A stretch of DNA of 64,000 bases from Bacillota bacterium. GTDB lineage: Bacteria > Bacillota > Clostridia > Christensenellales > UBA1242. The notes under the pieces are model-generated. The model made no database searches, was not told the origin of the DNA, and saw nothing but the letters and a program-made list of their open reading frames with translations. The translations under genes were made by a program, and so were the position numbers. Shown piece after piece: positions 1-64,000 of the stretch. The stretch spans positions 979 through 64,978 of the forward strand of contig WRAD01000002.1 in assembly GCA_009780375.1 (NCBI GenBank). Direction: 5' to 3'. Position 1 is the first letter of the stretch; each line of letters starts with the position of its first letter.

Positions 1-1702
1 CCATATAGGACTTTGTCCATTTCATCATGAAAAAACACCAAGTTTCAGCATCAATGAAAACCAACAATTTTATTACTGCTTTGGCTGCCAGGCATCTGGT
101 AACGTTATAACACTTGTAAAACAACTTGAGAGCACAGACTATATTGGGGCAATTGAATACCTTGCAAAATGGGCAAATCTTGCAATGCCAACCGTTGCCA
201 TTGACCCAGACTATCTTGATAAAAAAAGAAAGAAAGAACGAACGCTTGAATGCCTTGAATCCGCATGTGCTTTTTATTGTGAACAACTTTATAAACCAGG
301 TAATAAACAAATGCTTGAATATCTTCATGGGCGAAATATCACAGATGAACTTATAAAAACCTTTAACATAGGTGCAAGCCCAGACTGGGATGCCGTTATA
401 AATCATCTCAGAAAAAAAGGCTTCAGTGATCAAGAAATCGTTGAAAGTGGGGTTGGGGCAAAAAGTGAAAAGGGCAAAGTATACGATGCAATGGCAGAGC
501 GTATAACATTCGCAATCTTTGATATTTATAACAGTTGTATAGGCTTTACCGGACGAACAATGGGCACCGATAAAGAAATCGCCAAATATCGCAATACCGC
601 TCAAACAATCGTCTTTGATAAGAGTAATCTTGTATACGGCGTAGATGTATTAAAGAAAAATAAACTTGCAAACTTTGTAGATAAACTTATTGTTGTTGAA
701 GGTAACATAGACGTTATCTCACTTGTAGGTGCAGGTTTTATAAATACTGTTGCAATAATGGGAACCGCATTAACTCCTTTTCATGCACGTGTCTTTAAAC
801 GCTTTTCACCAAATATTTATCTCTGTTTTGATGGTGATGTTGCCGGTCGCAAAGCCGCACTTCGCTCGCTTGATATTCTTTCAATCGAGGGCATAAATGT
901 ACGCGTAATTAAAATGCCCACGGATATTGATCCAGATATTTTTATAACACAAAATGGTTCTGAACATTTTAAAAATTTACTAGACAACGCAAAGCCCGCA
1001 ATTGACCATAAACTTGATACTCTTGAACAGTCCGCAAATTTAAAAGATAACCAAGGCAAATCAACGTATATCAAAGCGGCGATTGAAACAATCAAAAATC
1101 TTACAATTTCAGAGGCAGATTTATATATCCCCAAAATTTCAAAAGTCGCAGGGGTCACACATGAATCCCTACATCGTGATTTGGCAATCTTGCATTCAGG
1201 GACAAGGACAAGTCACACAAATTCACAAGATATTCATTCAAGCAACTCGCCTCCCCAAAAACCAATCCTTAACAAATATGTTGAATCGCTTAACTTTATC
1301 CTCGCTTGTTTGCTTCATGGCAAAATTATCATAACTGAGGAAATTATTGAAAAGTTGCAACTTAAAAACATTCACTATATGCAACTTCTGGATCTTCTTC
1401 ATGACTATAAAAAACAGTCCAAAGTTTGCAACATAGGATTAATACTTGAAGATTTAGAGGATCAAGAAAAAGAACAACTTAAACATCTTATTGATTTCGA
1501 ATTTATTCTCCAAGATAATGAAATCGAGCCTGAATTCAACAGAATGCTTGTAATAATAGAAAATTTAATTTTAACCAGAGAACGAGACGAACTTCTTAAA
1601 AAGGCAACATCACTTGCAAGCATAGACGATATAACAAATTTAACAAAACAGATTCAAAACATCCAAGAAAAATTGAACAAACTAAACAAAAGGACAGGAT
1701 AA
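1..1702 (+). CDS. dnaG: DNA primase DnaG (5' end outside window)
   Basis: Frame is open from nt 2. The N-terminal part reads [34 protein letters not shown] (CHC2 zinc finger). TOPRIM-type motifs [11 protein letters not shown] and [12 protein letters not shown] are present. It lies directly upstream of rpoD, as in the conserved dnaG-rpoD operon. Confidence 0.9.
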
Positions 1703-1707
1703 CAAAA

Positions 1708-3105
1708 ATGGGAATATTCAAAAAAACAAAAGCAGTTGCCGAGCAATCAAACATTGAAAAAAAGCAAGTTGCGACAAGGCTCGAAACAAAAAAGCCAATT
1801 TCAACACCAACCAATGCCAAAATAAGAGTAAAACCAGAAAATAAAACCCAACAAGTTAAAAAAGAAAAACCCATCGAGAAGGCAACTTCGAAAACTGTGA
1901 CGACAAAAAAAGAGAAAGTGATTCAAGAAAAAACTGAGGAAAATAAAATTGCCGAAATCGTCGTTGTTCCAAAATCAATCGGCGGTATAAAAGTCATAGA
2001 AAAACAGGCAACTGGAGATGCCGAATGTGAATCAACCGCAGAGTACAGTAAGCCAGAAATAGAAAGTCTTCTCAGAAGAGTAATTGAAACCGCAAGTGGC
2101 AAGGGTCATATAGATGAGGACGAAGTCCATATAAGTTTTGCCGAAATCGATGCCACTGCCGATGATCTTCTAAAGGTTAAAACCGCAATTAAAGATGCCG
2201 GCATAATGTTAAAACAGGCAGAAGAGGACAAATTGCCAGATCCAGACGTTGAAAAAATAATTGCCGCCGCATCCGTTGACGACAGTGTTAAGAGTTACCT
2301 CAGAGAAATTGGTCGTTATCCACTTCTCACAAGTGAAGAAGAATATAACATTGCAAAAGCAATGTTTGAAGGTGATGAATCGGCGCGAATGAAACTTAAC
2401 CAGGCCAACTTGCGTCTTGTTGTACATATCGCAAAACGTTATACAGGACGAACTAATCTTCAATTCCAAGATCTTATCCAAGAGGGTAATATGGGTCTCA
2501 TGCGTGCGGTTGTAAAATTTGATTACCGCAAGGGCTTTCGTTTTTCTACATATGCAACATGGTGGATACGTCAATCCATAACCCGTGCAATCGCCGATCA
2601 AGGACGTACAATTCGTATCCCTGCACATATGGTAGAAAAGATTAATAAACTCATGAAAACGTCAAGAATGCTTCAACAAGATTTGGGGCGAGAACCAACG
2701 GTAAACGAACTTGCCGATGCAATGGGAATTACCGCTGAAAAAATCGAAGAGATTAAACGAACCTCACAAGACACAACAAGTATCGATTCCCCTCTGGGTG
2801 AAGACGGTGACGGTGTTCTTGGTGATACAATTGCCGACACAACAATCGAAGATCCTGCATCACGGGCCCAGTCACTTATGCTTCGTGATCAATTACTTCT
2901 TGTCATAGATACGTTAACTCCGCGTGAACAAAAGGTCGTACGTCTTCGTTATGGCATAGACGATGGCAAGCCACGAACACTTGAAGAGGTTGGTAAAATT
3001 TTTAATGTAACACGTGAACGTATACGCCAAATCGAAGCAAAGGCACTTCGCAAACTTCGTAACCCGATGCGTACAAGACGTCTTCGTGACTTTCATGAAG
3101 AATAG
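1708..3105 (+). CDS. rpoD: Primary RNA polymerase sigma factor (sigma-70/SigA)
   Basis: Contains [54 protein letters not shown] (regions 2-3) and [28 protein letters not shown] (region 4.2). It has a Lys/Glu-rich N-terminal extension. Confidence 0.95.
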
Positions 3106-3127
3106 AGAAATTAATATGAAAAAACGT

Positions 3128-3156
3128 TTGACAATAAATTTTTCTTATAATATAAT
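3128..3156 (+). promoter_or_regulatory. Sigma-70-type promoter (TTGACA-17 nt-TATAAT)
   Basis: TTGACA at 3128-3133, a 17-nt spacer, and TATAAT at 3151-3156, about 50 nt upstream of the 3207 ATG. Confidence 0.55.
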
Positions 3157-3206
3157 GATATTATTGAAACTGGGTATCAATAAAACTTATTTAAGGAGAA
3201 AACACT

Positions 3207-3701
3207 ATGAAAGAAAACACTGCACGATCAATAATGACGGTAGACTTCCAATATGCACATCGTTTCATGAACTGGGACAGAGAGGCAAAACATTTGCATG
3301 GCCATTCTGGACTTCTTACCGTTGAATTGGAAAATACTGTTGATGTAAAAACAGGCTTTGCTTTTCCTTGTAAAGAGGCACAAAAAATCGCATGGGCCGA
3401 GGCACTTGATAACTTTCATCATGCAACACTTTTACAAGAAGGCGACCCACTTTTGCCGGTAATGATAGAAACATATCAAAAACACGGAATTATTAATGAT
3501 CCAAAACATTGTATACCGCTTAAAAAAATTAATCATCCACTTGCTTGGTCGTATCCTGAATACAGAATCGTGGTAACAAAAAAAGTCTCTACATGTGAAA
3601 ATCTTTGCGAACTCTTTTACGAACTTCTTAAAGATAAAATGCCAATCAAAAAAATTACTTTCCGTTCATCACTTATGAACGCGGCAACAATGGAATTTTA
3701 A
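3207..3701 (+). CDS. 6-pyruvoyl-tetrahydropterin synthase / QueD-family protein
   Basis: FQYAHRF..AKHLHGHSGLLTVEL..VDVKTGFAFP..LDNFHHATLL follows the PTPS/QueD pattern (AAHRL..C..LHGHS..VD..TG..DF..LDHH.L). The Cys that usually precedes the HGH motif is not evident. Confidence 0.65.
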   Translation: MKENTARSIMTVDFQYAHRFMNWDREAKHLHGHSGLLTVELENTVDVKTGFAFPCKEAQKIAWAEALDNFHHATLLQEGDPLLPVMIETYQKHGIINDPKHCIPLKKINHPLAWSYPEYRIVVTKKVSTCENLCELFYELLKDKMPIKKITFRSSLMNAATMEF

Positions 3702-3710
3702 TTTTCGCGC

Positions 3711-4619
3711 TTATCTCGTTCCGGCCGCCTCTACAATTACAAGATTTGCTTTGCTTGTAACGCTTACAATGTCATTTGTTGTATTAACCAATCGAAGGAG
3801 TGTGCTGTTCCCGGTTGTCTTGACAAGGGCAGAACCTGTAACCGTTCCAACTACAATAGGCAAATACGACTCTGAATATATTATACCATCCACACTTAAA
3901 CTAAAACTTACAGACGGTGATGTGTCTGTGCCATCTACTGGAACTTGCCAACTTATATAATACGTTCCTGGTTGGATAATATAAAAATTTCCTGCACTAT
4001 AATCAATTCGGGTTGGGTCTTCAATTAAAATAACTGTGTCAAAAATAATAGGCTCGTTTGCTTGAACCAAAACTGTACTTGTTGTTTGAACATGAACACC
4101 ACTTAAATCTGATGGTCCTGTTGCACCTTGAATGCCTTGCGGTCCGGTTGGTCCTATCGCACCATCTTGACCAGGAACACCATCTGCGCCGGTCGGGCCT
4201 GTTACACCTTGGGCACTGCTTTCAAGTAAAAATACACTAAGACCTGCCGTTACATCGGTTACTTCTGAAAATGCGGCACTTGCATCTGATGTATTCCATA
4301 ATTCAATTGTTTCACCAATTGTGTAAACGGTTAAAAGTCCAAACCCTGACACAGGCGATACTTTATGATGACCGCCTGCCGCAATTAATTGACCATCTGA
4401 GCATCGGATTGCAAAATTGCTTCCTTTGGTTGACAAACTTGTTTGCTGTGCAACAAACCAGTTCACAAAAAATGTTCCCGTCACTGCAAATGTAACCGTG
4501 CCGTTATTATAAGCTATGTCTGCGCCACTGTCTATTACAATGTTATCGAATAACACTGGTGCATTTTGGGCAACACTTCCGCCTGTTATGGTTCGTTCAA
4601 GTTGAATAAATGTTGACAT
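3711..4619 (-). CDS. Collagen-like repeat protein with two C1q/TNF-like (BclA C-terminal type) globular domains
   Basis: A central GXY run ([32 protein letters not shown]) is flanked by two paralogous beta-rich domains (..TGTFFVNWFVAQQT.. and ..PGTYYISWQVPVDG..). A strong SD (AGGAGG) lies 7 nt upstream of the ATG. Confidence 0.75.
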   Translation of the reverse strand: MSTFIQLERTITGGSVAQNAPVLFDNIVIDSGADIAYNNGTVTFAVTGTFFVNWFVAQQTSLSTKGSNFAIRCSDGQLIAAGGHHKVSPVSGFGLLTVYTIGETIELWNTSDASAAFSEVTDVTAGLSVFLLESSAQGVTGPTGADGVPGQDGAIGPTGPQGIQGATGPSDLSGVHVQTTSTVLVQANEPIIFDTVILIEDPTRIDYSAGNFYIIQPGTYYISWQVPVDGTDTSPSVSFSLSVDGIIYSESYLPIVVGTVTGSALVKTTGNSTLLRLVNTTNDIVSVTSKANLVIVEAAGTR

Positions 4620-5074
4620 AGGTCAAACCTCCTGTTTAATGTTGAGTTTACCTGCACAATAGTTATATTTGCAATCGGACTTACTTCAGATAACTGAACA
4701 ATATCGCCGGTATCATTAACAAGTGCAATTTCTGTCGGTGTTCTTTTTACCGTGACAATATTAGAACCACTTATTTCACCCACAGATGTTGGGCGTGAAG
4801 ATGGACCACGAATTTGTCCGTTAACCATCAAGGCAAAACGTACAAAAGGTCTTTGATTTGTTCCATTAACCGAGATATTCCAATTTACAAGGTACACACC
4901 TGCAGTGCAAAGCCTAAATATTCCATCTCTATTCATGCAAATACCGGCACCCGATTTTTCAATAACTTTGTCAAAGGTAATAACTTCCTTATCGGTCAAG
5001 TTTTTTTCTGGATGCACTATTAATTGTGCTTGCAAGCTGTTTTCATTTGTTCGTTCCATCGCAAAGGACTTCAT
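4586..5074 (-). CDS. Single-domain C1q/BclA-C-like protein, paralog of its neighbours
   Basis: ..CTAGVYLVNWNISVNGTNQRPFVRFALMVNGQ..IALVNDTGDIVQL.. matches the domains in 3711..4619. The start is uncertain (ATG at 5074 or 5059; the track ORF begins with TTG at 5128). Its 3' end overlaps the next gene by 34 nt. Confidence 0.55.
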   Translation of the reverse strand: MKSFAMERTNENSLQAQLIVHPEKNLTDKEVITFDKVIEKSGAGICMNRDGIFRLCTAGVYLVNWNISVNGTNQRPFVRFALMVNGQIRGPSSRPTSVGEISGSNIVTVKRTPTEIALVNDTGDIVQLSEVSPIANITIVQVNSTLNRRFDLCQHLFNLNEP

Positions 5075-5108
5075 ATTCCAGCGTATGCAATAATCAAGAA
5101 TTGTGTGA

Positions 5109-5981
5109 CTATATAAATGCCGGATCAACCAAAATCAATGCCTGGGTAAATTTAAATGTTGTGCCTGCATTTACGTTTATATTGTTTGACGGTCGGATAT
5201 ATATGCCTGTACTGTCAATATAAATTGGCATTGCTTGAGGCACTCCTGTGCCGCCCGACGAAAACCAAACCGTTCCTATTGTCGGATCGCCCTGATACCA
5301 TGCAAGTTCTGGAAATTGTACAGGTGTAACCAAATAGATATTTGTTTGTGTCCATGCTTGATTGGCATTTAATGTGCCAACACCCCAGAAATTAAATGTA
5401 GGACCAATACTGATTACCGAAGCACCAAGACCCATCAACACGGTCGTAGTTGACATCCTTGTTCTTACATCCGAGATAGTAATACTTCTTTCAATCTCAG
5501 CAAGTTTTTTACTCAAAGTAAGAAGATCAATACCATCAAGCATAATACCTGCTTTTGTATGAGCATGAGTTGAAAGTTTTACCACAGTATCCGAGGAATT
5601 AAACAAAGCAACCGTTGCTTTTCCATACAAATTTATTTCTTCTTCTGTTACATCAACAGTACTAAAACCCGATGATGAGGCAAACTTGGCGTGACTTGTC
5701 CCACTTGCAATTGATACCCAAACGCCGGGGCTTGTATCATAATTCATCTTTCTAAGCACAAAGGACTGGCCTTCATTTCCAAGTCCGGTCATTTGCGAGA
5801 CAAACCATTGAATATTAAAAACACCAATATTGAATATATCAATAGAACCATCGATATTGTATTGAAAATCGGGTTGTGTATCGGTCATGCTAAATGAAAT
5901 TGGTGTATCAAATTGCACAATCGCATCTTTTGCTATCTGGGTATCAATATTGCGTTCACGTTGAATATAATACATTTTCAT
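5109..5981 (-). CDS. Two-domain C1q/BclA-C-like surface protein, paralog
   Basis: The N-terminal domain (..IGVFNIQWFVSQMTGLGNEGQSFVLRK..ATVALFNSSDTVVKL..) is of the same type as its neighbours. The C-terminal domain is a second beta-rich domain. Confidence 0.6.
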   Translation of the reverse strand: MKMYYIQRERNIDTQIAKDAIVQFDTPISFSMTDTQPDFQYNIDGSIDIFNIGVFNIQWFVSQMTGLGNEGQSFVLRKMNYDTSPGVWVSIASGTSHAKFASSSGFSTVDVTEEEINLYGKATVALFNSSDTVVKLSTHAHTKAGIMLDGIDLLTLSKKLAEIERSITISDVRTRMSTTTVLMGLGASVISIGPTFNFWGVGTLNANQAWTQTNIYLVTPVQFPELAWYQGDPTIGTVWFSSGGTGVPQAMPIYIDSTGIYIRPSNNINVNAGTTFKFTQALILVDPAFI

Positions 5982-6102
5982 AATAATTTATTATATTTAC
6001 GGTCGCTTATTTAAGTGATTACCTAGCAATGCAAAGCATAAATGCATGATTATATATGTAACCCCTTGGAATTATCCAAGGGGTGTCTTAACTTCGTAAT
6101 AT

Positions 6103-7389
<1,287 letters not shown>

Positions 7390-7498
7390 TTATTTGGCCA
7401 TAGCCTAATTCATGTTATGTATATCAAATTATTGTGGTGCAGTTATAAATTGACAACAGATTCTTGCGATGAATAGATTGAGTAAGGGGTGATAGCAT

Positions 7499-8569
7499 AT
7501 GACTTCAATAAGTTTGTGTATGATTGTAAAGAATGAGGAGGCGGTTCTTGAACGAGTTTTATCAAGTGCCAAAGGCATTTATGATGAACTAATAATTGTA
7601 GATACTGGGTCAAACGACAAAACAAAAAAAATAGCAAAAAAATATACCGATAAAGTTTATGATTTTAAATGGATAGATGATTTTGCAAAAGCACGTAACT
7701 ATGCCTTTTCTCATGCAACAAAGGATTATATTATGTGGCTTGATGCAGACGATGTGTTTTTGGAACAAGATCGAAAAAAAATTCTTCAACTTAAAAAAAA
7801 ATTGGATTCACACTATGACATTGTTACAATGAAATACAATGTTGGCTTTGATGAAAACGGAAATCCAACTTTTCAATCAACACGTGAAAGACTTTTCAAA
7901 AGAGAAAAGAACTTTGAATGGCAAGATCCGGTTCATGAATATATCGCTCTGGGAGGTAGTGTCTTATACATTACAGATATTGCCATAACACATAAACCAA
8001 ATAAAAAAGTTCGTACCGATCGCAATCTTAAAATCTATGAAAAAATATTGGCCAAAGAAGGTGACTTGTCGCCACGCAGTAAATATTATTATGCAAGAGA
8101 ACTGAAAGATCATGGCAGATGGCAAGATTCTGTAGATTGGTTTAATAAATTTCTATCCGAGAATAAAGGCTGGAAAGAAGACAATATTGCATCATGTTAT
8201 AATCTTGCAATTTGCTATCAAATGTTGGGTCAACCTGATAAACAATTTGATGCTTTGCAACAAAGTTTTATTTACGATGCACCTCGGGCTGAGATATGTT
8301 GCTTGGTTGGTTATTTTTATAAAAACAAAGGTGACTTTGCAATCGCTGCTTCGTGGTTTGAAACCGCACTTAATCTACCAAAGCAAGACACTATTGGATT
8401 TGTCCTGAAAGATTATCATGTGTTCATTCCTGCGATTGAACTTGCCGTTTGTTATGATAAATTGCAACAATACGATAAAGCAAATACTTTTAATGAACTT
8501 GCAGGAAAATCAAAACCAGATTCAAGGCAGTATTTGCAAAATAAAAACTATTTTACCACCAAAATATAA
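7499..8569 (+). CDS. Family-2 glycosyltransferase fused to TPR-like repeats
   Basis: The N-terminus SLCMIVKNEE..IIVDTGSNDKT..ARNYAF..WLDADDV carries the GT-A/GT2 DxD-type motifs. The C-terminal half looks like helical TPR repeats (YNLAICYQMLGQPDKQ, YFYKNKGDFAIAASWFETAL). Confidence 0.8.
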   Translation: MTSISLCMIVKNEEAVLERVLSSAKGIYDELIIVDTGSNDKTKKIAKKYTDKVYDFKWIDDFAKARNYAFSHATKDYIMWLDADDVFLEQDRKKILQLKKKLDSHYDIVTMKYNVGFDENGNPTFQSTRERLFKREKNFEWQDPVHEYIALGGSVLYITDIAITHKPNKKVRTDRNLKIYEKILAKEGDLSPRSKYYYARELKDHGRWQDSVDWFNKFLSENKGWKEDNIASCYNLAICYQMLGQPDKQFDALQQSFIYDAPRAEICCLVGYFYKNKGDFAIAASWFETALNLPKQDTIGFVLKDYHVFIPAIELAVCYDKLQQYDKANTFNELAGKSKPDSRQYLQNKNYFTTKI

Positions 8570-8630
8570 CTTCGCCTTGTTACATAGGCTGGTATAGGAA
8601 GTCACCAAAGTGGCTTGCAGGAGGTAAACA

Positions 8631-9830
8631 ATAAGAGACGAAATAATTAACAAGTTCTGTGGCTGCAACAATAATCATCACCGTTGTCCACCACATTGTT
8701 TAAGATGTTGTCAAGGTCCACAAGGCCCACAAGGCGAAAGAGGTCCACGTGGATGCCAAGGCTTTCAAGGTAATCCAGGGCCACAAGGTCCGACAGGCCC
8801 AGCTGGAACGGATGGTTTAATAGGTCCAACAGGCTCAACAGGAGCCGATGGTATGATGGGGCCAACCGGACCGCAAGGCATCCAAGGCGTTACAGGACCA
8901 CAAGGAGATATCGGTGTAACAGGAATCACAGGACCAACAGGAGCAACAGGTTCTGATGGCGCAATGGGTTCAACTGGACCGCAAGGAATTCAAGGTCCAC
9001 AAGGTGTTGCGGGAACGGTTGGAACCATTGTCGGCTCGCTATCCGATCCGTCACAATTGCCTGCCATCGGTGTGCCTGGTGAATTTTATTATATCAATCC
9101 AGATTTGTGGGTGTGGGATTCAGTAACAGGAACATGGCTTGATGTTGGGCAAATTGCAGGGCCACAGGGCGTCACAGGACCACAAGGAAATGCCGGAGCA
9201 ACCGGTCCGACCGGCCCAACTGGTGCAACCGGAACATTTGCCGTAGGTGCACCATTGTTTAATGCGATTGGTCCGAACGGAGTAACAATTCCCGTTAATT
9301 ATGGTGATAACATGATATTCCAAACAACGACACCAACTGCTTTGAATATTACTGTGACCGCTGGTTCGGCTGTTATGACACTTGATCCAAGTGCTTTGGT
9401 TACACAAGTTAATACAAATACAACAAATATCACGACTAACACGTCAGCAATTGCATCAAATACAACTAGCTTGGCGAATGCAATTAACTATCCGGTTGGC
9501 ACAGAAATAATTACTGGAGCAACCGCAGGAGGTAAAGCAGTTTATAGGCAAGCATGGAATTTATCTATAACACAGGCAGCAAATGCCGAAAATACTGCAA
9601 CATTGATTACAACCGCTGGTTATGTGACAGGAATAATTAATGCAGGTGGATACTGGTCATCTGGAAGTTCTGTGGAAAAATTTATGATAAGTTCGTATAT
9701 AACCCCTGGGGCCCAGTATTATGGTACTGTTTCAGTGAATACCTCGAATCAACTTGTATTCAGAAGCATGTCAGGAAGTGCAAGAACTACATCTTCTGGA
9801 TTCGTTTGGGTAGATTACACAAAGACGTAA
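8631..9830 (+). CDS. Collagen-like protein with a tail-fibre-like C-terminal domain and probable non-canonical (ATA) start
   Basis: The frame is open from 8628 and already encodes a Cys-rich N-terminus plus GXY triplets ([16 protein letters not shown]..) upstream of the first ATG at 8853. There is no ATG, GTG, TTG or CTG in between. AGGAGGT at 8619-8625 lies 5 nt before ATA at 8631. Confidence 0.6.
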
Positions 9831-9873
9831 GAAGAAGATTTATAAACGAAAACTGTTTTATTTCTCTCGGTCT

Positions 9874-9959
9874 TGGCAGAGAGGACAGGATTCGAACCTG
9901 CGGTGCTTTCGCACACGACCTTTCCAAGGTCGCACATTAGACCACTCTGACACCTCTCT
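9874..9959 (-). tRNA. tRNA-Ser (anticodon GGA), encoded CCA
   Basis: The reverse complement reads AGAGAGGTGTCAGAGTGG..CGACCTTGGAAAGGTCG..long variable arm..GCAGGTTCGAATCCTGT CCTCTCT G CCA. It folds as a cloverleaf with a type-II variable arm. Confidence 0.85.
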
Positions 9960-10031
9960 ATGTTTCAGTATAATTAAATTAAATTTAAATGTCAACCGTG
10001 TGGCTTTTCTTTCAATTACTTTTTGTAATAT

Positions 10032-10511
10032 CTACAAAGTAATGCCTTCCAATTGCAGCAATGTAATTTTGGCGGACATTCCCCATCTGAACCCAACAAG
10101 AGTGCCATTTTTGCCAAGAACCCGGTGACATGGAATGATTATTGGAATCGGATTACGATTGTTTGCCATGCCAACCGCACGTGCCGCTTTGGGACTTTGT
10201 GCCATTTCTGCAAGTTTTGAATAACTTGTCGTTTGTCCAAATTTAATATCTTTAACCATAATTGCCCATACTCTTTGTAAGAAATCACCACCTTGTGGAT
10301 TAAGTGGAATATCGAATTGTTTTCTTTTGCCTGCAAAATATTCTTGTAATTGCAGTGTGGTTTTTTCAAGTACAATTGTGTCTTTATTATCGTTGATAAC
10401 CATATTTGGGTGGGGTAGTGTTTCGTTTTCAAAAAGTATCTTGGTTAAAAAACCATGTTCGGCAACAAGTGTTAATTTCCCAATTGGTGTTTCTATTGTT
10501 GTATTATTCAT
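10032..10511 (-). CDS. ogt: Methylated-DNA--protein-cysteine methyltransferase
   Basis: Active-site motif IPCHRVLGKNG, plus the upstream TSYSKLAEMAQSPKAARAVGMANNRNPIPIIIPCHRV. Confidence 0.9.
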   Translation of the reverse strand: MNNTTIETPIGKLTLVAEHGFLTKILFENETLPHPNMVINDNKDTIVLEKTTLQLQEYFAGKRKQFDIPLNPQGGDFLQRVWAIMVKDIKFGQTTSYSKLAEMAQSPKAARAVGMANNRNPIPIIIPCHRVLGKNGTLVGFRWGMSAKITLLQLEGITL

Positions 10512-10568
10512 TAATCAAGTGTATCACAGTTGAACATCTTAATAATGCGTTTAATCCGAGATTTTAAC

Positions 10569-10600
10569 AAAAAAGCACTCAGGTCAAGTGAGTGTTTTTT
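10569..10600 (-). terminator. Rho-independent terminator downstream of 10698..11306
   Basis: Stem CACTCA / TGAGTG with a 7-nt loop, flanked by an A6 run and a T6 run. It could work in both directions. Confidence 0.7.
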
Positions 10601-10666
10601 GCAGTATGGGAATTATCACTTTCATAATTTGTACTAGGATTTTGGATTTAATGCAGCGTATACGTG
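10601..10666 (-). repeat. Intergenic repeat family, copy D
   Basis: The reverse complement reads ..CGCTGCATTAAATCCAAAATCCTAGTACAAATTATGAAAGTGATAATTCCCATACTGC. It lies between a stop codon and a terminator, like the other copies. Confidence 0.6.
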
Positions 10667-10697
10667 TTTTTGTTTTTTGGTTTGTTAATGAAATGGA

Positions 10698-11306
10698 TTA
10701 GATTTTGCTTTCTTTCATTCTGATGCAAATGTGCTTGATAAAATCAACAAGTATAGCAAGTACAGTTGCAAATGCAAGGGCACCAGCGACAATTGAAATC
10801 ACGCGTTCATCTGTGAAGAATGCAATTCCGGCAAATAATGTGAATAATGAAAACAATGCGAGTATTGTAAGTAACATTATCATTTTCATTCCCATTTTCT
10901 TCATAACTGTGCCGGCAAGGATTGTAAATATAACAACCGTCCATGCCATAAAGAAGATTCCAATTGTGTTTCCGCTTGGGTATTCACCACGAATTGTTCC
11001 TGTTATAAAGAAGAAGAATGTTAAGAAGAATAAACTGAATAAAACGAAAGATGTTGCACGATATGAATTACCTTTAACATATTCAAGAATTCCCGCAATT
11101 ACAGGTGCAATGAAACCCATTGTAAGAACCGTTGCAAATACCGCACTGTTGAATGTGATGATTTCGCAAAAGGCAAATGCCAACATGAACAATGCAACCG
11201 CGATCCCCGCCATTCCAAATTTTGTTGGGTTGCTTAGACCGTTACTTGCGTTCTTATCGTTTTTGCCAACACCTTGTTTTTCGACTGTTGTACTTTTTTC
11301 CGCCAT
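10698..11306 (-). CDS. GPR1/FUN34/YaaH (SatP-like) family membrane protein
   Basis: Six predicted TM segments. NPTKFGMAG resembles the family NPAPLGL motif, and AGILEYVKGNSYRATSFVLFSLFF resembles AGIxEFxxGNTFGATAFxSYGAFW. Confidence 0.6.
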   Translation of the reverse strand: MAEKSTTVEKQGVGKNDKNASNGLSNPTKFGMAGIAVALFMLAFAFCEIITFNSAVFATVLTMGFIAPVIAGILEYVKGNSYRATSFVLFSLFFLTFFFFITGTIRGEYPSGNTIGIFFMAWTVVIFTILAGTVMKKMGMKMIMLLTILALFSLFTLFAGIAFFTDERVISIVAGALAFATVLAILVDFIKHICIRMKESKI

Positions 11307-11386
11307 AATTTTTTCCTTTTAGTTTGTAGAATAGGGAATAGTCTACGCACTTTGTTGAAAAATATACGTGAAAATTAAACTTCTTC

Positions 11387-12502
11387 TTATTTCAAGTTTT
11401 CTGCATTTAATGATTGTAATTCAGGCAATACAAAAACACCATCCTTTCGGATAAGGATATCGTCAAAGTAAATTTCACCACCTCCATTTTCTGGAGTATG
11501 TGATTGAACGATATCCCAATGAATTTGGCTGCGGTTACCGTTGTCGGCGTCTTCGTAACTATTACCAAGGGCAAGGTGGATACTTCCCATCATTTTTTCG
11601 TCGAACAGGGTATCGTACATAGGCTTTGTTATATATGGGTTAACACCAAACGCAAATTCGCCGATATAACGCGAACCTTCATCACTGTCAAGTTCATTCA
11701 GTAAAATATCGTTACTGCTGCATGATGAATTTATTACTTTCCCATCTTTGAATTCAAGAACTATGTCATGTAATACAACACCTTTGTGAAGTGAGGGAAT
11801 GTTAAAGTGTATGCGTCCATTAATCGAGTTTTTAACAGGGCTTGTATATATTTCACCGTCTGGAATATTGCATTCGCCACTGCAGATTTTTGCTTTTTGA
11901 CCTTTTATTGAGAAGCTTAGGTCGGTATCTTTTGCAACTATGCGAACACGGTCGGTGCGTTCAATTAGTTCTTTTAATGGTAACATTGCTTTGTGCATTT
12001 TTGCGTAATCCAAATTGCAAACATCAAAAAAGAAATTTTCAAATGCCTCGGAACTTGTTTGTGCAAGTTGAGCCATACTTGGGTTGGGGTAGCGCAAAAT
12101 AACCCATTTTGTCTTTTTGACCCTTATATCGATATGAATTGGTTGGCCATAGTGTTTTGTATGAATATTCTTTTTCTCAACAGGCACGTCTGCGGTTTCG
12201 AAGACGTTTGAACTTACTCCTATACCAATATATGCCGCCGCATCCTCGAACAAAGGTTTTGCGTATTTGCATGCCATCTTTGAATATTCTTCGGTTACAC
12301 CCATAAGAACTTCGCGTCCGATTTGGCTGTCGCTTAGACGTACCATAGGATATGCCCCAATTGCATAAACCTGACGCACAATTGCGATAATCAAATCTCG
12401 GGCTTCGTGCGTTCCTTCAATGATGATTGTTTGTCCTTTTTCAAGTTTGCAACTGTACGAAATTAAATTCTTTGCAAGTTTTGTAATTCTTTCATCTTTC
12501 AT
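11387..12502 (-). CDS. M29-family aminopeptidase (AmpS/PepS type)
   Basis: Full-length similarity pattern to thermophilic metalloaminopeptidases: N-terminus KLAKNLISYSCKLEKGQ, and C-terminus EFAFGVNP..GSIHLALGNSY..NRSQIHWDIV. Confidence 0.8.
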   Translation of the reverse strand: MKDERITKLAKNLISYSCKLEKGQTIIIEGTHEARDLIIAIVRQVYAIGAYPMVRLSDSQIGREVLMGVTEEYSKMACKYAKPLFEDAAAYIGIGVSSNVFETADVPVEKKNIHTKHYGQPIHIDIRVKKTKWVILRYPNPSMAQLAQTSSEAFENFFFDVCNLDYAKMHKAMLPLKELIERTDRVRIVAKDTDLSFSIKGQKAKICSGECNIPDGEIYTSPVKNSINGRIHFNIPSLHKGVVLHDIVLEFKDGKVINSSCSSNDILLNELDSDEGSRYIGEFAFGVNPYITKPMYDTLFDEKMMGSIHLALGNSYEDADNGNRSQIHWDIVQSHTPENGGGEIYFDDILIRKDGVFVLPELQSLNAENLK

Positions 12503-12646
12503 AAAAACTCCTTATTTTAAAAGTTATTGCCATTATATCACATTAAGAAATAAAAGATGTATTGGTTTAGGTGCGTTTATTCGTTTATCTTCATAGAATG
12601 ATATAAGTCTTGGTATAGACAAAAATTACACAAGGAGAATTACATA

Positions 12647-13024
12647 ATGATATTTAATCCAAACCCAAATTGGCATTGTCCTCATTGCCAGCCTGCAATG
12701 CCACAACCACCTCACCATAATCAAAATCATCGGTGGCCACAAGGCATGACACCTCAGATGCCTGTTTTACCTCATCCACCAAGGCCAACAGGTTCACATA
12801 TTCCTCAAGGTTTTCCTATTCTTTCCCAAGCAAGACCAGGAATAGTAATTGCAGGTCGCAGAACGACACCGCTTCACAGATGGCCAATGATCTTTTCACA
12901 GATTATTGATTACATACCACATAATACGCTTGTTTGGACTTTTGGCGAGAGAAATGGTTGGACACTAATCCATTTTAAGGGCAGGTTTGGTTTTGTGAAT
13001 TCAAGATTCATGATTTTATTATAA
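12647..13024 (+). CDS. Small Pro-rich protein with a C-terminal SH3b-like segment
   Basis: The N-terminus is Pro/His/Gln-rich. The C-terminus ..ERNGWTLIHFKGRFGFVNSRFM.. resembles the bacterial SH3 motif (GW..V...G..GWV...Y). Confidence 0.4.
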   Translation: MIFNPNPNWHCPHCQPAMPQPPHHNQNHRWPQGMTPQMPVLPHPPRPTGSHIPQGFPILSQARPGIVIAGRRTTPLHRWPMIFSQIIDYIPHNTLVWTFGERNGWTLIHFKGRFGFVNSRFMILL

Positions 13025-13040
13025 GTGAAATGAATAGTGT

Positions 13041-14108
13041 CTAGGCCCTTTTATTTTTCACAATCAAGAAGATTGTTGTTCCAATGAAGAACGTACCAAA
13101 TACACCGAATATTATTGCAAGAATTGTTCCTGCTCCCATACCTGTATTTGCATTTAAACGTCGTCGCAAGTAATCGATTTCATTACGCAAATCGTCATTT
13201 TCATTTTGTAAATCATTGTTGATATCGTTGTTTCCATTGCCTGCGCCACTGTCATTGTTTAAAAAATGGTTTAATAAATCAACAAGCATAGTTTGTGCAA
13301 GTTTCGCGTGACCAGCCGCATTTGGATGAATTGGATCAACCCAGTAAGCAACAAAGTCCGTCTGATCAAATGTGTCTCTTGCATTGATTAGGAAAAATGC
13401 GTTTGGGTTTTGCGTTAAGTACGTATCATAAGCGGCAATCAATGTGTCAATCGCAAACAAACCAATTGGGCCAAGTACATTTCCAGGGACCGCAGGAACA
13501 AACCCTGGAACATTAGAATCACCAAAGATAGAAAACATAGGAACTGCATTACGGAGTAATGAAATAGAAGCATCACTGTTAAGTTCATTTATGCGTCTTA
13601 TGATTGCAGAAATTCTTGGCATAAGTTGAGTTTCAACATAAGAGATAAGTGGGGCCATCTCACCTGCCATAGCCGCCGCAAGTGCAACACCAATTAATAG
13701 ATTGTCTGTGTTTGTTAGATCGTTTCCACCAATAGAGATATTAATTACATCTGCGTCTTTGATTGCTTGTTGAACGCGAAGTGACCTGTCTGTTTCTTCG
13801 GTAAGAAGGTTATATAAATCAACGTTTGTACGACCATATGTTCTTGCACCATTAACCGCTTCGTTTACATAATTCCAACCTTGTCTTTCTGCAACTATTC
13901 TGCCGTAACTGTTTAAAAATGTTGTTGGACTTTCAAATCCCGCCGCGATAGAATCGCCAAGCATAAGTAATGTTGTACGATTATCATTTTCGTTTGATAG
14001 TGACATCGCATTCACATTTGATAGGGTGGCACCCGATGGTAATGCAAACACCACGGTGAGAGTTATTATCAGCATTGCAACAGGTAAAAATTTTAGTAAT
14101 TTTTTCAT
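13041..14108 (-). CDS. Secreted SGNH/GDSL hydrolase with a C-terminal membrane anchor
   Basis: Has a signal peptide and the SGNH blocks LMLGDSIAAGF (I), NISIGGNDL (III) and DPIHPNAAGH (V). An Asn/Asp-rich linker and a terminal TM segment follow. Confidence 0.8.
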   Translation of the reverse strand: MKKLLKFLPVAMLIITLTVVFALPSGATLSNVNAMSLSNENDNRTTLLMLGDSIAAGFESPTTFLNSYGRIVAERQGWNYVNEAVNGARTYGRTNVDLYNLLTEETDRSLRVQQAIKDADVINISIGGNDLTNTDNLLIGVALAAAMAGEMAPLISYVETQLMPRISAIIRRINELNSDASISLLRNAVPMFSIFGDSNVPGFVPAVPGNVLGPIGLFAIDTLIAAYDTYLTQNPNAFFLINARDTFDQTDFVAYWVDPIHPNAAGHAKLAQTMLVDLLNHFLNNDSGAGNGNNDINNDLQNENDDLRNEIDYLRRRLNANTGMGAGTILAIIFGVFGTFFIGTTIFLIVKNKRA

Positions 14109-14881
14109 TATTTAATCTCCTTTTTAGTAATAAGTTTTTTGACGCCCCATGCAAGTGGCATAAGGCCAAATATAATTAACTGTACGACAAGCGTAACAAC
14201 ACGTGACATGAATTGGTAACTTGCGACATTCTTTGCGTTATTAATTTGGACAGGGGCAACTTCTGCTACAACATTTTCAACCGCATCATTGAAGCCGGCA
14301 ACAAGTCCTTGTCCAAGTTGTTCTCCGTTTGGAATGCCAAGTTCCACCAATCGATTAACCCAAGCATCAACGTGGTGATTATAAAGCAAGGTTCTAAGTG
14401 CAAATGCATCCCCACCGGCGGCAAAGACCCCACCATCTGCAAACATTGCTTCTCGTACGCCAAGTCTTGCTTGAATTGTGACTGCGGCGGTAATTGTTGT
14501 GTCGTGTTTACCGTTTATTACACTTCGGGCAAGGCGTGAATTTTCGCTTGCAACCGCACCAAACACCGAAACCAACATGAATGCCGTACAGAGCAATCCA
14601 ATGCCGCAAAGCACGAATTTTCCATATGCTTTTGTTTGTTTGACCATCGATAATGCAAAGAATATGGTTGCAAGTAAAAAGAATGTTAACCCCGCGATAT
14701 GTGCGAACAAGAAACTTGTTGCATTATTTGGGTCGTAAACAGGATCTGGCAGTAATTCATGTGTAAGGTTGTTATGATGTGATGCATCATATTGGGCGAT
14801 TAGAACAATGAACAAAATAGTTCCCGCCAATGTAAATGTCACAAGCACAAATTTTAACCAATGTTTCTTTAAAAATTCCAT
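14108..14881 (-). CDS. Hypothetical multi-pass membrane protein
   Basis: Several hydrophobic segments. Its stop overlaps the next start (TAATG), which suggests translational coupling with the GDSL hydrolase gene. Confidence 0.5.
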   Translation of the reverse strand: MEFLKKHWLKFVLVTFTLAGTILFIVLIAQYDASHHNNLTHELLPDPVYDPNNATSFLFAHIAGLTFFLLATIFFALSMVKQTKAYGKFVLCGIGLLCTAFMLVSVFGAVASENSRLARSVINGKHDTTITAAVTIQARLGVREAMFADGGVFAAGGDAFALRTLLYNHHVDAWVNRLVELGIPNGEQLGQGLVAGFNDAVENVVAEVAPVQINNAKNVASYQFMSRVVTLVVQLIIFGLMPLAWGVKKLITKKEIK

Positions 14882-14900
14882 AATTAACTCCTTTTAATTT

Positions 14901-14974
14901 TTTTGTACTCTAAGAATTATCGCTTCAATCATTTGTACTAGGATCTCGGCTTAAACGCACCGTAAGGTGCTTTT
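14901..14974 (-). repeat. Intergenic repeat family, copy A
   Basis: The reverse complement reads AAAGCACCTTACGGTGCGTTTAAGCCGAGATCCTAGTACAAATGATTGAAGCGATAATTCTTAGAGTACAAAA. It lies between the DegV-family gene and the next gene. Confidence 0.65.
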
Positions 14975-14980
14975 GTTCGT

Positions 14981-15847
14981 TCAATTTTCCATGAATATCA
15001 CCCCCAGTGCATTTCTCCCCACGTGAATTGTGAGGGCCGTTCCAACAACGATTCGCCCGACATCTTTGAAACCTGCACCTTTCAACGAGTTTATAACGCC
15101 GGTGACAATTGAATCATCAATGTCGCTGTGGACAACAAAAGCCAACTCTTTGTTTGCATTTGAGGCTTGTTCAATTTTGAATTGTGTCCATTCTTTGACC
15201 GTGCTTTCAAATTGACCTTTGAATTTTTTATCAGGTACGATTTTACCTTCTTTGTTAACAATTAACGATGGTCGAATTTTCAACAAGTTTGCACCAAGCA
15301 ATTTTAATCCACTTGCACGACCGCCACGATATAAGTAGTTAAGATCTTTTATAATAAAACCAACATTCAATTTGTCAACCATTGGTTTAATAGTTTCAAG
15401 GATTTCTTCAACAGTTTTACCTTGATCACGTAATTCACTTGCCTTTATTGCAAGAATACCCGTTCCTGCACAAGCACTCTTTGTGTTAATGACATGAACT
15501 CGTTCCATTCCTTTTGCCGCTCGTAATGCATTTTGGTGACTTATGGACATTTTATCTGACATACTGAAATGAATAATGCTGCCACCATTTGCGGTTGCCT
15601 TGATGAACAACTCTTTGTAATCCATTTCCAAAGCGGCATTTGTCTTTGGTAAAATACCATCTTTTTCAACCGCTTTGTATATGTCATCAGGTGTAACATG
15701 CTTGTCTATAAAGAGTTCACTTCCTATGACAACACCAAAATAGATGACTTGCAGATTATACTTTTTATATAAATCCTCGCCTAAGTCAGAAGTGTTGTCG
15801 ATTCCAATTGTTATTTGTGCAATTGCTTTGCTTGGTTTATTTTCCAT
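14981..15847 (-). CDS. DegV-family fatty-acid-binding protein
   Basis: Size and motifs are typical of DegV (..ITIGIDNTSDL.., ..HFSMSDKMSISHQNA.., ..YLYRGGRAS..). Confidence 0.8.
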   Translation of the reverse strand: MENKPSKAIAQITIGIDNTSDLGEDLYKKYNLQVIYFGVVIGSELFIDKHVTPDDIYKAVEKDGILPKTNAALEMDYKELFIKATANGGSIIHFSMSDKMSISHQNALRAAKGMERVHVINTKSACAGTGILAIKASELRDQGKTVEEILETIKPMVDKLNVGFIIKDLNYLYRGGRASGLKLLGANLLKIRPSLIVNKEGKIVPDKKFKGQFESTVKEWTQFKIEQASNANKELAFVVHSDIDDSIVTGVINSLKGAGFKDVGRIVVGTALTIHVGRNALGVIFMEN

Positions 15848-15939
15848 ATATCTAACTTTACTCGCATATATAAAAAATGAGTGTTAAAAAAGTAATGGTT
15901 GTTGGTCAATATATAATGTTTCTGTTATATAATGCAGGT

Positions 15940-16359
15940 ATGGTTTGTTGCAAGTGTCAAAACGAGTACACTATAAAGAATGGGACTCGTCATGGAAAGC
16001 AATGTTATTTGTGTAAAGGTTGCGGGTTTCAATTCACAGGTGACTATGCATTTATCGAACAAGAAAAGCGTGTTGTGTTGACACTTGCTTGTTTTGGATT
16101 ATCCATGCGAAAGATTGGCATGATGCTTGGGTACAGTCACGTTACAATTTGCAATTGGATACGGGCGTTTGAAAAATCCAGAGTCACACCAAACGAAGAT
16201 TATTTTATGGATCTAGACGAAATGTGCGAGTTTTTGAAAATGCGGCAAAGCAATCCACGATTAGGCAGGCGGTTTTCAACAATACAACAGGCACTTACTT
16301 GGAATGTTGAAAATGAAATGTCAAAGATAATCGAAAAAGTATTCACGTCATTAGCATAA
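15940..16359 (+). pseudogene. IS1-family transposase N-terminal remnant (zinc ribbon + HTH, DDE core missing)
   Basis: CCKCQ..14 aa..CYLCKGCGFQF zinc ribbon, an HTH (LSMRKIGMMLGYSHVTICNWIRAF), and then MDLDEMCEF, which resembles the first catalytic D region of IS1 InsAB. The ORF ends shortly afterwards. Confidence 0.5.
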
Positions 16360-16368
16360 GGAGTAAAA

Positions 16369-16995
16369 ATGGGAGCATGGTTTTGGACAGCACAAGCATT
16401 GGGGTTAATTACACTTGTATTTGCATTTGTATCATATCAACGTAAAGAACAACGAAAGTATCTATTTGCGATGGGTATAAGTTATATCTTTTGGACATTG
16501 ATGTTTTTGGCAATGGGGCTTGAGGGCAATATGACACATTTCATACCCGCTATGATTGTTGCCGGCGTTGGAACTTTGCGTTGTTTTGTTTTTTGGTGGA
16601 TTCTTGCAAAAGAAAGCAAAAAGCGAAAAATAGGTGGTCGAGTATTTTTGCTTTGTTTTCTTATTGCCGCATTAACCGGCGGTATAATCGCTATTATCAA
16701 TTCGGCACCAGAAGTTCGTATATTGCAATGGATTATAATGGTGACGGCACTCTTATTCACCGCCGGTCAATACATACCAAACAAACATTTTCTGCGTATG
16801 GCTGCAATCCTTTATGCAACGGCATTCAGTTTCGCATCAACCCCTCTCTATATTCTCGAAGGCGATTTCCGTTGGAATCCAATAGGAATTGCAATTGAAG
16901 CATCTAAGATACTTTCTGTTATAATTTTTTATATACTTCTTTTGAAAAAGAGAAAAACGATTAAATCATCCGAGGGCGTAACAGAGAACACATGA
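16369..16995 (+). CDS. YgjV-like inner membrane protein
   Basis: Six hydrophobic helices. The N-terminus QALGLITLVFAFVSYQRKEQRKYLF is typical of the YgjV family. Confidence 0.5.
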   Translation: MGAWFWTAQALGLITLVFAFVSYQRKEQRKYLFAMGISYIFWTLMFLAMGLEGNMTHFIPAMIVAGVGTLRCFVFWWILAKESKKRKIGGRVFLLCFLIAALTGGIIAIINSAPEVRILQWIIMVTALLFTAGQYIPNKHFLRMAAILYATAFSFASTPLYILEGDFRWNPIGIAIEASKILSVIIFYILLLKKRKTIKSSEGVTENT

Positions 16996-17040
16996 TATTG
17001 TTTTGGTTATAAGACATATATTTTCACCTTAGGTTTCGCG

Positions 17041-17069
17041 TTGACATTTTGCAAGTTGTAGCGTATATT
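17041..17069 (+). promoter_or_regulatory. Consensus-like promoter for tRNA-Cys (TTGACA-17-TATATT)
   Basis: TTGACA at 17041-17046, a 17-nt spacer, and TATATT at 17064-17069. The tRNA starts at 17078. Confidence 0.65.
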
Positions 17070-17077
17070 AGTTGTAT

Positions 17078-17151
17078 GGCACCGTCGCCAAGCGGTAAGG
17101 CCGAGGTCTGCAAAACCTCTATCCCCGGTTCGATTCCGGGCGGTGCCTCCA
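17078..17151 (+). tRNA. tRNA-Cys (anticodon GCA), encoded CCA
   Basis: GGCACCG..GCCAAGCGGTAAGGC..GAGGTCTGCAAAACCTC..CCGGTTCGATTCCGG CGGTGCC T CCA folds as a clean cloverleaf. Confidence 0.9.
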
Positions 17152-17652
17152 ATGAGTAATATTATTGCTAAACGTTCAAGCAGGGCACGTATTGATGTAA
17201 TAGGTGCCGCAATAGTGTTTACATTGATTGCCACAGGGTTTTGTGCACTTTGGGTACTTGTATTTGTTAATCAGCCACCAAGCGTTAATAGTATTGTGAT
17301 AGCTGTGGTTTCTATGACCGCGTTATTACTTATAATATTTTGGCAGCTTCGACTTAATTATAATAAAATCCATCCTGACAGAATAATTATTGATGGCCAA
17401 AAACTTGTTCTTGTAAAACCCGCCTCACGGACAGATATAAAAAAAAACGCGTCAAAGCAAGAGCGGAAAGAAAATAAAATTCAAAAATTTGAACACATAG
17501 AAATTTATCTTAAGGATATCATGTCGTGTACATACGAAAAGCACACGATAACAATAACAACGCAAAGTGGGCAAGAATTCAAGCAAGACTATATTGACGG
17601 TACGGAAGAGGTTGCCAAACTTGTAAACAGTTTATTCGCAAGTTATAGGTAA
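17152..17652 (+). CDS. Hypothetical membrane protein (two TM helices plus a soluble C-terminal domain); its 3' end is the target site of the mobile element
   Basis: Start moved to ATG 17152, because the GTG at 17143 used by the track lies inside tRNA-Cys. The last four codons and the stop fall within the 17-bp direct repeat. Confidence 0.5.
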   Translation: MSNIIAKRSSRARIDVIGAAIVFTLIATGFCALWVLVFVNQPPSVNSIVIAVVSMTALLLIIFWQLRLNYNKIHPDRIIIDGQKLVLVKPASRTDIKKNASKQERKENKIQKFEHIEIYLKDIMSCTYEKHTITITTQSGQEFKQDYIDGTEEVAKLVNSLFASYR

Positions 17653-17657
17653 CCTTT
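17641..17657. repeat. Left direct repeat (target-site duplication or att core): AGTTATAGGTAACCTTT
   Basis: Identical 17-mer at 27965-27981. Confidence 0.9.
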
Positions 17658-17685
17658 GGGGGCGGTACAGACATTTGCCAGTAAG
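17658..17685. repeat. Left terminal inverted repeat: GGGGGCGGTACAGACATTTGCCAGTAAG
   Basis: Matches the reverse complement of 27937-27964 at 21 of 28 positions without gaps. The GTACAGA and GCCAGTAAG blocks are identical. Confidence 0.7.
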
Positions 17686-17989
17686 AGTTGAATAAATGTC
17701 CGAAACCTTTCATTGACATAGAGTATTTTGGTTCGTTAATTAATTATATGATAGAGTTTTATTTTTGCCTAACGATTTTTAGTGTTTTTATTACTTATTT
17801 TTGCATACAAAACTTGACCGCTTTGTGTTTGCGTAGCAAATCAAAGTGGAACGGGGTTTGGGGGATTGTTGTAATTTACGTTGTACATTTGCTGAGATAA
17901 TAGGACTCAATTTTGGCGATAATATTTAGATTTGTCCCCAACTTTATTTATCCTTTATGCACCCTTTAGGGTACTACGGGCGTGAATTG

Positions 17990-19078
17990 TTAGTTTAGAC
18001 CATATCGGGCGAGTTCTTGGGTATGGGATGGAATGAAGTTTATATTTTTGAGTAGGCGGATTTTTTCGGTGATTTTGCCTTGTGTAATTTGGGTGAGAAA
18101 ATCTTTACGTTTATGGTTTGGTGTGATATGTCTTTTGCCTGTTATGTCAGATTTTAATTTGCGATGGGTACAATAATTATTTTGACGGTAATTCCATAGT
18201 TTGCCTTTGTCTCGTAAATCTTCGAGCGAGGAAAAACTTGCGATGTGCTTTGAATAGAATTGTTCATTGTCAATGCGGTGGACTGTTTCAACTTGCCCTT
18301 GTTGCCATGGCGTACGTGGCGGAACTCGCTTATGTATGATTCTTAGCTTCCTGCAATATTCACCGAAGATATGTGTAGCGGTTGGAGCGTGTGGGTGACA
18401 AAATTCTTTCCCGTTATCTGTTTGTATTACTTGCGGAATGCAACCACAGAATTGAATATATCGGCGTGTAAAGTCCTTTGTGTTTTCACCACAAAGTTCA
18501 GAGTACCAGTATTTAAAGACTTCTTTACTTGCTTCATCTTTGGCTGTGTATTGATAAAATTTTACATTGTCCACTTCGTTCATTAATAAGGCTTTGCCTG
18601 TTAAACACTCGTCAGGAACGTATTTGACATCGAATTGTACTTTGCCACCTATGACAGTTGCACAATGATAAATTTGACGTTCAATTTTTGTACGTGGTTC
18701 TTTGATATTGAAGCCTAGTTTTCTTGCTCGTTTTTTAAAACCCTCATAACTGCGTATATATTTCTTTTCGTAAACTAATCTACCATATTTTTCATTAAGT
18801 CCGACATCTGGGTATATTTTGAAAATTCGTTTTATAAGGTTATCTTCTTTTGGTTTGTGTGTTTTCTTATCTGGTGTTTTAGGACAACTTGATTTGTTTG
18901 TTAAACTTGCAAGAGTACCATCATACTTCCTTCGCCACTTCCATAACGTGCGTTCATGGCATTGGAATTTTTCAGCGACGATAATATCTTTTTTATAATC
19001 ATAGTCATACTTTAATTTCCAGTACTTAAGGGCTTTTTCTTTTTGCTCGGGTGTATGTCTTTTGCGTATTGTAATCAT
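17990..19078 (-). CDS. DDE (rve-type) transposase/integrase of the element
   Basis: N-terminal HTH (..AEKFQCHERTLWKWRRKYDG..) and a catalytic triad in context: QFDVKYVP, IQTDNGKEF and PWQQGQVETVHR. Confidence 0.8.
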   Translation of the reverse strand: MITIRKRHTPEQKEKALKYWKLKYDYDYKKDIIVAEKFQCHERTLWKWRRKYDGTLASLTNKSSCPKTPDKKTHKPKEDNLIKRIFKIYPDVGLNEKYGRLVYEKKYIRSYEGFKKRARKLGFNIKEPRTKIERQIYHCATVIGGKVQFDVKYVPDECLTGKALLMNEVDNVKFYQYTAKDEASKEVFKYWYSELCGENTKDFTRRYIQFCGCIPQVIQTDNGKEFCHPHAPTATHIFGEYCRKLRIIHKRVPPRTPWQQGQVETVHRIDNEQFYSKHIASFSSLEDLRDKGKLWNYRQNNYCTHRKLKSDITGKRHITPNHKRKDFLTQITQGKITEKIRLLKNINFIPSHTQELARYGLN

Positions 19079-19083
19079 GCATA

Positions 19084-19112
19084 ATTATACAAAATGTAAA
19101 TACGAATTTCAA
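19084..19112 (-). promoter_or_regulatory. Promoter of the transposase gene (TTGAAA-17-TATAAT), implying a leaderless or near-leaderless mRNA
   Basis: On the minus strand: TTGAAA (19112-19107), a 17-nt spacer, and TATAAT (19089-19084). The ATG begins 5 nt after the -10 box and has no SD. Confidence 0.5.
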
Positions 19113-19115
19113 GAC

Positions 19116-19307
19116 CTACTCAAAAAATACAGATATATTTTGCAAAAATCTAAACTTGGTTGTTTTGTAGATATATTCTTTTACCCCAATTTCAATTAAA
19201 CGTGTAACGTCCTGAGCGATAATTTCATGTGTTCGATATTTTGCAGTAGTACACGGCTTCCAATCGAAATAGATAACTGCTTTTGTAAATTGTAAATTTG
19301 TAAACAT
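19116..19307 (-). CDS. Hypothetical small protein (63 aa)
   Basis: ORF only. It lies between rep and the transposase gene. Confidence 0.3.
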   Translation of the reverse strand: MFTNLQFTKAVIYFDWKPCTTAKYRTHEIIAQDVTRLIEIGVKEYIYKTTKFRFLQNISVFFE

Positions 19308-19321
19308 TTTAATTCCTTTTA

Positions 19322-20407
19322 TTAAAACGGCATTTTTGCCTTTTTTTCTTCGGTTAGTTCAATCAAACCATATTCAGTGTCAAACATTCTCATTTGTCGT
19401 GGGTTCGGTGGGGGTTGGTCGTTTATAAATGCGTCTATATGGGCTTGACTGTCAAAGTTATAAATGTGATGTATTCGCCGTAAAAATGCATTGTATGTTT
19501 CGGGTTCTTCGACTTGAATATTTGGGTATTGCCTATGAATCGGTATGTTTGTTGTGATGAAAACTTTTGTATAACATGCGGTCTTATCTTCATATCGACA
19601 AGGCAACCGTAACGGATGTCCATCTAAGTAGTTCAATATTTGCGATATTTTAAAGCCGTTTCTAAATTCTTCTAACATGATAATGTCTTGACCTTCGTAA
19701 TTATCAAAAGCCCGTTGGTCATATTCGGTAACCCTAAAAACATTGCGATAGCCGTATTTTTGAGTTATGTTTCTAGTTTTGTGTACACCTGTTTTACCAT
19801 AAATATAGCAAACTTTCATTTTGCGAAACACGTCACCGAATTTTTCGTCTTGGTATTCGTTGATAAGTTCAACAATTTTTTTCTTGTGCATAAATGCTTG
19901 GGTCGGGTATAATTCGCGAATTTGTGCAAGTCTCATACCACTTTTGGCAAGTGCCATGATATTTATAAGGTCGGTTCGAGTTCTTTCTTCTGTAAGGTCT
20001 CCACCTTCAAAAAATTTATGACCTTCGATACTTGTTGAGCGTTTTAAAATATAGTTTCGGTTTTGTGTAGCATTGCCTTTTGATTGAACACACCAACAAT
20101 TGGGGGGTAAAATTTGATGCTTGACAGTGTTCCAGTTTTTGCGATTATGTAAAACTATGAAGAATTGAAAATGTATTAATCTTGTTTCTTCACCCTTTTC
20201 ACGCTTAAAGCAAAAATATTTAACTTCGGGTTGGTTATCTAAATATTCGAAAAATTGCTCATCAGTCATTTCAGGGTTTGCAAGACGGCAAGTCCAACGA
20301 ACACCAGTTTTTGTTACATCAATATTTTGTTGATTATCTGTTTCAACGATATCAATGATATTTCCGTCATCGTCGGTTTTGACTTCAAAATTTTGCTCTT
20401 TTTCCAT
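19322..20407 (-). CDS. Rolling-circle replication initiator: HUH-type endonuclease fused to an SF3 helicase (CRESS-like Rep)
   Basis: Motif I RWTCRLANP (compare RWVFTLNNP), motif II HFQFFIV (HUQ variant), motif III NRNYILKR (YxxK). Walker A is YGKTGVHKT, Walker B DIIMLEEF, motif C VFITTN. An SD (AAGGGGA) lies upstream. Confidence 0.75.
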   Translation of the reverse strand: MEKEQNFEVKTDDDGNIIDIVETDNQQNIDVTKTGVRWTCRLANPEMTDEQFFEYLDNQPEVKYFCFKREKGEETRLIHFQFFIVLHNRKNWNTVKHQILPPNCWCVQSKGNATQNRNYILKRSTSIEGHKFFEGGDLTEERTRTDLINIMALAKSGMRLAQIRELYPTQAFMHKKKIVELINEYQDEKFGDVFRKMKVCYIYGKTGVHKTRNITQKYGYRNVFRVTEYDQRAFDNYEGQDIIMLEEFRNGFKISQILNYLDGHPLRLPCRYEDKTACYTKVFITTNIPIHRQYPNIQVEEPETYNAFLRRIHHIYNFDSQAHIDAFINDQPPPNPRQMRMFDTEYGLIELTEEKKAKMPF

Positions 20408-20449
20408 GTGTTCCCCTTATGAAAATTTTGTTCGGGCGATTTGTTCACC

Positions 20450-20647
20450 CTAGAAATTTCGTACTGTATCCAGCTTCAATTTTGGTTGTTTTTGTTCTTT
20501 GCATTCGATTGCCTTCATTTTTCGGCTTAATGCTCTGTATTCATCTTTAAGTCGCCAAATTTCCACTAAACACAATTCGGTTGACTGAATAAGTTTTCTT
20601 TCAATTTCAGCCATGCGGTGAAAAATATAATTTTTGTCGTTAATCAT
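20450..20647 (-). CDS. Hypothetical small coiled-coil protein (65 aa)
   Basis: ORF with charged, heptad-like sequence directly upstream of rep. Confidence 0.4.
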   Translation of the reverse strand: MINDKNYIFHRMAEIERKLIQSTELCLVEIWRLKDEYRALSRKMKAIECKEQKQPKLKLDTVRNF

Positions 20648-28134: not shown

Positions 28135-31100
28135 ATGAAAATATTTTTTAAAAGAACGCAAAAGGTTTTCCTTTCGCTTATGCTTACACTTTGTATAGTG
28201 GTGCCTGCGGTTCTGCTTGCCGGTTGTGGCGGTAATTCGCGTGCGTCAAGATTTCGCATAAACGAGGGCACATACAGGGCATCGGCGATTCATGCAACTT
28301 TGGGAAATAATACATTTGACCTCGTAAATGATAATTTGGCCCAGCCTATGGCAAATGAACTTCGTGATATTGTTCTTGGTTTATTAAATGAAGATAATTT
28401 AGATGGTTTGTTTGGGCTTCTTCAAAGTCTTACAGGAAGTTTAGGTGACATAGATCTTCTATCGTTGTTGAATATGGATTTAGATCAAATTATTGAGGAC
28501 GAACTTTTGTCACTTTTGTCACAAGCAAATAACTTACATCTTACCGAACAAATGCGTAATCAAATTGCCAATCTTATAATTCGTTATACAAGAACACTCG
28601 GTGATGATATAAGCCGACTTGTTCGAAATTTGCTTGGAACAGAACTTTCACTTGATGGGTTTATGCGTGCCGCACTTGTAGAAAACATTACGACTGATTT
28701 TCTTATGCAAATGCTTGTATCTGGTGATGTTCCGCCATCTTTTCATGCAAGTTTGCGTGACATTTTCTTGGAATTTGGATTTATACGTACAAATCAATCA
28801 TTGCTTGATGTTGTCAGAGATGTTATTCCACAAGGGATAACAGGTCTTGGAAGTGCAATTGATTTAACAGGTCTTGTAAATCTTTATAACATAGTTAATT
28901 CGGTTTTGCCAGAAGGGGTAGACATCGAAGATGTTGCATTTGATTGGACAAGCGACGAGCAATTTGCACTTATATTTGATTTGATTTTTGGCATGATGGA
29001 TCTTGACGAGCCAAATGTTATCGAGGCAAGGCTTGATCCAGGTTTTGATTTATATATAAGTCTTGATGTAAATGGACTTATCTTATCACTTCCTGGGCTT
29101 ATGACCGATGTTCATTTTCAAGGTTTTCATGGTTCTGCACTTTTTGATGAAGTTGTAAAGCATCTCTTGTATGTAATAGTCTCGGATGTTTCATTTTATC
29201 ACTTGTTCAGAAACATCGAATTCTTCCGTTTCATGCAAAGTCACATGCCATCAATGGGTGGATTTCTTGACGGCATTCTTGCGGTTACCGAGTGGCTTAA
29301 TATAACTAATATTGCACAAGGTCTTTTTAATACGTTTGATCAAAATATACGTGAAAAAGTCTATACCGCGATTGCACTTGATCTTTGGCAACAAGAATCA
29401 GGTTGGGTAAATTGGAGTGCCGACATAAATGCATATCTTGCAGGGCAGAGAACAAGACCTGGATCCGGAATAGGTTATGGGTTTTGGCATCTTGATATTA
29501 ATTGGGGTAATATGACCCGTTTTGGACCATATGACATACGATCGTATCATTATATTTCAACCGACATAGCAATGTGGAGAAATCGAATAGGCAACACATC
29601 TCAATGGTATACAAATTTTGCAAATAGAGGAAGTATATCAAATCATATGCAACTTTTTACCCGTGTTGGTGAAAACATGCGTGCAAATGGTCGCTTTCGC
29701 AATGATCACACAATGGGTGAAAATGTTGATACCGCACTTTTGTGGGGGCGAAACGCATGGCACTTTGTTGACAGAGGATATCTTACTGTTCGCCAAATCG
29801 GAGGACTTGTAAGTGTAAGTGTAGGTCCAGTCATGGAAGTTATTCATATGGCACTTGATGATCTTGTTCCAACTCTTATGGCAGCCCAAGGTCTTAATAT
29901 CCAAATGGAAGATCTTATAAATTTGATAGTAATATTTTCAGATATGTACAGTGTGTTTTCTCATCAAATACATGACATATATATTCATCTTATACGCCAG
30001 CGTGATGGTGTTTCTAACAATACAGATGGTGAGGTTATTGTAAGACTCTTGGCGTCCATCGAGCCATTTCTTATAGATCTTTTGCAAGATGAAATGATAA
30101 TGGGCCTTGCAAGGGATTTGTTGCCAGGTCTTGTTGCAGGTCTTGTGCCGCCACCATTTGACAGTGATTATCTTGTCGAATACGCGTTTGATTTTGTGTT
30201 TGATAATGTCGAGGAGTTTATCGGAATTCTTCTTGGAAGTGATGATATCATAACAGACTTGTGGTTCTTTTTTGAAGATGCAATTCTTGACATTCTCGAT
30301 GATGATTATCTTATGCAGGTTCTCGTCAACATTGCAAATTATTTTATACCGCCGCAATTTTCTGATCCGGTTGCGGTTGATTTTCTTGTTGATGTTATAC
30401 GTACGCAACTTCCAAGACTTGTTCGTACAAGTTGTGTTGTGTCCACTTTATTTGAAACAAACGGTGTTCTTTCTGTGCTTGTAAATACAACGCGTAATCC
30501 GATAATTGCAAATTATGTGCTTGACACCCTTGTTCCTATACTTGTAAATATGGTGCCAGTTGAATTTCAACCAATATTTGATATTCTGGGCGAAGATTCA
30601 ATGTCATTTATATATTGGTCGATTGTTAATGCATTACCACAATTAATCGCAACAAATGATTTTGCAATGATGATGGCGTTTGTGTTGTACGATACAATTG
30701 TTCACCTTGCCGCAAATGAAGAGCTTATCGAATTTGCAATAGAACTTGTTATTGAGAATATGGCATCCTTGCTTGAAATTGAAACATCTTCAGATCCAAA
30801 CCAAGCAATAGATCTTGTATTTGTAATTATTTCCCATCTTGTTCCAATGCTTGTTGCAAACGATGAACTTGTTGACATTACAATTAATGTGCTTGTTTTT
30901 AACATTCCAGGTGTTCTTGCCGTTCCAGAACTTCGCACATTTTTGTTTAATCTTATTGAAACGGAACTTCAAAATGCGGTGGACGGCCTTCATCTCCAGT
31001 CACTTGTACGTAACGCACTTGAAACAGGTAATGCAACTGTTGATGCAATCTTGTGGGATTTGACCATTGAGCGATTTGATTTTGATGCGATTCTTGAAAA

Positions 31101-32409
31101 CATAATATCTAATGTAGTAACATTTGAAAATTTTGATGCAATTTTGACGCTTTTGACAACAGAACTTGAAAACTTGACCAGCGATTTGACAAATGTTACA
31201 ATTGACAATTTGCTCGAGCAACTTGTTGCACGACTTACTTCGCCAGAACTTATCACAGATGGTGTTGATTTTGTTGCAGATTCAATTAATGAGGCAATTG
31301 ATTTTATTGCAACAACACTTGCAACCTTTATACGTAATGGCGGACTTCAAGGTTTATATGGATATGTGATTGGCGGCGTTGCACATTTTCTTGATATTGG
31401 TGCAATCAAACATGACATAACAGGAATCATTACAGATTATGCTCCAGACTTTGTTGAAACACTTGTTCAAAATTTAGATTTATCAGTATTAATTACAGGA
31501 CTCGTCGAAACAATTCAAATACAAGACCAAGATATTGCCAATATTATAGACATTGCACTTGACATTATTAATTTGGAAGAATTTGCAAATGTGCTTGTTG
31601 TTGATTTGGTTGAATATTTGGTAGATCTTCTTGGTGATTATGCAACAGTATTAACATTTGTAGAATTTATAATCGCAGATCTTTGTCAGATAGCAAATCT
31701 TGATGGGCTTAATAACATTACAAATGCACTTGTAAGAAGCATTATTAACGGATTTGATGAAATTGAAGTTATTAATAATATTTTGGAAATTACATTTAAT
31801 CACCTTGTAATAGAGATTAAAGATATTGTTTCAAGTGAGAGACTTGGTTATCTTATTGATGCGGTTATAACAACTTTTATAGGCGATATTGGCGAGATAA
31901 TGAGTGGTGTTATTGACTTTTTGCAAATAATTACGCTTGGTATAAGTGGCGATAATTTCAGAATTGGTGGAATTAACCAGTTACTTGGAAGTTTGCTTGC
32001 CGGATCGGTCTCGCCTGCTATGCTTGATGCGATTAACGTGGCACTTAATCCAATTTTAAACAGAGTGGTTTATAGGCTTGATTCAGATGGAAGTATTGGG
32101 TTGTACTTTCATAATCAAGGTAATTATACCCCACTTCTTGATATGATATTGTCAATTCCAATTCTGCATACAGTGATAGGCACATTTACAGATATAAATA
32201 TAAATGACTTTTTGGCATCAGGATTATTTGGTGCAAGAATTCACTATGATACACTTAACGGTGAAATTACGTTTATAGCAGGGCTTAGTGTCGCTGATTT
32301 ATTTGAACTTGTTCCTGTTCTGGATCTTGTAGGGATATCTATACCATCTGCTGTGCCTAATTTTGTTCTTAATTTGAACATGGATATTGCTTTGACTTTT
32401 GCTGCATAA
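28135..32409 (+). CDS. Giant (1424 aa) acidic lipoprotein of unknown function with a helical-repeat-like composition
   Basis: Start set at MKIFFKRTQKVFLSLMLTLCIVVPAVLLAGCGG (lipobox LLAGC). The rest is dominated by L/I/V/D/E/N/F, has few K/R, and shows recurring ..D(L/F)(L/I)V(D/E)..(I/L).. segments. Confidence 0.7.
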   Translation: MKIFFKRTQKVFLSLMLTLCIVVPAVLLAGCGGNSRASRFRINEGTYRASAIHATLGNNTFDLVNDNLAQPMANELRDIVLGLLNEDNLDGLFGLLQSLTGSLGDIDLLSLLNMDLDQIIEDELLSLLSQANNLHLTEQMRNQIANLIIRYTRTLGDDISRLVRNLLGTELSLDGFMRAALVENITTDFLMQMLVSGDVPPSFHASLRDIFLEFGFIRTNQSLLDVVRDVIPQGITGLGSAIDLTGLVNLYNIVNSVLPEGVDIEDVAFDWTSDEQFALIFDLIFGMMDLDEPNVIEARLDPGFDLYISLDVNGLILSLPGLMTDVHFQGFHGSALFDEVVKHLLYVIVSDVSFYHLFRNIEFFRFMQSHMPSMGGFLDGILAVTEWLNITNIAQGLFNTFDQNIREKVYTAIALDLWQQESGWVNWSADINAYLAGQRTRPGSGIGYGFWHLDINWGNMTRFGPYDIRSYHYISTDIAMWRNRIGNTSQWYTNFANRGSISNHMQLFTRVGENMRANGRFRNDHTMGENVDTALLWGRNAWHFVDRGYLTVRQIGGLVSVSVGPVMEVIHMALDDLVPTLMAAQGLNIQMEDLINLIVIFSDMYSVFSHQIHDIYIHLIRQRDGVSNNTDGEVIVRLLASIEPFLIDLLQDEMIMGLARDLLPGLVAGLVPPPFDSDYLVEYAFDFVFDNVEEFIGILLGSDDIITDLWFFFEDAILDILDDDYLMQVLVNIANYFIPPQFSDPVAVDFLVDVIRTQLPRLVRTSCVVSTLFETNGVLSVLVNTTRNPIIANYVLDTLVPILVNMVPVEFQPIFDILGEDSMSFIYWSIVNALPQLIATNDFAMMMAFVLYDTIVHLAANEELIEFAIELVIENMASLLEIETSSDPNQAIDLVFVIISHLVPMLVANDELVDITINVLVFNIPGVLAVPELRTFLFNLIETELQNAVDGLHLQSLVRNALETGNATVDAILWDLTIERFDFDAILENIISNVVTFENFDAILTLLTTELENLTSDLTNVTIDNLLEQLVARLTSPELITDGVDFVADSINEAIDFIATTLATFIRNGGLQGLYGYVIGGVAHFLDIGAIKHDITGIITDYAPDFVETLVQNLDLSVLITGLVETIQIQDQDIANIIDIALDIINLEEFANVLVVDLVEYLVDLLGDYATVLTFVEFIIADLCQIANLDGLNNITNALVRSIINGFDEIEVINNILEITFNHLVIEIKDIVSSERLGYLIDAVITTFIGDIGEIMSGVIDFLQIITLGISGDNFRIGGINQLLGSLLAGSVSPAMLDAINVALNPILNRVVYRLDSDGSIGLYFHNQGNYTPLLDMILSIPILHTVIGTFTDININDFLASGLFGARIHYDTLNGEITFIAGLSVADLFELVPVLDLVGISIPSAVPNFVLNLNMDIALTFAA

Positions 32410-32590
32410 TTTATTTAATATTCAAAGTATTTATACATAGTTTCTTGACATCAAAAGCCAAAATTGGTAATATATATTAATACCTTGTCATGTAAAGATT
32501 GGGTTTCAAATATATATAATAAAACTTAATATATAACCAAGTGGTTTTGTGTTGCTTGGAAACATATGAAACTAGGAGACAATTTATATA

Positions 32591-34951
32591 ATGAAAAGAC
32601 TAGCACAAAGAGGGTTGCTGGCTTTTGGAATAATAATGACACTTGTATTTATGTCTTCGGGTGTCGTTAAAATGGCAGGTACAGGCGGAGTATATACCTC
32701 ATACGCAAATACTGACCAAACCGCCATTAATAATCCACAAACCTTTAATCAAAGCATTAATATACAAACACCAGGTAATCATGGTGTTCACGATACAGAA
32801 AACCGTGTGACACATGTGGTTCGTCCGAATTTAGTTAATTTCAGTAACATTGAAACAAGTGGTACAATTGGTGCAACATCTAATCCTGGGTATACTTTTG
32901 GAAGAATGAATGCAAGCACAGGAAGTGACACGACAGGTGGGCTTTCAGATCGTGGGCCACTTACTAGTGACAATGGAGCCGCCCTTGCTTATACCAATTT
33001 TCATCCAATTTCGTCCGCAAGTTGGACTCGACAATATCGTTGGGCCTCGACCCAGGTATGGATTGGTTTTTCTGGTGAAATGCAGCTTGCTATGATGAAC
33101 GGCACACTCACTCGTCTTGATATGGATTTCTTTTTTGGGCTTGGCGCATTAAGTGACGAAACTTATGCGAATAATGCAACAGGTATAACAAGAACCTTTT
33201 TTGATCTGAGTTTCAATCGTGTTACAAATATTTCTGCACAACCAAGTCGTGAAATAACAGAATTTAACACCGTTCCACTTGAAACACCTGGTGATATATA
33301 TGCTGGAACACGTGCAATAAACCAGGTTGCATGGGGTGGACATAACAGGGCACTTAATGATACACGTTCTTCACGTGCGGTGAGTCGTGGTCTGACACGT
33401 GGTTTAACATCATACCATCGTTCAAGTTCAAATTATAACAACCACATACATGGAAACCATTGGGGTTTTCACGAATATACAGACATTCGTATAATGAACC
33501 CAAATGTTATCCAGCGTATCGGAAACCAAGGTGGTTTTTGGCTTAGGCTTTATTCTTTTGCACACTCGCATTCTGGTGGGGTAAGAAGTTACTTTGCCCA
33601 GGTTGCAAATGTGTTTGAAGGTATGAATTGGCGTGCGACCTTTGCCGATAAAGATATGAATTTTAGAAGTGGTAACCAAAATTTGGGAATTGTTGATCAC
33701 CCATGGATAAATTATTATGAGGGCACTTCTAATCCAAATCAAACTTTTAATTCGAATGCAATTGCCAATGCAAATAACATGTTTGTAAATTGGACAAGTC
33801 GTACTTGTCAACTTGGCCTTCAAGGAACATCATCTGACCCGAAAAACCCACATGCAACAAGTCGAAGTTATTTGGAATCTGCACGGGCCCATCAAATTGT
33901 AACCGCAAATTTTGCTCCGATTCCTGTTACAGGCGAAAATCTTTATGTATTCAATGGACAACCTCAAAGTCCTTTGGTTGATTTGGCACAAATAAATACA
34001 GTTGTTGACAGACAGCATCGTATTGAACAAACCTTTACAGGGCGAAATAATACCGAATTTAATTCTGAAAATCGTCCTGTTGACGCAGGTGATTACACTT
34101 ATGTTGCACGTGTATATCGTCAAGTTGGTACACCTCGTGGTATGGAATGGGTTTTCGTTGGTGAGGCAATCCGTGATTTTACAATTGCCACCGCAACGCT
34201 TGATCAAGGAACACTTGGTATATCGCTTTTAGGTTGGGTATGGGGCAATATTCCGAATATACCTGCCTTGATTGGTACACTGCCATCAATTACAGGCACA
34301 TACACATTTGAATATCAACATTATCAAAATGGTGAATGGTCAAGTGAAGTGCCGCAAACCATTGGCGTGCATAACGTTCGTGCTGTATTTACTTCTCCAA
34401 ATTGGGAAACCTATATAATTCAACATGTACCGTTTATCATTTCACCGCGTACGGTGACACAGAATGAATTTGAAATAATATTATCTGCAACACAAATTGA
34501 ATATAACGCAAATACACAATTACCAGAAGTCATTATAACGACAACCCTTAGAGAGGTTTCATACACATACAGTGTGGATATTTGCTCGCCAATTGATGCA
34601 AACTTAGGTACACGTACAATTACAATCACACTTGTTTTCACTGGTAATTACCAAGGCATATTCCAAGTTATGAAAACAATAGAGATTATTCCTATGCCAG
34701 AATCTGGGGGTGAAGAAACAGAAGGTGATAATGATCTGGCAACCGGTGATAAAGATGATAATATTGATAATAACATAGATACAAATGACAAAGAGAGCGG
34801 TGAAGAGGAAGTTGAAGACGAAACAACATATGAAGGATATTCCAATGGTACAAAAGTTCCAACAGGTGCGGTTGCAGGTGGAGTCGCGGCCGGAGGTGTT
34901 ACCGCTTTAGGAATCTTTGGACATATTGTAAAGAGTCGAAGGATATTCTAG
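32591..34951 (+). CDS. Large secreted surface protein with MBG-like Ig repeats and a C-terminal TM anchor
   Basis: Has a signal peptide. ..LYVFNGQPQSPLV..RPVDAGDYTYVARV.. resembles the MBG-domain pattern (Y.G..Q.P.V...P..AG.Y.V). An acidic stalk (EETEGDNDLATGDKDDNIDNNID) is followed by a Gly/Ala-rich TM segment and KSRRIF. Confidence 0.6.
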   Translation: MKRLAQRGLLAFGIIMTLVFMSSGVVKMAGTGGVYTSYANTDQTAINNPQTFNQSINIQTPGNHGVHDTENRVTHVVRPNLVNFSNIETSGTIGATSNPGYTFGRMNASTGSDTTGGLSDRGPLTSDNGAALAYTNFHPISSASWTRQYRWASTQVWIGFSGEMQLAMMNGTLTRLDMDFFFGLGALSDETYANNATGITRTFFDLSFNRVTNISAQPSREITEFNTVPLETPGDIYAGTRAINQVAWGGHNRALNDTRSSRAVSRGLTRGLTSYHRSSSNYNNHIHGNHWGFHEYTDIRIMNPNVIQRIGNQGGFWLRLYSFAHSHSGGVRSYFAQVANVFEGMNWRATFADKDMNFRSGNQNLGIVDHPWINYYEGTSNPNQTFNSNAIANANNMFVNWTSRTCQLGLQGTSSDPKNPHATSRSYLESARAHQIVTANFAPIPVTGENLYVFNGQPQSPLVDLAQINTVVDRQHRIEQTFTGRNNTEFNSENRPVDAGDYTYVARVYRQVGTPRGMEWVFVGEAIRDFTIATATLDQGTLGISLLGWVWGNIPNIPALIGTLPSITGTYTFEYQHYQNGEWSSEVPQTIGVHNVRAVFTSPNWETYIIQHVPFIISPRTVTQNEFEIILSATQIEYNANTQLPEVIITTTLREVSYTYSVDICSPIDANLGTRTITITLVFTGNYQGIFQVMKTIEIIPMPESGGEETEGDNDLATGDKDDNIDNNIDTNDKESGEEEVEDETTYEGYSNGTKVPTGAVAGGVAAGGVTALGIFGHIVKSRRIF

Positions 34952-35005
34952 TTGCCTTGCCTAATATATTAGTGTATACTGTGCATAATATATTAGGGAG
35001 GTAAA

Positions 35006-35299
35006 ATGGGAAAAACTTATGGAAGAGGATTTCTAAGTCTGCTTGCGTTTATTGCTTTTGCCCTTGTAGGGTTTGCTTTCATGCTTTTCATGATTATAAG
35101 GGCGGCCGGATGGAATGATAGTATTGCTCATGCATTTTATTTGATTGGTATAATTCTTGCGTGTATCGTTATCGGTGTAATATCGTTTATATTCTGTTAC
35201 CGAAGGATGAGAAGACAATGGTGGTGTATGCTTGTATGGACTATTGCCGCAATATTTATTACAATAGCTTTGATTCTTGGCGAAACTGGTGTAATCTAA
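35006..35299 (+). CDS. Small membrane protein (97 aa, three TM segments)
   Basis: Strong SD (GGGAGG) and hydrophobic segments. Confidence 0.5.
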   Translation: MGKTYGRGFLSLLAFIAFALVGFAFMLFMIIRAAGWNDSIAHAFYLIGIILACIVIGVISFIFCYRRMRRQWWCMLVWTIAAIFITIALILGETGVI

Positions 35300-35303
35300 T
35301 TGT

Positions 35304-35735
35304 GTGAAGTTCCTAATAAACTTTTTAAAATCTTTTTGGGTGGCTCAAACATCGACTTTGCCCAAGAAGATTTTTGTTTATTCACTTGTAGCCACTTTAT
35401 TTTTTTTGATAATAAGTGTGTCTACAGGAATAAGCGAACTTTACACAACCACAAAAATTCTTGCAATAGTTAGTTGCTGTGCAAGTTTTTTTATAACCGC
35501 AACAAGGTACAGGCAGTTTAAACAAAAAATAGATGAACAACGCAGAGAGAGACTTCGCGACCGAGGTATAGAAGAGGCCGATGACATGCGAAAAAGGGAA
35601 CTTAGAAAGCAAAAAGTTTTTTATGATCAAGAGAAGCAATGGATTAAACGTAAACAACGTGAATTTAAATTCACGATATTTATGCGTATTATGATAATTG
35701 CGTTGCTTGTTGTTCTTATTTTTAACATACTTTAA
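35304..35735 (+). CDS. Small membrane protein with a charged coiled segment (GTG start)
   Basis: ORF with two N-terminal TM segments, a Lys/Arg/Glu-rich middle and a C-terminal TM segment. Confidence 0.4.
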   Translation: MKFLINFLKSFWVAQTSTLPKKIFVYSLVATLFFLIISVSTGISELYTTTKILAIVSCCASFFITATRYRQFKQKIDEQRRERLRDRGIEEADDMRKRELRKQKVFYDQEKQWIKRKQREFKFTIFMRIMIIALLVVLIFNIL

Positions 35736-35793
35736 AACTTGCTTTTAATATAAAACTGTGATAACTTATGTAAGTAATAAAAAGGAGTTACAA

Positions 35794-37074
35794 ATGGAAC
35801 ATAAATTTACACAAAACAAAACCGATGCCACATTCGAGCTTGTTTTTACCGCAAGTGAATATGAAGAAGCGATGGAGTCCACGTTTAAAAAGGAGGGCGG
35901 CAAGTACCGTGTTCACGGGTTCAGAGCAGGAAAAGCACCACGTAAAATGATAGAAAAAAATTATGGCGAAGGTGTTTTTATCGAGGCGGCAATTGACCAA
36001 CTTTTTAAACAAGGTTACAATACAATTCTTGATGCAAATCCTGAATTTGAACCAATCGCACCACCTGCTATTGATTTTGATTTACCAAAAGAAGGCGGTG
36101 TAACAATGAAAGGTACGGTTGAAACTATTCCTCAGTTCAAGCTTGGAAAATATACCGGACTTGAGGTTGCGTCGGCAGATATTAAAATAACAGACAAACA
36201 AGTTAATGAATTTCTGGAAGAGGCAAGGATAAAACGAGGTCGTCAAGTTGATGCACCGACATCACACAAGATTGTAAATGGTGACATGGTTACGCTTGAT
36301 TTCAAAGGAAGTATTGATGGTGTAGAATTTGCAGGCGGAACCGCCGAGGATTACGAACTTGAGATAGGTTCAAAATCGTTTATTGATACTTTTGAAGATC
36401 AACTTGTTGGTCTTTGTGTTGGTGACACAAAAGATGTTAAGGTATCTTTTCCAAAAGAATATCACGCCGCCGAACTTGCCGGAAAACCTGCGAACTTTGC
36501 AATCAAAATTAAAAAGATTAAGCAAACCGAATTGCCAAAACTTGATGATGCATTTGCAAAAGATACAAGTGAGTTTGAAACACTTGCCGATTATAAAAAA
36601 GACATCAAGGAAAAATTGACCACAAGTGCAGAAGCCGAATCTAAACAACTTAACGAAGATGCACTTATCGCCGAGGTTGTAAAACAAACCCCAGTTGAAA
36701 TCCCAGAGAAAATGGTTGAACGTCAACTTGATATGATGATGAATAACATTAATCACCGTCTTTCGATGCAAGGATTTAATTTGGAATTATTTGCCCAAAT
36801 GCAAGGTACAACGGTTGATGCAATACGTGAACAACACAAGGAAAGTGCAATTAACACAATAAAAACGCGTCTTGTACTTGATGAGATTGCAAAAAAGGAA
36901 AAAATTGTTCCAATGCCTGAGGAAATAGAAGACATTATTATGCAGGCGGCACAGAAAAGTGGCAGAAAGGACAAAGAGATAAGAAAGGACGTCGATTACG
37001 TAAATATGCTTGTCACAAATAAAAAATACGATATGATTACCGAATTTTTGAAATCAAAAAATTCTATGAAATAG
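35794..37074 (+). CDS. tig: Trigger factor
   Basis: Start set at MEHKF after AAAAGGAG. The N-terminus GFRAGKAPRKMIEKNYG is the ribosome-binding signature GFRxGxxP. An FKBP-like middle domain (VTLDFKGSIDGVEFAGG) is present. Confidence 0.9.
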   Translation: MEHKFTQNKTDATFELVFTASEYEEAMESTFKKEGGKYRVHGFRAGKAPRKMIEKNYGEGVFIEAAIDQLFKQGYNTILDANPEFEPIAPPAIDFDLPKEGGVTMKGTVETIPQFKLGKYTGLEVASADIKITDKQVNEFLEEARIKRGRQVDAPTSHKIVNGDMVTLDFKGSIDGVEFAGGTAEDYELEIGSKSFIDTFEDQLVGLCVGDTKDVKVSFPKEYHAAELAGKPANFAIKIKKIKQTELPKLDDAFAKDTSEFETLADYKKDIKEKLTTSAEAESKQLNEDALIAEVVKQTPVEIPEKMVERQLDMMMNNINHRLSMQGFNLELFAQMQGTTVDAIREQHKESAINTIKTRLVLDEIAKKEKIVPMPEEIEDIIMQAAQKSGRKDKEIRKDVDYVNMLVTNKKYDMITEFLKSKNSMK

Positions 37075-37128
37075 ATTTTAAGAAAAATTTCATCTGAATC
37101 ATAGCCTTGGATATTTGGTGATAGAACT

Positions 37129-37172
37129 AAAGCAACTTACGGTGCACATTAGCCGAGATTCTAGTACAAAAA
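37129..37172 (+). repeat. Intergenic repeat family, copy C, left module
   Basis: AAAGCAACTTACGGTGCACATTAGCCGAGATTCTAGTACAAAAA. Confidence 0.6.
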
Positions 37173-37234
37173 ATTTAGCAGAAGACAAGTTCGCTCAAGC
37201 GAACCATTAATATCTTCCTTAATGTCCACGCATG

Positions 37235-37257
37235 TATAATTCCTAGACTATAAAAAA
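37235..37257 (+). repeat. Intergenic repeat family, copy C, right module (split from the left module by a ~62-nt insert)
   Basis: TATAATTCCTAGACTATAAAAAA, followed by an A/T-flanked hairpin. Confidence 0.5.
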
Positions 37258-37297
37258 GAGGTGCCTCTCTTTTTTGCGTGCAATGTCAATGGTTAAA

Positions 37298-37385
37298 CTA
37301 GTAATCCTCTGCACCGACCAAGTAGCCCACGGTAACATTATAAAATTTGGCAATTTTTATCAGATTTTCATAACTTGCCTCAGTA
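37298..37385. repeat. 88-bp perfect direct repeat, copy 1
   Basis: Identical to 37742-37829 (CTAGTAATCCTCTGCACCGACCAAGTAGCCCACGG...CCTCAGTA). Confidence 0.9.
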
Positions 37386-37501
37386 TTTGTTTCGTATTGT
37401 TTATATGTACTATGAGCAATATCTAAATGTTTTGCAAGTTGCCTTTGTGACAATCCTTTTTCCTCTCTTAATTTGATTAAACGTTTTGCAGGTGACTCCA
37501 T
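37298..37501 (-). CDS. XRE-family HTH protein (67 aa), tandem paralog 1
   Basis: RLIKLREEKGLSQRQLAKHLDIAHSTYKQYE is a classic Cro/C1 HTH. Confidence 0.8.
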   Translation of the reverse strand: MESPAKRLIKLREEKGLSQRQLAKHLDIAHSTYKQYETNTEASYENLIKIAKFYNVTVGYLVGAEDY

Positions 37502-37509
37502 AATTTTTC

Positions 37510-37737
37510 CTAATAATCTTCCGAACCAATTAAATATCCAACTGAATAACCATGAAATTTTGAAAGTTTAATTAGATTAGTATAGTTTGCCTCGGTACCT
37601 AACTCATATTCTTTATAAGTTCCTTGTGGGATGCCCACTAGTTCTGCAAGTTGATGTTGAGTTAGAGATTTTTCTTTTCGTAATTCAAGTAGCCTTTTAG
37701 CAAAAGGTGTAAGTTGTTTAATATCTTTTTGTTTCAT
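37510..37737 (-). CDS. XRE-family HTH protein (75 aa), tandem paralog 2
   Basis: Start set at MKQKDIKQ. The HTH is RLLELRKEKSLTQHQLAELVGIPQGTYKEYE. Confidence 0.75.
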   Translation of the reverse strand: MKQKDIKQLTPFAKRLLELRKEKSLTQHQLAELVGIPQGTYKEYELGTEANYTNLIKLSKFHGYSVGYLIGSEDY

Positions 37738-37741
37738 GTTT

Positions 37742-37829
37742 CTAGTAATCCTCTGCACCGACCAAGTAGCCCACGGTAACATTATAAAATTTGGCAATTT
37801 TTATCAGATTTTCATAACTTGCCTCAGTA
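37742..37829. repeat. 88-bp perfect direct repeat, copy 2
   Basis: Identical to 37298-37385. Confidence 0.9.
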
Positions 37830-37945
37830 CCAACTTCATATAATCTATATGTGGCTTGATGAATACCGACAACTTTTGCGAGTTGTCGTTGCGACAATCC
37901 TTTTTCTTCTCTTAGCTTGGTTAAACGTTTTGCAGGTGACTCCAT
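37742..37945 (-). CDS. XRE-family HTH protein (67 aa), tandem paralog 3
   Basis: Start set at MESPAKRL. Its 3' 88 nt are identical to paralog 1. Confidence 0.8.
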   Translation of the reverse strand: MESPAKRLTKLREEKGLSQRQLAKVVGIHQATYRLYEVGTEASYENLIKIAKFYNVTVGYLVGAEDY

Positions 37946-38026
37946 AAATCCTATTGACATATTGACTTCATTTAAAGTATTATTTACTAATGACTAAGAA
38001 TATAGTCATTCAAAGGAGAAAAAATA

Positions 38027-38362
38027 ATGGACAAAAAAATAGTAAACGACGATTACAATGAACCAACATATTTGAAAGCATTTGGAATGCATTCAACCCA
38101 AATCGAAAAAGAAAATAGAACTTTTAAAGAATTTCAAGAATTCAAAGAACTCAGTGCACGCCTTGAATCATTATTAAAAGATAAACAAGTAACACAAGGG
38201 AAACTCGCCACAAGTCTAAGTACAACTCAAAAGCAAATAGATAAACTAATTGAACGAATTCCTTTTGATTATGCAAATCTTGCTTATTATCTAAGCGTTG
38301 TATTTAATGTGATTTCCGATTTTCTTGTTGGGGTTTATGAATCTAATAGAATAAACTTGTGA
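38027..38362 (+). CDS. Hypothetical protein with a degenerate XRE-like C-terminal half
   Basis: Divergent from the HTH array. ..KQVTQGKLATSLSTTQKQIDKL.. and ..ISDFLVGVYE echo the paralogs (..VGYLVGAEDY). Confidence 0.45.
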   Translation: MDKKIVNDDYNEPTYLKAFGMHSTQIEKENRTFKEFQEFKELSARLESLLKDKQVTQGKLATSLSTTQKQIDKLIERIPFDYANLAYYLSVVFNVISDFLVGVYESNRINL

Positions 38363-38477
38363 ATATACACGAAAACCACACATATATGCCTATTATGGTT
38401 GACTTTTTGCACAAAAGTTGATAATATTCTTAATAGAAGCCACTTTTTCAATAGCAAAATGCAATTAAGGAGAAATT

Positions 38478-39737
38478 ATGAAAATCACAAAAATCAAAGC
38501 AATCGAAGTGTTAGACAGCCGAGGTAACCCAACCGTTATGGCAGAAGTTTGGGCAGGGCGTAACGGCAAAAATTATGGTTATGCAATTGTGCCAAGTGGG
38601 GCATCAACAGGCGAATACGAAGCGGTTGAACTTCGCGATGGTGACAAAAAACGTTACCACGGTAAGGGTGTTCAAAAAGCGGTTGAAAACGTAAACAAAG
38701 TAATCGCACCTGCACTTATTGGTAAAAACGTAACCGCCCAAGCGGCAATTGATAAACTTATGATTAAACTTGATGGCACACCAAACAAAGCAAAATTGGG
38801 TGCAAATGCAATTTTGGCGGTATCACTTGCATGTATGTATGCGGCGGCAGATGCAAAGGACATGGCACCTTATGCGTATATGGCACAACTTGCAGGTAAG
38901 AGTGGTGACGTGTTCCCATCACCTATGATGAACATTATCAACGGTGGTGCACATGGTGACAATAACGTTGATATCCAAGAATTCATGATTCAACCAAAAT
39001 CGCACAAAAATGTGGCAGAGGCAATACGTATGGGTTCGGAGGTTTTTCATACACTTCGCACAATTTTAAAAGAACGTGGCATGAATACAAACGTAGGTGA
39101 CGAAGGTGGGTTTGCACCAAATCTTGCAAGCAATCGTGAAGGTCTTGAACTTTGTGTGCAGGCAATCGAAAAAGCAGGGTATAAACCAGGCACAGATTTT
39201 GGACTTACATTGGATGTTGCGGCATCAGAATTCTATGATGCAGACAAAAAACGTTATAACTTTGATGGACAACAACGCAAAACAGAAGAAATGATTTCAT
39301 ACTATGAACAACTTTGCAAAGATTTTCCAATCGTATCTATTGAAGATGGTCTTGACCAAAATGATTGGAAAGGGTACACAGAACTTACAAATCGTCTTGG
39401 TAAAAAAGTTCAAATTGTTGGTGATGACTTTTTCTGTACAAACACGAAACGTCTTAAAAAGGGTATTGGGATGGGTGCATGTAACTCGATTCTTATTAAA
39501 CTTAATCAAATTGGTTCGCTTACCGAAACACTCAGTTGTATAAAAATGGCACATGATGCAGGGTATACCGCGGTAATTTCTCACCGCTCGGGGGAGAGTG
39601 AAGACACAACAATCGCCGATTTGGCCGTTGCAACAAATGCCGGGCAAATTAAAACCGGTTCACTTTCTCGTACAGACCGTGTTGCAAAATATAACCGCCT
39701 TATCTGTATTGCCGACCAAATGGGTAAATTAAAATAA
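38478..39737 (+). CDS. eno: Enolase
   Basis: [20 protein letters not shown].., ..[10 protein letters not shown].., ..[12 protein letters not shown].., ..[17 protein letters not shown]... Confidence 0.97.
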
Positions 39738-39740
39738 CCA

Positions 39741-39772
39741 AAAATTTAACGATAATTCCTAGATTGTAAAAA
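39741..39772 (+). repeat. Intergenic repeat family, copy E (right module only)
   Basis: CAAAAATTTAACGATAATTCCTAGATTGTAAAAAA, between the eno stop and its terminator. Confidence 0.5.
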
Positions 39773-39773
39773 A

Positions 39774-39795
39774 GCGACTGTCAAAGTCGCTTTTT
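39774..39795. terminator. Rho-independent, probably bidirectional terminator
   Basis: GCGACT / AGTCGC stem with a 5-nt loop, an A-run upstream and T5 downstream. It lies between convergent genes. Confidence 0.8.
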
Positions 39796-39818
39796 GTGGT
39801 TTGCAAGGTACAGATTTT

Positions 39819-40220
39819 CTAGTATTTCTCAAAAAGATTATCTAGGTCCTCTTCAGGTGCGGTCGTCGCAATAATGAAGAGTCCAAGTACATACCCCGCC
39901 TCCTTGAAACCTTCATCAAGGATTTGTTTATGCTTTTCACTCACGCCTTCACGAGTCTCAGCATCCAATAAATCCAGTACCAGTTTTGACAGTCGAGTTC
40001 TCTCAGGTGTATTTGCTTCGAAATTTGTTACATTTGGTTTGCCATAACTACTCTCAAGTGGTATAAGCATTAGTGCATATGGTGCATCACTAAATCCTTG
40101 ATCAACCATCGCATCCAACATAACCAACATTTGTTCGACTGTGTCTGCGGCCAGAAATTCAAGTGTAAGCCGCTTTAATTGTTCTTGTTGTACAGGTGTC
40201 ATTTGACAAAACCCTTTCAT
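39819..40220 (-). CDS. Hypothetical acidic protein (127-133 aa)
   Basis: ORF only. An alternative start at 40202 (MTPVQQ) has a GAAAGGG SD. Confidence 0.45.
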   Translation of the reverse strand: MKGFCQMTPVQQEQLKRLTLEFLAADTVEQMLVMLDAMVDQGFSDAPYALMLIPLESSYGKPNVTNFEANTPERTRLSKLVLDLLDAETREGVSEKHKQILDEGFKEAGYVLGLFIIATTAPEEDLDNLFEKY

Positions 40221-40294
40221 CTACCCATTTGTGGGTGCAATAAGAAACAATTATAGTATATATATATTGATTAATAATGTCAATACCTGTTTTT

Positions 40295-40324
40295 GAAAAG
40301 CGACCCTGTGCAAGGTCGCTTTTT
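40295..40324 (-). terminator. Rho-independent terminator downstream of 40333..40521
   Basis: GCGACC / GGTCGC stem with A/T runs on both sides. Confidence 0.6.
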
Positions 40325-40332
40325 TGTTGTGA

Positions 40333-40521
40333 TTAATGCCAAAATCCATGTTGAGTTTTGTTTTCTTTATCTTTGGCAAGATGATTTTCATTGGCACGTT
40401 TTAGTGCTTCCTCAATGTCATCAAGTAAAGTTAGAGAATGGCTTCCAAGTTTTTCAGAATTGAGTTGTCTAAGCTCATCAACTTTATTGATTGCATCAGT
40501 TAAATAATTTACTTTAATCAT
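40333..40521 (-). CDS. Hypothetical small protein (62 aa)
   Basis: ORF with helical, charged sequence. Confidence 0.35.
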   Translation of the reverse strand: MIKVNYLTDAINKVDELRQLNSEKLGSHSLTLLDDIEEALKRANENHLAKDKENKTQHGFWH

Positions 40522-40580
40522 TTAAACTCATCCCTTTCCTAGGATTAATAAAGAATATTTTAATTATACCAAAAAATGAG

Positions 40581-42134
40581 TTATTTGTCAAGACTTGCTT
40601 TTATCAAGCCTACAAAAAGTGGATGTGGATTATATGGTTTTGAAACAAGTTCTGGATGAAATTGGCATGCAATAAAATACTTGCAACTTGGGTTCTCGAC
40701 AATTTCAACCAAATCATCGCAATCAACCCCACTGAACACAAGTCCAGTATTTTCAAGTTCTTTTTGATAAGCATTATCAAATTCATAATCATTCCTGTGG
40801 CGTTCTTTGGTTTGTGTTGTATTTTTTTGTATAGTGTTATATGCGTTATATGCCTTTGAACCTTTTTCAAGTTTTACATCACATAGACCAAGTCTGATTT
40901 TACCATTTGTAAACAGGTTAAAGAGTTGCCAATTTGCAACATTTTTTGCAAAGTCAACAACCGCCGCCTGTAACCCAAGCCCAATTCCCAAATATGGAAT
41001 ATTGTTCTCTCGGGCAACTTGTGCGGCCAATACACAGCCTTCAAGTCCGGCCCGCCCATGTGCATTTGCAACAACTATCGCATCAAATTTACCTAAAAAG
41101 GCCTTTACAGAATTTGCCATCAAGTCGTCAGGGTTGACAAGATGTATGTCTGCTTTTACATCTGTAAAGAGTGCGGCGTGTTTTATTGCCTCTGTCACCG
41201 AAATATAACTGTCAGGCACAGAGGCGTACTTGCCAATAATTGCAATTTTCTTTGGGGTCTTGTTACTGTCGTCAAGCATTTTTAAAACCATATTTTTCCA
41301 GTCTTCAAGATTGCCTTGCTTTGCCTTTATTCCAAAATGTTCAAGTACGATTTCATCAAGTTTTTGTTCTTTCAGGTTAACAGGAACCTGGTAAACGGTA
41401 AGGCAATCAGGTGCATGTATAACGTGGTTGATATCTTTCAAATTGCAAAACAGTGCAATTTTTTCCCGGGCTTCTGTGTCAATTTCAATCCCTCTGTTCG
41501 TACGGCATATAACGACATCGGGATTTATTCCCATATGTCTCAGGTCACGGACACTGTTTTGTGTTGGTTTTGTTTTAATTTCTTTACTGCATTCAAGGTA
41601 GGGTACAAGAGTAACGTGAATATTAAAACTTCCATTTGAACCAAGTTCAAGTTTAAGCTGACGCACCGCCTCGATAGTTGTGGATCCTTCAATCTCGCCG
41701 ACCGTTCCTCCAACTTCGATTATTGCAACATCAACATCTTTGCTTACTTCTTTGATTACACGCTTTATTTCATCGGTGACATGAGGCACAACTTGGACAT
41801 CTCTGCCTTGATATTCACCTGCACGTTCTTTACGAAGCACCGATTGATATACTTTTCCCATTGTGCTGTTAACATTTTTGTTGAAATGTACGCCTGTAAA
41901 ACGCTCGTAATGCCCAACATCCAAATCTGTTTCTGCACCATCATCTGTGACAAAAACCTCGCCGTGTCTGAATGGATTCATCATGCTTGGATCAACGTTA
42001 AGATATACATCAAGCTTTTGAATAGATATCTTAAGTCCTCTGTTAATCAAAAGTCGCCCAAGTGATGCGGCGACCGTACCTTTCCCAAGACCAGAAACAA
42101 CACCCCCAGTAATAAAGACATACTTTGTTGCCAT
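40581..42134 (-). CDS. pyrG: CTP synthase with a degenerate glutaminase active site
   Basis: The N-terminus KYVFITGGVVSGLGKGT and the synthase domain are intact. The C-terminal GATase domain retains QFHPE, but reads YLGIGLGLQ where YLGICLGMQ is expected and VANAHG where VPGGFG is expected. Confidence 0.9.
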   Translation of the reverse strand: MATKYVFITGGVVSGLGKGTVAASLGRLLINRGLKISIQKLDVYLNVDPSMMNPFRHGEVFVTDDGAETDLDVGHYERFTGVHFNKNVNSTMGKVYQSVLRKERAGEYQGRDVQVVPHVTDEIKRVIKEVSKDVDVAIIEVGGTVGEIEGSTTIEAVRQLKLELGSNGSFNIHVTLVPYLECSKEIKTKPTQNSVRDLRHMGINPDVVICRTNRGIEIDTEAREKIALFCNLKDINHVIHAPDCLTVYQVPVNLKEQKLDEIVLEHFGIKAKQGNLEDWKNMVLKMLDDSNKTPKKIAIIGKYASVPDSYISVTEAIKHAALFTDVKADIHLVNPDDLMANSVKAFLGKFDAIVVANAHGRAGLEGCVLAAQVARENNIPYLGIGLGLQAAVVDFAKNVANWQLFNLFTNGKIRLGLCDVKLEKGSKAYNAYNTIQKNTTQTKERHRNDYEFDNAYQKELENTGLVFSGVDCDDLVEIVENPSCKYFIACQFHPELVSKPYNPHPLFVGLIKASLDK

Positions 42135-42270
42135 TGCAAAATTCCTCCTAAGTTAATCTCAAGATTTATAAGTTAGTATGGTTTCAACAAGCATCAACAA
42201 CCACTCATGTCATTGAGATTAACCTATATTTGGAAACTGGGCAACTAAAATAATTAAATAATAGACATAA

Positions 42271-42861
42271 TTATATCGTCTTTATATTAATCCCGTTCAT
42301 ATAATTTTCATGATACTCTTTTAATATTGCAAGTTCTCTTTCAACAACAGGTTTATGCTTGATAAATTCAAGGTTTTTCATATCTTCGGTAAAGTTTTTG
42401 GCATCTAGATACTTTGCCCACTCTGAAGAATATTGCTTTTTCTCTTCTTCTTTGAATATTAAAATTGCATCATTTATGTCATACCATTCAAGCTTGTACC
42501 CACCAAAAATCTCACCCTCGGTAAATGATACAGATTGTAAATTACCGATAACCTTTGCCACGTAGCAATAATCAAAATTTAACCGCGCATCGGTGTTTCG
42601 TTGTGTTATTGTCAAGCCAAGTTCGCAGAGTATCTCGATGCTTGCCCCAACTTCCTCTAAACATTCACGATAACATGCCTCGGCATTTGTTTCATTCCCA
42701 TCAATACCTCCACCAGGCAAAATATGAAATCCTGCCTTGGTTATATTCATAACTGCAATCCTATTGTCATCATCCAAGAGAATTACTCGCACTTTTCGCC
42801 TAAGTTTAAATTGTTTACACTTGATTTCTTTATCTTGACAAATCTCCGCTATTAATTTCAT
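42271..42861 (-). CDS. NUDIX hydrolase
   Basis: Nudix box GGGIDGNETNAEACYRECLEEVGA (GX5EX7REUXEEXGU). Confidence 0.85.
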   Translation of the reverse strand: MKLIAEICQDKEIKCKQFKLRRKVRVILLDDDNRIAVMNITKAGFHILPGGGIDGNETNAEACYRECLEEVGASIEILCELGLTITQRNTDARLNFDYCYVAKVIGNLQSVSFTEGEIFGGYKLEWYDINDAILIFKEEEKKQYSSEWAKYLDAKNFTEDMKNLEFIKHKPVVERELAILKEYHENYMNGINIKTI

Positions 42862-42920
42862 TGGTTCTCCTAAGTATCGTCAAGTATAAGACATAAAACG
42901 AAAAATACAAAGCAAATCTC

Positions 42921-42949
42921 TTGCACGCACCAATCACTTGTGATATAAT
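42921..42949 (+). promoter_or_regulatory. Promoter for tRNA-Leu (TTGCAC-17-TATAAT)
   Basis: TTGCAC at 42921-42926, a 17-nt spacer, and TATAAT at 42944-42949. Confidence 0.6.
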
Positions 42950-42961
42950 TGGAAAATCCAC

Positions 42962-43047
42962 GGGGAAGTGGTGGAATGGCAGACGCGTCGGACTCAAAAT
43001 CCGATGATAGCAATATCGTGTGGGTTCAAGTCCCACCTTCCCCACCA
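42962..43047 (+). tRNA. tRNA-Leu (anticodon CAA), encoded CCA
   Basis: GGGGAAG..GGTGGAATGGCAGAC..GACTCAAAATC..long variable arm..GGGTTCAAGTCCCAC CTTCCCC A CCA. Confidence 0.9.
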
Positions 43048-43162
43048 AGACGTGTCAAGTTTGAACCGCTATGATGTATCATATACATTCGTCAACGGTT
43101 ATCCAATCTTGATCGCAAAAAAACCGAGTAACGCGCTCGGTTTTTTTGTTATGCTGTGGTTT

Positions 43163-43435
43163 TTAAGAACAAGACGAACAACATTGACAATCAACGCATG
43201 AACACTTGGATGAACATTTTTGCTTGCCATCCTCTTTGCCGTTTACGAAACAATCGGTTTTGTGTCCAATAAGTTCCCCGATCTTCGCGAGAGTAAAAAC
43301 GTCTGGCAAACTTTGCCCACGTTCCCATTTGCCAACCGCCTGCGCGGTAACATGAAACACCTCCGCGAATTGCGCCTGTGTCATGCCTTTGGACTTTCGT
43401 CCATTTGCAATAATTATCCCGATATGTTCGTTCAT
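43163..43435 (-). CDS. XRE-family HTH regulator with a Cys-rich C-terminal tail
   Basis: Start set at MNEHIG, with a GAGGTGG SD. HTH is MTQAQFAEVFHVTAQAVGKWERGQ. The tail is KCSSKCSCVDCQCCSSCS. Confidence 0.7.
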   Translation of the reverse strand: MNEHIGIIIANGRKSKGMTQAQFAEVFHVTAQAVGKWERGQSLPDVFTLAKIGELIGHKTDCFVNGKEDGKQKCSSKCSCVDCQCCSSCS

Positions 43436-43443
43436 AGCCACCT

Positions 43444-43539
43444 CTATTTGCAATTTCCACCGCATCCACAATGATTGTCTGGTGTGCATTTACAGTTATC
43501 GCACGGACAACCGCAACCGCATTTTTTATACTGTTCCAT
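43444..43539 (-). CDS. Cys-rich micropeptide (31 aa, 10 Cys), metallothionein-like
   Basis: Not in the ORF track because it is shorter than 60 aa. AAAGGAGGT SD, then ATG..MEQYKKCGCGCPCDNCKCTPDNHCGCGGNCK-stop. The stop lies 8 nt before the HTH gene start. Confidence 0.55.
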   Translation of the reverse strand: MEQYKKCGCGCPCDNCKCTPDNHCGCGGNCK

Positions 43540-43634
43540 GGTCGCTACCTCCTTTATTAAGAATGTTTGGAATTCCTAATATGATTATATTCGAGCAAGG
43601 CAGCCGATGCAAGAAACCGTTAGTTGTTTTTACC

Positions 43635-44093
43635 TCAATACGTGTACGAGTATATTTTAATATCGTCATAACCGCTTTTACGGGGCGCGTTGTCTATATG
43701 TTGCCAACCTAGTTTTTCGTAGTAATCGCTATGCTCGGTGATTAGATACAATTTTTCAAAACCTAATTTTCCTGCAACCGCCGTGCAATATTTTATTAGT
43801 TCTGTGCCGATACCTTTACCGCGAAATTCGTTATCAACGTAAAGGCAAGCAAGCCACGGGCGCAGATCTTGACGGACACCGAGATCGTTATTCCAAAGCG
43901 CAACCGTGCCGACAAGTTTACCATTATGCAGGGCAATAAAAGTCTGTGGAACTCCGTCCGTTTTGATTGCGTGTTTAATTTGGTATATTTGACGTTCCAG
44001 CGTACCGCCGTTATTTGCCGACCATTCATCGAACACCCATTTTGCGACCTGTTCAATGTGTTCGGGGTGATGCGCTAAATTTGCGATTTTCAT
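43635..44093 (-). CDS. GNAT-family N-acetyltransferase
   Basis: Acetyl-CoA motif A: LACLYVDNEFRGKGIGTELIKY. Start set at MKIANL, with a GAGGTG SD. Confidence 0.8.
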   Translation of the reverse strand: MKIANLAHHPEHIEQVAKWVFDEWSANNGGTLERQIYQIKHAIKTDGVPQTFIALHNGKLVGTVALWNNDLGVRQDLRPWLACLYVDNEFRGKGIGTELIKYCTAVAGKLGFEKLYLITEHSDYYEKLGWQHIDNAPRKSGYDDIKIYSYTY

Positions 44094-44114
44094 AGCCAAG
44101 TTACACCTCATCTG

Positions 44115-44383
44115 TTATAAATCCATATTCCATAGACGTGAGTACCTTCCTTTGACGGTTCGGTGTTCTATCTTGTCTAACTCGGTAAAACCAACATCGC
44201 GGTAAAATGCTTTTAGATCTTCGTTGTTATCGCGACAATCCAAACGTAAATGTTTTGCGCCTTTGGTTTTATATAATTTTGCGACTTCCTCTATGATTTT
44301 ACGACCCGCGCCTTATCAATGAAAAATTGAAAGTATGTATCGAAATCACTTTCGCTCCCAACGCAAAGTTCTATACGTTCCAT
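44115..44383 (-). pseudogene. Frameshifted and internally deleted GNAT acetyltransferase remnant
   Basis: MERIELCVGSESDFDTYFQFFIDKARVVKS-stop. A shifted frame then reads GRKIIEEVAKLYKTKGAKHLRLDCRDNNEDLKAFYRDVGFTE.. (GNAT motif A/B region). Confidence 0.6.
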
Positions 44384-44385
44384 AA

Positions 44386-44940
44386 TCAACCTCCAAAAGC
44401 AAACTCTATCAAATCGCAATTTTTCATATCAGGCGCATCGCAATACAAACCGCTTTTTTGTTTGCCATGGAAATATGCGTGTACAACTTTTGCAATACCA
44501 CCATGGGCAATAACTAAAATATTTTTGCCGTTATGTTTGGCGCGGAGTTCGTCAAAGAAATTTTTAATACGCGCCTCTACCGATCCAAAAGTTTCAACTG
44601 TCTTGTAATTATATAATTCGCGCTTGCCATAGAAATCGCGATCAAATTCAGGATGCCACGCAAACCCTTCATATTCACCAGAGTACCATTCAACAATACG
44701 ACTATCTGTAATCACAGGCGGTCTATTTTCGTGGGCGCGAGATGATAGTGCAATCTCTGCCGTTTGCCGTGCGCGTATTTGTGGGCTCACGAATACTAGA
44801 TCAATTTTAACGTCGCGCATTTTTTGCCCTAATTCAAGTGCCTGCTTTACACCGAGAGTAGTTAGACCTGTGTCAATCAACCCAGACCATTTACCCTCTT
44901 TGTTATATACGGTTTCGCCGTGTCTTACATAATAGATCAT
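44386..44940 (-). CDS. Histidine phosphatase (phosphoglycerate-mutase-like) family protein
   Basis: N-terminal IYYVRHGETVYN (RHG motif) and a downstream ..VIAHGG.. motif. Confidence 0.8.
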   Translation of the reverse strand: MIYYVRHGETVYNKEGKWSGLIDTGLTTLGVKQALELGQKMRDVKIDLVFVSPQIRARQTAEIALSSRAHENRPPVITDSRIVEWYSGEYEGFAWHPEFDRDFYGKRELYNYKTVETFGSVEARIKNFFDELRAKHNGKNILVIAHGGIAKVVHAYFHGKQKSGLYCDAPDMKNCDLIEFAFGG

Positions 44941-45009
44941 AATTCATTTTATCACATTTACAGGCGAACGGGCAAGAAATATCAACGTGAGATAAATGAA
45001 ATTTGACCG

Positions 45010-45471
45010 TTGGCATCGACATTGTTCAGGCGGTCAATGGCGATGGCATTCGCAAAGCATTTAAACGCGCATGTCACGGCGACAGACATCAGCGAGGAAG
45101 CACTCGAGGTGGCGCGCCATAATGCAAGGATAAACGGCGCGGACATTGAGTTTTTACAAAGCGACATGTTTGACCGTATTGCTGACGAATACGACCTTAT
45201 AGTTTCAAACCCACCAAGCTCGACAACGTACAAAATCATCGCACTAGATCAAAGCGGCGAATTGTTGTGCCCAAGGATAGCGAGGGATGGAGGCGAGGAT
45301 GGACTGAAAAGATTGCGTCAAGTGACAGCAGGAGCGGGCGATTACCTCGAACGCGGCGGCTCGCTTGTTGTGCAAACATGCTATAACCCCGCAGAGATAG
45401 AAAAACTGATAAAGATGGATCGTAGGTTTTCGCAAGAGAATATAAACAGAATCATGTGCGCAAAAGGATAG
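45010..45471 (+). pseudogene. N-terminally truncated HemK/PrmC-like class I methyltransferase fragment
   Basis: ..HVTATDISEEALEVARHNARINGADIEF..DLIVSNPPSS..PRIARDGGEDGL.. follows the HemK pattern. It lacks the GxGxG SAM loop region, reads NPPSS instead of NPPY, and has only a TTG start. Confidence 0.5.
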
Positions 45472-45521
45472 ACACGTGCGTTCGCGGCAAAAATATCAGA
45501 CGAACGCGAGATATAAAAACA

Positions 45522-45550
45522 TTGACACACCGCTGCAAGTGGCATATAAT
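45522..45550 (+). promoter_or_regulatory. Consensus promoter (TTGACA-17-TATAAT) of the beta-eliminating lyase leader
   Basis: TTGACA at 45522-45527, a 17-nt spacer, and TATAAT at 45545-45550. Confidence 0.65.
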
Positions 45551-45560
45551 ATACACAGAC

Positions 45561-45644
45561 ATGAACGAATTACGAAAATCGGTAGTAGCAGTTTATTATT
45601 ACCGCAAGTCGAGGCAACGACGTGCGGCTTTTTGCGTGAGATAG
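45561..45644 (+). CDS. Candidate leader peptide (27 aa) with three consecutive Tyr codons
   Basis: MNELRKSVVAVYYYRKSRQRRAAFCVR. The ATG lies about 10 nt after the -10 box and has no SD, so the transcript would be leaderless. Hairpin 45602-45627 plus a T5 run starts right after the YYY codons. Confidence 0.35.
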   Translation: MNELRKSVVAVYYYRKSRQRRAAFCVR

Positions 45645-45679
45645 TGCATAGCATATAAGACAAAAACACCACACCCCGT

Positions 45680-45716
45680 CCGCCTCGAATTACACGAGAG
45701 CAGGCGGGTTTTTTTT
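45680..45716 (+). terminator. Intrinsic terminator/attenuator directly upstream of the lyase gene
   Basis: CCGCCT...AGGCGG stem followed by T8, ending about 45 nt before the ATG at 45761. Confidence 0.65.
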
Positions 45717-45760
45717 GTGAGTCGTTCATGTCGAAAACGAAAACAAAAAAGGAGTCCAAA

Positions 45761-47275
45761 ATGGAAACAATAAGAACCTCGACTCCGTCGAGAACCTTGG
45801 ACATTAAGGATAATTTATCCAAATGTTCGCAAGGCGAACGGGTCATAAAATTGCTAAGCGGTGAGGATTTGCCGCTTGAAATGCACAAGACGACAATCGT
45901 CAAAAAATTAAACTTGATGCCGATTGATGAACGGGTGGCCGCAATTGGGCGTGCGGGCAGCAATACCTTTCTGCTAAAAAGCAACGAGGTATTTTTGGAT
46001 ATGCTGACGGACAGCGGAACCAATGCCATGAGTGACAAACAGCAGGCATCCATGTTCATAGCGGATGACGCCTACTCAGGCAGCGAAAGCTTCTACAGAT
46101 TAGAGGCCATCTTGCAAAAAGTATTCCGCAAGAAATTCTTTTGGCCAGCGCACCAAGGGCGAGCTTGCGAACATATCCTTTCGCGGTTGCTGGTAAAACC
46201 CGGGGATGTTATTCCGACGAATTACCATTTCACTACAACGCGGGCCCACATTAAACTGCAGGGCGGAACCATGATTGAAATTTTCACGGATGACGCAATG
46301 CAGGTCAAATCAACAAACCCATTCAAAGGCAATATTGATATTGGGAAACTTGAACAAGCATTCAAAGACTTCAGCGGGAAAATCCCATTTGTGCGATTGG
46401 AGGCGGGAACGAACCTGATCGGCGGCCAACCGATTTCGCTTGAAAACATCAGGCAGACGGCGGAAATTTGCAAAGCGAACGGCGTGCCTTTGATGATGGA
46501 TGCGAGCCTTCTGCAAGACAATTTATTTTTCATCAAAACGCGTGAGGCATCATGTCGGGATAAAACCATCCTTGAAATTTGCAACGAAGTCGCAAGCCAT
46601 ATCGATATAATCTACTTTTCGGCGCGAAAATTCGGTGCAGCACGTGGCGGCGGAATTTGTTTGGATGATCCGATGCTGGCCGACAAGATCAAGGAACTCA
46701 TCCCCCTATTCGAGGGCTTTATTACATACGGCGGAATGAGCAGCCGCGAGATGGAGGCAATCGCTGTCGGGATTGATGAAACGATGGACTTTGATAACAT
46801 CAGTCAAGGCCCACAATTTATCAAATTCATGGTGGATGAATTGGAAAACGCAGGCGTTCCCGTCGTGACACCAGCGGGCGGCTTGGGTGTTCATTTGGAT
46901 GCGCGGGCATTCCTTCCCCATGTACCACCCGAGCAATTACAGGCGGCATCATTAAGCGCGGCACTATACATCGTATCAGGCGCACGCGGGATGGAACGCG
47001 GCACGGGATCCGAGGATCGAAACCCAGATGGAACCGAATGTATCGCCAATTTGGAGTTGATAAGATTGGCAATGCCGCGGCGGGTTTTCACCATGAGTCA
47101 AATCAAATTCGTGATTGATAGGATCATTTGGCTTTGGAAAAACAAAGAACTTGTCGGCGGATTGAAATGGCGAAATGAACCCAAAATCATGCGTTTCTTT
47201 TTCGGTGAGCTTGAACCAATTGGGGATTGGCAAGAACGCCTTGCCAAGAAATTCAAAAAAGACGGGGGCGCATAA
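45761..47275 (+). CDS. Beta-eliminating lyase family enzyme (tryptophanase / tyrosine phenol-lyase type)
   Basis: Collinear with E. coli TnaA: FLDMLTDSGTNAMS, DDAYSGSESFY, PAHQGRACEHIL, GGQPISLENI, MDASLLQDNLFFIK and FSARKFGAARGGGI (PLP-Lys region). Start set at METIRT after AAGGAG. Confidence 0.85.
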   Translation: METIRTSTPSRTLDIKDNLSKCSQGERVIKLLSGEDLPLEMHKTTIVKKLNLMPIDERVAAIGRAGSNTFLLKSNEVFLDMLTDSGTNAMSDKQQASMFIADDAYSGSESFYRLEAILQKVFRKKFFWPAHQGRACEHILSRLLVKPGDVIPTNYHFTTTRAHIKLQGGTMIEIFTDDAMQVKSTNPFKGNIDIGKLEQAFKDFSGKIPFVRLEAGTNLIGGQPISLENIRQTAEICKANGVPLMMDASLLQDNLFFIKTREASCRDKTILEICNEVASHIDIIYFSARKFGAARGGGICLDDPMLADKIKELIPLFEGFITYGGMSSREMEAIAVGIDETMDFDNISQGPQFIKFMVDELENAGVPVVTPAGGLGVHLDARAFLPHVPPEQLQAASLSAALYIVSGARGMERGTGSEDRNPDGTECIANLELIRLAMPRRVFTMSQIKFVIDRIIWLWKNKELVGGLKWRNEPKIMRFFFGELEPIGDWQERLAKKFKKDGGA

Positions 47276-47631
47276 GAACATGGTTTTTGATTGACAATCA
47301 CTATGTGCATGATTTCATCCGACCATTCATCGGTAGCCACGGTGGGCATGAAAAATATTGGGAACTCTCCGGAAATATATTTGATGGGCTTTTGGAAACG
47401 ATCGGACATTTCCACGAAAAAGACAAAAAACAAAATATTCGGACAATGGCACGACGATGGACGATTGCTGGATTATTAGAATTAGCATAATAAAAGGCTT
47501 TGCGGAAAAGCTAAGCCGTGATACAATAAAGACACTTGGGTTTAATTTACGCAAATTCAAAAACGACGGTCGCACAAAATCATATTACCTAACAAACAAA
47601 TTAGCGTTAAACCATAAGAAAGGAGAACGAA

Positions 47632-47856
47632 ATGGCACTAAGTGTATTTGATGAAAAAGCATTTGTGCCAAATGACGAAATGGCATCGTCTGCTTTGGGC
47701 AATAGTAATAAACTATGGGAAGAAATAAAAGCCCATTTACAAGCGAGCTACAAAAATATAAATGAAGAATGGAAATTCTATGGAAAAGAGTCTGGATGGA
47801 CAAAAAACATAAAAAGTAAAAAACACAAAGGAGAAATCATTACGCTCAAAATTTGA
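47632..47856 (+). pseudogene. Probable truncated DUF3788-like gene fragment
   Basis: ..LGNSNKLWEEIKAHLQASYKNINEEWKFYGKESGWTKNIKSKK.. resembles the N-terminal half of DUF3788 proteins, and the ORF ends early. Good SD (AAAGGAGAA). Confidence 0.4.
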
Positions 47857-47906
47857 TTTCCATAAATTCAAAAGACGCCAGTTACTAGATGTGTTGAATG
47901 GTCAAA

Positions 47907-49724
47907 TTATTGGGGTTTTTTCTCTCGTATACGTTTCGTGTGGTCAAGCACGGTTTTTCTTATTCGTAAATTCTTTGGTGTGACCTCGAGAAGTTCATCA
48001 TCGTCAAGAAATTCTATACATTCTTCAAGTGACATAAGTTTCACAGGAACAAGTTTAAGTGCATCATCCGCACCACTTGAACGGATGTTGGTAAGTTGTT
48101 TTTTCTTACATACGTTGACCGTCAAGTCCATACCTGCAGGGTTTTTTCCAACAACCATGCCTGCATATACTTGGGTTCCTGGCAGGATCAGTAATTTGCC
48201 TCGCTCTTGTGCGGCAAACAGACCATAGGAGTTTGCTTCGCCTGTTTCGTGTGCAATTAATGCACCAAAATCGCGTTTGCGAATATAGCCTTTGAATGGT
48301 TCGTATTTTTCAAATAACGAGTTCATGATTCCATTCCCACGTGTGTCGGTCAAAAATTTTGTTTTATAACCAAGAAGTCCACGACTTGGAACAAGAAACT
48401 CGCACTTTGTGCGTGTTTCACCAGTATCCATAGTTACAAGTTCACCTTTGCGCTCGCCCATTTCGCTCATAATTGAACCAACGTTTTCCGTTGGAACGTC
48501 AATAAATACGCGATCAATTGGCTCATGTTGTTTTCCATCTATTGTTTTGTAAAGTACTTTTGGCACACTTACCATAAATTCATATCCATCGCGCCGCATA
48601 TTTTCTACAAGAATAGAAATATGCATTTCGCCGCGACCAAGGACTCGGTATGCATCTGCACTGTCTGTCGGTAAGACTTTTAAACTTAGGTCTTTGATTG
48701 CCGCCTTTTCAAGTCGGTCTTTTAAATGGCGACTTGTACAAAACTTGCCTTCTTTACCGGCGAATGGGCCGTTATTGATACTGAACGTCATTTCGATACT
48801 TGGTGCAGAAATATTAACAAAGGGCAGTGCATTGTCAACCGATTTATCACAAATTGTATCACCAATTGCAACATCTGTTCCGCCTGCTATACAAATAATA
48901 TCTCCTGCACCGGCTTCGGTAACAGGAACTTTGCCAAGTCCATCAAACAAAAATAAATTTGCAACCCTGAAATTGAAATTTTTATTGGCATCGTGAAAAT
49001 TAATGGCCTTTAAAGTCATGTTGGTTGAAATCTTGCCACTTTCAATTTTACCAACCGCAAGTTTTCCTAGAAAGTCATTTTGCTCGGTAGAACTTGCAAG
49101 CATTGTAAATGGTTTGTCCTCGGCAATTTCTGGGCCTGGGATATATTCCACGATTTTTCTAAATAAAGGTACAAAGCTTTTTGGTGTTACCGACATATCA
49201 AGCGTTGATACACCTTCACGTGCACTTGCGTAAACAAATGGACTGTCAAGTTGTTCAGGTGTTGCGTCAAGTTCAAGTAACAATTCAAGTACTTCGTCTT
49301 TAACTTCGTCAATACGTGCATCTTTTCTGTCAATTTTATTTACAACGACAATGACTTTGTGTCCAAGTTCAAGTGCCTTTTGTAAAACAAATCGTGTTTG
49401 TGGCATTGGTCCTTCGAAACTGTCTATGACAAGAAGTACACCATCAACCATTTTAAGAACCCGTTCAACCTCGCCACCAAAGTCTGCGTGACCTGGTGTA
49501 TCAACAATGTTTATTTTCACATCCCCAAACATACATGATGCATTTTTACTTAGTATTGTAATACCTCGCTCTCGTTCGATTGCATTGTTATCCATAACTC
49601 TGTCTGATACATCTTGATGTGATTTAAACACACCACCTTGTTTTAATAATTCGTTAACCAAACTTGTTTTACCATGATCAACGTGTGCAATTATCGCAAC
49701 GTTTCTGATTTTTTCATTTTTCAT
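47907..49724 (-). CDS. typA: Translational GTPase TypA/BipA
   Basis: [18 protein letters not shown] (G1), [14 protein letters not shown] (G3) and VVNKIDR (G4). Overall EF-G-like domain order. Confidence 0.95.
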
Positions 49725-49777
49725 AAAGTACACTCCAACATATATTATAGCATAAAAGTACCGTAAATGAAAATACT

Positions 49778-50704
49778 ATGTTCATGAACCTTGTAAAAAC
49801 ACTTGCTACAAAATATTTTATACTGCTTTTATCTTTTGTTCTTGTTGTGTCAACTTTGCTTGTTGCGATGATTTTTTCAAGTACTTTACAATCTGTGCCA
49901 AGAAAATCATTTGCATTCAAAAGCCAAAATTTGGAAGTTCAAGAGGAAATTCGTTTACCAATTATCATGTATCACAATATTCTTAACTCGAGAAAAGGCA
50001 AGTATGTGGTGTCCGAGCAACAACTTGAAGATGATTTTTCTGCCTTCTTAAAACATGGGTTTACTCCTGTTTTCATGTCAGATGTCATCGATTGGGTTGA
50101 TGGTAAAACAACATTACCAACCAAGCCAATAGTCATTACTTTTGATGATGGACATTATAATAACATTCATTATGGTATTCCAATTGCAAAGCGTCTTGGT
50201 GTGAAATTCATGATTAATCCAGTGACAAGTTTTTCCGAGTTTACGGTAAGGTCAGAAGACCACAGTAATCCAAATTACAGCCATATAACATGGGATCAAA
50301 TGAGAGAAGCACATGAAAGTGGAATCGTAGAATTTGGAAACCACACGCACAGAATGCATAAATTCAAACCAAGATTCGGAATAATGAGGCAAGGGGGAGA
50401 GAGTGATGCAACCTATACAAAAACGTTAACCGAAGATATCAATGAATCACAAGACAATTTTACAAGAGCAGGTGTGCCAGTACCGCAAACCTTTGCATAC
50501 CCTTTTGGCAAGTATTCTAAGGAAAGTAAACAGATTCTGCTTGATCTTGGGTTCAGAGCACTCTTGACCTGTGATGAATGGATCAACACTGTACGCAAGG
50601 GTGATGAAACATCACTTCATAAACTTGGGCGATTTAATCGTGATGGGCACTTGTCTACCGCCGAAATTATAAACAGACTTGAGAACGGCAAAGTTAAAAC
50701 TTGA
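49778..50704 (+). CDS. Polysaccharide deacetylase (NodB homology domain) with an N-terminal anchor
   Basis: PIVITFDDGHYNN (TFDDG motif), further His motifs (FGNHTHRMH) and an N-terminal TM segment. Confidence 0.8.
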   Translation: MFMNLVKTLATKYFILLLSFVLVVSTLLVAMIFSSTLQSVPRKSFAFKSQNLEVQEEIRLPIIMYHNILNSRKGKYVVSEQQLEDDFSAFLKHGFTPVFMSDVIDWVDGKTTLPTKPIVITFDDGHYNNIHYGIPIAKRLGVKFMINPVTSFSEFTVRSEDHSNPNYSHITWDQMREAHESGIVEFGNHTHRMHKFKPRFGIMRQGGESDATYTKTLTEDINESQDNFTRAGVPVPQTFAYPFGKYSKESKQILLDLGFRALLTCDEWINTVRKGDETSLHKLGRFNRDGHLSTAEIINRLENGKVKT

Positions 50705-50737
50705 CTTGTACATAATTAATCTGTTAGAATTTACTTA

Positions 50738-51514
50738 ATGGATATAAAAAATAATTTAAAATCAAAACTTGATAACAAAAAAATAGTCATTGCAAATAAC
50801 GACCAATTTATTAACAATCACCTTGATAATACCAGAGATAGAAGTCTTGATTCATCCAAATTTCGTGAGTCTTTTAGTGTGGTAGGAAGACATGTTCTTC
50901 AAACCGCGATTGCGAGTATAATGTATAAAACAAAGACCGAAATTCCACCAATCTTTATTCCTGTACTTCGTGCAGGGGTTGCCGGACTTGATCTGGATTT
51001 ACAAAAATTGACATCCGCACAAACGTATTTTGTGGGCATGCATCGAAATATACTTGATGCAAAACTTGCACCTACCGTTTATTATGACGACATTCCGCAA
51101 TGCGAAAATCAAAATCAGCAGGTATTTGTAATTGATCCGATGCTTGCAACTGGTAATTCGCTTTTATATGTGGTTTATCGCTTGCAGGAACTTGGTTACA
51201 AAAATATAACTATTGTGTCAATTTTATCTGCACCAGAAGGGATTTTAAACATTCAACAAACTCTGCAAGATATCGCACCTGAACTTGATATAAAAATTAT
51301 TGTTGCCGCAATTGATGATTGCCTTGATGGCAAAGATTATATTGTGCCTGGGCTTGGTGATGCCGGAGATCGTTATTTTGGCGAGAATAAACTTGAATGG
51401 CTTGTGACATTTGCAAATGATTTGCGGTTAATTGCAAACGATTGCCAATATAGGGATATTATGTCTGCGTTAACCGATGTTCATCATGCCAAGATTATTC
51501 GTGAGTATAAATAA
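50738..51514 (+). CDS. upp: Uracil phosphoribosyltransferase-like protein with N- and C-terminal extensions
   Basis: PRPP loop VFVIDPMLATGNS and the uracil-binding motif YIVPGLGDAGDRYFG. Confidence 0.8.
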   Translation: MDIKNNLKSKLDNKKIVIANNDQFINNHLDNTRDRSLDSSKFRESFSVVGRHVLQTAIASIMYKTKTEIPPIFIPVLRAGVAGLDLDLQKLTSAQTYFVGMHRNILDAKLAPTVYYDDIPQCENQNQQVFVIDPMLATGNSLLYVVYRLQELGYKNITIVSILSAPEGILNIQQTLQDIAPELDIKIIVAAIDDCLDGKDYIVPGLGDAGDRYFGENKLEWLVTFANDLRLIANDCQYRDIMSALTDVHHAKIIREYK

Positions 51515-51562
51515 CAAATTTTATTAAAACACATCATTTAAAATTCATGCTATACTTTAACC

Positions 51563-52639
51563 ATGAAGAAAAACATTACAATACTTGGTTGCGGGCGCTG
51601 GGCATCATTTCACGCATGGTACCAGGCAACACATTTAAAAAACAATGTTCTTATGTGGGGCAGAAGCGGCGATCCAATTTACGAAAATCTTTCTATAACA
51701 CGAAAGAATGACTTTTGGCAATTGCCTGAAGATGTTTTATTGATTTCTGATCTTGATAAAGCACTTGGACATTCTGATTACATTTTTGTAATAATAAGTG
51801 CACAGGGCATGCGAAGTTTTTCTAAAGAAATTGCAAAAACCTTACAAAACGTGTTTGAAAAGTATATTGATGAAAACCCAAGTGGTGTACCAAATTGCAA
51901 GACCTTTGTTCTTTGTATGAAAGGCATTGACGAACAAACGAATCAAACGTTAACACAAACGCTTAGGGATGCAATTACAGACGAACTTTCAAGTGTCAAT
52001 GAACATCTTTCAAAAATTTGTGTTTGGGTTGGACCTGGGCACATTCAGGAATTTCTTGAAGGTCAGCCTGGTGTAATGCTTGTTGACGGTGAAGACAAAG
52101 AAATTGTACAACGTATTGCCACAGAGTTCAGAAGCGACACGATGAAACTTTATGTCGGAGATGATTTAATTGGGGCAGAAATCGGAGCGGCCGCAAAAAA
52201 TGTTCTTGGAATTGCCGCCGGAATACTTGACGGGTCAGGAATGCCAAGTTTAAAAGGTGCACTTATGGCGCGTGGGGTATACGAAGTATCAAAACTTGTT
52301 CAAGCAATGGGTGGTAAACAACTTACCGCCTATGGTCTAAGTCATCTTGGCGACTTTGAAGCAACCTTGTTTTCACACAACAGTCACAACCGACGTTTTG
52401 GAGAGGAACTTATCAAACTTATAACAGAAAATAATTGGCATGGACCAAATTATTATCGAGGTTATTTGGCAGAAGGTGTGGCAACAAGTATCGCTTTACA
52501 AAATCTTGCAAAAAAGTATAGCGTATCCATGCCAATATGTGATATGGTATATAAGGTAATACACGAGAAAAAAGATCCGTTCACAGGGTTCAAAGAACTT
52601 TTCCTTCGAGACAACGTGAATGAATTTGGTGAAAATTAA
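51563..52639 (+). CDS. gpsA: NAD(P)H-dependent glycerol-3-phosphate dehydrogenase
   Basis: ITILGCGRWAS (Rossmann) and GAEIGAAAKNVLGIAAGILDG (GpsA signature). Confidence 0.85.
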   Translation: MKKNITILGCGRWASFHAWYQATHLKNNVLMWGRSGDPIYENLSITRKNDFWQLPEDVLLISDLDKALGHSDYIFVIISAQGMRSFSKEIAKTLQNVFEKYIDENPSGVPNCKTFVLCMKGIDEQTNQTLTQTLRDAITDELSSVNEHLSKICVWVGPGHIQEFLEGQPGVMLVDGEDKEIVQRIATEFRSDTMKLYVGDDLIGAEIGAAAKNVLGIAAGILDGSGMPSLKGALMARGVYEVSKLVQAMGGKQLTAYGLSHLGDFEATLFSHNSHNRRFGEELIKLITENNWHGPNYYRGYLAEGVATSIALQNLAKKYSVSMPICDMVYKVIHEKKDPFTGFKELFLRDNVNEFGEN

Positions 52640-52662
52640 ATATTTATTATCAAGGAGTTAGT

Positions 52663-53214
52663 ATGCGAAATGCAATGATGACAATGCTTGGGTTTGGTGG
52701 TTTTGAATTTGTAATTATTGGTGTGGTTGCCGCACTTATGGTAGGTCTTGTTTTTTGGCAATCAAGGAATCGTAAAAAGATGGCAGAGCAACAAGATCAA
52801 ATGTCTAAATCTCTTCGTCCGGGGCTTCGTATTAAAACGGTAGCAGGGGTGATAGGTCGAATAAAAGAAATCAGAGAAGAGGCTCCTCATCTTACGACCG
52901 TGTTAATTGAAACTGGAAATGGTAAAGATGTTTCGTATATGCTTGTTGATGTTAATGCAATTATGGCGGTTATAGACGAGGAAATGCTTCTCAGAGCCAA
53001 AGAAGACCAATCACGCATTGAAGCGGAAAAGCGTATCGAAGCGGCACGGCAAGAGGCAGAAGCCCGTATTGCAAACACTACGATATCTCCAAAATCTAAT
53101 GACATAACTAGCTCTGATGATCCAACGCCCGACTTTGATGCCGCCGCTTTTGTAGAAAAGAGCAATGCCTCACGCAATACCACAAAGAAACGCACGACAC
53201 AAAAGAAATCATAA
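52663..53214 (+). CDS. yajC: YajC-like preprotein translocase subunit with a long charged C-terminal extension
   Basis: One TM segment, then SLRPGLRIKTVAGVIGRIKEI (YajC core). The Glu/Ala/Arg-rich tail overlaps the convergent gene by 107 nt. Confidence 0.7.
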   Translation: MRNAMMTMLGFGGFEFVIIGVVAALMVGLVFWQSRNRKKMAEQQDQMSKSLRPGLRIKTVAGVIGRIKEIREEAPHLTTVLIETGNGKDVSYMLVDVNAIMAVIDEEMLLRAKEDQSRIEAEKRIEAARQEAEARIANTTISPKSNDITSSDDPTPDFDAAAFVEKSNASRNTTKKRTTQKKS

Positions 53215-54088
53215 ACCCACCGACGACAGGATAAAACCATCCGATAACATTGCTGAACCCAATCATACTTACCGCAAATGCAAATGCAGATATTGTAACA
53301 AGTTTTAATACTGGGTACATTTTATTTTGTGTGTTTGGGATTTGATTTTTTATGGTGTTTCCAGATTCGTGAAGATTGAATAATGCAATAAACATACTTG
53401 TGAATACACTAAGTAATACTGCACTTATTGTAAACAAGTTACGTCTTATCGCAAGTATTGGCATAACTTCACTTTGTACGTCATGTATCGCAAGTAGTAT
53501 TATAAAAACAAATATTGCAATTACCGCAGATGCCACCGCGAATGAAATCATTACTTGTTTACTTGATAACTTTTCCCGTGCTTTTTTTACAAGTGGAAAA
53601 AGCATACAGGTGTTAAGCCCTGCATACAACAAAACCATTCCAAAACTTGAAAATAATCCTCTATTGCCATATTCTATCTCGCCAACATTTGCTGCACGGG
53701 GCAGAGTAACCAAAACAAGTGTGAACAAAACAAATATAATGATGTACTTGTTAAACTGGATAAGCCTGTCAAATCCAAATAATACAATTACAATACATAA
53801 TCCCAAAGCGACAAGCCCGGTGATAATTCCACCAAGCGACACAACCCCCGCGGTCATTGCAACAAAAAATACAAAATACACAGGCATGAATATCCATTTA
53901 GGTGGATTGAATCCTCTGTCACATAACCAGAGTACAAGTCCACAAATCACAACCAACATCAACCCAATCATTAATGCAATCAAAATAGGATGGACGCTTG
54001 ATGATCCAAAAAAACCTGATAATTCTGCGCCAGTTGCAAATCCCGCTCCTATAATTGAACTTACCACCAAAAATATTAAACTTATCAT
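53108..54088 (-). CDS. YkvI-family membrane protein
   Basis: Start set at MISLIF, giving an ATGA overlap with the upstream gene. IIGAGFATGAELSGFF is the YkvI-type N-terminal motif. About 10 TM segments. Confidence 0.6.
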   Translation of the reverse strand: MISLIFLVVSSIIGAGFATGAELSGFFGSSSVHPILIALMIGLMLVVICGLVLWLCDRGFNPPKWIFMPVYFVFFVAMTAGVVSLGGIITGLVALGLCIVIVLFGFDRLIQFNKYIIIFVLFTLVLVTLPRAANVGEIEYGNRGLFSSFGMVLLYAGLNTCMLFPLVKKAREKLSSKQVMISFAVASAVIAIFVFIILLAIHDVQSEVMPILAIRRNLFTISAVLLSVFTSMFIALFNLHESGNTIKNQIPNTQNKMYPVLKLVTISAFAFAVSMIGFSNVIGWFYPVVGGFMISFVSCVSLWYCVRHCSFLQKRRHQSRALDHQS

Positions 54089-54450
54089 TGCTCCTCTCCT
54101 AGATAAATTTTTACAAGGCACATGTTTCGCTTTACCTTTTCGCTTTTGCCTTCTGCCAAATTATTATGCATAAGCCCTAAAAGCACAGGTGGCAAGTAAA
54201 CATTTTCATTTACAAGTTCACGGTATAGTAAATTGCTCTTTTCTAAATTCCCAAGTCGGCTATAACATCTTGCAATAAAAATTCTAAGTGCTATTACTTT
54301 GCCTTCGTCTACCTGTTCACCGCCTTTACATAATTGCAATGCCTGTTTCGCATCTATAATCGCTTGCCTGATATTGCATTCTTTATATGCAATTTCCGCC
54401 CTCGAAAGATGATATTCAACACCATCAAAAAGTATATTGCCATCAATCAT
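54085..54450 (-). CDS. Small TPR-like helical protein
   Basis: ..AEIAYKECNIRQAIIDAKQALQL.. and ..IARCYSRLGNLEKSNLLYRELV.. look like TPR repeats. Confidence 0.45.
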   Translation of the reverse strand: MIDGNILFDGVEYHLSRAEIAYKECNIRQAIIDAKQALQLCKGGEQVDEGKVIALRIFIARCYSRLGNLEKSNLLYRELVNENVYLPPVLLGLMHNNLAEGKSEKVKRNMCLVKIYLGEEQ

Positions 54451-54531
54451 AATAATTACTATGTATAAATTTAGTTGACTATCTCACAAAATTTATGATA
54501 TATTGAAGTGTTGTCTGTACAAATGGCACAC

Positions 54532-54608
54532 AGCCCCTTAGCTCAGTTGGTTAGAGCGCCTCTCTGATAAGGAGGAGGTCAGTGGTTCAAGTCCACTAGG
54601 GGCTACCA
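54532..54608 (+). tRNA. tRNA-Ile (anticodon GAT), encoded CCA
   Basis: AGCCCCT TAGCTCAGTTGGTTAGAGC GCCTCTCTGATAAGGAGGAG GTCAGTGGTTCAAGTCCACT AGGGGCT A CCA. Confidence 0.9.
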
Positions 54609-54645
54609 AATTGTAATGAGTCGAACTTTTCCTAGTTTGGCTTTT
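54597..54645 (+). repeat. Direct repeat copy 1 (tRNA-Ile 3' end plus 37 nt downstream)
   Basis: TAGGGGCTACCAAATTGTAATGAGTCGAACTTTTCCTAGTTTGGCTTTT. 47 of 49 positions are identical to 56956-57004. Confidence 0.85.
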
Positions 54646-54837
54646 TCTTTTTCGAACTCTTTAATAATATCTTTGGTGGTAATCTTCTCGCCGAATACCA
54701 TCAATGACAACATCGAGGACTGTCCTGCCAAGTGGGTAATCTATTATTGCCACTTGTTGAAACTATCAGGGAATATTACAAAGACCCTAAAAATTGCCGT
54801 AAGTTTGAAGAATGGAAAATTGAATATCTCAAACAGA

Positions 54838-54862
54838 ACCCCGATGCTGAACGGGGTTTTTT
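54838..54862 (+). terminator. Rho-independent terminator inside the left end of the cassette
   Basis: ACCCCG / CGGGGT stem with an 8-nt loop, followed by T6. Confidence 0.6.
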
Positions 54863-54899
54863 ATTTGGGTTATGTTCAAATCCATTGTATTATATATAT

Positions 54900-55676
54900 A
54901 TGGACAAATTAACTGAATATCTAAATTTTGCAAAATCAATCGCTGAAAAATCGGGCGAAATTATGCTTAAATATTTCAACAAACAAGCCGAACACACCTA
55001 TAAAGGCGACAAGTCGATTGTAACGATTGCAGACACCGAAATTAATTCGTATGTAATTGAACAAGTCAAAAAAAATTATCCAACTCATGCGGTTATGGGG
55101 GAAGAAGAAAGTTACGGCAAAAGCGACCATGTTTGGGTATGCGACCCAGTTGATGGAACGGCTCAATTCTCTCGTGGTGTTCCTGTGTCTGTTTTTTCTC
55201 TTGCATTAGTGATTGATGGTGTGTCAACTGTGGCGGTAATTTATGACCCATTCCTTAAAAATATGTATCACTCTATCAAAGGTCAAGGTGCGTACAAAAA
55301 TAACGACAAACTACAAGTAAGCGATGTTAAACTGGATGATAAACAAGCGGTGGTAAATTTAAGTATCGGCACTCCACGAGTAAAACTAGACTTAAATATT
55401 TTGGATAAGATTAGAAATGAAAAGCGTGTTTACTGTACAAGTCTAGGAAGTATCGCTAGGGCGGGTATGCTTGTGGCTGAGGGTCATTATGTTGCGACAA
55501 TTTATCCACATGACTTGGGTGCGGATGGTGTAGCAGGAATTAAATTAATAGTCGAAGAAGCAGGCGGTTTTGTGTCAAATTGCAAAGGCGAAAATGAACG
55601 AATGGATGGAAGATTGACTGGTGCGGTCGTTTCAAATAAAGTCGCTTTTGATGAGATTATAAGTATCTTGAAATAA
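54900..55676 (+). CDS. Inositol monophosphatase (IMPase/SuhB) family protein
   Basis: Start set at MDKLTEY. Motifs HAVMGEEES and WVCDPVDGT (DPxDGT) are present. The C-terminal WDxAAG motif is degenerate (HDLGADGVAG). Confidence 0.75.
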   Translation: MDKLTEYLNFAKSIAEKSGEIMLKYFNKQAEHTYKGDKSIVTIADTEINSYVIEQVKKNYPTHAVMGEEESYGKSDHVWVCDPVDGTAQFSRGVPVSVFSLALVIDGVSTVAVIYDPFLKNMYHSIKGQGAYKNNDKLQVSDVKLDDKQAVVNLSIGTPRVKLDLNILDKIRNEKRVYCTSLGSIARAGMLVAEGHYVATIYPHDLGADGVAGIKLIVEEAGGFVSNCKGENERMDGRLTGAVVSNKVAFDEIISILK

Positions 55677-55721
55677 TCGTGTATTGACATTTATATACAA
55701 ATTATGATAATATTTTTTTCT

Positions 55722-56852
55722 ATGAAAAATAACAATAAAAACTACCAACAAGCACTTGACTACATTACGCAATGCTATCGTGAAGCGTTGTTCCCTGAAA
55801 AAGAATTTATGTTCTATGAAAATAGACGAGATTACAAAAACGAATTTCGCACTGGAATTTACACACCTGAAGATATGGAAAAAATGTTTTTCAAAGTCCT
55901 TGACGAAGATTTCACCGACCAAGAAAGACAAATCATATTAAACCTTGACCCAAATTTTGACATTATCAAAACTCTCTTAGTCCAACGAAGCAACGGACAT
56001 CATATACACTTGTACCCATATGTTGATACGCATGATATAGATGGCTATTCTTACTTGCGTAAAAAAGATATTTCACTTGATGACAAAAGGGATAAACTCG
56101 CCGAATTTTGGGGTAACATGGAAAACCAAATTACTTGCTCTATCAAAACTGGGTACTCGACTTCACAAAACGAAAGTAATGCTCTATTCTACCCAAGGCT
56201 TACACCAAAAGGAAGAAACTACGATTACTATGGGCGAAACTATGAAATGCTACTACAAGACATTCAAAATCTTGCACCTGAATTTTTGGAAAATTTCAAA
56301 ATACTTGTCGCAGATGTTGAAAAAGAAAGAAATTCAAAGCACCCAACAGTCCACGCATATACACATGGCGACTTTCATGACTTTAACTATGATGGTTTGT
56401 TTTGGGACTTAGATACTTTTGGCAACAACCCAATAACAAATGATTTTGCTATTTACTTTTGGCATTTCTTTTCAAGAGAAGATAACCTAGTGCCAAAATA
56501 TAACTACTGGCTTTCTAAATATATGGATAATCAACTTGACGAAAATGAACTATCTGATGTTAGAGATGAGAAACAAATTATAGTAGAAAACTACTACAAC
56601 CTTATTAGGGATATGTTTATCCAAGAAGGCAAAGGCGATGTATTTGAAAGAGAAATAACACTTAAATTATTCTGTCGTGCGTTCCTTATTGACAATGTGC
56701 TTAAATTTGACGAGCAAGACCGAAAGCAGGTTTACGCATTTTGGCAAAATTATATGGAAAAATTAGGTACACAAGATTTTGAAAAAGAAATTTTATTTCC
56801 ACACAATGCCAACAATATTGATGACGCTTTTGGAATGGAAGAAGAAAAATAA
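55722..56852 (+). CDS. APH/choline-kinase-like phosphotransferase family protein
   Basis: Brenner-type catalytic motif HGDFHDFN, followed by ..FWDLDTFG.. (the DxD region of APH-like kinases). A candidate promoter TTGACA (55683-55688) lies upstream. Confidence 0.6.
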   Translation: MKNNNKNYQQALDYITQCYREALFPEKEFMFYENRRDYKNEFRTGIYTPEDMEKMFFKVLDEDFTDQERQIILNLDPNFDIIKTLLVQRSNGHHIHLYPYVDTHDIDGYSYLRKKDISLDDKRDKLAEFWGNMENQITCSIKTGYSTSQNESNALFYPRLTPKGRNYDYYGRNYEMLLQDIQNLAPEFLENFKILVADVEKERNSKHPTVHAYTHGDFHDFNYDGLFWDLDTFGNNPITNDFAIYFWHFFSREDNLVPKYNYWLSKYMDNQLDENELSDVRDEKQIIVENYYNLIRDMFIQEGKGDVFEREITLKLFCRAFLIDNVLKFDEQDRKQVYAFWQNYMEKLGTQDFEKEILFPHNANNIDDAFGMEEEK

Positions 56853-56955
56853 ATTTTTATGTTGACACGACATGAAGTATAGTGTAAATTATTGTGGCAT
56901 CTGCATTCCAATGGCGAAATAATCTCTCTTGATGATTAGTTCGACTGCGGAGCAG

Positions 56956-57004
56956 TAGGGGCTACCAAATTGGAATGAGTCGAACTTTTGCTAGTTTGGC
57001 TTTT
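56956..57004 (+). repeat. Direct repeat copy 2 (tRNA-Ile 3' remnant plus downstream sequence)
   Basis: TAGGGGCTACCAAATTGGAATGAGTCGAACTTTTGCTAGTTTGGCTTTT. It is preceded by a degenerate T-arm-like stretch (..CTCTCTTGATGATTAGTTCGACTGCGGAGCAG). Confidence 0.85.
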
Positions 57005-57800
57005 ATTTTTTCTTTTTACCACCAAACATTCGAAATAGCAAGAAATTTAATGTTATAATTGAAAAAAAACGTGATGTAAATACTAGGAAAGCATGCTGTC
57101 TGCTTATGACTTTTTGTTGAGGCAGTTTTTTGCGTCTTTGCAATTTAAAGATTCGCTTTGCAACGTAGTGCGGGGTCATGCCTTTACGTTCATCGCGTTC
57201 CATTATGGCAATTGAATTATTCGCATATTCTTGGTAAACCCCGTCGCATGTATTTCGTAATCGCATAAAGTTAGTGTTTATATCGGCGGGCATTATAGTC
57301 ATAACTTTTACTCCGAATGTTCGCACTTCGTTCCTTAACCCATTTGAAAATGCATTCATTGCGGCTTTGGTGGCGCTGTAGAGTGTTTGATATGGAATTG
57401 CGAAATGTGCGGCTACAGAGGATATGTTAATAATTTTACCTTTTGTTTCACGGACAAGTGGTAAAAATATTTGGGTTACATTGAATATGCCAAGCAAATT
57501 CACGTCAATTATTTTTTTCGCATCTTCAAAAGAAGTATGTTCAATAGATCCGCCTGTACCAATGCCTGCGTTATTTACAAGAACATCAATTGTTTTTGTA
57601 TATTCAGATACCGTTTCAAAAGCGGCTCTTACCATCTGGTAGTCGGAAACATCGCATTGAATATGAATAAAATTTTCCAATTCTATATCGGGCTTTGAAC
57701 GAGACAAACAAAACACTAAAAAACCGTCTTCAACATACAACTTTGCAAGTTCAAGACCAATACCTTTTGATGCTCCTGTAATTACTGCTGTTTTGATGAT
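57003..57800 (-). CDS. Short-chain dehydrogenase/reductase with a hydrophobic C-terminal tail and probable ATC start
   Basis: The Rossmann motif KTAVITGASKGIGLELAK lies upstream of the first canonical start (TTG at 57740). An AGAAGG SD lies 6 nt before ATC at 57800. Catalytic motifs NISS...YSATK are present. It overlaps the upstream gene by 19 nt. Confidence 0.7.
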   Translation of the reverse strand: MIKTAVITGASKGIGLELAKLYVEDGFLVFCLSRSKPDIELENFIHIQCDVSDYQMVRAAFETVSEYTKTIDVLVNNAGIGTGGSIEHTSFEDAKKIIDVNLLGIFNVTQIFLPLVRETKGKIINISSVAAHFAIPYQTLYSATKAAMNAFSNGLRNEVRTFGVKVMTIMPADINTNFMRLRNTCDGVYQEYANNSIAIMERDERKGMTPHYVAKRIFKLQRRKKLPQQKVISRQHAFLVFTSRFFSIITLNFLLFRMFGGKKKK

Positions 57801-58972
57801 TTGATACCTTCTAAAACGTTATCTATGATTGTTACTGCTTTGTCTATAATTTCTTTCGTGTTAAGTGCAGTGTAACTTGTACGAATAAGTGATTCACCAG
57901 GCGGGGTTGCGGGTGGAATAACTGGGTTTGCATAAACTCCGGCTTTTAAAAGTGCATTACACACAACAAAAGTTTCTTGTAAATCGCCGATGTGGATTGG
58001 AATTATTGGTGAAGTGCTTGGAATAATTCTTATTCCACGAGCGGATAATTGTTCACGTGCATAGTTCGCAATTTCATTGACTTTTGCAACACGCTCGGGT
58101 TCTGCTTTGAGTATACGCAGAGCAGAAAGAGCAGACGCCGCATTTGCGGCAGGAATGGCCGCCGAAAAAATGAACGGCCTTGCGTTATGACGAACAAAAT
58201 CGACTATTTTTGCATCCCCTGCCATGTAACCACCAAGACTTGCAAGAGATTTGGAAAAAGTACCCATGATAATATCAACCTCTTTGGTAAGTCTAAAATG
58301 GTCGGCTGTTCCTTTGCCTGTTTTTCCAAGAGTACCAAAACCATGTGCATCGTCAACCATTACCCTTGCATTGTATTTTTTTGCAAGTTTTACAATTTCA
58401 GGAAGATTTGCAATTGCACCGGTCATGCTGAACACGCCATCTGTAACTATGAGTTTGCCAAATCCGTCGGGAACGGACTGGAGCTGCTTTTCAAGATCCG
58501 CCATATCACTGTGATTATAACGCAACATTTTACCCCAACTTAACTTACATGCATCATAAATACTTGCATGGTTTTCTTTATCACTTAAAATATAATCATG
58601 TCTTCCAACAAGTGCCGAGATAATAGATAAATTTGCCTGAAACCCTGTTGAAAAAACAAGTGCATCTTCTTTCTCAAGAAATTCTGCAAGTTCTTTTTCC
58701 AAATTGACATGCAAATCAAGTGTTCCATTTAAAAAACGAGAGCCTGAAACACCTGAACCGTATTTTTCAACCGCTTTGACCGTTTCCTCTATAACTTTTG
58801 GATGCGAAGTCAGACCCAAATAATTATTAGACCCAAGCATAATTGTTTCCTTGCCTTGCATTTGTACCGTAGAGTTTTGTTTTCCTGTTATCTGGTGAAA
58901 GTACGGATAAAGACCCACCTCTTTGATATCGGTTGCAAGTTTATATTCAAAACATTTGTTAAACAAATCCAT
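57782..58972 (-). CDS. Alpha-oxoamine synthase family PLP enzyme, most similar in motif pattern to serine palmitoyltransferase
   Basis: Start set at MDLFNK after GAAGGAG. Motifs: IMLGSNNYLGLTSHP, YGSGVSGSRFLNGT, FSTGFQAN, HASIYDAC, DDAHGFG, GTFSKSLASLGG (PLP Lys), RPFIFSAAIP and PPATPPGESLIRTS. Confidence 0.75.
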   Translation of the reverse strand: MDLFNKCFEYKLATDIKEVGLYPYFHQITGKQNSTVQMQGKETIMLGSNNYLGLTSHPKVIEETVKAVEKYGSGVSGSRFLNGTLDLHVNLEKELAEFLEKEDALVFSTGFQANLSIISALVGRHDYILSDKENHASIYDACKLSWGKMLRYNHSDMADLEKQLQSVPDGFGKLIVTDGVFSMTGAIANLPEIVKLAKKYNARVMVDDAHGFGTLGKTGKGTADHFRLTKEVDIIMGTFSKSLASLGGYMAGDAKIVDFVRHNARPFIFSAAIPAANAASALSALRILKAEPERVAKVNEIANYAREQLSARGIRIIPSTSPIIPIHIGDLQETFVVCNALLKAGVYANPVIPPATPPGESLIRTSYTALNTKEIIDKAVTIIDNVLEGIKSSKQQ

Positions 58973-59168
58973 TTTAGATATTACTCCTTCATATAGAATA
59001 AAGTACATTAATCGACAAGTCAACTTTTTTATGGATATATTTAGAAAATGGGCACATTTGCAATTGATGAATATTCAAAACATAAAGAAGCACAAGAATC
59101 AAAAACTGAACAAAAACAAGAAACCGTCGCCAAGACAAATCAATAACAAGATAACACAGAATTCTGAT

Positions 59169-59855
59169 TCATTTTTCAACCCTTGCGATTGCAAGAATAT
59201 CCACGTATTTTGCACCGTGTTTTATAAGAATGGACGCCGCCTCGTTTGTTGTTGCACCACTTGTAATAACATCATCTATGAGAAGAATTCTAAGATTTTT
59301 AACCGCGTTCTCCTCTTTGATTACATAGGCATCTTTTTGATTTTCAAGACGTTCTTTTGTTGTCATGTTCTCTTGCGGTGTTGTTTTTTTAGTCTTGAAT
59401 AAAATATCTTTTCGAAAAGGCGGGGTTTTTTCTTTGATTACATAATCGGCGATGACTTGTGCCTGATTATATCCACGTTGACGTTGGCGTGATTTTGAAA
59501 GAGGTATAGGAATTATTATATCATAATCGGTTATGTTAATGTTTCTTTGCATGAATGGGGCGAATGCTTCGGCGGTTAAACCATCGTTGCCGTATTTAAG
59601 TAATAATATAGGCTTTGATATTTCTTTATTATAAGTAAACGGTGCAATGACTTTTCTTAGTTTTACTGTATCTTGTTCAAGTTTTAAAACCACTTTGGCA
59701 TTGTTTATTGGTTGGTCTGCATGTTTTATATTTGCAAAGCACTCATGGCAAATATGTTCACAGTCTGTTTGATATCTTAATTCACACCCACATACTAAAC
59801 ATGTGAAATTAGGAAACAAATAACTTAGAACCTTATGAATTTTGTTCTTTGGCAT
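59169..59855 (-). CDS. comFC: ComF-family protein (ComFC-type phosphoribosyltransferase)
   Basis: N-terminal Cys4 (CLVCGC..CHEC) and the C-terminal PRTase motif ILLIDDVITSGATTNEA. Confidence 0.85.
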   Translation of the reverse strand: MPKNKIHKVLSYLFPNFTCLVCGCELRYQTDCEHICHECFANIKHADQPINNAKVVLKLEQDTVKLRKVIAPFTYNKEISKPILLLKYGNDGLTAEAFAPFMQRNINITDYDIIIPIPLSKSRQRQRGYNQAQVIADYVIKEKTPPFRKDILFKTKKTTPQENMTTKERLENQKDAYVIKEENAVKNLRILLIDDVITSGATTNEAASILIKHGAKYVDILAIARVEK

Positions 59856-59918
59856 AATCCAAGTCTATCATAATTAAGTACAAGATAGAAAAATCAAATC
59901 ATATTATATAATATAACT

Positions 59919-60632
59919 ATGAACAAAAAAGTTAACCGTGAAAAAATTCCAAAACATATTGCTTTTATAATGGATGGCAATGGACGATGGGCAAAAAAAC
60001 GTGGACAAATAAGAACGTTTGGTCATCGATTTGGGTACAAGCGCATGATGATGGCAATACGTCATTGTGCGGACATAGGTATAAAGGTGGTGTCAATATA
60101 CGCCTTTTCTACCGAAAATTGGAATCGTCCACAAGAAGAACTTGATGTTATATTTTCGCTTATACGTGACAACATGCACACAGACGCCGAAGAATTTATA
60201 AAGCATGATATAAAAGTGGTAACTATGGGAGACATTACTCGTTTTCCGCAAGACATGCAAGATAAACTTCGAGATGTTGTTGAACGTACAAAACATAATA
60301 CTCGGTGTACCTTTAATCTTTGTGCAAATTATGGAGGCAGGGCAGATATTATAAATGCCGTCAATAAAATCATCGCAAAAAACCCAAGTGAACCGGTTAC
60401 CGAGCAAACCTTTTCAGGTTACCTTTATAATCCAGACTTGCCACCACCTGATCTCATTGTTCGCACAAGTGGGGAACAGCGTATAAGTAACTTTATGCTT
60501 TGGCAGATGGCATACAGTGAATTTCTTTTTATAAAAACATTTTGGCCCGACATGAATGAAAAACTTATCGACAAATGTGTCATAGCCTTTCAAAAACGAA
60601 AGCGTCGTTTTGGCAAAATTGAAAAAGAATAA
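59919..60632 (+). CDS. uppS: Undecaprenyl diphosphate synthase
   Basis: PKHIAFIMDGNGRWAKKRG, FSTENWNRP and RTSGEQRISNFMLWQMAYSEF. Confidence 0.95.
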   Translation: MNKKVNREKIPKHIAFIMDGNGRWAKKRGQIRTFGHRFGYKRMMMAIRHCADIGIKVVSIYAFSTENWNRPQEELDVIFSLIRDNMHTDAEEFIKHDIKVVTMGDITRFPQDMQDKLRDVVERTKHNTRCTFNLCANYGGRADIINAVNKIIAKNPSEPVTEQTFSGYLYNPDLPPPDLIVRTSGEQRISNFMLWQMAYSEFLFIKTFWPDMNEKLIDKCVIAFQKRKRRFGKIEKE

Positions 60633-60706
60633 TGCACTTTTCAAAAATTGGTGTATAGAATTTTGATTAACTGCACACAATATGTTTATCTGAAAAGGAG
60701 AATTAT

Positions 60707-60979
60707 ATGAAACAAACAACAAGGGATAACGCATTTAAATGGACAAAGTTTATTGCATTCGTGCTTCTTATTTTGGGCGGACTTAATTTACTTCTTATGG
60801 GGCTCTTTAACTTTAATCTGATAGGTGGTATCTTTGGTGGTGGTGCGGTTGCACGAATATTTTACACACTTTTTGGACTTGGTGCACTTGTACTTCTTGG
60901 TGTGATTCTTGCAAAAGTTTTTTCAAATGCAAAAGAACAACACAAAAAAGAAACCAGAGAACTTGATGCAACAAAATAA
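60707..60979 (+). CDS. DUF378-family small membrane protein
   Basis: FIAFVLLILGGLNLLLMGLFNFNLI..ARIFYTLFGLGAL is typical of DUF378. Confidence 0.7.
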   Translation: MKQTTRDNAFKWTKFIAFVLLILGGLNLLLMGLFNFNLIGGIFGGGAVARIFYTLFGLGALVLLGVILAKVFSNAKEQHKKETRELDATK

Positions 60980-61007
60980 TTATTACTTTGCTAAATAAAA
61001 TTAGAAG

Positions 61008-61076
61008 AAAAGCACCTAACGGTGCATTAAAGCCGAGATTCTAGTACAAATGATTGAAGCGCCTAGATTGTAAATA
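61008..61076 (+). repeat. Intergenic repeat family, copy B (most complete)
   Basis: AAAGCACCTAACGGTGCATTAAAGCCGAGATTCTAGTACAAATGATTGAAGCGCCTAGATTGTAAATAAAA. Confidence 0.65.
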
Positions 61077-61104
61077 AAACGGGAAGCAAATTGCTTCCCG
61101 TTTT
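61076..61104. terminator. Bidirectional rho-independent terminator
   Basis: ACGGGAAGC / GCTTCCCGT 9-bp stem with a 5-nt loop and A/T runs on both sides, between convergent genes. Confidence 0.8.
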
Positions 61105-61127
61105 GCTGGTTACACCGATTGTCCAAG

Positions 61128-63263
61128 TCATCCAATGAATTGGATAAAGTCTCGTGAAACCCAACCGGTTCTTCCATTAAATACTGTTTGAAAAAAGTTT
61201 CCAGAAACATCGGTTATTGTAAGTACCGTTCCATTAGGGATACTTGCAAGAACCGGGCTTGTGGTATTAGGAAGTGCACGTAAATTCAAGTTGCCTCCAG
61301 TGGTTGTAACGCGTCCCTGACGTGGTGATATTGTTACAAAGTCTCGTGAAACCCAACCGGTCGCACCACCTGCGGTTCGTATATTATAAAACCCGTTTTG
61401 TTCGCCTGTTACCGTCAATGGTGTTCCATTTGGAATTGTGGTTACAACACCAAAATTTGTGCCAGGTCCACTTCGTACATTAAGATTGCCACCTGCGGTT
61501 CGAACTGTGCCAATTAGATTTCCGCCGGTTGATGGTGGAAGTGGCGTGACCGGCGGCTGTGGCGGATTAACCGGTGGTATCGGTGCCGGATTTGGGGAAC
61601 TTCCTTGAATACTTCTAAACACTTCGTAAAGTCTGTTCCATGTATTTGGTCCTACTATTCCATCTGGATTGAGATTAAAGTTTCGTTGGAATTCTCTCAC
61701 TGCCGTCGTTGTATTTGCCCCAAATCTTCCGTCTACGACAAGTTCTGGTTGTATAAACTCGTAATACTGGCCTATGTAATTAAGAAGCCACTGTAGTTGT
61801 CTTACGTCGTTCCCAGAACTTCCTTGACGAAGTACAACATTCGGTGGCGTTGCCCCTATGCCAATTCGCACACCTTCGGCATTAAGGTCGGCAAGTCTTG
61901 TAACCGCAACCCATTGCTGTGTAATTCTGTTCCATGTTGCCGGTCCGATTATGCCATCGACGTTAAGTCCGTTTATACGTTGGAACTGGCGCACTGCCGC
62001 ATCTGTTGTCGCATCAAAAACGCCGTTTGTATTAGGGATGAGAGGTATAAGAGGAAAGTTCTGGCGAATGCGATTAAGATAAATTTGTATTTCTTGGATA
62101 TAGCGACTTGGTGGACTTCCTAGACGCATTGCCGTTCCTGGGTAAGTTGTACGGATATCGCGGACAGGTGCACTTGAAATTTCGACATCTTGTCCATAAA
62201 AATTTCTTAGGATTTGAAGAGGGCTTTGGCCTTGATTTGCAAGTGTTACTGTTCCCCATTGGCTCATACATTGTGCACCGCACGCATTTGCACGATAGGT
62301 TGTAAATAGAGGATTTCTAAAACCGATTCGTCTTACGTATTGATTGAAAATCTCGCCTGCAATTTGCATAAGGTTTTCAAAAATATTACGCCCATGGACA
62401 TAGTATTGGTCGAATGCGGTGCTGTTTGTAATATCAAAATTACGTCCACGACTTCGGTACCATTCCGTATATATTCTGTTTAATGCAAAAGTTGTAATTG
62501 CGTGGATATTTGCACGCAAACTTGCATCTGGCCAAGTAGGGAATATCTCGGAACTTGCAACGTTTGCAACATATTCTACAAATGGAACACGTACATTTCG
62601 TGCATTGAGATTATCTGGACGACCAAGATGTACTGTGATGTATGTAGGTATAATCACCTCGCGAACAGGTCCGAAATTTGTACCAACACGTCCACTTTGA
62701 AAAGGTTGTAAAACGGCGGGTGGACCTACCTGAATATCATCAAAATTTTCTCCAATATTTTCTGTACTTAGGTCACCAGGCGGATTTATTCTTGTTGTTG
62801 TACTGATCGGAGAAATTATAATTTCTTGTCCATCCATAGGTTGATTTGACTGGAACGACCCATCTCCTTGATTTGTAATTGACGCAGTAGGTACACCTAT
62901 ATGACGTCGGTAGAGTCTTGTTATATTGTTACGCACATCTCCCTCTAAATTTGGATGCATAAACGCCGGCAAATAACTCTTTGTGTCTGCCACAATCTCG
63001 ACATCATGCACAACAACGGGGTGGAATCCTTTTGCGGTAATTTCTACATCATAAAGTGCATAACTTCGTTCTGCTGTATCTGGATTTAATGTAAGGTCTT
63101 TACTTGGTGCTTCAAGTGGCACATACTCGGTCATGCCATCTGCATCGGTCAATTGATCTGCAACAATACGCCCACCTTTATCACGAACGATAACTCTTGC
63201 CCCTTCAATTGGTAATGTTTCTAAAGCTGCTGTAACTTTTGTATGTAAATATCCTGTTGCCAT
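61128..63263 (-). CDS. Cell-wall-associated protein with two PG_binding_1 repeats and two SH3b domains
   Basis: A carboxypeptidase-regulatory-like N-terminus and a conserved central domain. Two repeats of ..AVRQFQRINGLNVDGIIGPATWNR.. type, a Pro-rich linker, then two SH3b domains (GGNLNVRSGPGT..GWVSRDFV). Confidence 0.75.
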   Translation of the reverse strand: MATGYLHTKVTAALETLPIEGARVIVRDKGGRIVADQLTDADGMTEYVPLEAPSKDLTLNPDTAERSYALYDVEITAKGFHPVVVHDVEIVADTKSYLPAFMHPNLEGDVRNNITRLYRRHIGVPTASITNQGDGSFQSNQPMDGQEIIISPISTTTRINPPGDLSTENIGENFDDIQVGPPAVLQPFQSGRVGTNFGPVREVIIPTYITVHLGRPDNLNARNVRVPFVEYVANVASSEIFPTWPDASLRANIHAITTFALNRIYTEWYRSRGRNFDITNSTAFDQYYVHGRNIFENLMQIAGEIFNQYVRRIGFRNPLFTTYRANACGAQCMSQWGTVTLANQGQSPLQILRNFYGQDVEISSAPVRDIRTTYPGTAMRLGSPPSRYIQEIQIYLNRIRQNFPLIPLIPNTNGVFDATTDAAVRQFQRINGLNVDGIIGPATWNRITQQWVAVTRLADLNAEGVRIGIGATPPNVVLRQGSSGNDVRQLQWLLNYIGQYYEFIQPELVVDGRFGANTTTAVREFQRNFNLNPDGIVGPNTWNRLYEVFRSIQGSSPNPAPIPPVNPPQPPVTPLPPSTGGNLIGTVRTAGGNLNVRSGPGTNFGVVTTIPNGTPLTVTGEQNGFYNIRTAGGATGWVSRDFVTISPRQGRVTTTGGNLNLRALPNTTSPVLASIPNGTVLTITDVSGNFFQTVFNGRTGWVSRDFIQFIG

Positions 63264-63385
63264 CTAATACTCTCCTTTATTTAATCGTTTGCTGCTCGTG
63301 TTGACGAATACTCTCATTTTATGAAAACATTCTCTATTGCGTTACAACAATACATGGTGAATAAAAGTATCTTTCGTAGAGCATC

Positions 63386-63404
63386 AAAAAAACCCCTTGC
63401 GGGG
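63386..63404 (-). terminator. Terminator of rnpB
   Basis: Minus strand reads CCCCGCAAGGGG followed by T7. Confidence 0.75.
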
Positions 63405-63748
63405 TTCACTCTGAGCCAGCCTGTAAGCCGAGTTCTGTATTTGATGATTATCTATCTAGGCGCTATGTTGCCATAACGCTCGAGCGGTGTATGGACGAAC
63501 GACGCTGGCCACGTTTAAATGTTCGCCTCTAACCTTGCATCGAGTGGGGTTTAACTTGCCACCCTTGTCACCAAGAGTGCGGTGAGCTCTTACCTCGCCT
63601 TTTCAACCTTACCTGCATTAAATGCCGGCGGTAATTTTCTGTGCCACTTTCCTTCATGTCACCATGACAGGCCGTTAGCCTGCACCCTGCCATATGATGC
63701 TCGGACTTTCCTCGTAGGTTTTTGACCCACGCAATCATCTGACTGACA
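63405..63748 (-). ncRNA. rnpB: RNase P RNA, bacterial type A
   Basis: The minus strand contains GAGGAAAGTCCGAGC (P4), GGCAGGGTGCAGGCTAACGGCCTG, GGTAAGGTTGAAAAGGCGAGGTAAGAGCTCACCGC, GTTAAACCCCACTCGATGCAAGG and ACAGAACTCGGCTTACAGG. It is collinear with the E. coli M1 RNA. The ends are approximate. Confidence 0.9.
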
Positions 63749-63785
63749 CTAATATTATATCATATAATTGGCAATATATCAATAC

Positions 63786-64000
63786 ATGGTGTTTCCAAAA
63801 CTTTTTATTATTATATTTTCTGCGTGGCTTGTATTTTTTTCACTTGTTCTTATGATTTATTTTATCAGGCGTCAAAGTTTGCGAATTTCTCATCCTTCGC
63901 GTATAAAAGAGCGTGTTGCATATTTGCCTACGCTTCGATCTGTAAAAGGGAATGCTCATTTTATACTTGATAAAATACAAAGCGAGGTAAAGATTTTTAA
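63786..64000 (+). CDS. Partial ORF (N-terminal TM anchor), continues beyond the window
   Basis: MVFPKLFIIIFSAWLVFFSLVLMIYFIRRQ.. is open to the window end. Function cannot be determined. Confidence 0.4.
   Translation, partial: MVFPKLFIIIFSAWLVFFSLVLMIYFIRRQSLRISHPSRIKERVAYLPTLRSVKGNAHFILDKIQSEVKIF

Follow-up and report, generated by a model that had tools for sequence, protein, structure and literature searches.

A CRESS-type Rep with nuclease and helicase domains in a putative filamentous-phage-like element of a Bacillota chromosome

The element and its genes

The window, by which we mean the whole 64,000-nucleotide stretch of DNA analysed, carries a gene for a 361-aa Rep inside a single 10.3-kb mobile element in a Bacillota chromosome (Table 1). 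Fifteen of the 16 ORFs of the element lie on the minus strand and every ORF is open. The boundaries are marked by a perfect 17-bp direct repeat, present in only two copies in the window (0 expected by chance), and by terminal inverted repeats (TIRs) that both sit at an equal 7-nt offset from it. The TIR match score was reached by 0 of 1000 shuffles and the pattern occurs in the window only at the two element ends.

Table 1 Features of the element and its surroundings in window coordinates
Feature	Position	Strand	Remarks
Mobile element	17641-27981		contains rep and the Zot-like gene
Left 17-bp direct repeat	17641-17657		AGTATTAGG-type target-site duplication, sequence AGTTATAGGTAACCTTT; overlaps stop codon of host ORF 17143-17652
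Left TIR	17665-17685	+	GTACAGACATTTGCCAGTAAG; 18/21 match to reverse complement of 27937-27957
DDE transposase	17990-19078	-	362 aa; rve domain, IS481-like; PF00665, phrog_8463 (transposase), NCBIfam IS481
63-aa ORF	19116-19307	-	between rep and transposase gene; also called as gene in L166
Rep gene	19322-20407	-	361 aa; N-terminal extension, HUQ nuclease, oligomerisation helices, SF3 ATPase, C-terminal tail ending MPF
Rep SF3 helicase/ATPase domain	19457-19816	-	approximately residues 198-317; PCV2 Rep alignment, Foldseek, conservation
SF3 motifs	within 19457-19816	-	Walker A GKTGVHKT (G209H), Walker B IIMLEEF, motif C N287, Arg fingers R310/R311
Rep HUH(Q) endonuclease domain	20000-20308	-	approximately residues 34-136; PF02407, PCV2 nuclease alignment, Foldseek
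Nuclease motifs	within 20000-20308	-	I RWTCRLANP, metal ligand E70, II H79-F-Q81, III Y119xxK122
65-aa ORF	20450-20647	-	between hairpin region and rep
Structured intergenic region	20648-21144	-	candidate origin and packaging-signal region
Perfect 17-bp hairpin	20681-20721	-	CCGCAGTGTGCTAAAGG-TTCGTTC-CCTTTAGCACACTGCGG; loop without (T)AGTATTAC nonanucleotide
Second hairpin	20962-21011	-	21-nt arms, 81% complementary; core of long imperfect stem
147-aa protein	21145-21588	-	hydrophobic N-terminus; directly downstream of Zot; no significant family
Zot/pI-like morphogenesis ATPase	21604-22428	-	274 aa; P-loop PPRTGKTS; PF05707, phrog_197; homologues near Rep in 84 loci
Three overlapping ORFs	22410-25328	-	378, 177, 420 aa; N-terminal hydrophobic segments, coiled coil
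68-aa protein	25325-25531	-	very hydrophobic; immediately upstream of 420-aa ORF
163-aa protein	25540-26031	-	N-terminal membrane or signal segment; no family match
150-aa ORF	26176-26628	+	CxxC...CxxC then membrane segments; only long opposite-strand gene; also called in L166
Four small leading ORFs	26664-27813	-	128, 63, 67, 90 aa; no family matches
Right TIR	27937-27957	-	GTACAGAGGTTCGCCAGTAAG
Right 17-bp direct repeat	27965-27981		target-site duplication; perfect repeat

The transposase matches the rve domain (PF00665) at 33.6 bits against a cut-off of 32.6; its best NCBIfam match, IS481 (NF033577), scores 122 bits under a cut-off of 224 and is thus a best match and not an equivalog. Close homologues of this transposase are found at the end of four Rep- and Zot-encoding elements (L132, L134, L136 and L142) and adjoin Rep in a fifth locus (L005). 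L132 and L136 contain one element (ends 99% identical) with TIRs in common, inserted at unrelated sites and flanked by different duplications of 27 and 25 bp. Since relatives with the same transposase differ in both the sequence and the site of their repeats, we read the direct repeat as a target-site duplication and have rejected its reading as the core of a recombinase attachment site. The tRNA-Cys gene was likewise rejected as an attachment site, the repeat lying 490 nt downstream of it at the stop codon of ORF 17143-17652. In the elements of other Rep relatives, tyrosine-recombinase-like integrases take the place of this transposase.

A further, independent assembly of 10,013 bp (L166) matches window positions 17829-27841 at 100% identity, wholly within the element. 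It has no terminal overlap and its ends lie 140-188 nt inside the repeats, so it gives no evidence of an episome. An empty target site was sought in two exact-pattern scans of metagenome contigs, which gave 0 matches and in which the source contig itself was also unmatched. No sibling element was found in IMG/VR, either by the window hairpin stem with any loop or by the window Zot.

The Zot assignment derives from matches to PF05707 (23.3 bits, cut-off 20.3) and phrog_197, 'Zot-like toxin' (E 6.6e-10); the protein is short and has no evident membrane segment. The other 12 element proteins gave nothing significant in Pfam, PHROGs or NCBIfam, where no coat protein was recognisable by homology, and profile searches with the 63-aa ORF at 19116-19307 found no family. 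Some roles can be suggested for these genes. The 378-, 177- and 420-aa ORFs, judged by inovirus gene order, position and translational coupling, are candidates for minor virion, adsorption or assembly proteins. The sequence of the 68-aa protein and the position expected for a major coat protein lead us to infer that it is a candidate for that role. Position alone makes the 128-aa product a candidate for ssDNA binding. The 150-aa ORF, which has a weak match to phrog_4929, is possibly a regulator or exclusion protein.

The Rep protein and its relationships

The preliminary description had read the gene as a CRESS-style Rep in which a HUQ nuclease is fused to an SF3 helicase, and profile, alignment and structural comparisons bear this out. 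Rep matches Pfam Viral_Rep (PF02407) at 31.1 bits over residues 38-122 (cut-off 26), whilst RNA_helicase (PF00910) reaches 18.2, just under its cut-off of 21.5. In a phmmer search of the PDB, residues 36-299 align with residues 15-268 of PCV2 Rep (7LAR) with an E-value of 5.2e-9. All the motif strings named earlier are present in the translation (RWTCRLANP, HFQFFIV, NRNYILKR, YGKTGVHKT, DIIMLEEF, VFITTN), and in the phmmer alignment each Rep motif faces its PCV2 counterpart (RWVFTLNNP, HLQGF, YCSK, GPPGCGKS, VVVIDDF, ILITSN). Residues H79-F-Q81 correspond to H57-L-Q59 of PCV2, E70 to E48, Y119 to Y96 and K122 to K99; the SF3 residues K210/T211, E246/E247, N287 and R310/R311 are present. Across an alignment of 32 Rep sequences E70, H79, Y119, K122, K210 and N287 are invariant. 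Thus the profile above its cut-off is Viral_Rep and not a non-HUH family, and the catalytic Tyr (Y119) and His (H79) align as expected of the class.

An AlphaFold model (mean pLDDT 87.7) allowed the domains to be compared with known structures, as had been suggested, and both match the folds of CRESS-virus Reps. These are the top Foldseek matches of the model, with Vientovirus Rep at an E-value of 1.7e-15. The nuclease matches that of FBNYV M-Rep (6h8o, TM 0.89) and 6wdz (TM 0.75), and the SF3 domain matches the PCV2 ATPase domain (8xms, TM 0.78, rmsd 1.7 Å). Taken from its sequence and model, the product of 19322-20407 is a CRESS-type Rep with a HUQ nuclease and an SF3 helicase, for which nicking and helicase activities are predicted.

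That the best structural matches are Reps of eukaryotic viruses would also be expected if a eukaryotic CRESS-virus sequence had been mis-assembled into a bacterial contig. We give this explanation practically no weight: two independent assemblies are identical, G+C is continuous at approximately 37%, the start codon of rep is preceded by a Shine-Dalgarno sequence (AAGGGG), and there are hundreds of homologues in Bacillota genomes, some of them from strains in culture (for example Clostridium merdae and Pseudoflavonifractor capillosus).

By BLAST, Rep is closest to pCRESS2. Scores are 135-209 bits to pCRESS2, 101-124 to pCRESS3, 56-66 to pCRESS1 and 53 to PCV2, and the sole match in PLSDB is plasmid p4M. 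In the neighbour-joining tree with CRESS-virus and pCRESS Reps, Rep falls with 100% support in a HUQ clade of 12 sequences, mainly from termite-gut and other gut metagenomes. This clade lies in a grade with the pCRESS2 sequence SCH60086, pCRESS3 and PCV2, in which the deep nodes have less than 60% support. Rep carries features of the pCRESS2 group, namely the motif C Asn (N287) and the Walker B Glu (LEEF). By these sequence comparisons Rep belongs to the p4M-like assemblage, with pCRESS2 as the nearest group.

The origin region and the state of the Rep-origin pair

The intergenic region at 20648-21144 is highly structured. Folded as ssDNA it reaches -111.3 kcal/mol (z = -10.6) and 0 of 100 shuffles were equally stable. 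Its perfect hairpin can be aligned as a homologue of the origin hairpins of three related loci (L005, L013 and L018), and the second hairpin is a candidate packaging signal or minus-strand origin. Among the best-match loci of the relatives, 129 of 162 carry a Rep-strand hairpin whose loop contains AGTATTAC, and 110 of these 129 origin hairpins lie at most 250 nt upstream of rep. A cognate origin, that is, a stem-loop with a NANTATTAC-type nonanucleotide near rep, is present in these 129 loci of the family but not in the window element: TAGTATTAC within 2 mismatches is absent from every hairpin of the element, and the canonical NANTATTAC motif has 16 matches in the window against 11.6 expected, none of them in the intergenic region.

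Could the main role of Rep be that of an integrase or transposase, in the manner of IS91, Helitrons or the integration mediated by AAV Rep, rather than initiation of replication? HUH enzymes can be transposases, and in this case there is an integrated element with a non-canonical hairpin loop. The ends of the element are however of the DDE transposon type (inverted repeats and a duplication of fixed length), an intact rve transposase is present, and relatives with the same transposase make duplications of 25-27 bp. Other relatives have tyrosine-recombinase-like integrases, and the origin hairpin of the family adjoins rep and not the element ends. We consider this role for Rep very improbable.

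The protein itself is altered. Of 47 highly conserved columns, Rep deviates at eight: T41R (PCV2 T20), N43A, T77L (PCV2 T55), F92W, H105W (PCV2 H82), R182I, G209H and F245L. T41R and N43A replace the Thr and the first Asn of motif I (RWTCRLANP), where T and N are found in 30-31 of 31 homologues; T77L removes the motif II Thr and H105W the β4 His. In PCV2 the motif I Thr positions the metal ligands and the His lies in the β4 ssDNA-binding strand (PMC8780604). The atypical Walker A with His, remarked upon in the preliminary description, is confirmed: His209 stands where 30 of 31 homologues have the P-loop Gly. Ahead of the C-terminal PF, KKAK stands in place of an acidic run. Only one of the 32 sequences deviates more than Rep does, and the clade-mates of Rep have 0-5 deviations, most 0-4. 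Given the altered loop (TTCGTTC) together with these substitutions, the Rep-origin pair would therefore have either shifted its specificity jointly or be losing function.

The second of these would make the element a decaying relic, whose Rep and origin no longer work and which persists and moves only through its DDE transposase, on the way to a plectrovirus-like state in which the transposase replaces Rep. The loop that lacks a nonanucleotide in a hairpin homologous to the origins of relatives, the loss of the motif I and II threonines, of the β4 His and of the P-loop Gly, the KKAK replacement and the rank of Rep among its homologues are all in keeping with decay. Conversely, the Rep ORF is full length with E70, H79, Q81, Y119, K122, K210, E246/E247, N287 and R310/R311 intact, the 17-bp hairpin stem is perfectly paired and the Gly of the P-loop is missing from the homologue P0035 too. 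Two further features argue for recent activity of the element: the two copies of the target-site duplication have not diverged, and none of the element ORFs is interrupted. On balance we regard decay as a real possibility, though less likely than not.

Rep with Zot: proposed life cycle and related systems

The preliminary description had placed Rep inside a filamentous-phage-like element, possibly a Zot-encoding one that it replicates, and recommended a survey of gene neighbourhoods, allowing that homologues confined to plasmids and never beside Zot would make the pairing accidental. Our survey covered the best 80 of 284 genomic and the best 80 of 160 IMG/VR Rep loci. Zot-like genes accompany Rep relatives in 84 best-match loci (31 of 83 genomic, 53 of 78 IMG/VR) and in 84 of 84 loci that have both genes these are on one strand, typically 0.1-2.3 kb apart, or 3-5 kb in permuted order. 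Of the 36 genomic Rep loci flanked by 8 kb or more of sequence on each side, 20 have Zot. Since no Zot was detectable at approximately half of the genomic loci with Rep, the Rep family is not confined to filamentous phages. Complete circular GenBank genomes of Inoviridae (5.7-10.2 kb) contain Zot together with a Rep of the window type; in bajarodino viruses 74 and 56 these are accompanied by a CTAGTATTACC hairpin.

A rival reading is an integrated pCRESS-type plasmid that happens to lie beside an unrelated Zot prophage. Kazlauskas et al. (2019) class such Reps as those of integrated plasmids without viral structural genes, which, like the genomic loci lacking a detectable Zot, would suit chance juxtaposition. 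Yet a single TIR and target-site duplication pair encloses both rep and Zot with no internal TIR copy, the strand agreement holds in every locus with both genes, the two occur together in complete circular genomes, and the table of Kazlauskas et al. itself puts Zot within a pCRESS2 element, HugHat-E1. Chance is in our view effectively refuted already and retains only a very slight probability.

We propose, with good confidence, that rep supplies the rolling-circle replication initiator for a filamentous-phage-like element (inovirus/Tubulavirales type) that has been integrated into the chromosome and is mobilised by its transposase. The filamentous-phage features of the element are the Zot/pI ATPase, the small genome (10.3 kb, within the range of about 5-15 kb for such phages), the near single-strand gene order and the structured intergenic region. 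Extrapolating from circovirus and nanovirus Reps and from Ff-type phages, the cycle may run as follows: (i) the transposase would insert the element, as double-stranded DNA, into the chromosome and would probably copy it out again; (ii) Rep, with a putative metal site of E70, H79 and Q81, would bind the circular replicative form at its origin hairpin, and Tyr119 would nick the plus strand in the loop; (iii) Rep would stay linked to the 5' end, a host polymerase would elongate from the 3'-OH and the SF3 hexamer would open the duplex; (iv) Rep would rejoin the displaced strand to give circular ssDNA; (v) the Zot/pI machinery would coat this ssDNA and extrude it through the membrane, with small hydrophobic coat proteins being added.

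The preliminary description supposed that known inovirus initiators lack a fused SF3 helicase and that this Rep would link two worlds. The supposition is out of date. Roux et al. (2019) described the inovirus replication family iPF_00203, an RCR nuclease with a C-terminal S3H, in Zot-encoding elements. Tisza et al. (2020) reported circular 'CRESS-inovirus' genomes (ctbe30, ctbc27), in which a CRESS Rep occurs alongside ZOT, RstB and an inovirus capsid gene set, and also prophages related to them. The supplementary table of Kazlauskas et al. (2019) lists Zot in HugHat-E1 of Hungatella hathewayi. The link has therefore been in print since 2019-2020, so no new field is opened here. It is under-appreciated: a structural review from 2021 still counts pCRESS Reps among plasmid proteins, and in a 2026 realm-level taxonomy HUH-S3H is absent from the listed replication modules of filamentous phages. 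Two of our results may be new, the nonanucleotide hairpin near rep in the family and the altered loop with a mutated Rep in this element.

Bacterial pCRESS2/3-type plasmids have been proposed as ancestors of the replication module of circoviruses, nanoviruses and smacoviruses. A wider reading, which we offer as speculation more doubtful than probable, is that these 'plasmids' are largely filamentous phages with a full CRESS cassette (a HUQ/HUH-S3H Rep with a TAGTATTAC stem-loop just upstream of rep), that a bacterial virus gave rise to the eukaryotic CRESS module, origin and Rep moving as a unit, and that the window copy shows an uncommon condition, with joint changes in the loop and in the Rep residues that contact DNA and position the metal. 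If so, this condition would mean either that nick-site specificity has switched or that the DDE transposase has taken over replication, as in plectroviruses.

The canonical TAGTATTAC origin found beside these bacterial Reps would offer a tractable bacterial system for circovirus-type initiation, and the altered loop with its changed metal-positioning and ssDNA-contacting residues is a natural experiment on Rep-origin specificity.

Amongst known systems, the pCRESS2 Reps (p4M-like cluster; Kazlauskas et al. 2019, Nat Commun 10:3425) share the HUH-SF3 domain order and give the highest BLAST scores, at 31-41% identity. The motif C Asn and Glu-type Walker B are common to both, and pCRESS2 elements are likewise integrated in Bacillota hosts and flanked by direct repeats. 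The basal members SCH60086.1 and WP_036328238.1 also have HUQ. Rep differs from the pCRESS2 crown by the absence of the 'GKW...ETNL' insert, and the neighbour-joining placement of its own fully supported HUQ clade against that crown and pCRESS3 is weakly supported. The pCRESS2 elements were published as plasmids whereas the window element has a morphogenesis module.

The Reps of Circoviridae, Nanoviridae and Redondoviridae (PCV2 7LAR/6WDZ, FBNYV 6H8O, Vientovirus 9PQQ) match both domain folds and share with Rep the HUQ motif II, YxxK, the E/H/Q metal triad, SF3 motifs A, B and C and an Arg finger. A TAGTATTAC origin loop on the Rep-coding strand is common to circovirus-type viruses and the wider bacterial Rep family. 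Identity of the eukaryotic-virus Reps to the window Rep is approximately 17-22%, and in the latter the Thr of motifs I and II and the Gly of the P-loop are replaced by other residues. The window Rep has a bacterial host, a filamentous-phage morphogenesis module in place of a jelly-roll capsid, and DDE-transposase integration.

An RCR nuclease with a C-terminal S3H in Zot-encoding filamentous-phage genomes or prophages is found in iPF_00203 (likened to the window Rep by its published description), in ctbe30/ctbc27 and in bajarodino viruses 74, 13, 56, 30 and 2. Bajarodino virus 74 has the window order of Zot, Rep, hypothetical gene and 362-aa transposase, and its 10.2 kb is close to the size of the window element. 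The bajarodino Reps are only 33-37% identical to the window Rep, and these genomes keep the CTAGTATTACC origin hairpin that the window element lacks. Virus 74 was dropped as a comparison for transposon ends: no clear junction of abutted ends was seen, and the bajarodino transposase has no detectable homology to the window rve protein.

Lastly, the Spiroplasma filamentous phages of the Plectroviridae (Vespertiliovirus) resemble the window element in carrying a DDE transposase and inserting by transposition. They have no Rep and are thought to replicate by transposition, whereas the window element has both Rep and transposase. Its transposase is IS481-like, those of Plectroviridae belong to the IS3/IS30 families, and the duplications made by elements of the window type are unusually long (17-27 bp).

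The Rep and the element that carries it

The window's Rep is a CRESS-style HUQ nuclease fused to an SF3 helicase, as the preliminary description had proposed. The motif strings named there are all present in the ORF, and profile and structure matches mark them as true motifs and not chance look-alikes. PF02407 (Viral_Rep) matches residues 38-122 with 31.1 bits (gathering cut-off 26); PF00910 (RNA_helicase, SF3 family) scores 18.2 bits, slightly under its cut-off of 21.5. In a PDB sequence search residues 36-299 align to residues 15-268 of the PCV2 Rep 7LAR (E = 5.2e-9). This alignment pairs the nuclease motifs (RWTCRLANP/RWVFTLNNP, HFQFF/HLQGF, YILK/YCSK) and the helicase motifs (GKTGVHKT/GPPGCGKS, IIMLEEF/VVVIDDF, VFITTN/ILITSN). 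An AlphaFold2 model built from 32 homologues is confident (mean pLDDT 87.7), and its top Foldseek matches are CRESS-virus Reps throughout rather than non-HUH families. Matches include full-length Vientovirus Rep (E 1.7e-15), the PCV2 ATPase domain (TM 0.78, rmsd 1.7 A) and the FBNYV M-Rep nuclease (TM 0.89). Residues E70, H79, Y119, K122, K210 and N287 are invariant across the family alignment. The Walker A motif is indeed atypical, with His209 where 30 of 31 homologues have glycine.

In many Rep relatives the C-terminus consists of an acidic run and then (L/I/M)PF, as in ...VEDDDLPF or ...EEDLPF; the window's Rep ends in ...EEKKAKMPF (residues 353-361). Across loci L001-L165, xP[F/W] occurs within the last 14 residues of 60/147 distinct Reps and 58/1,589 background ORFs, and as the very C-terminus of 25 and 5, respectively. 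The C-terminal tip of bacterial SSB (...DDDIPF or ...DDLPF) is a docking site for replication and repair proteins. The Rep tail resembles this tip and may recruit host factors by mimicry.

The Rep is one gene within a discrete 10.3-kb mobile element, whose genes lie almost all on the reverse strand (see table). Its earlier placement in a Zot-encoding element was thus correct. The score of the terminal inverted repeats was reached by 0/1000 shuffles, and their pattern is confined to the two element ends in the window. Downstream of tRNA-Cys, the left direct repeat overlaps a host gene for a membrane protein at its stop codon. A 10,013-bp Logan contig from a separate assembly (SRR5215140) is 100% identical to window 17829-27841, wholly inside the element. 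Outside the element the window is chromosomal and carries tRNAs; the RNase P RNA confirms this context.

Features of the element and its chromosomal flanks (window positions)
Feature	Position	Strand	Description
160-aa ORF	15877-16359	+	just upstream of tRNA-Cys
Direct repeats	17641-17657 and 27965-27981		AGTTATAGGTAACCTTT, 17 nt, perfect; sole two copies in the window, chance expectation none
Terminal inverted repeats	7 nt inside each direct repeat		21 nt, imperfect, 18/21 match
Four small ORFs	within the element, between its ends
Membrane-anchored/coiled-coil/hydrophobic protein block	within the element		163, 68, 420, 177 and 378 aa
Zot/pI-like ATPase	21604-22428	-	PF05707 over threshold; phrog_197
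Membrane protein	after the Zot/pI-like ATPase		147 aa
Intergenic region	after the 147-aa gene		500 nt; ssDNA fold -111 kcal/mol, z = -10.6
Hairpin	21070-21105	-	CTAGTATC-AAAC-GATACTAC; 5' end of the intergenic region
Hairpin	20681-20721		CCGCAGTGTGCTAAAGG-TTCGTTC-CCTTTAGCACACTGCGG; perfect 17-bp stem, ~300 nt upstream of rep
65-aa ORF	replication end, after the intergenic region
Rep	19322-20407, after the 65-aa ORF	-	361 aa (ORF list)
63-aa ORF	after Rep
DDE transposase	after the 63-aa ORF		362 aa, rve domain; best NCBIfam match IS481, under the equivalog cut-off
1,436-aa ORF	28099-32409	+	directly beyond the right end
RNase P RNA	63408-63750	-	bacterial class A, 278 bits

Of the flanking ORFs, the 160-aa product begins with a zinc-ribbon-like CxxC...CxxC, contains an HTH_23 domain and recalls the small subunit of IS1-type transposases. 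The 1,436-aa product is rich in L, I, D and N, has a lipoprotein-like N-terminus (...LLAGCGG) and gave zero Pfam matches. Local G+C peaks at 6001-7000 (53.5%) and 45001-47000 (46-50%), against a background of ~37%, contain no rRNA or other Rfam family.

Transposition and the pairing of Rep with Zot

Other elements with Rep and Zot end with close homologues of the transposase (E ~1e-143). Two contigs, L132 (8349-15620) and L136 (9644-17311), carry the same element, with ends 99% identical and inverted repeats in common. Their flanks are unrelated and the bordering direct repeats differ (27 bp and 25 bp). A conserved att core would be constant, and this explanation of the repeats is therefore rejected. 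The sequence comparison identifies the direct repeats as target-site duplications. A transposase leaves different repeats at different sites, and DDE transposition is thus the way in which the whole phage-like unit moves; for an IS481-like rve transposase its duplications are unusually long (17 bp in the window, up to 27 bp). In the IS481 family they usually do not exceed ~15 bp, and it is the IS1202 group that typically makes long ones.

In the protein database the Rep family has 44 cluster representatives, many of which come from long contigs of Bacillota MAGs. Pattern-plus-tblastn scans gave 284 genomic loci, mostly in Clostridia and some of them in cultured isolates; they also gave 160 IMG/VR contigs, often 4-9 kb long. 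Iterative HMM searching with the window's Zot as seed revealed Zot-like ORFs at 31 of the 83 genomic or metagenomic loci and on 53 of the 78 viral contigs; Rep and Zot-like ORF share a strand in 84/84 of these loci. The Zot-like ORF is located either 0.1-2.3 kb upstream of Rep, the arrangement seen in the window, or 3-5 kb downstream; the two orders correspond to one circle opened at different points. With a permissive family HMM, a Zot-like gene was present in 20 of the 36 genomic loci with at least 8 kb either side of Rep, and weak matches appeared in L003 and L005, the nearest relatives of the window. Two termite-gut contigs (L001 and L002) have the order Zot, small ORF, Rep.

Complete circular genomes of bajarodino viruses from rodent faeces (GenBank; 5.7-10.2 kb), classified as Inoviridae, encode an initiator 33-37% identical to the window's Rep. 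One of them (PQ006121, 10.2 kb) carries Zot, Rep, a hypothetical gene and a 362-aa transposase. The sole plasmid match to Rep is Bifidobacterium p4M. Same-strand co-occurrence in 84 loci and circular Inoviridae genomes with this Rep type reject a chance juxtaposition of Rep and Zot, the outcome foreseen had homologues never stood beside Zot.

Contigs L003/L004 also carry, at 188-2541, a diversity-generating-retroelement-like cassette (RVT_1 reverse transcriptase and bAvd accessory protein), directly upstream of a phage-like gene block ending in the Rep clade-mate P0010. A 910-aa GLUG-motif protein within this block could be its diversified target.

Origin hairpins of the family and of the window's copy

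Of all 162 loci scanned for hairpins, 129 have one whose loop, read on the Rep-coding strand, contains AGTATTAC; in 110 of them this hairpin precedes the start codon of rep by no more than 250 nt. Typical origins are GGCTAGGG-GCTAGTATTACC-CCTAGCC and GCGACGCAGTTCTAG-TAGTATTACC-TAGAACTGCGTCGC, and in the two complete bajarodino genomes the hairpin is located at -165 and -135. Circoviruses and nanoviruses have TAGTATTAC as their origin nonanucleotide. Since the TAGTATTAC hairpin lies near rep across the family, the family uses a complete CRESS-type cassette. Where the exact motif is missing, most loci have a close variant of it: the loop reads, for example, TATTATTAC in L046 and, ~120 nt upstream of rep in L017, TAATATTAC, the geminivirus-type nonanucleotide. 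That of L050 reads GAGTGTTAC. Nick-site variation thus exists inside this bacterial family.

From circovirus biochemistry we infer that Tyr119 would nick the plus-strand loop, with the metal held by E70, H79 and Q81. Rep would remain joined to the 5' end during extension of the 3'-OH by a host polymerase and unwinding by the SF3 hexamer, and would then rejoin the displaced strand to give circular ssDNA, presumably extruded by the Zot/pI machinery.

The window's element is an exception to the origin pattern. The hairpin upstream of rep has stem homology to related origins, such as TCGCAGTGTCCGTATGG-CTAGTATTACC-CATACGGACACTGCGA in L005 and the comparable one in L013, and its loop is unrelated to the nonanucleotide. 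No hairpin of the element holds TAGTATTAC with up to two mismatches. The hairpin at 21070-21105 has the nonanucleotide's first six bases, TAGTAT, in its stem and outside its loop, which could be a relic or a coincidence.

Among 47 alignment columns with a conservation of at least 87%, the window's Rep also departs from the family at 8 (T41R, N43A, T77L, F92W, H105W, R182I, G209H, F245L). Only one of the 32 sequences is more deviant, and the clade-mates of this Rep show 0-5 such changes, most of them 0-4. T41, T77 and H105 correspond to T20, T55 and H82 of PCV2 (7LAR alignment), and H105 falls within a strand modelled at residues 104-108. The motif I threonine positions motif II residues for Mn2+ binding, the threonine before HUQ is nearly invariant in viral Reps, and a swap of beta4 ('sDBM') alters the ssDNA preference of a Rep (PMC8780604). 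The altered loop and the deviant Rep suggest that the two have changed together in this copy. On one of two readings they co-evolved in a switch of specificity. The other is relaxed constraint on, or decay of, a replication module that may be becoming dispensable because of the transposase. The lost P-loop glycine and both lost threonines favour decay; the complete set of catalytic residues, the full ORF, the perfectly paired stem and the identical duplications favour recent activity. Decay seems rather unlikely to us.

Relation to known Reps and elements

The pairing of CRESS Rep and Zot in filamentous-phage-like elements is already known. HUH-S3H Reps in Zot-encoding elements were reported by Roux et al. 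2019 (iPF_00203). The circular genomes ctbe30 and ctbc27 combine a CRESS-type Rep with inovirus capsid, ZOT and RstB genes, and have tblastx matches to bacterial chromosomes (Tisza et al. 2020). Kazlauskas et al. 2019 described pCRESS elements as plasmids without homologues of viral structural proteins, and their supplementary tables list Zot or 'I assembly protein' (100% probability) in the pCRESS2 element HugHat-E1. It is therefore out of date to hold, as the preliminary description did, that inovirus initiators have no fused SF3 helicase; that description was right about the protein and its element but overstated their newness. A limited literature search, which is no proof of novelty, found no mention of the TAGTATTAC origin of these bacterial elements, of their long-duplication transposase, or of pCRESS2-type elements often being filamentous phages. 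A 2026 realm commentary lists Rep_trans, HUH, RepL and DDE as filamentous-phage modules and does not mention HUH-S3H. The family-wide circovirus-type origin and the joint divergence of origin and Rep in the window's copy merit specialist follow-up.

The window's Rep was compared with pCRESS sequences transcribed from the alignment that Kazlauskas et al. 2019 give in their supplement, and its scores are 135-209 bits with pCRESS2 (31-41% identity), 101-124 with pCRESS3 and 56-66 with pCRESS1, compared with 53 for PCV2. A bootstrapped distance tree places it in a clade of 12 Reps with 100% support. This clade, the basal pCRESS2 member SCH60086, pCRESS3 and PCV2 form a grade. With deep nodes below 60% support, we would provisionally file the Rep as a member of the p4M-like assemblage, nearest pCRESS2. 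The 12 Reps of the clade have HUQ in place of HUH, and the 'GKW...ETNL' insert of crown pCRESS2 is absent from them.
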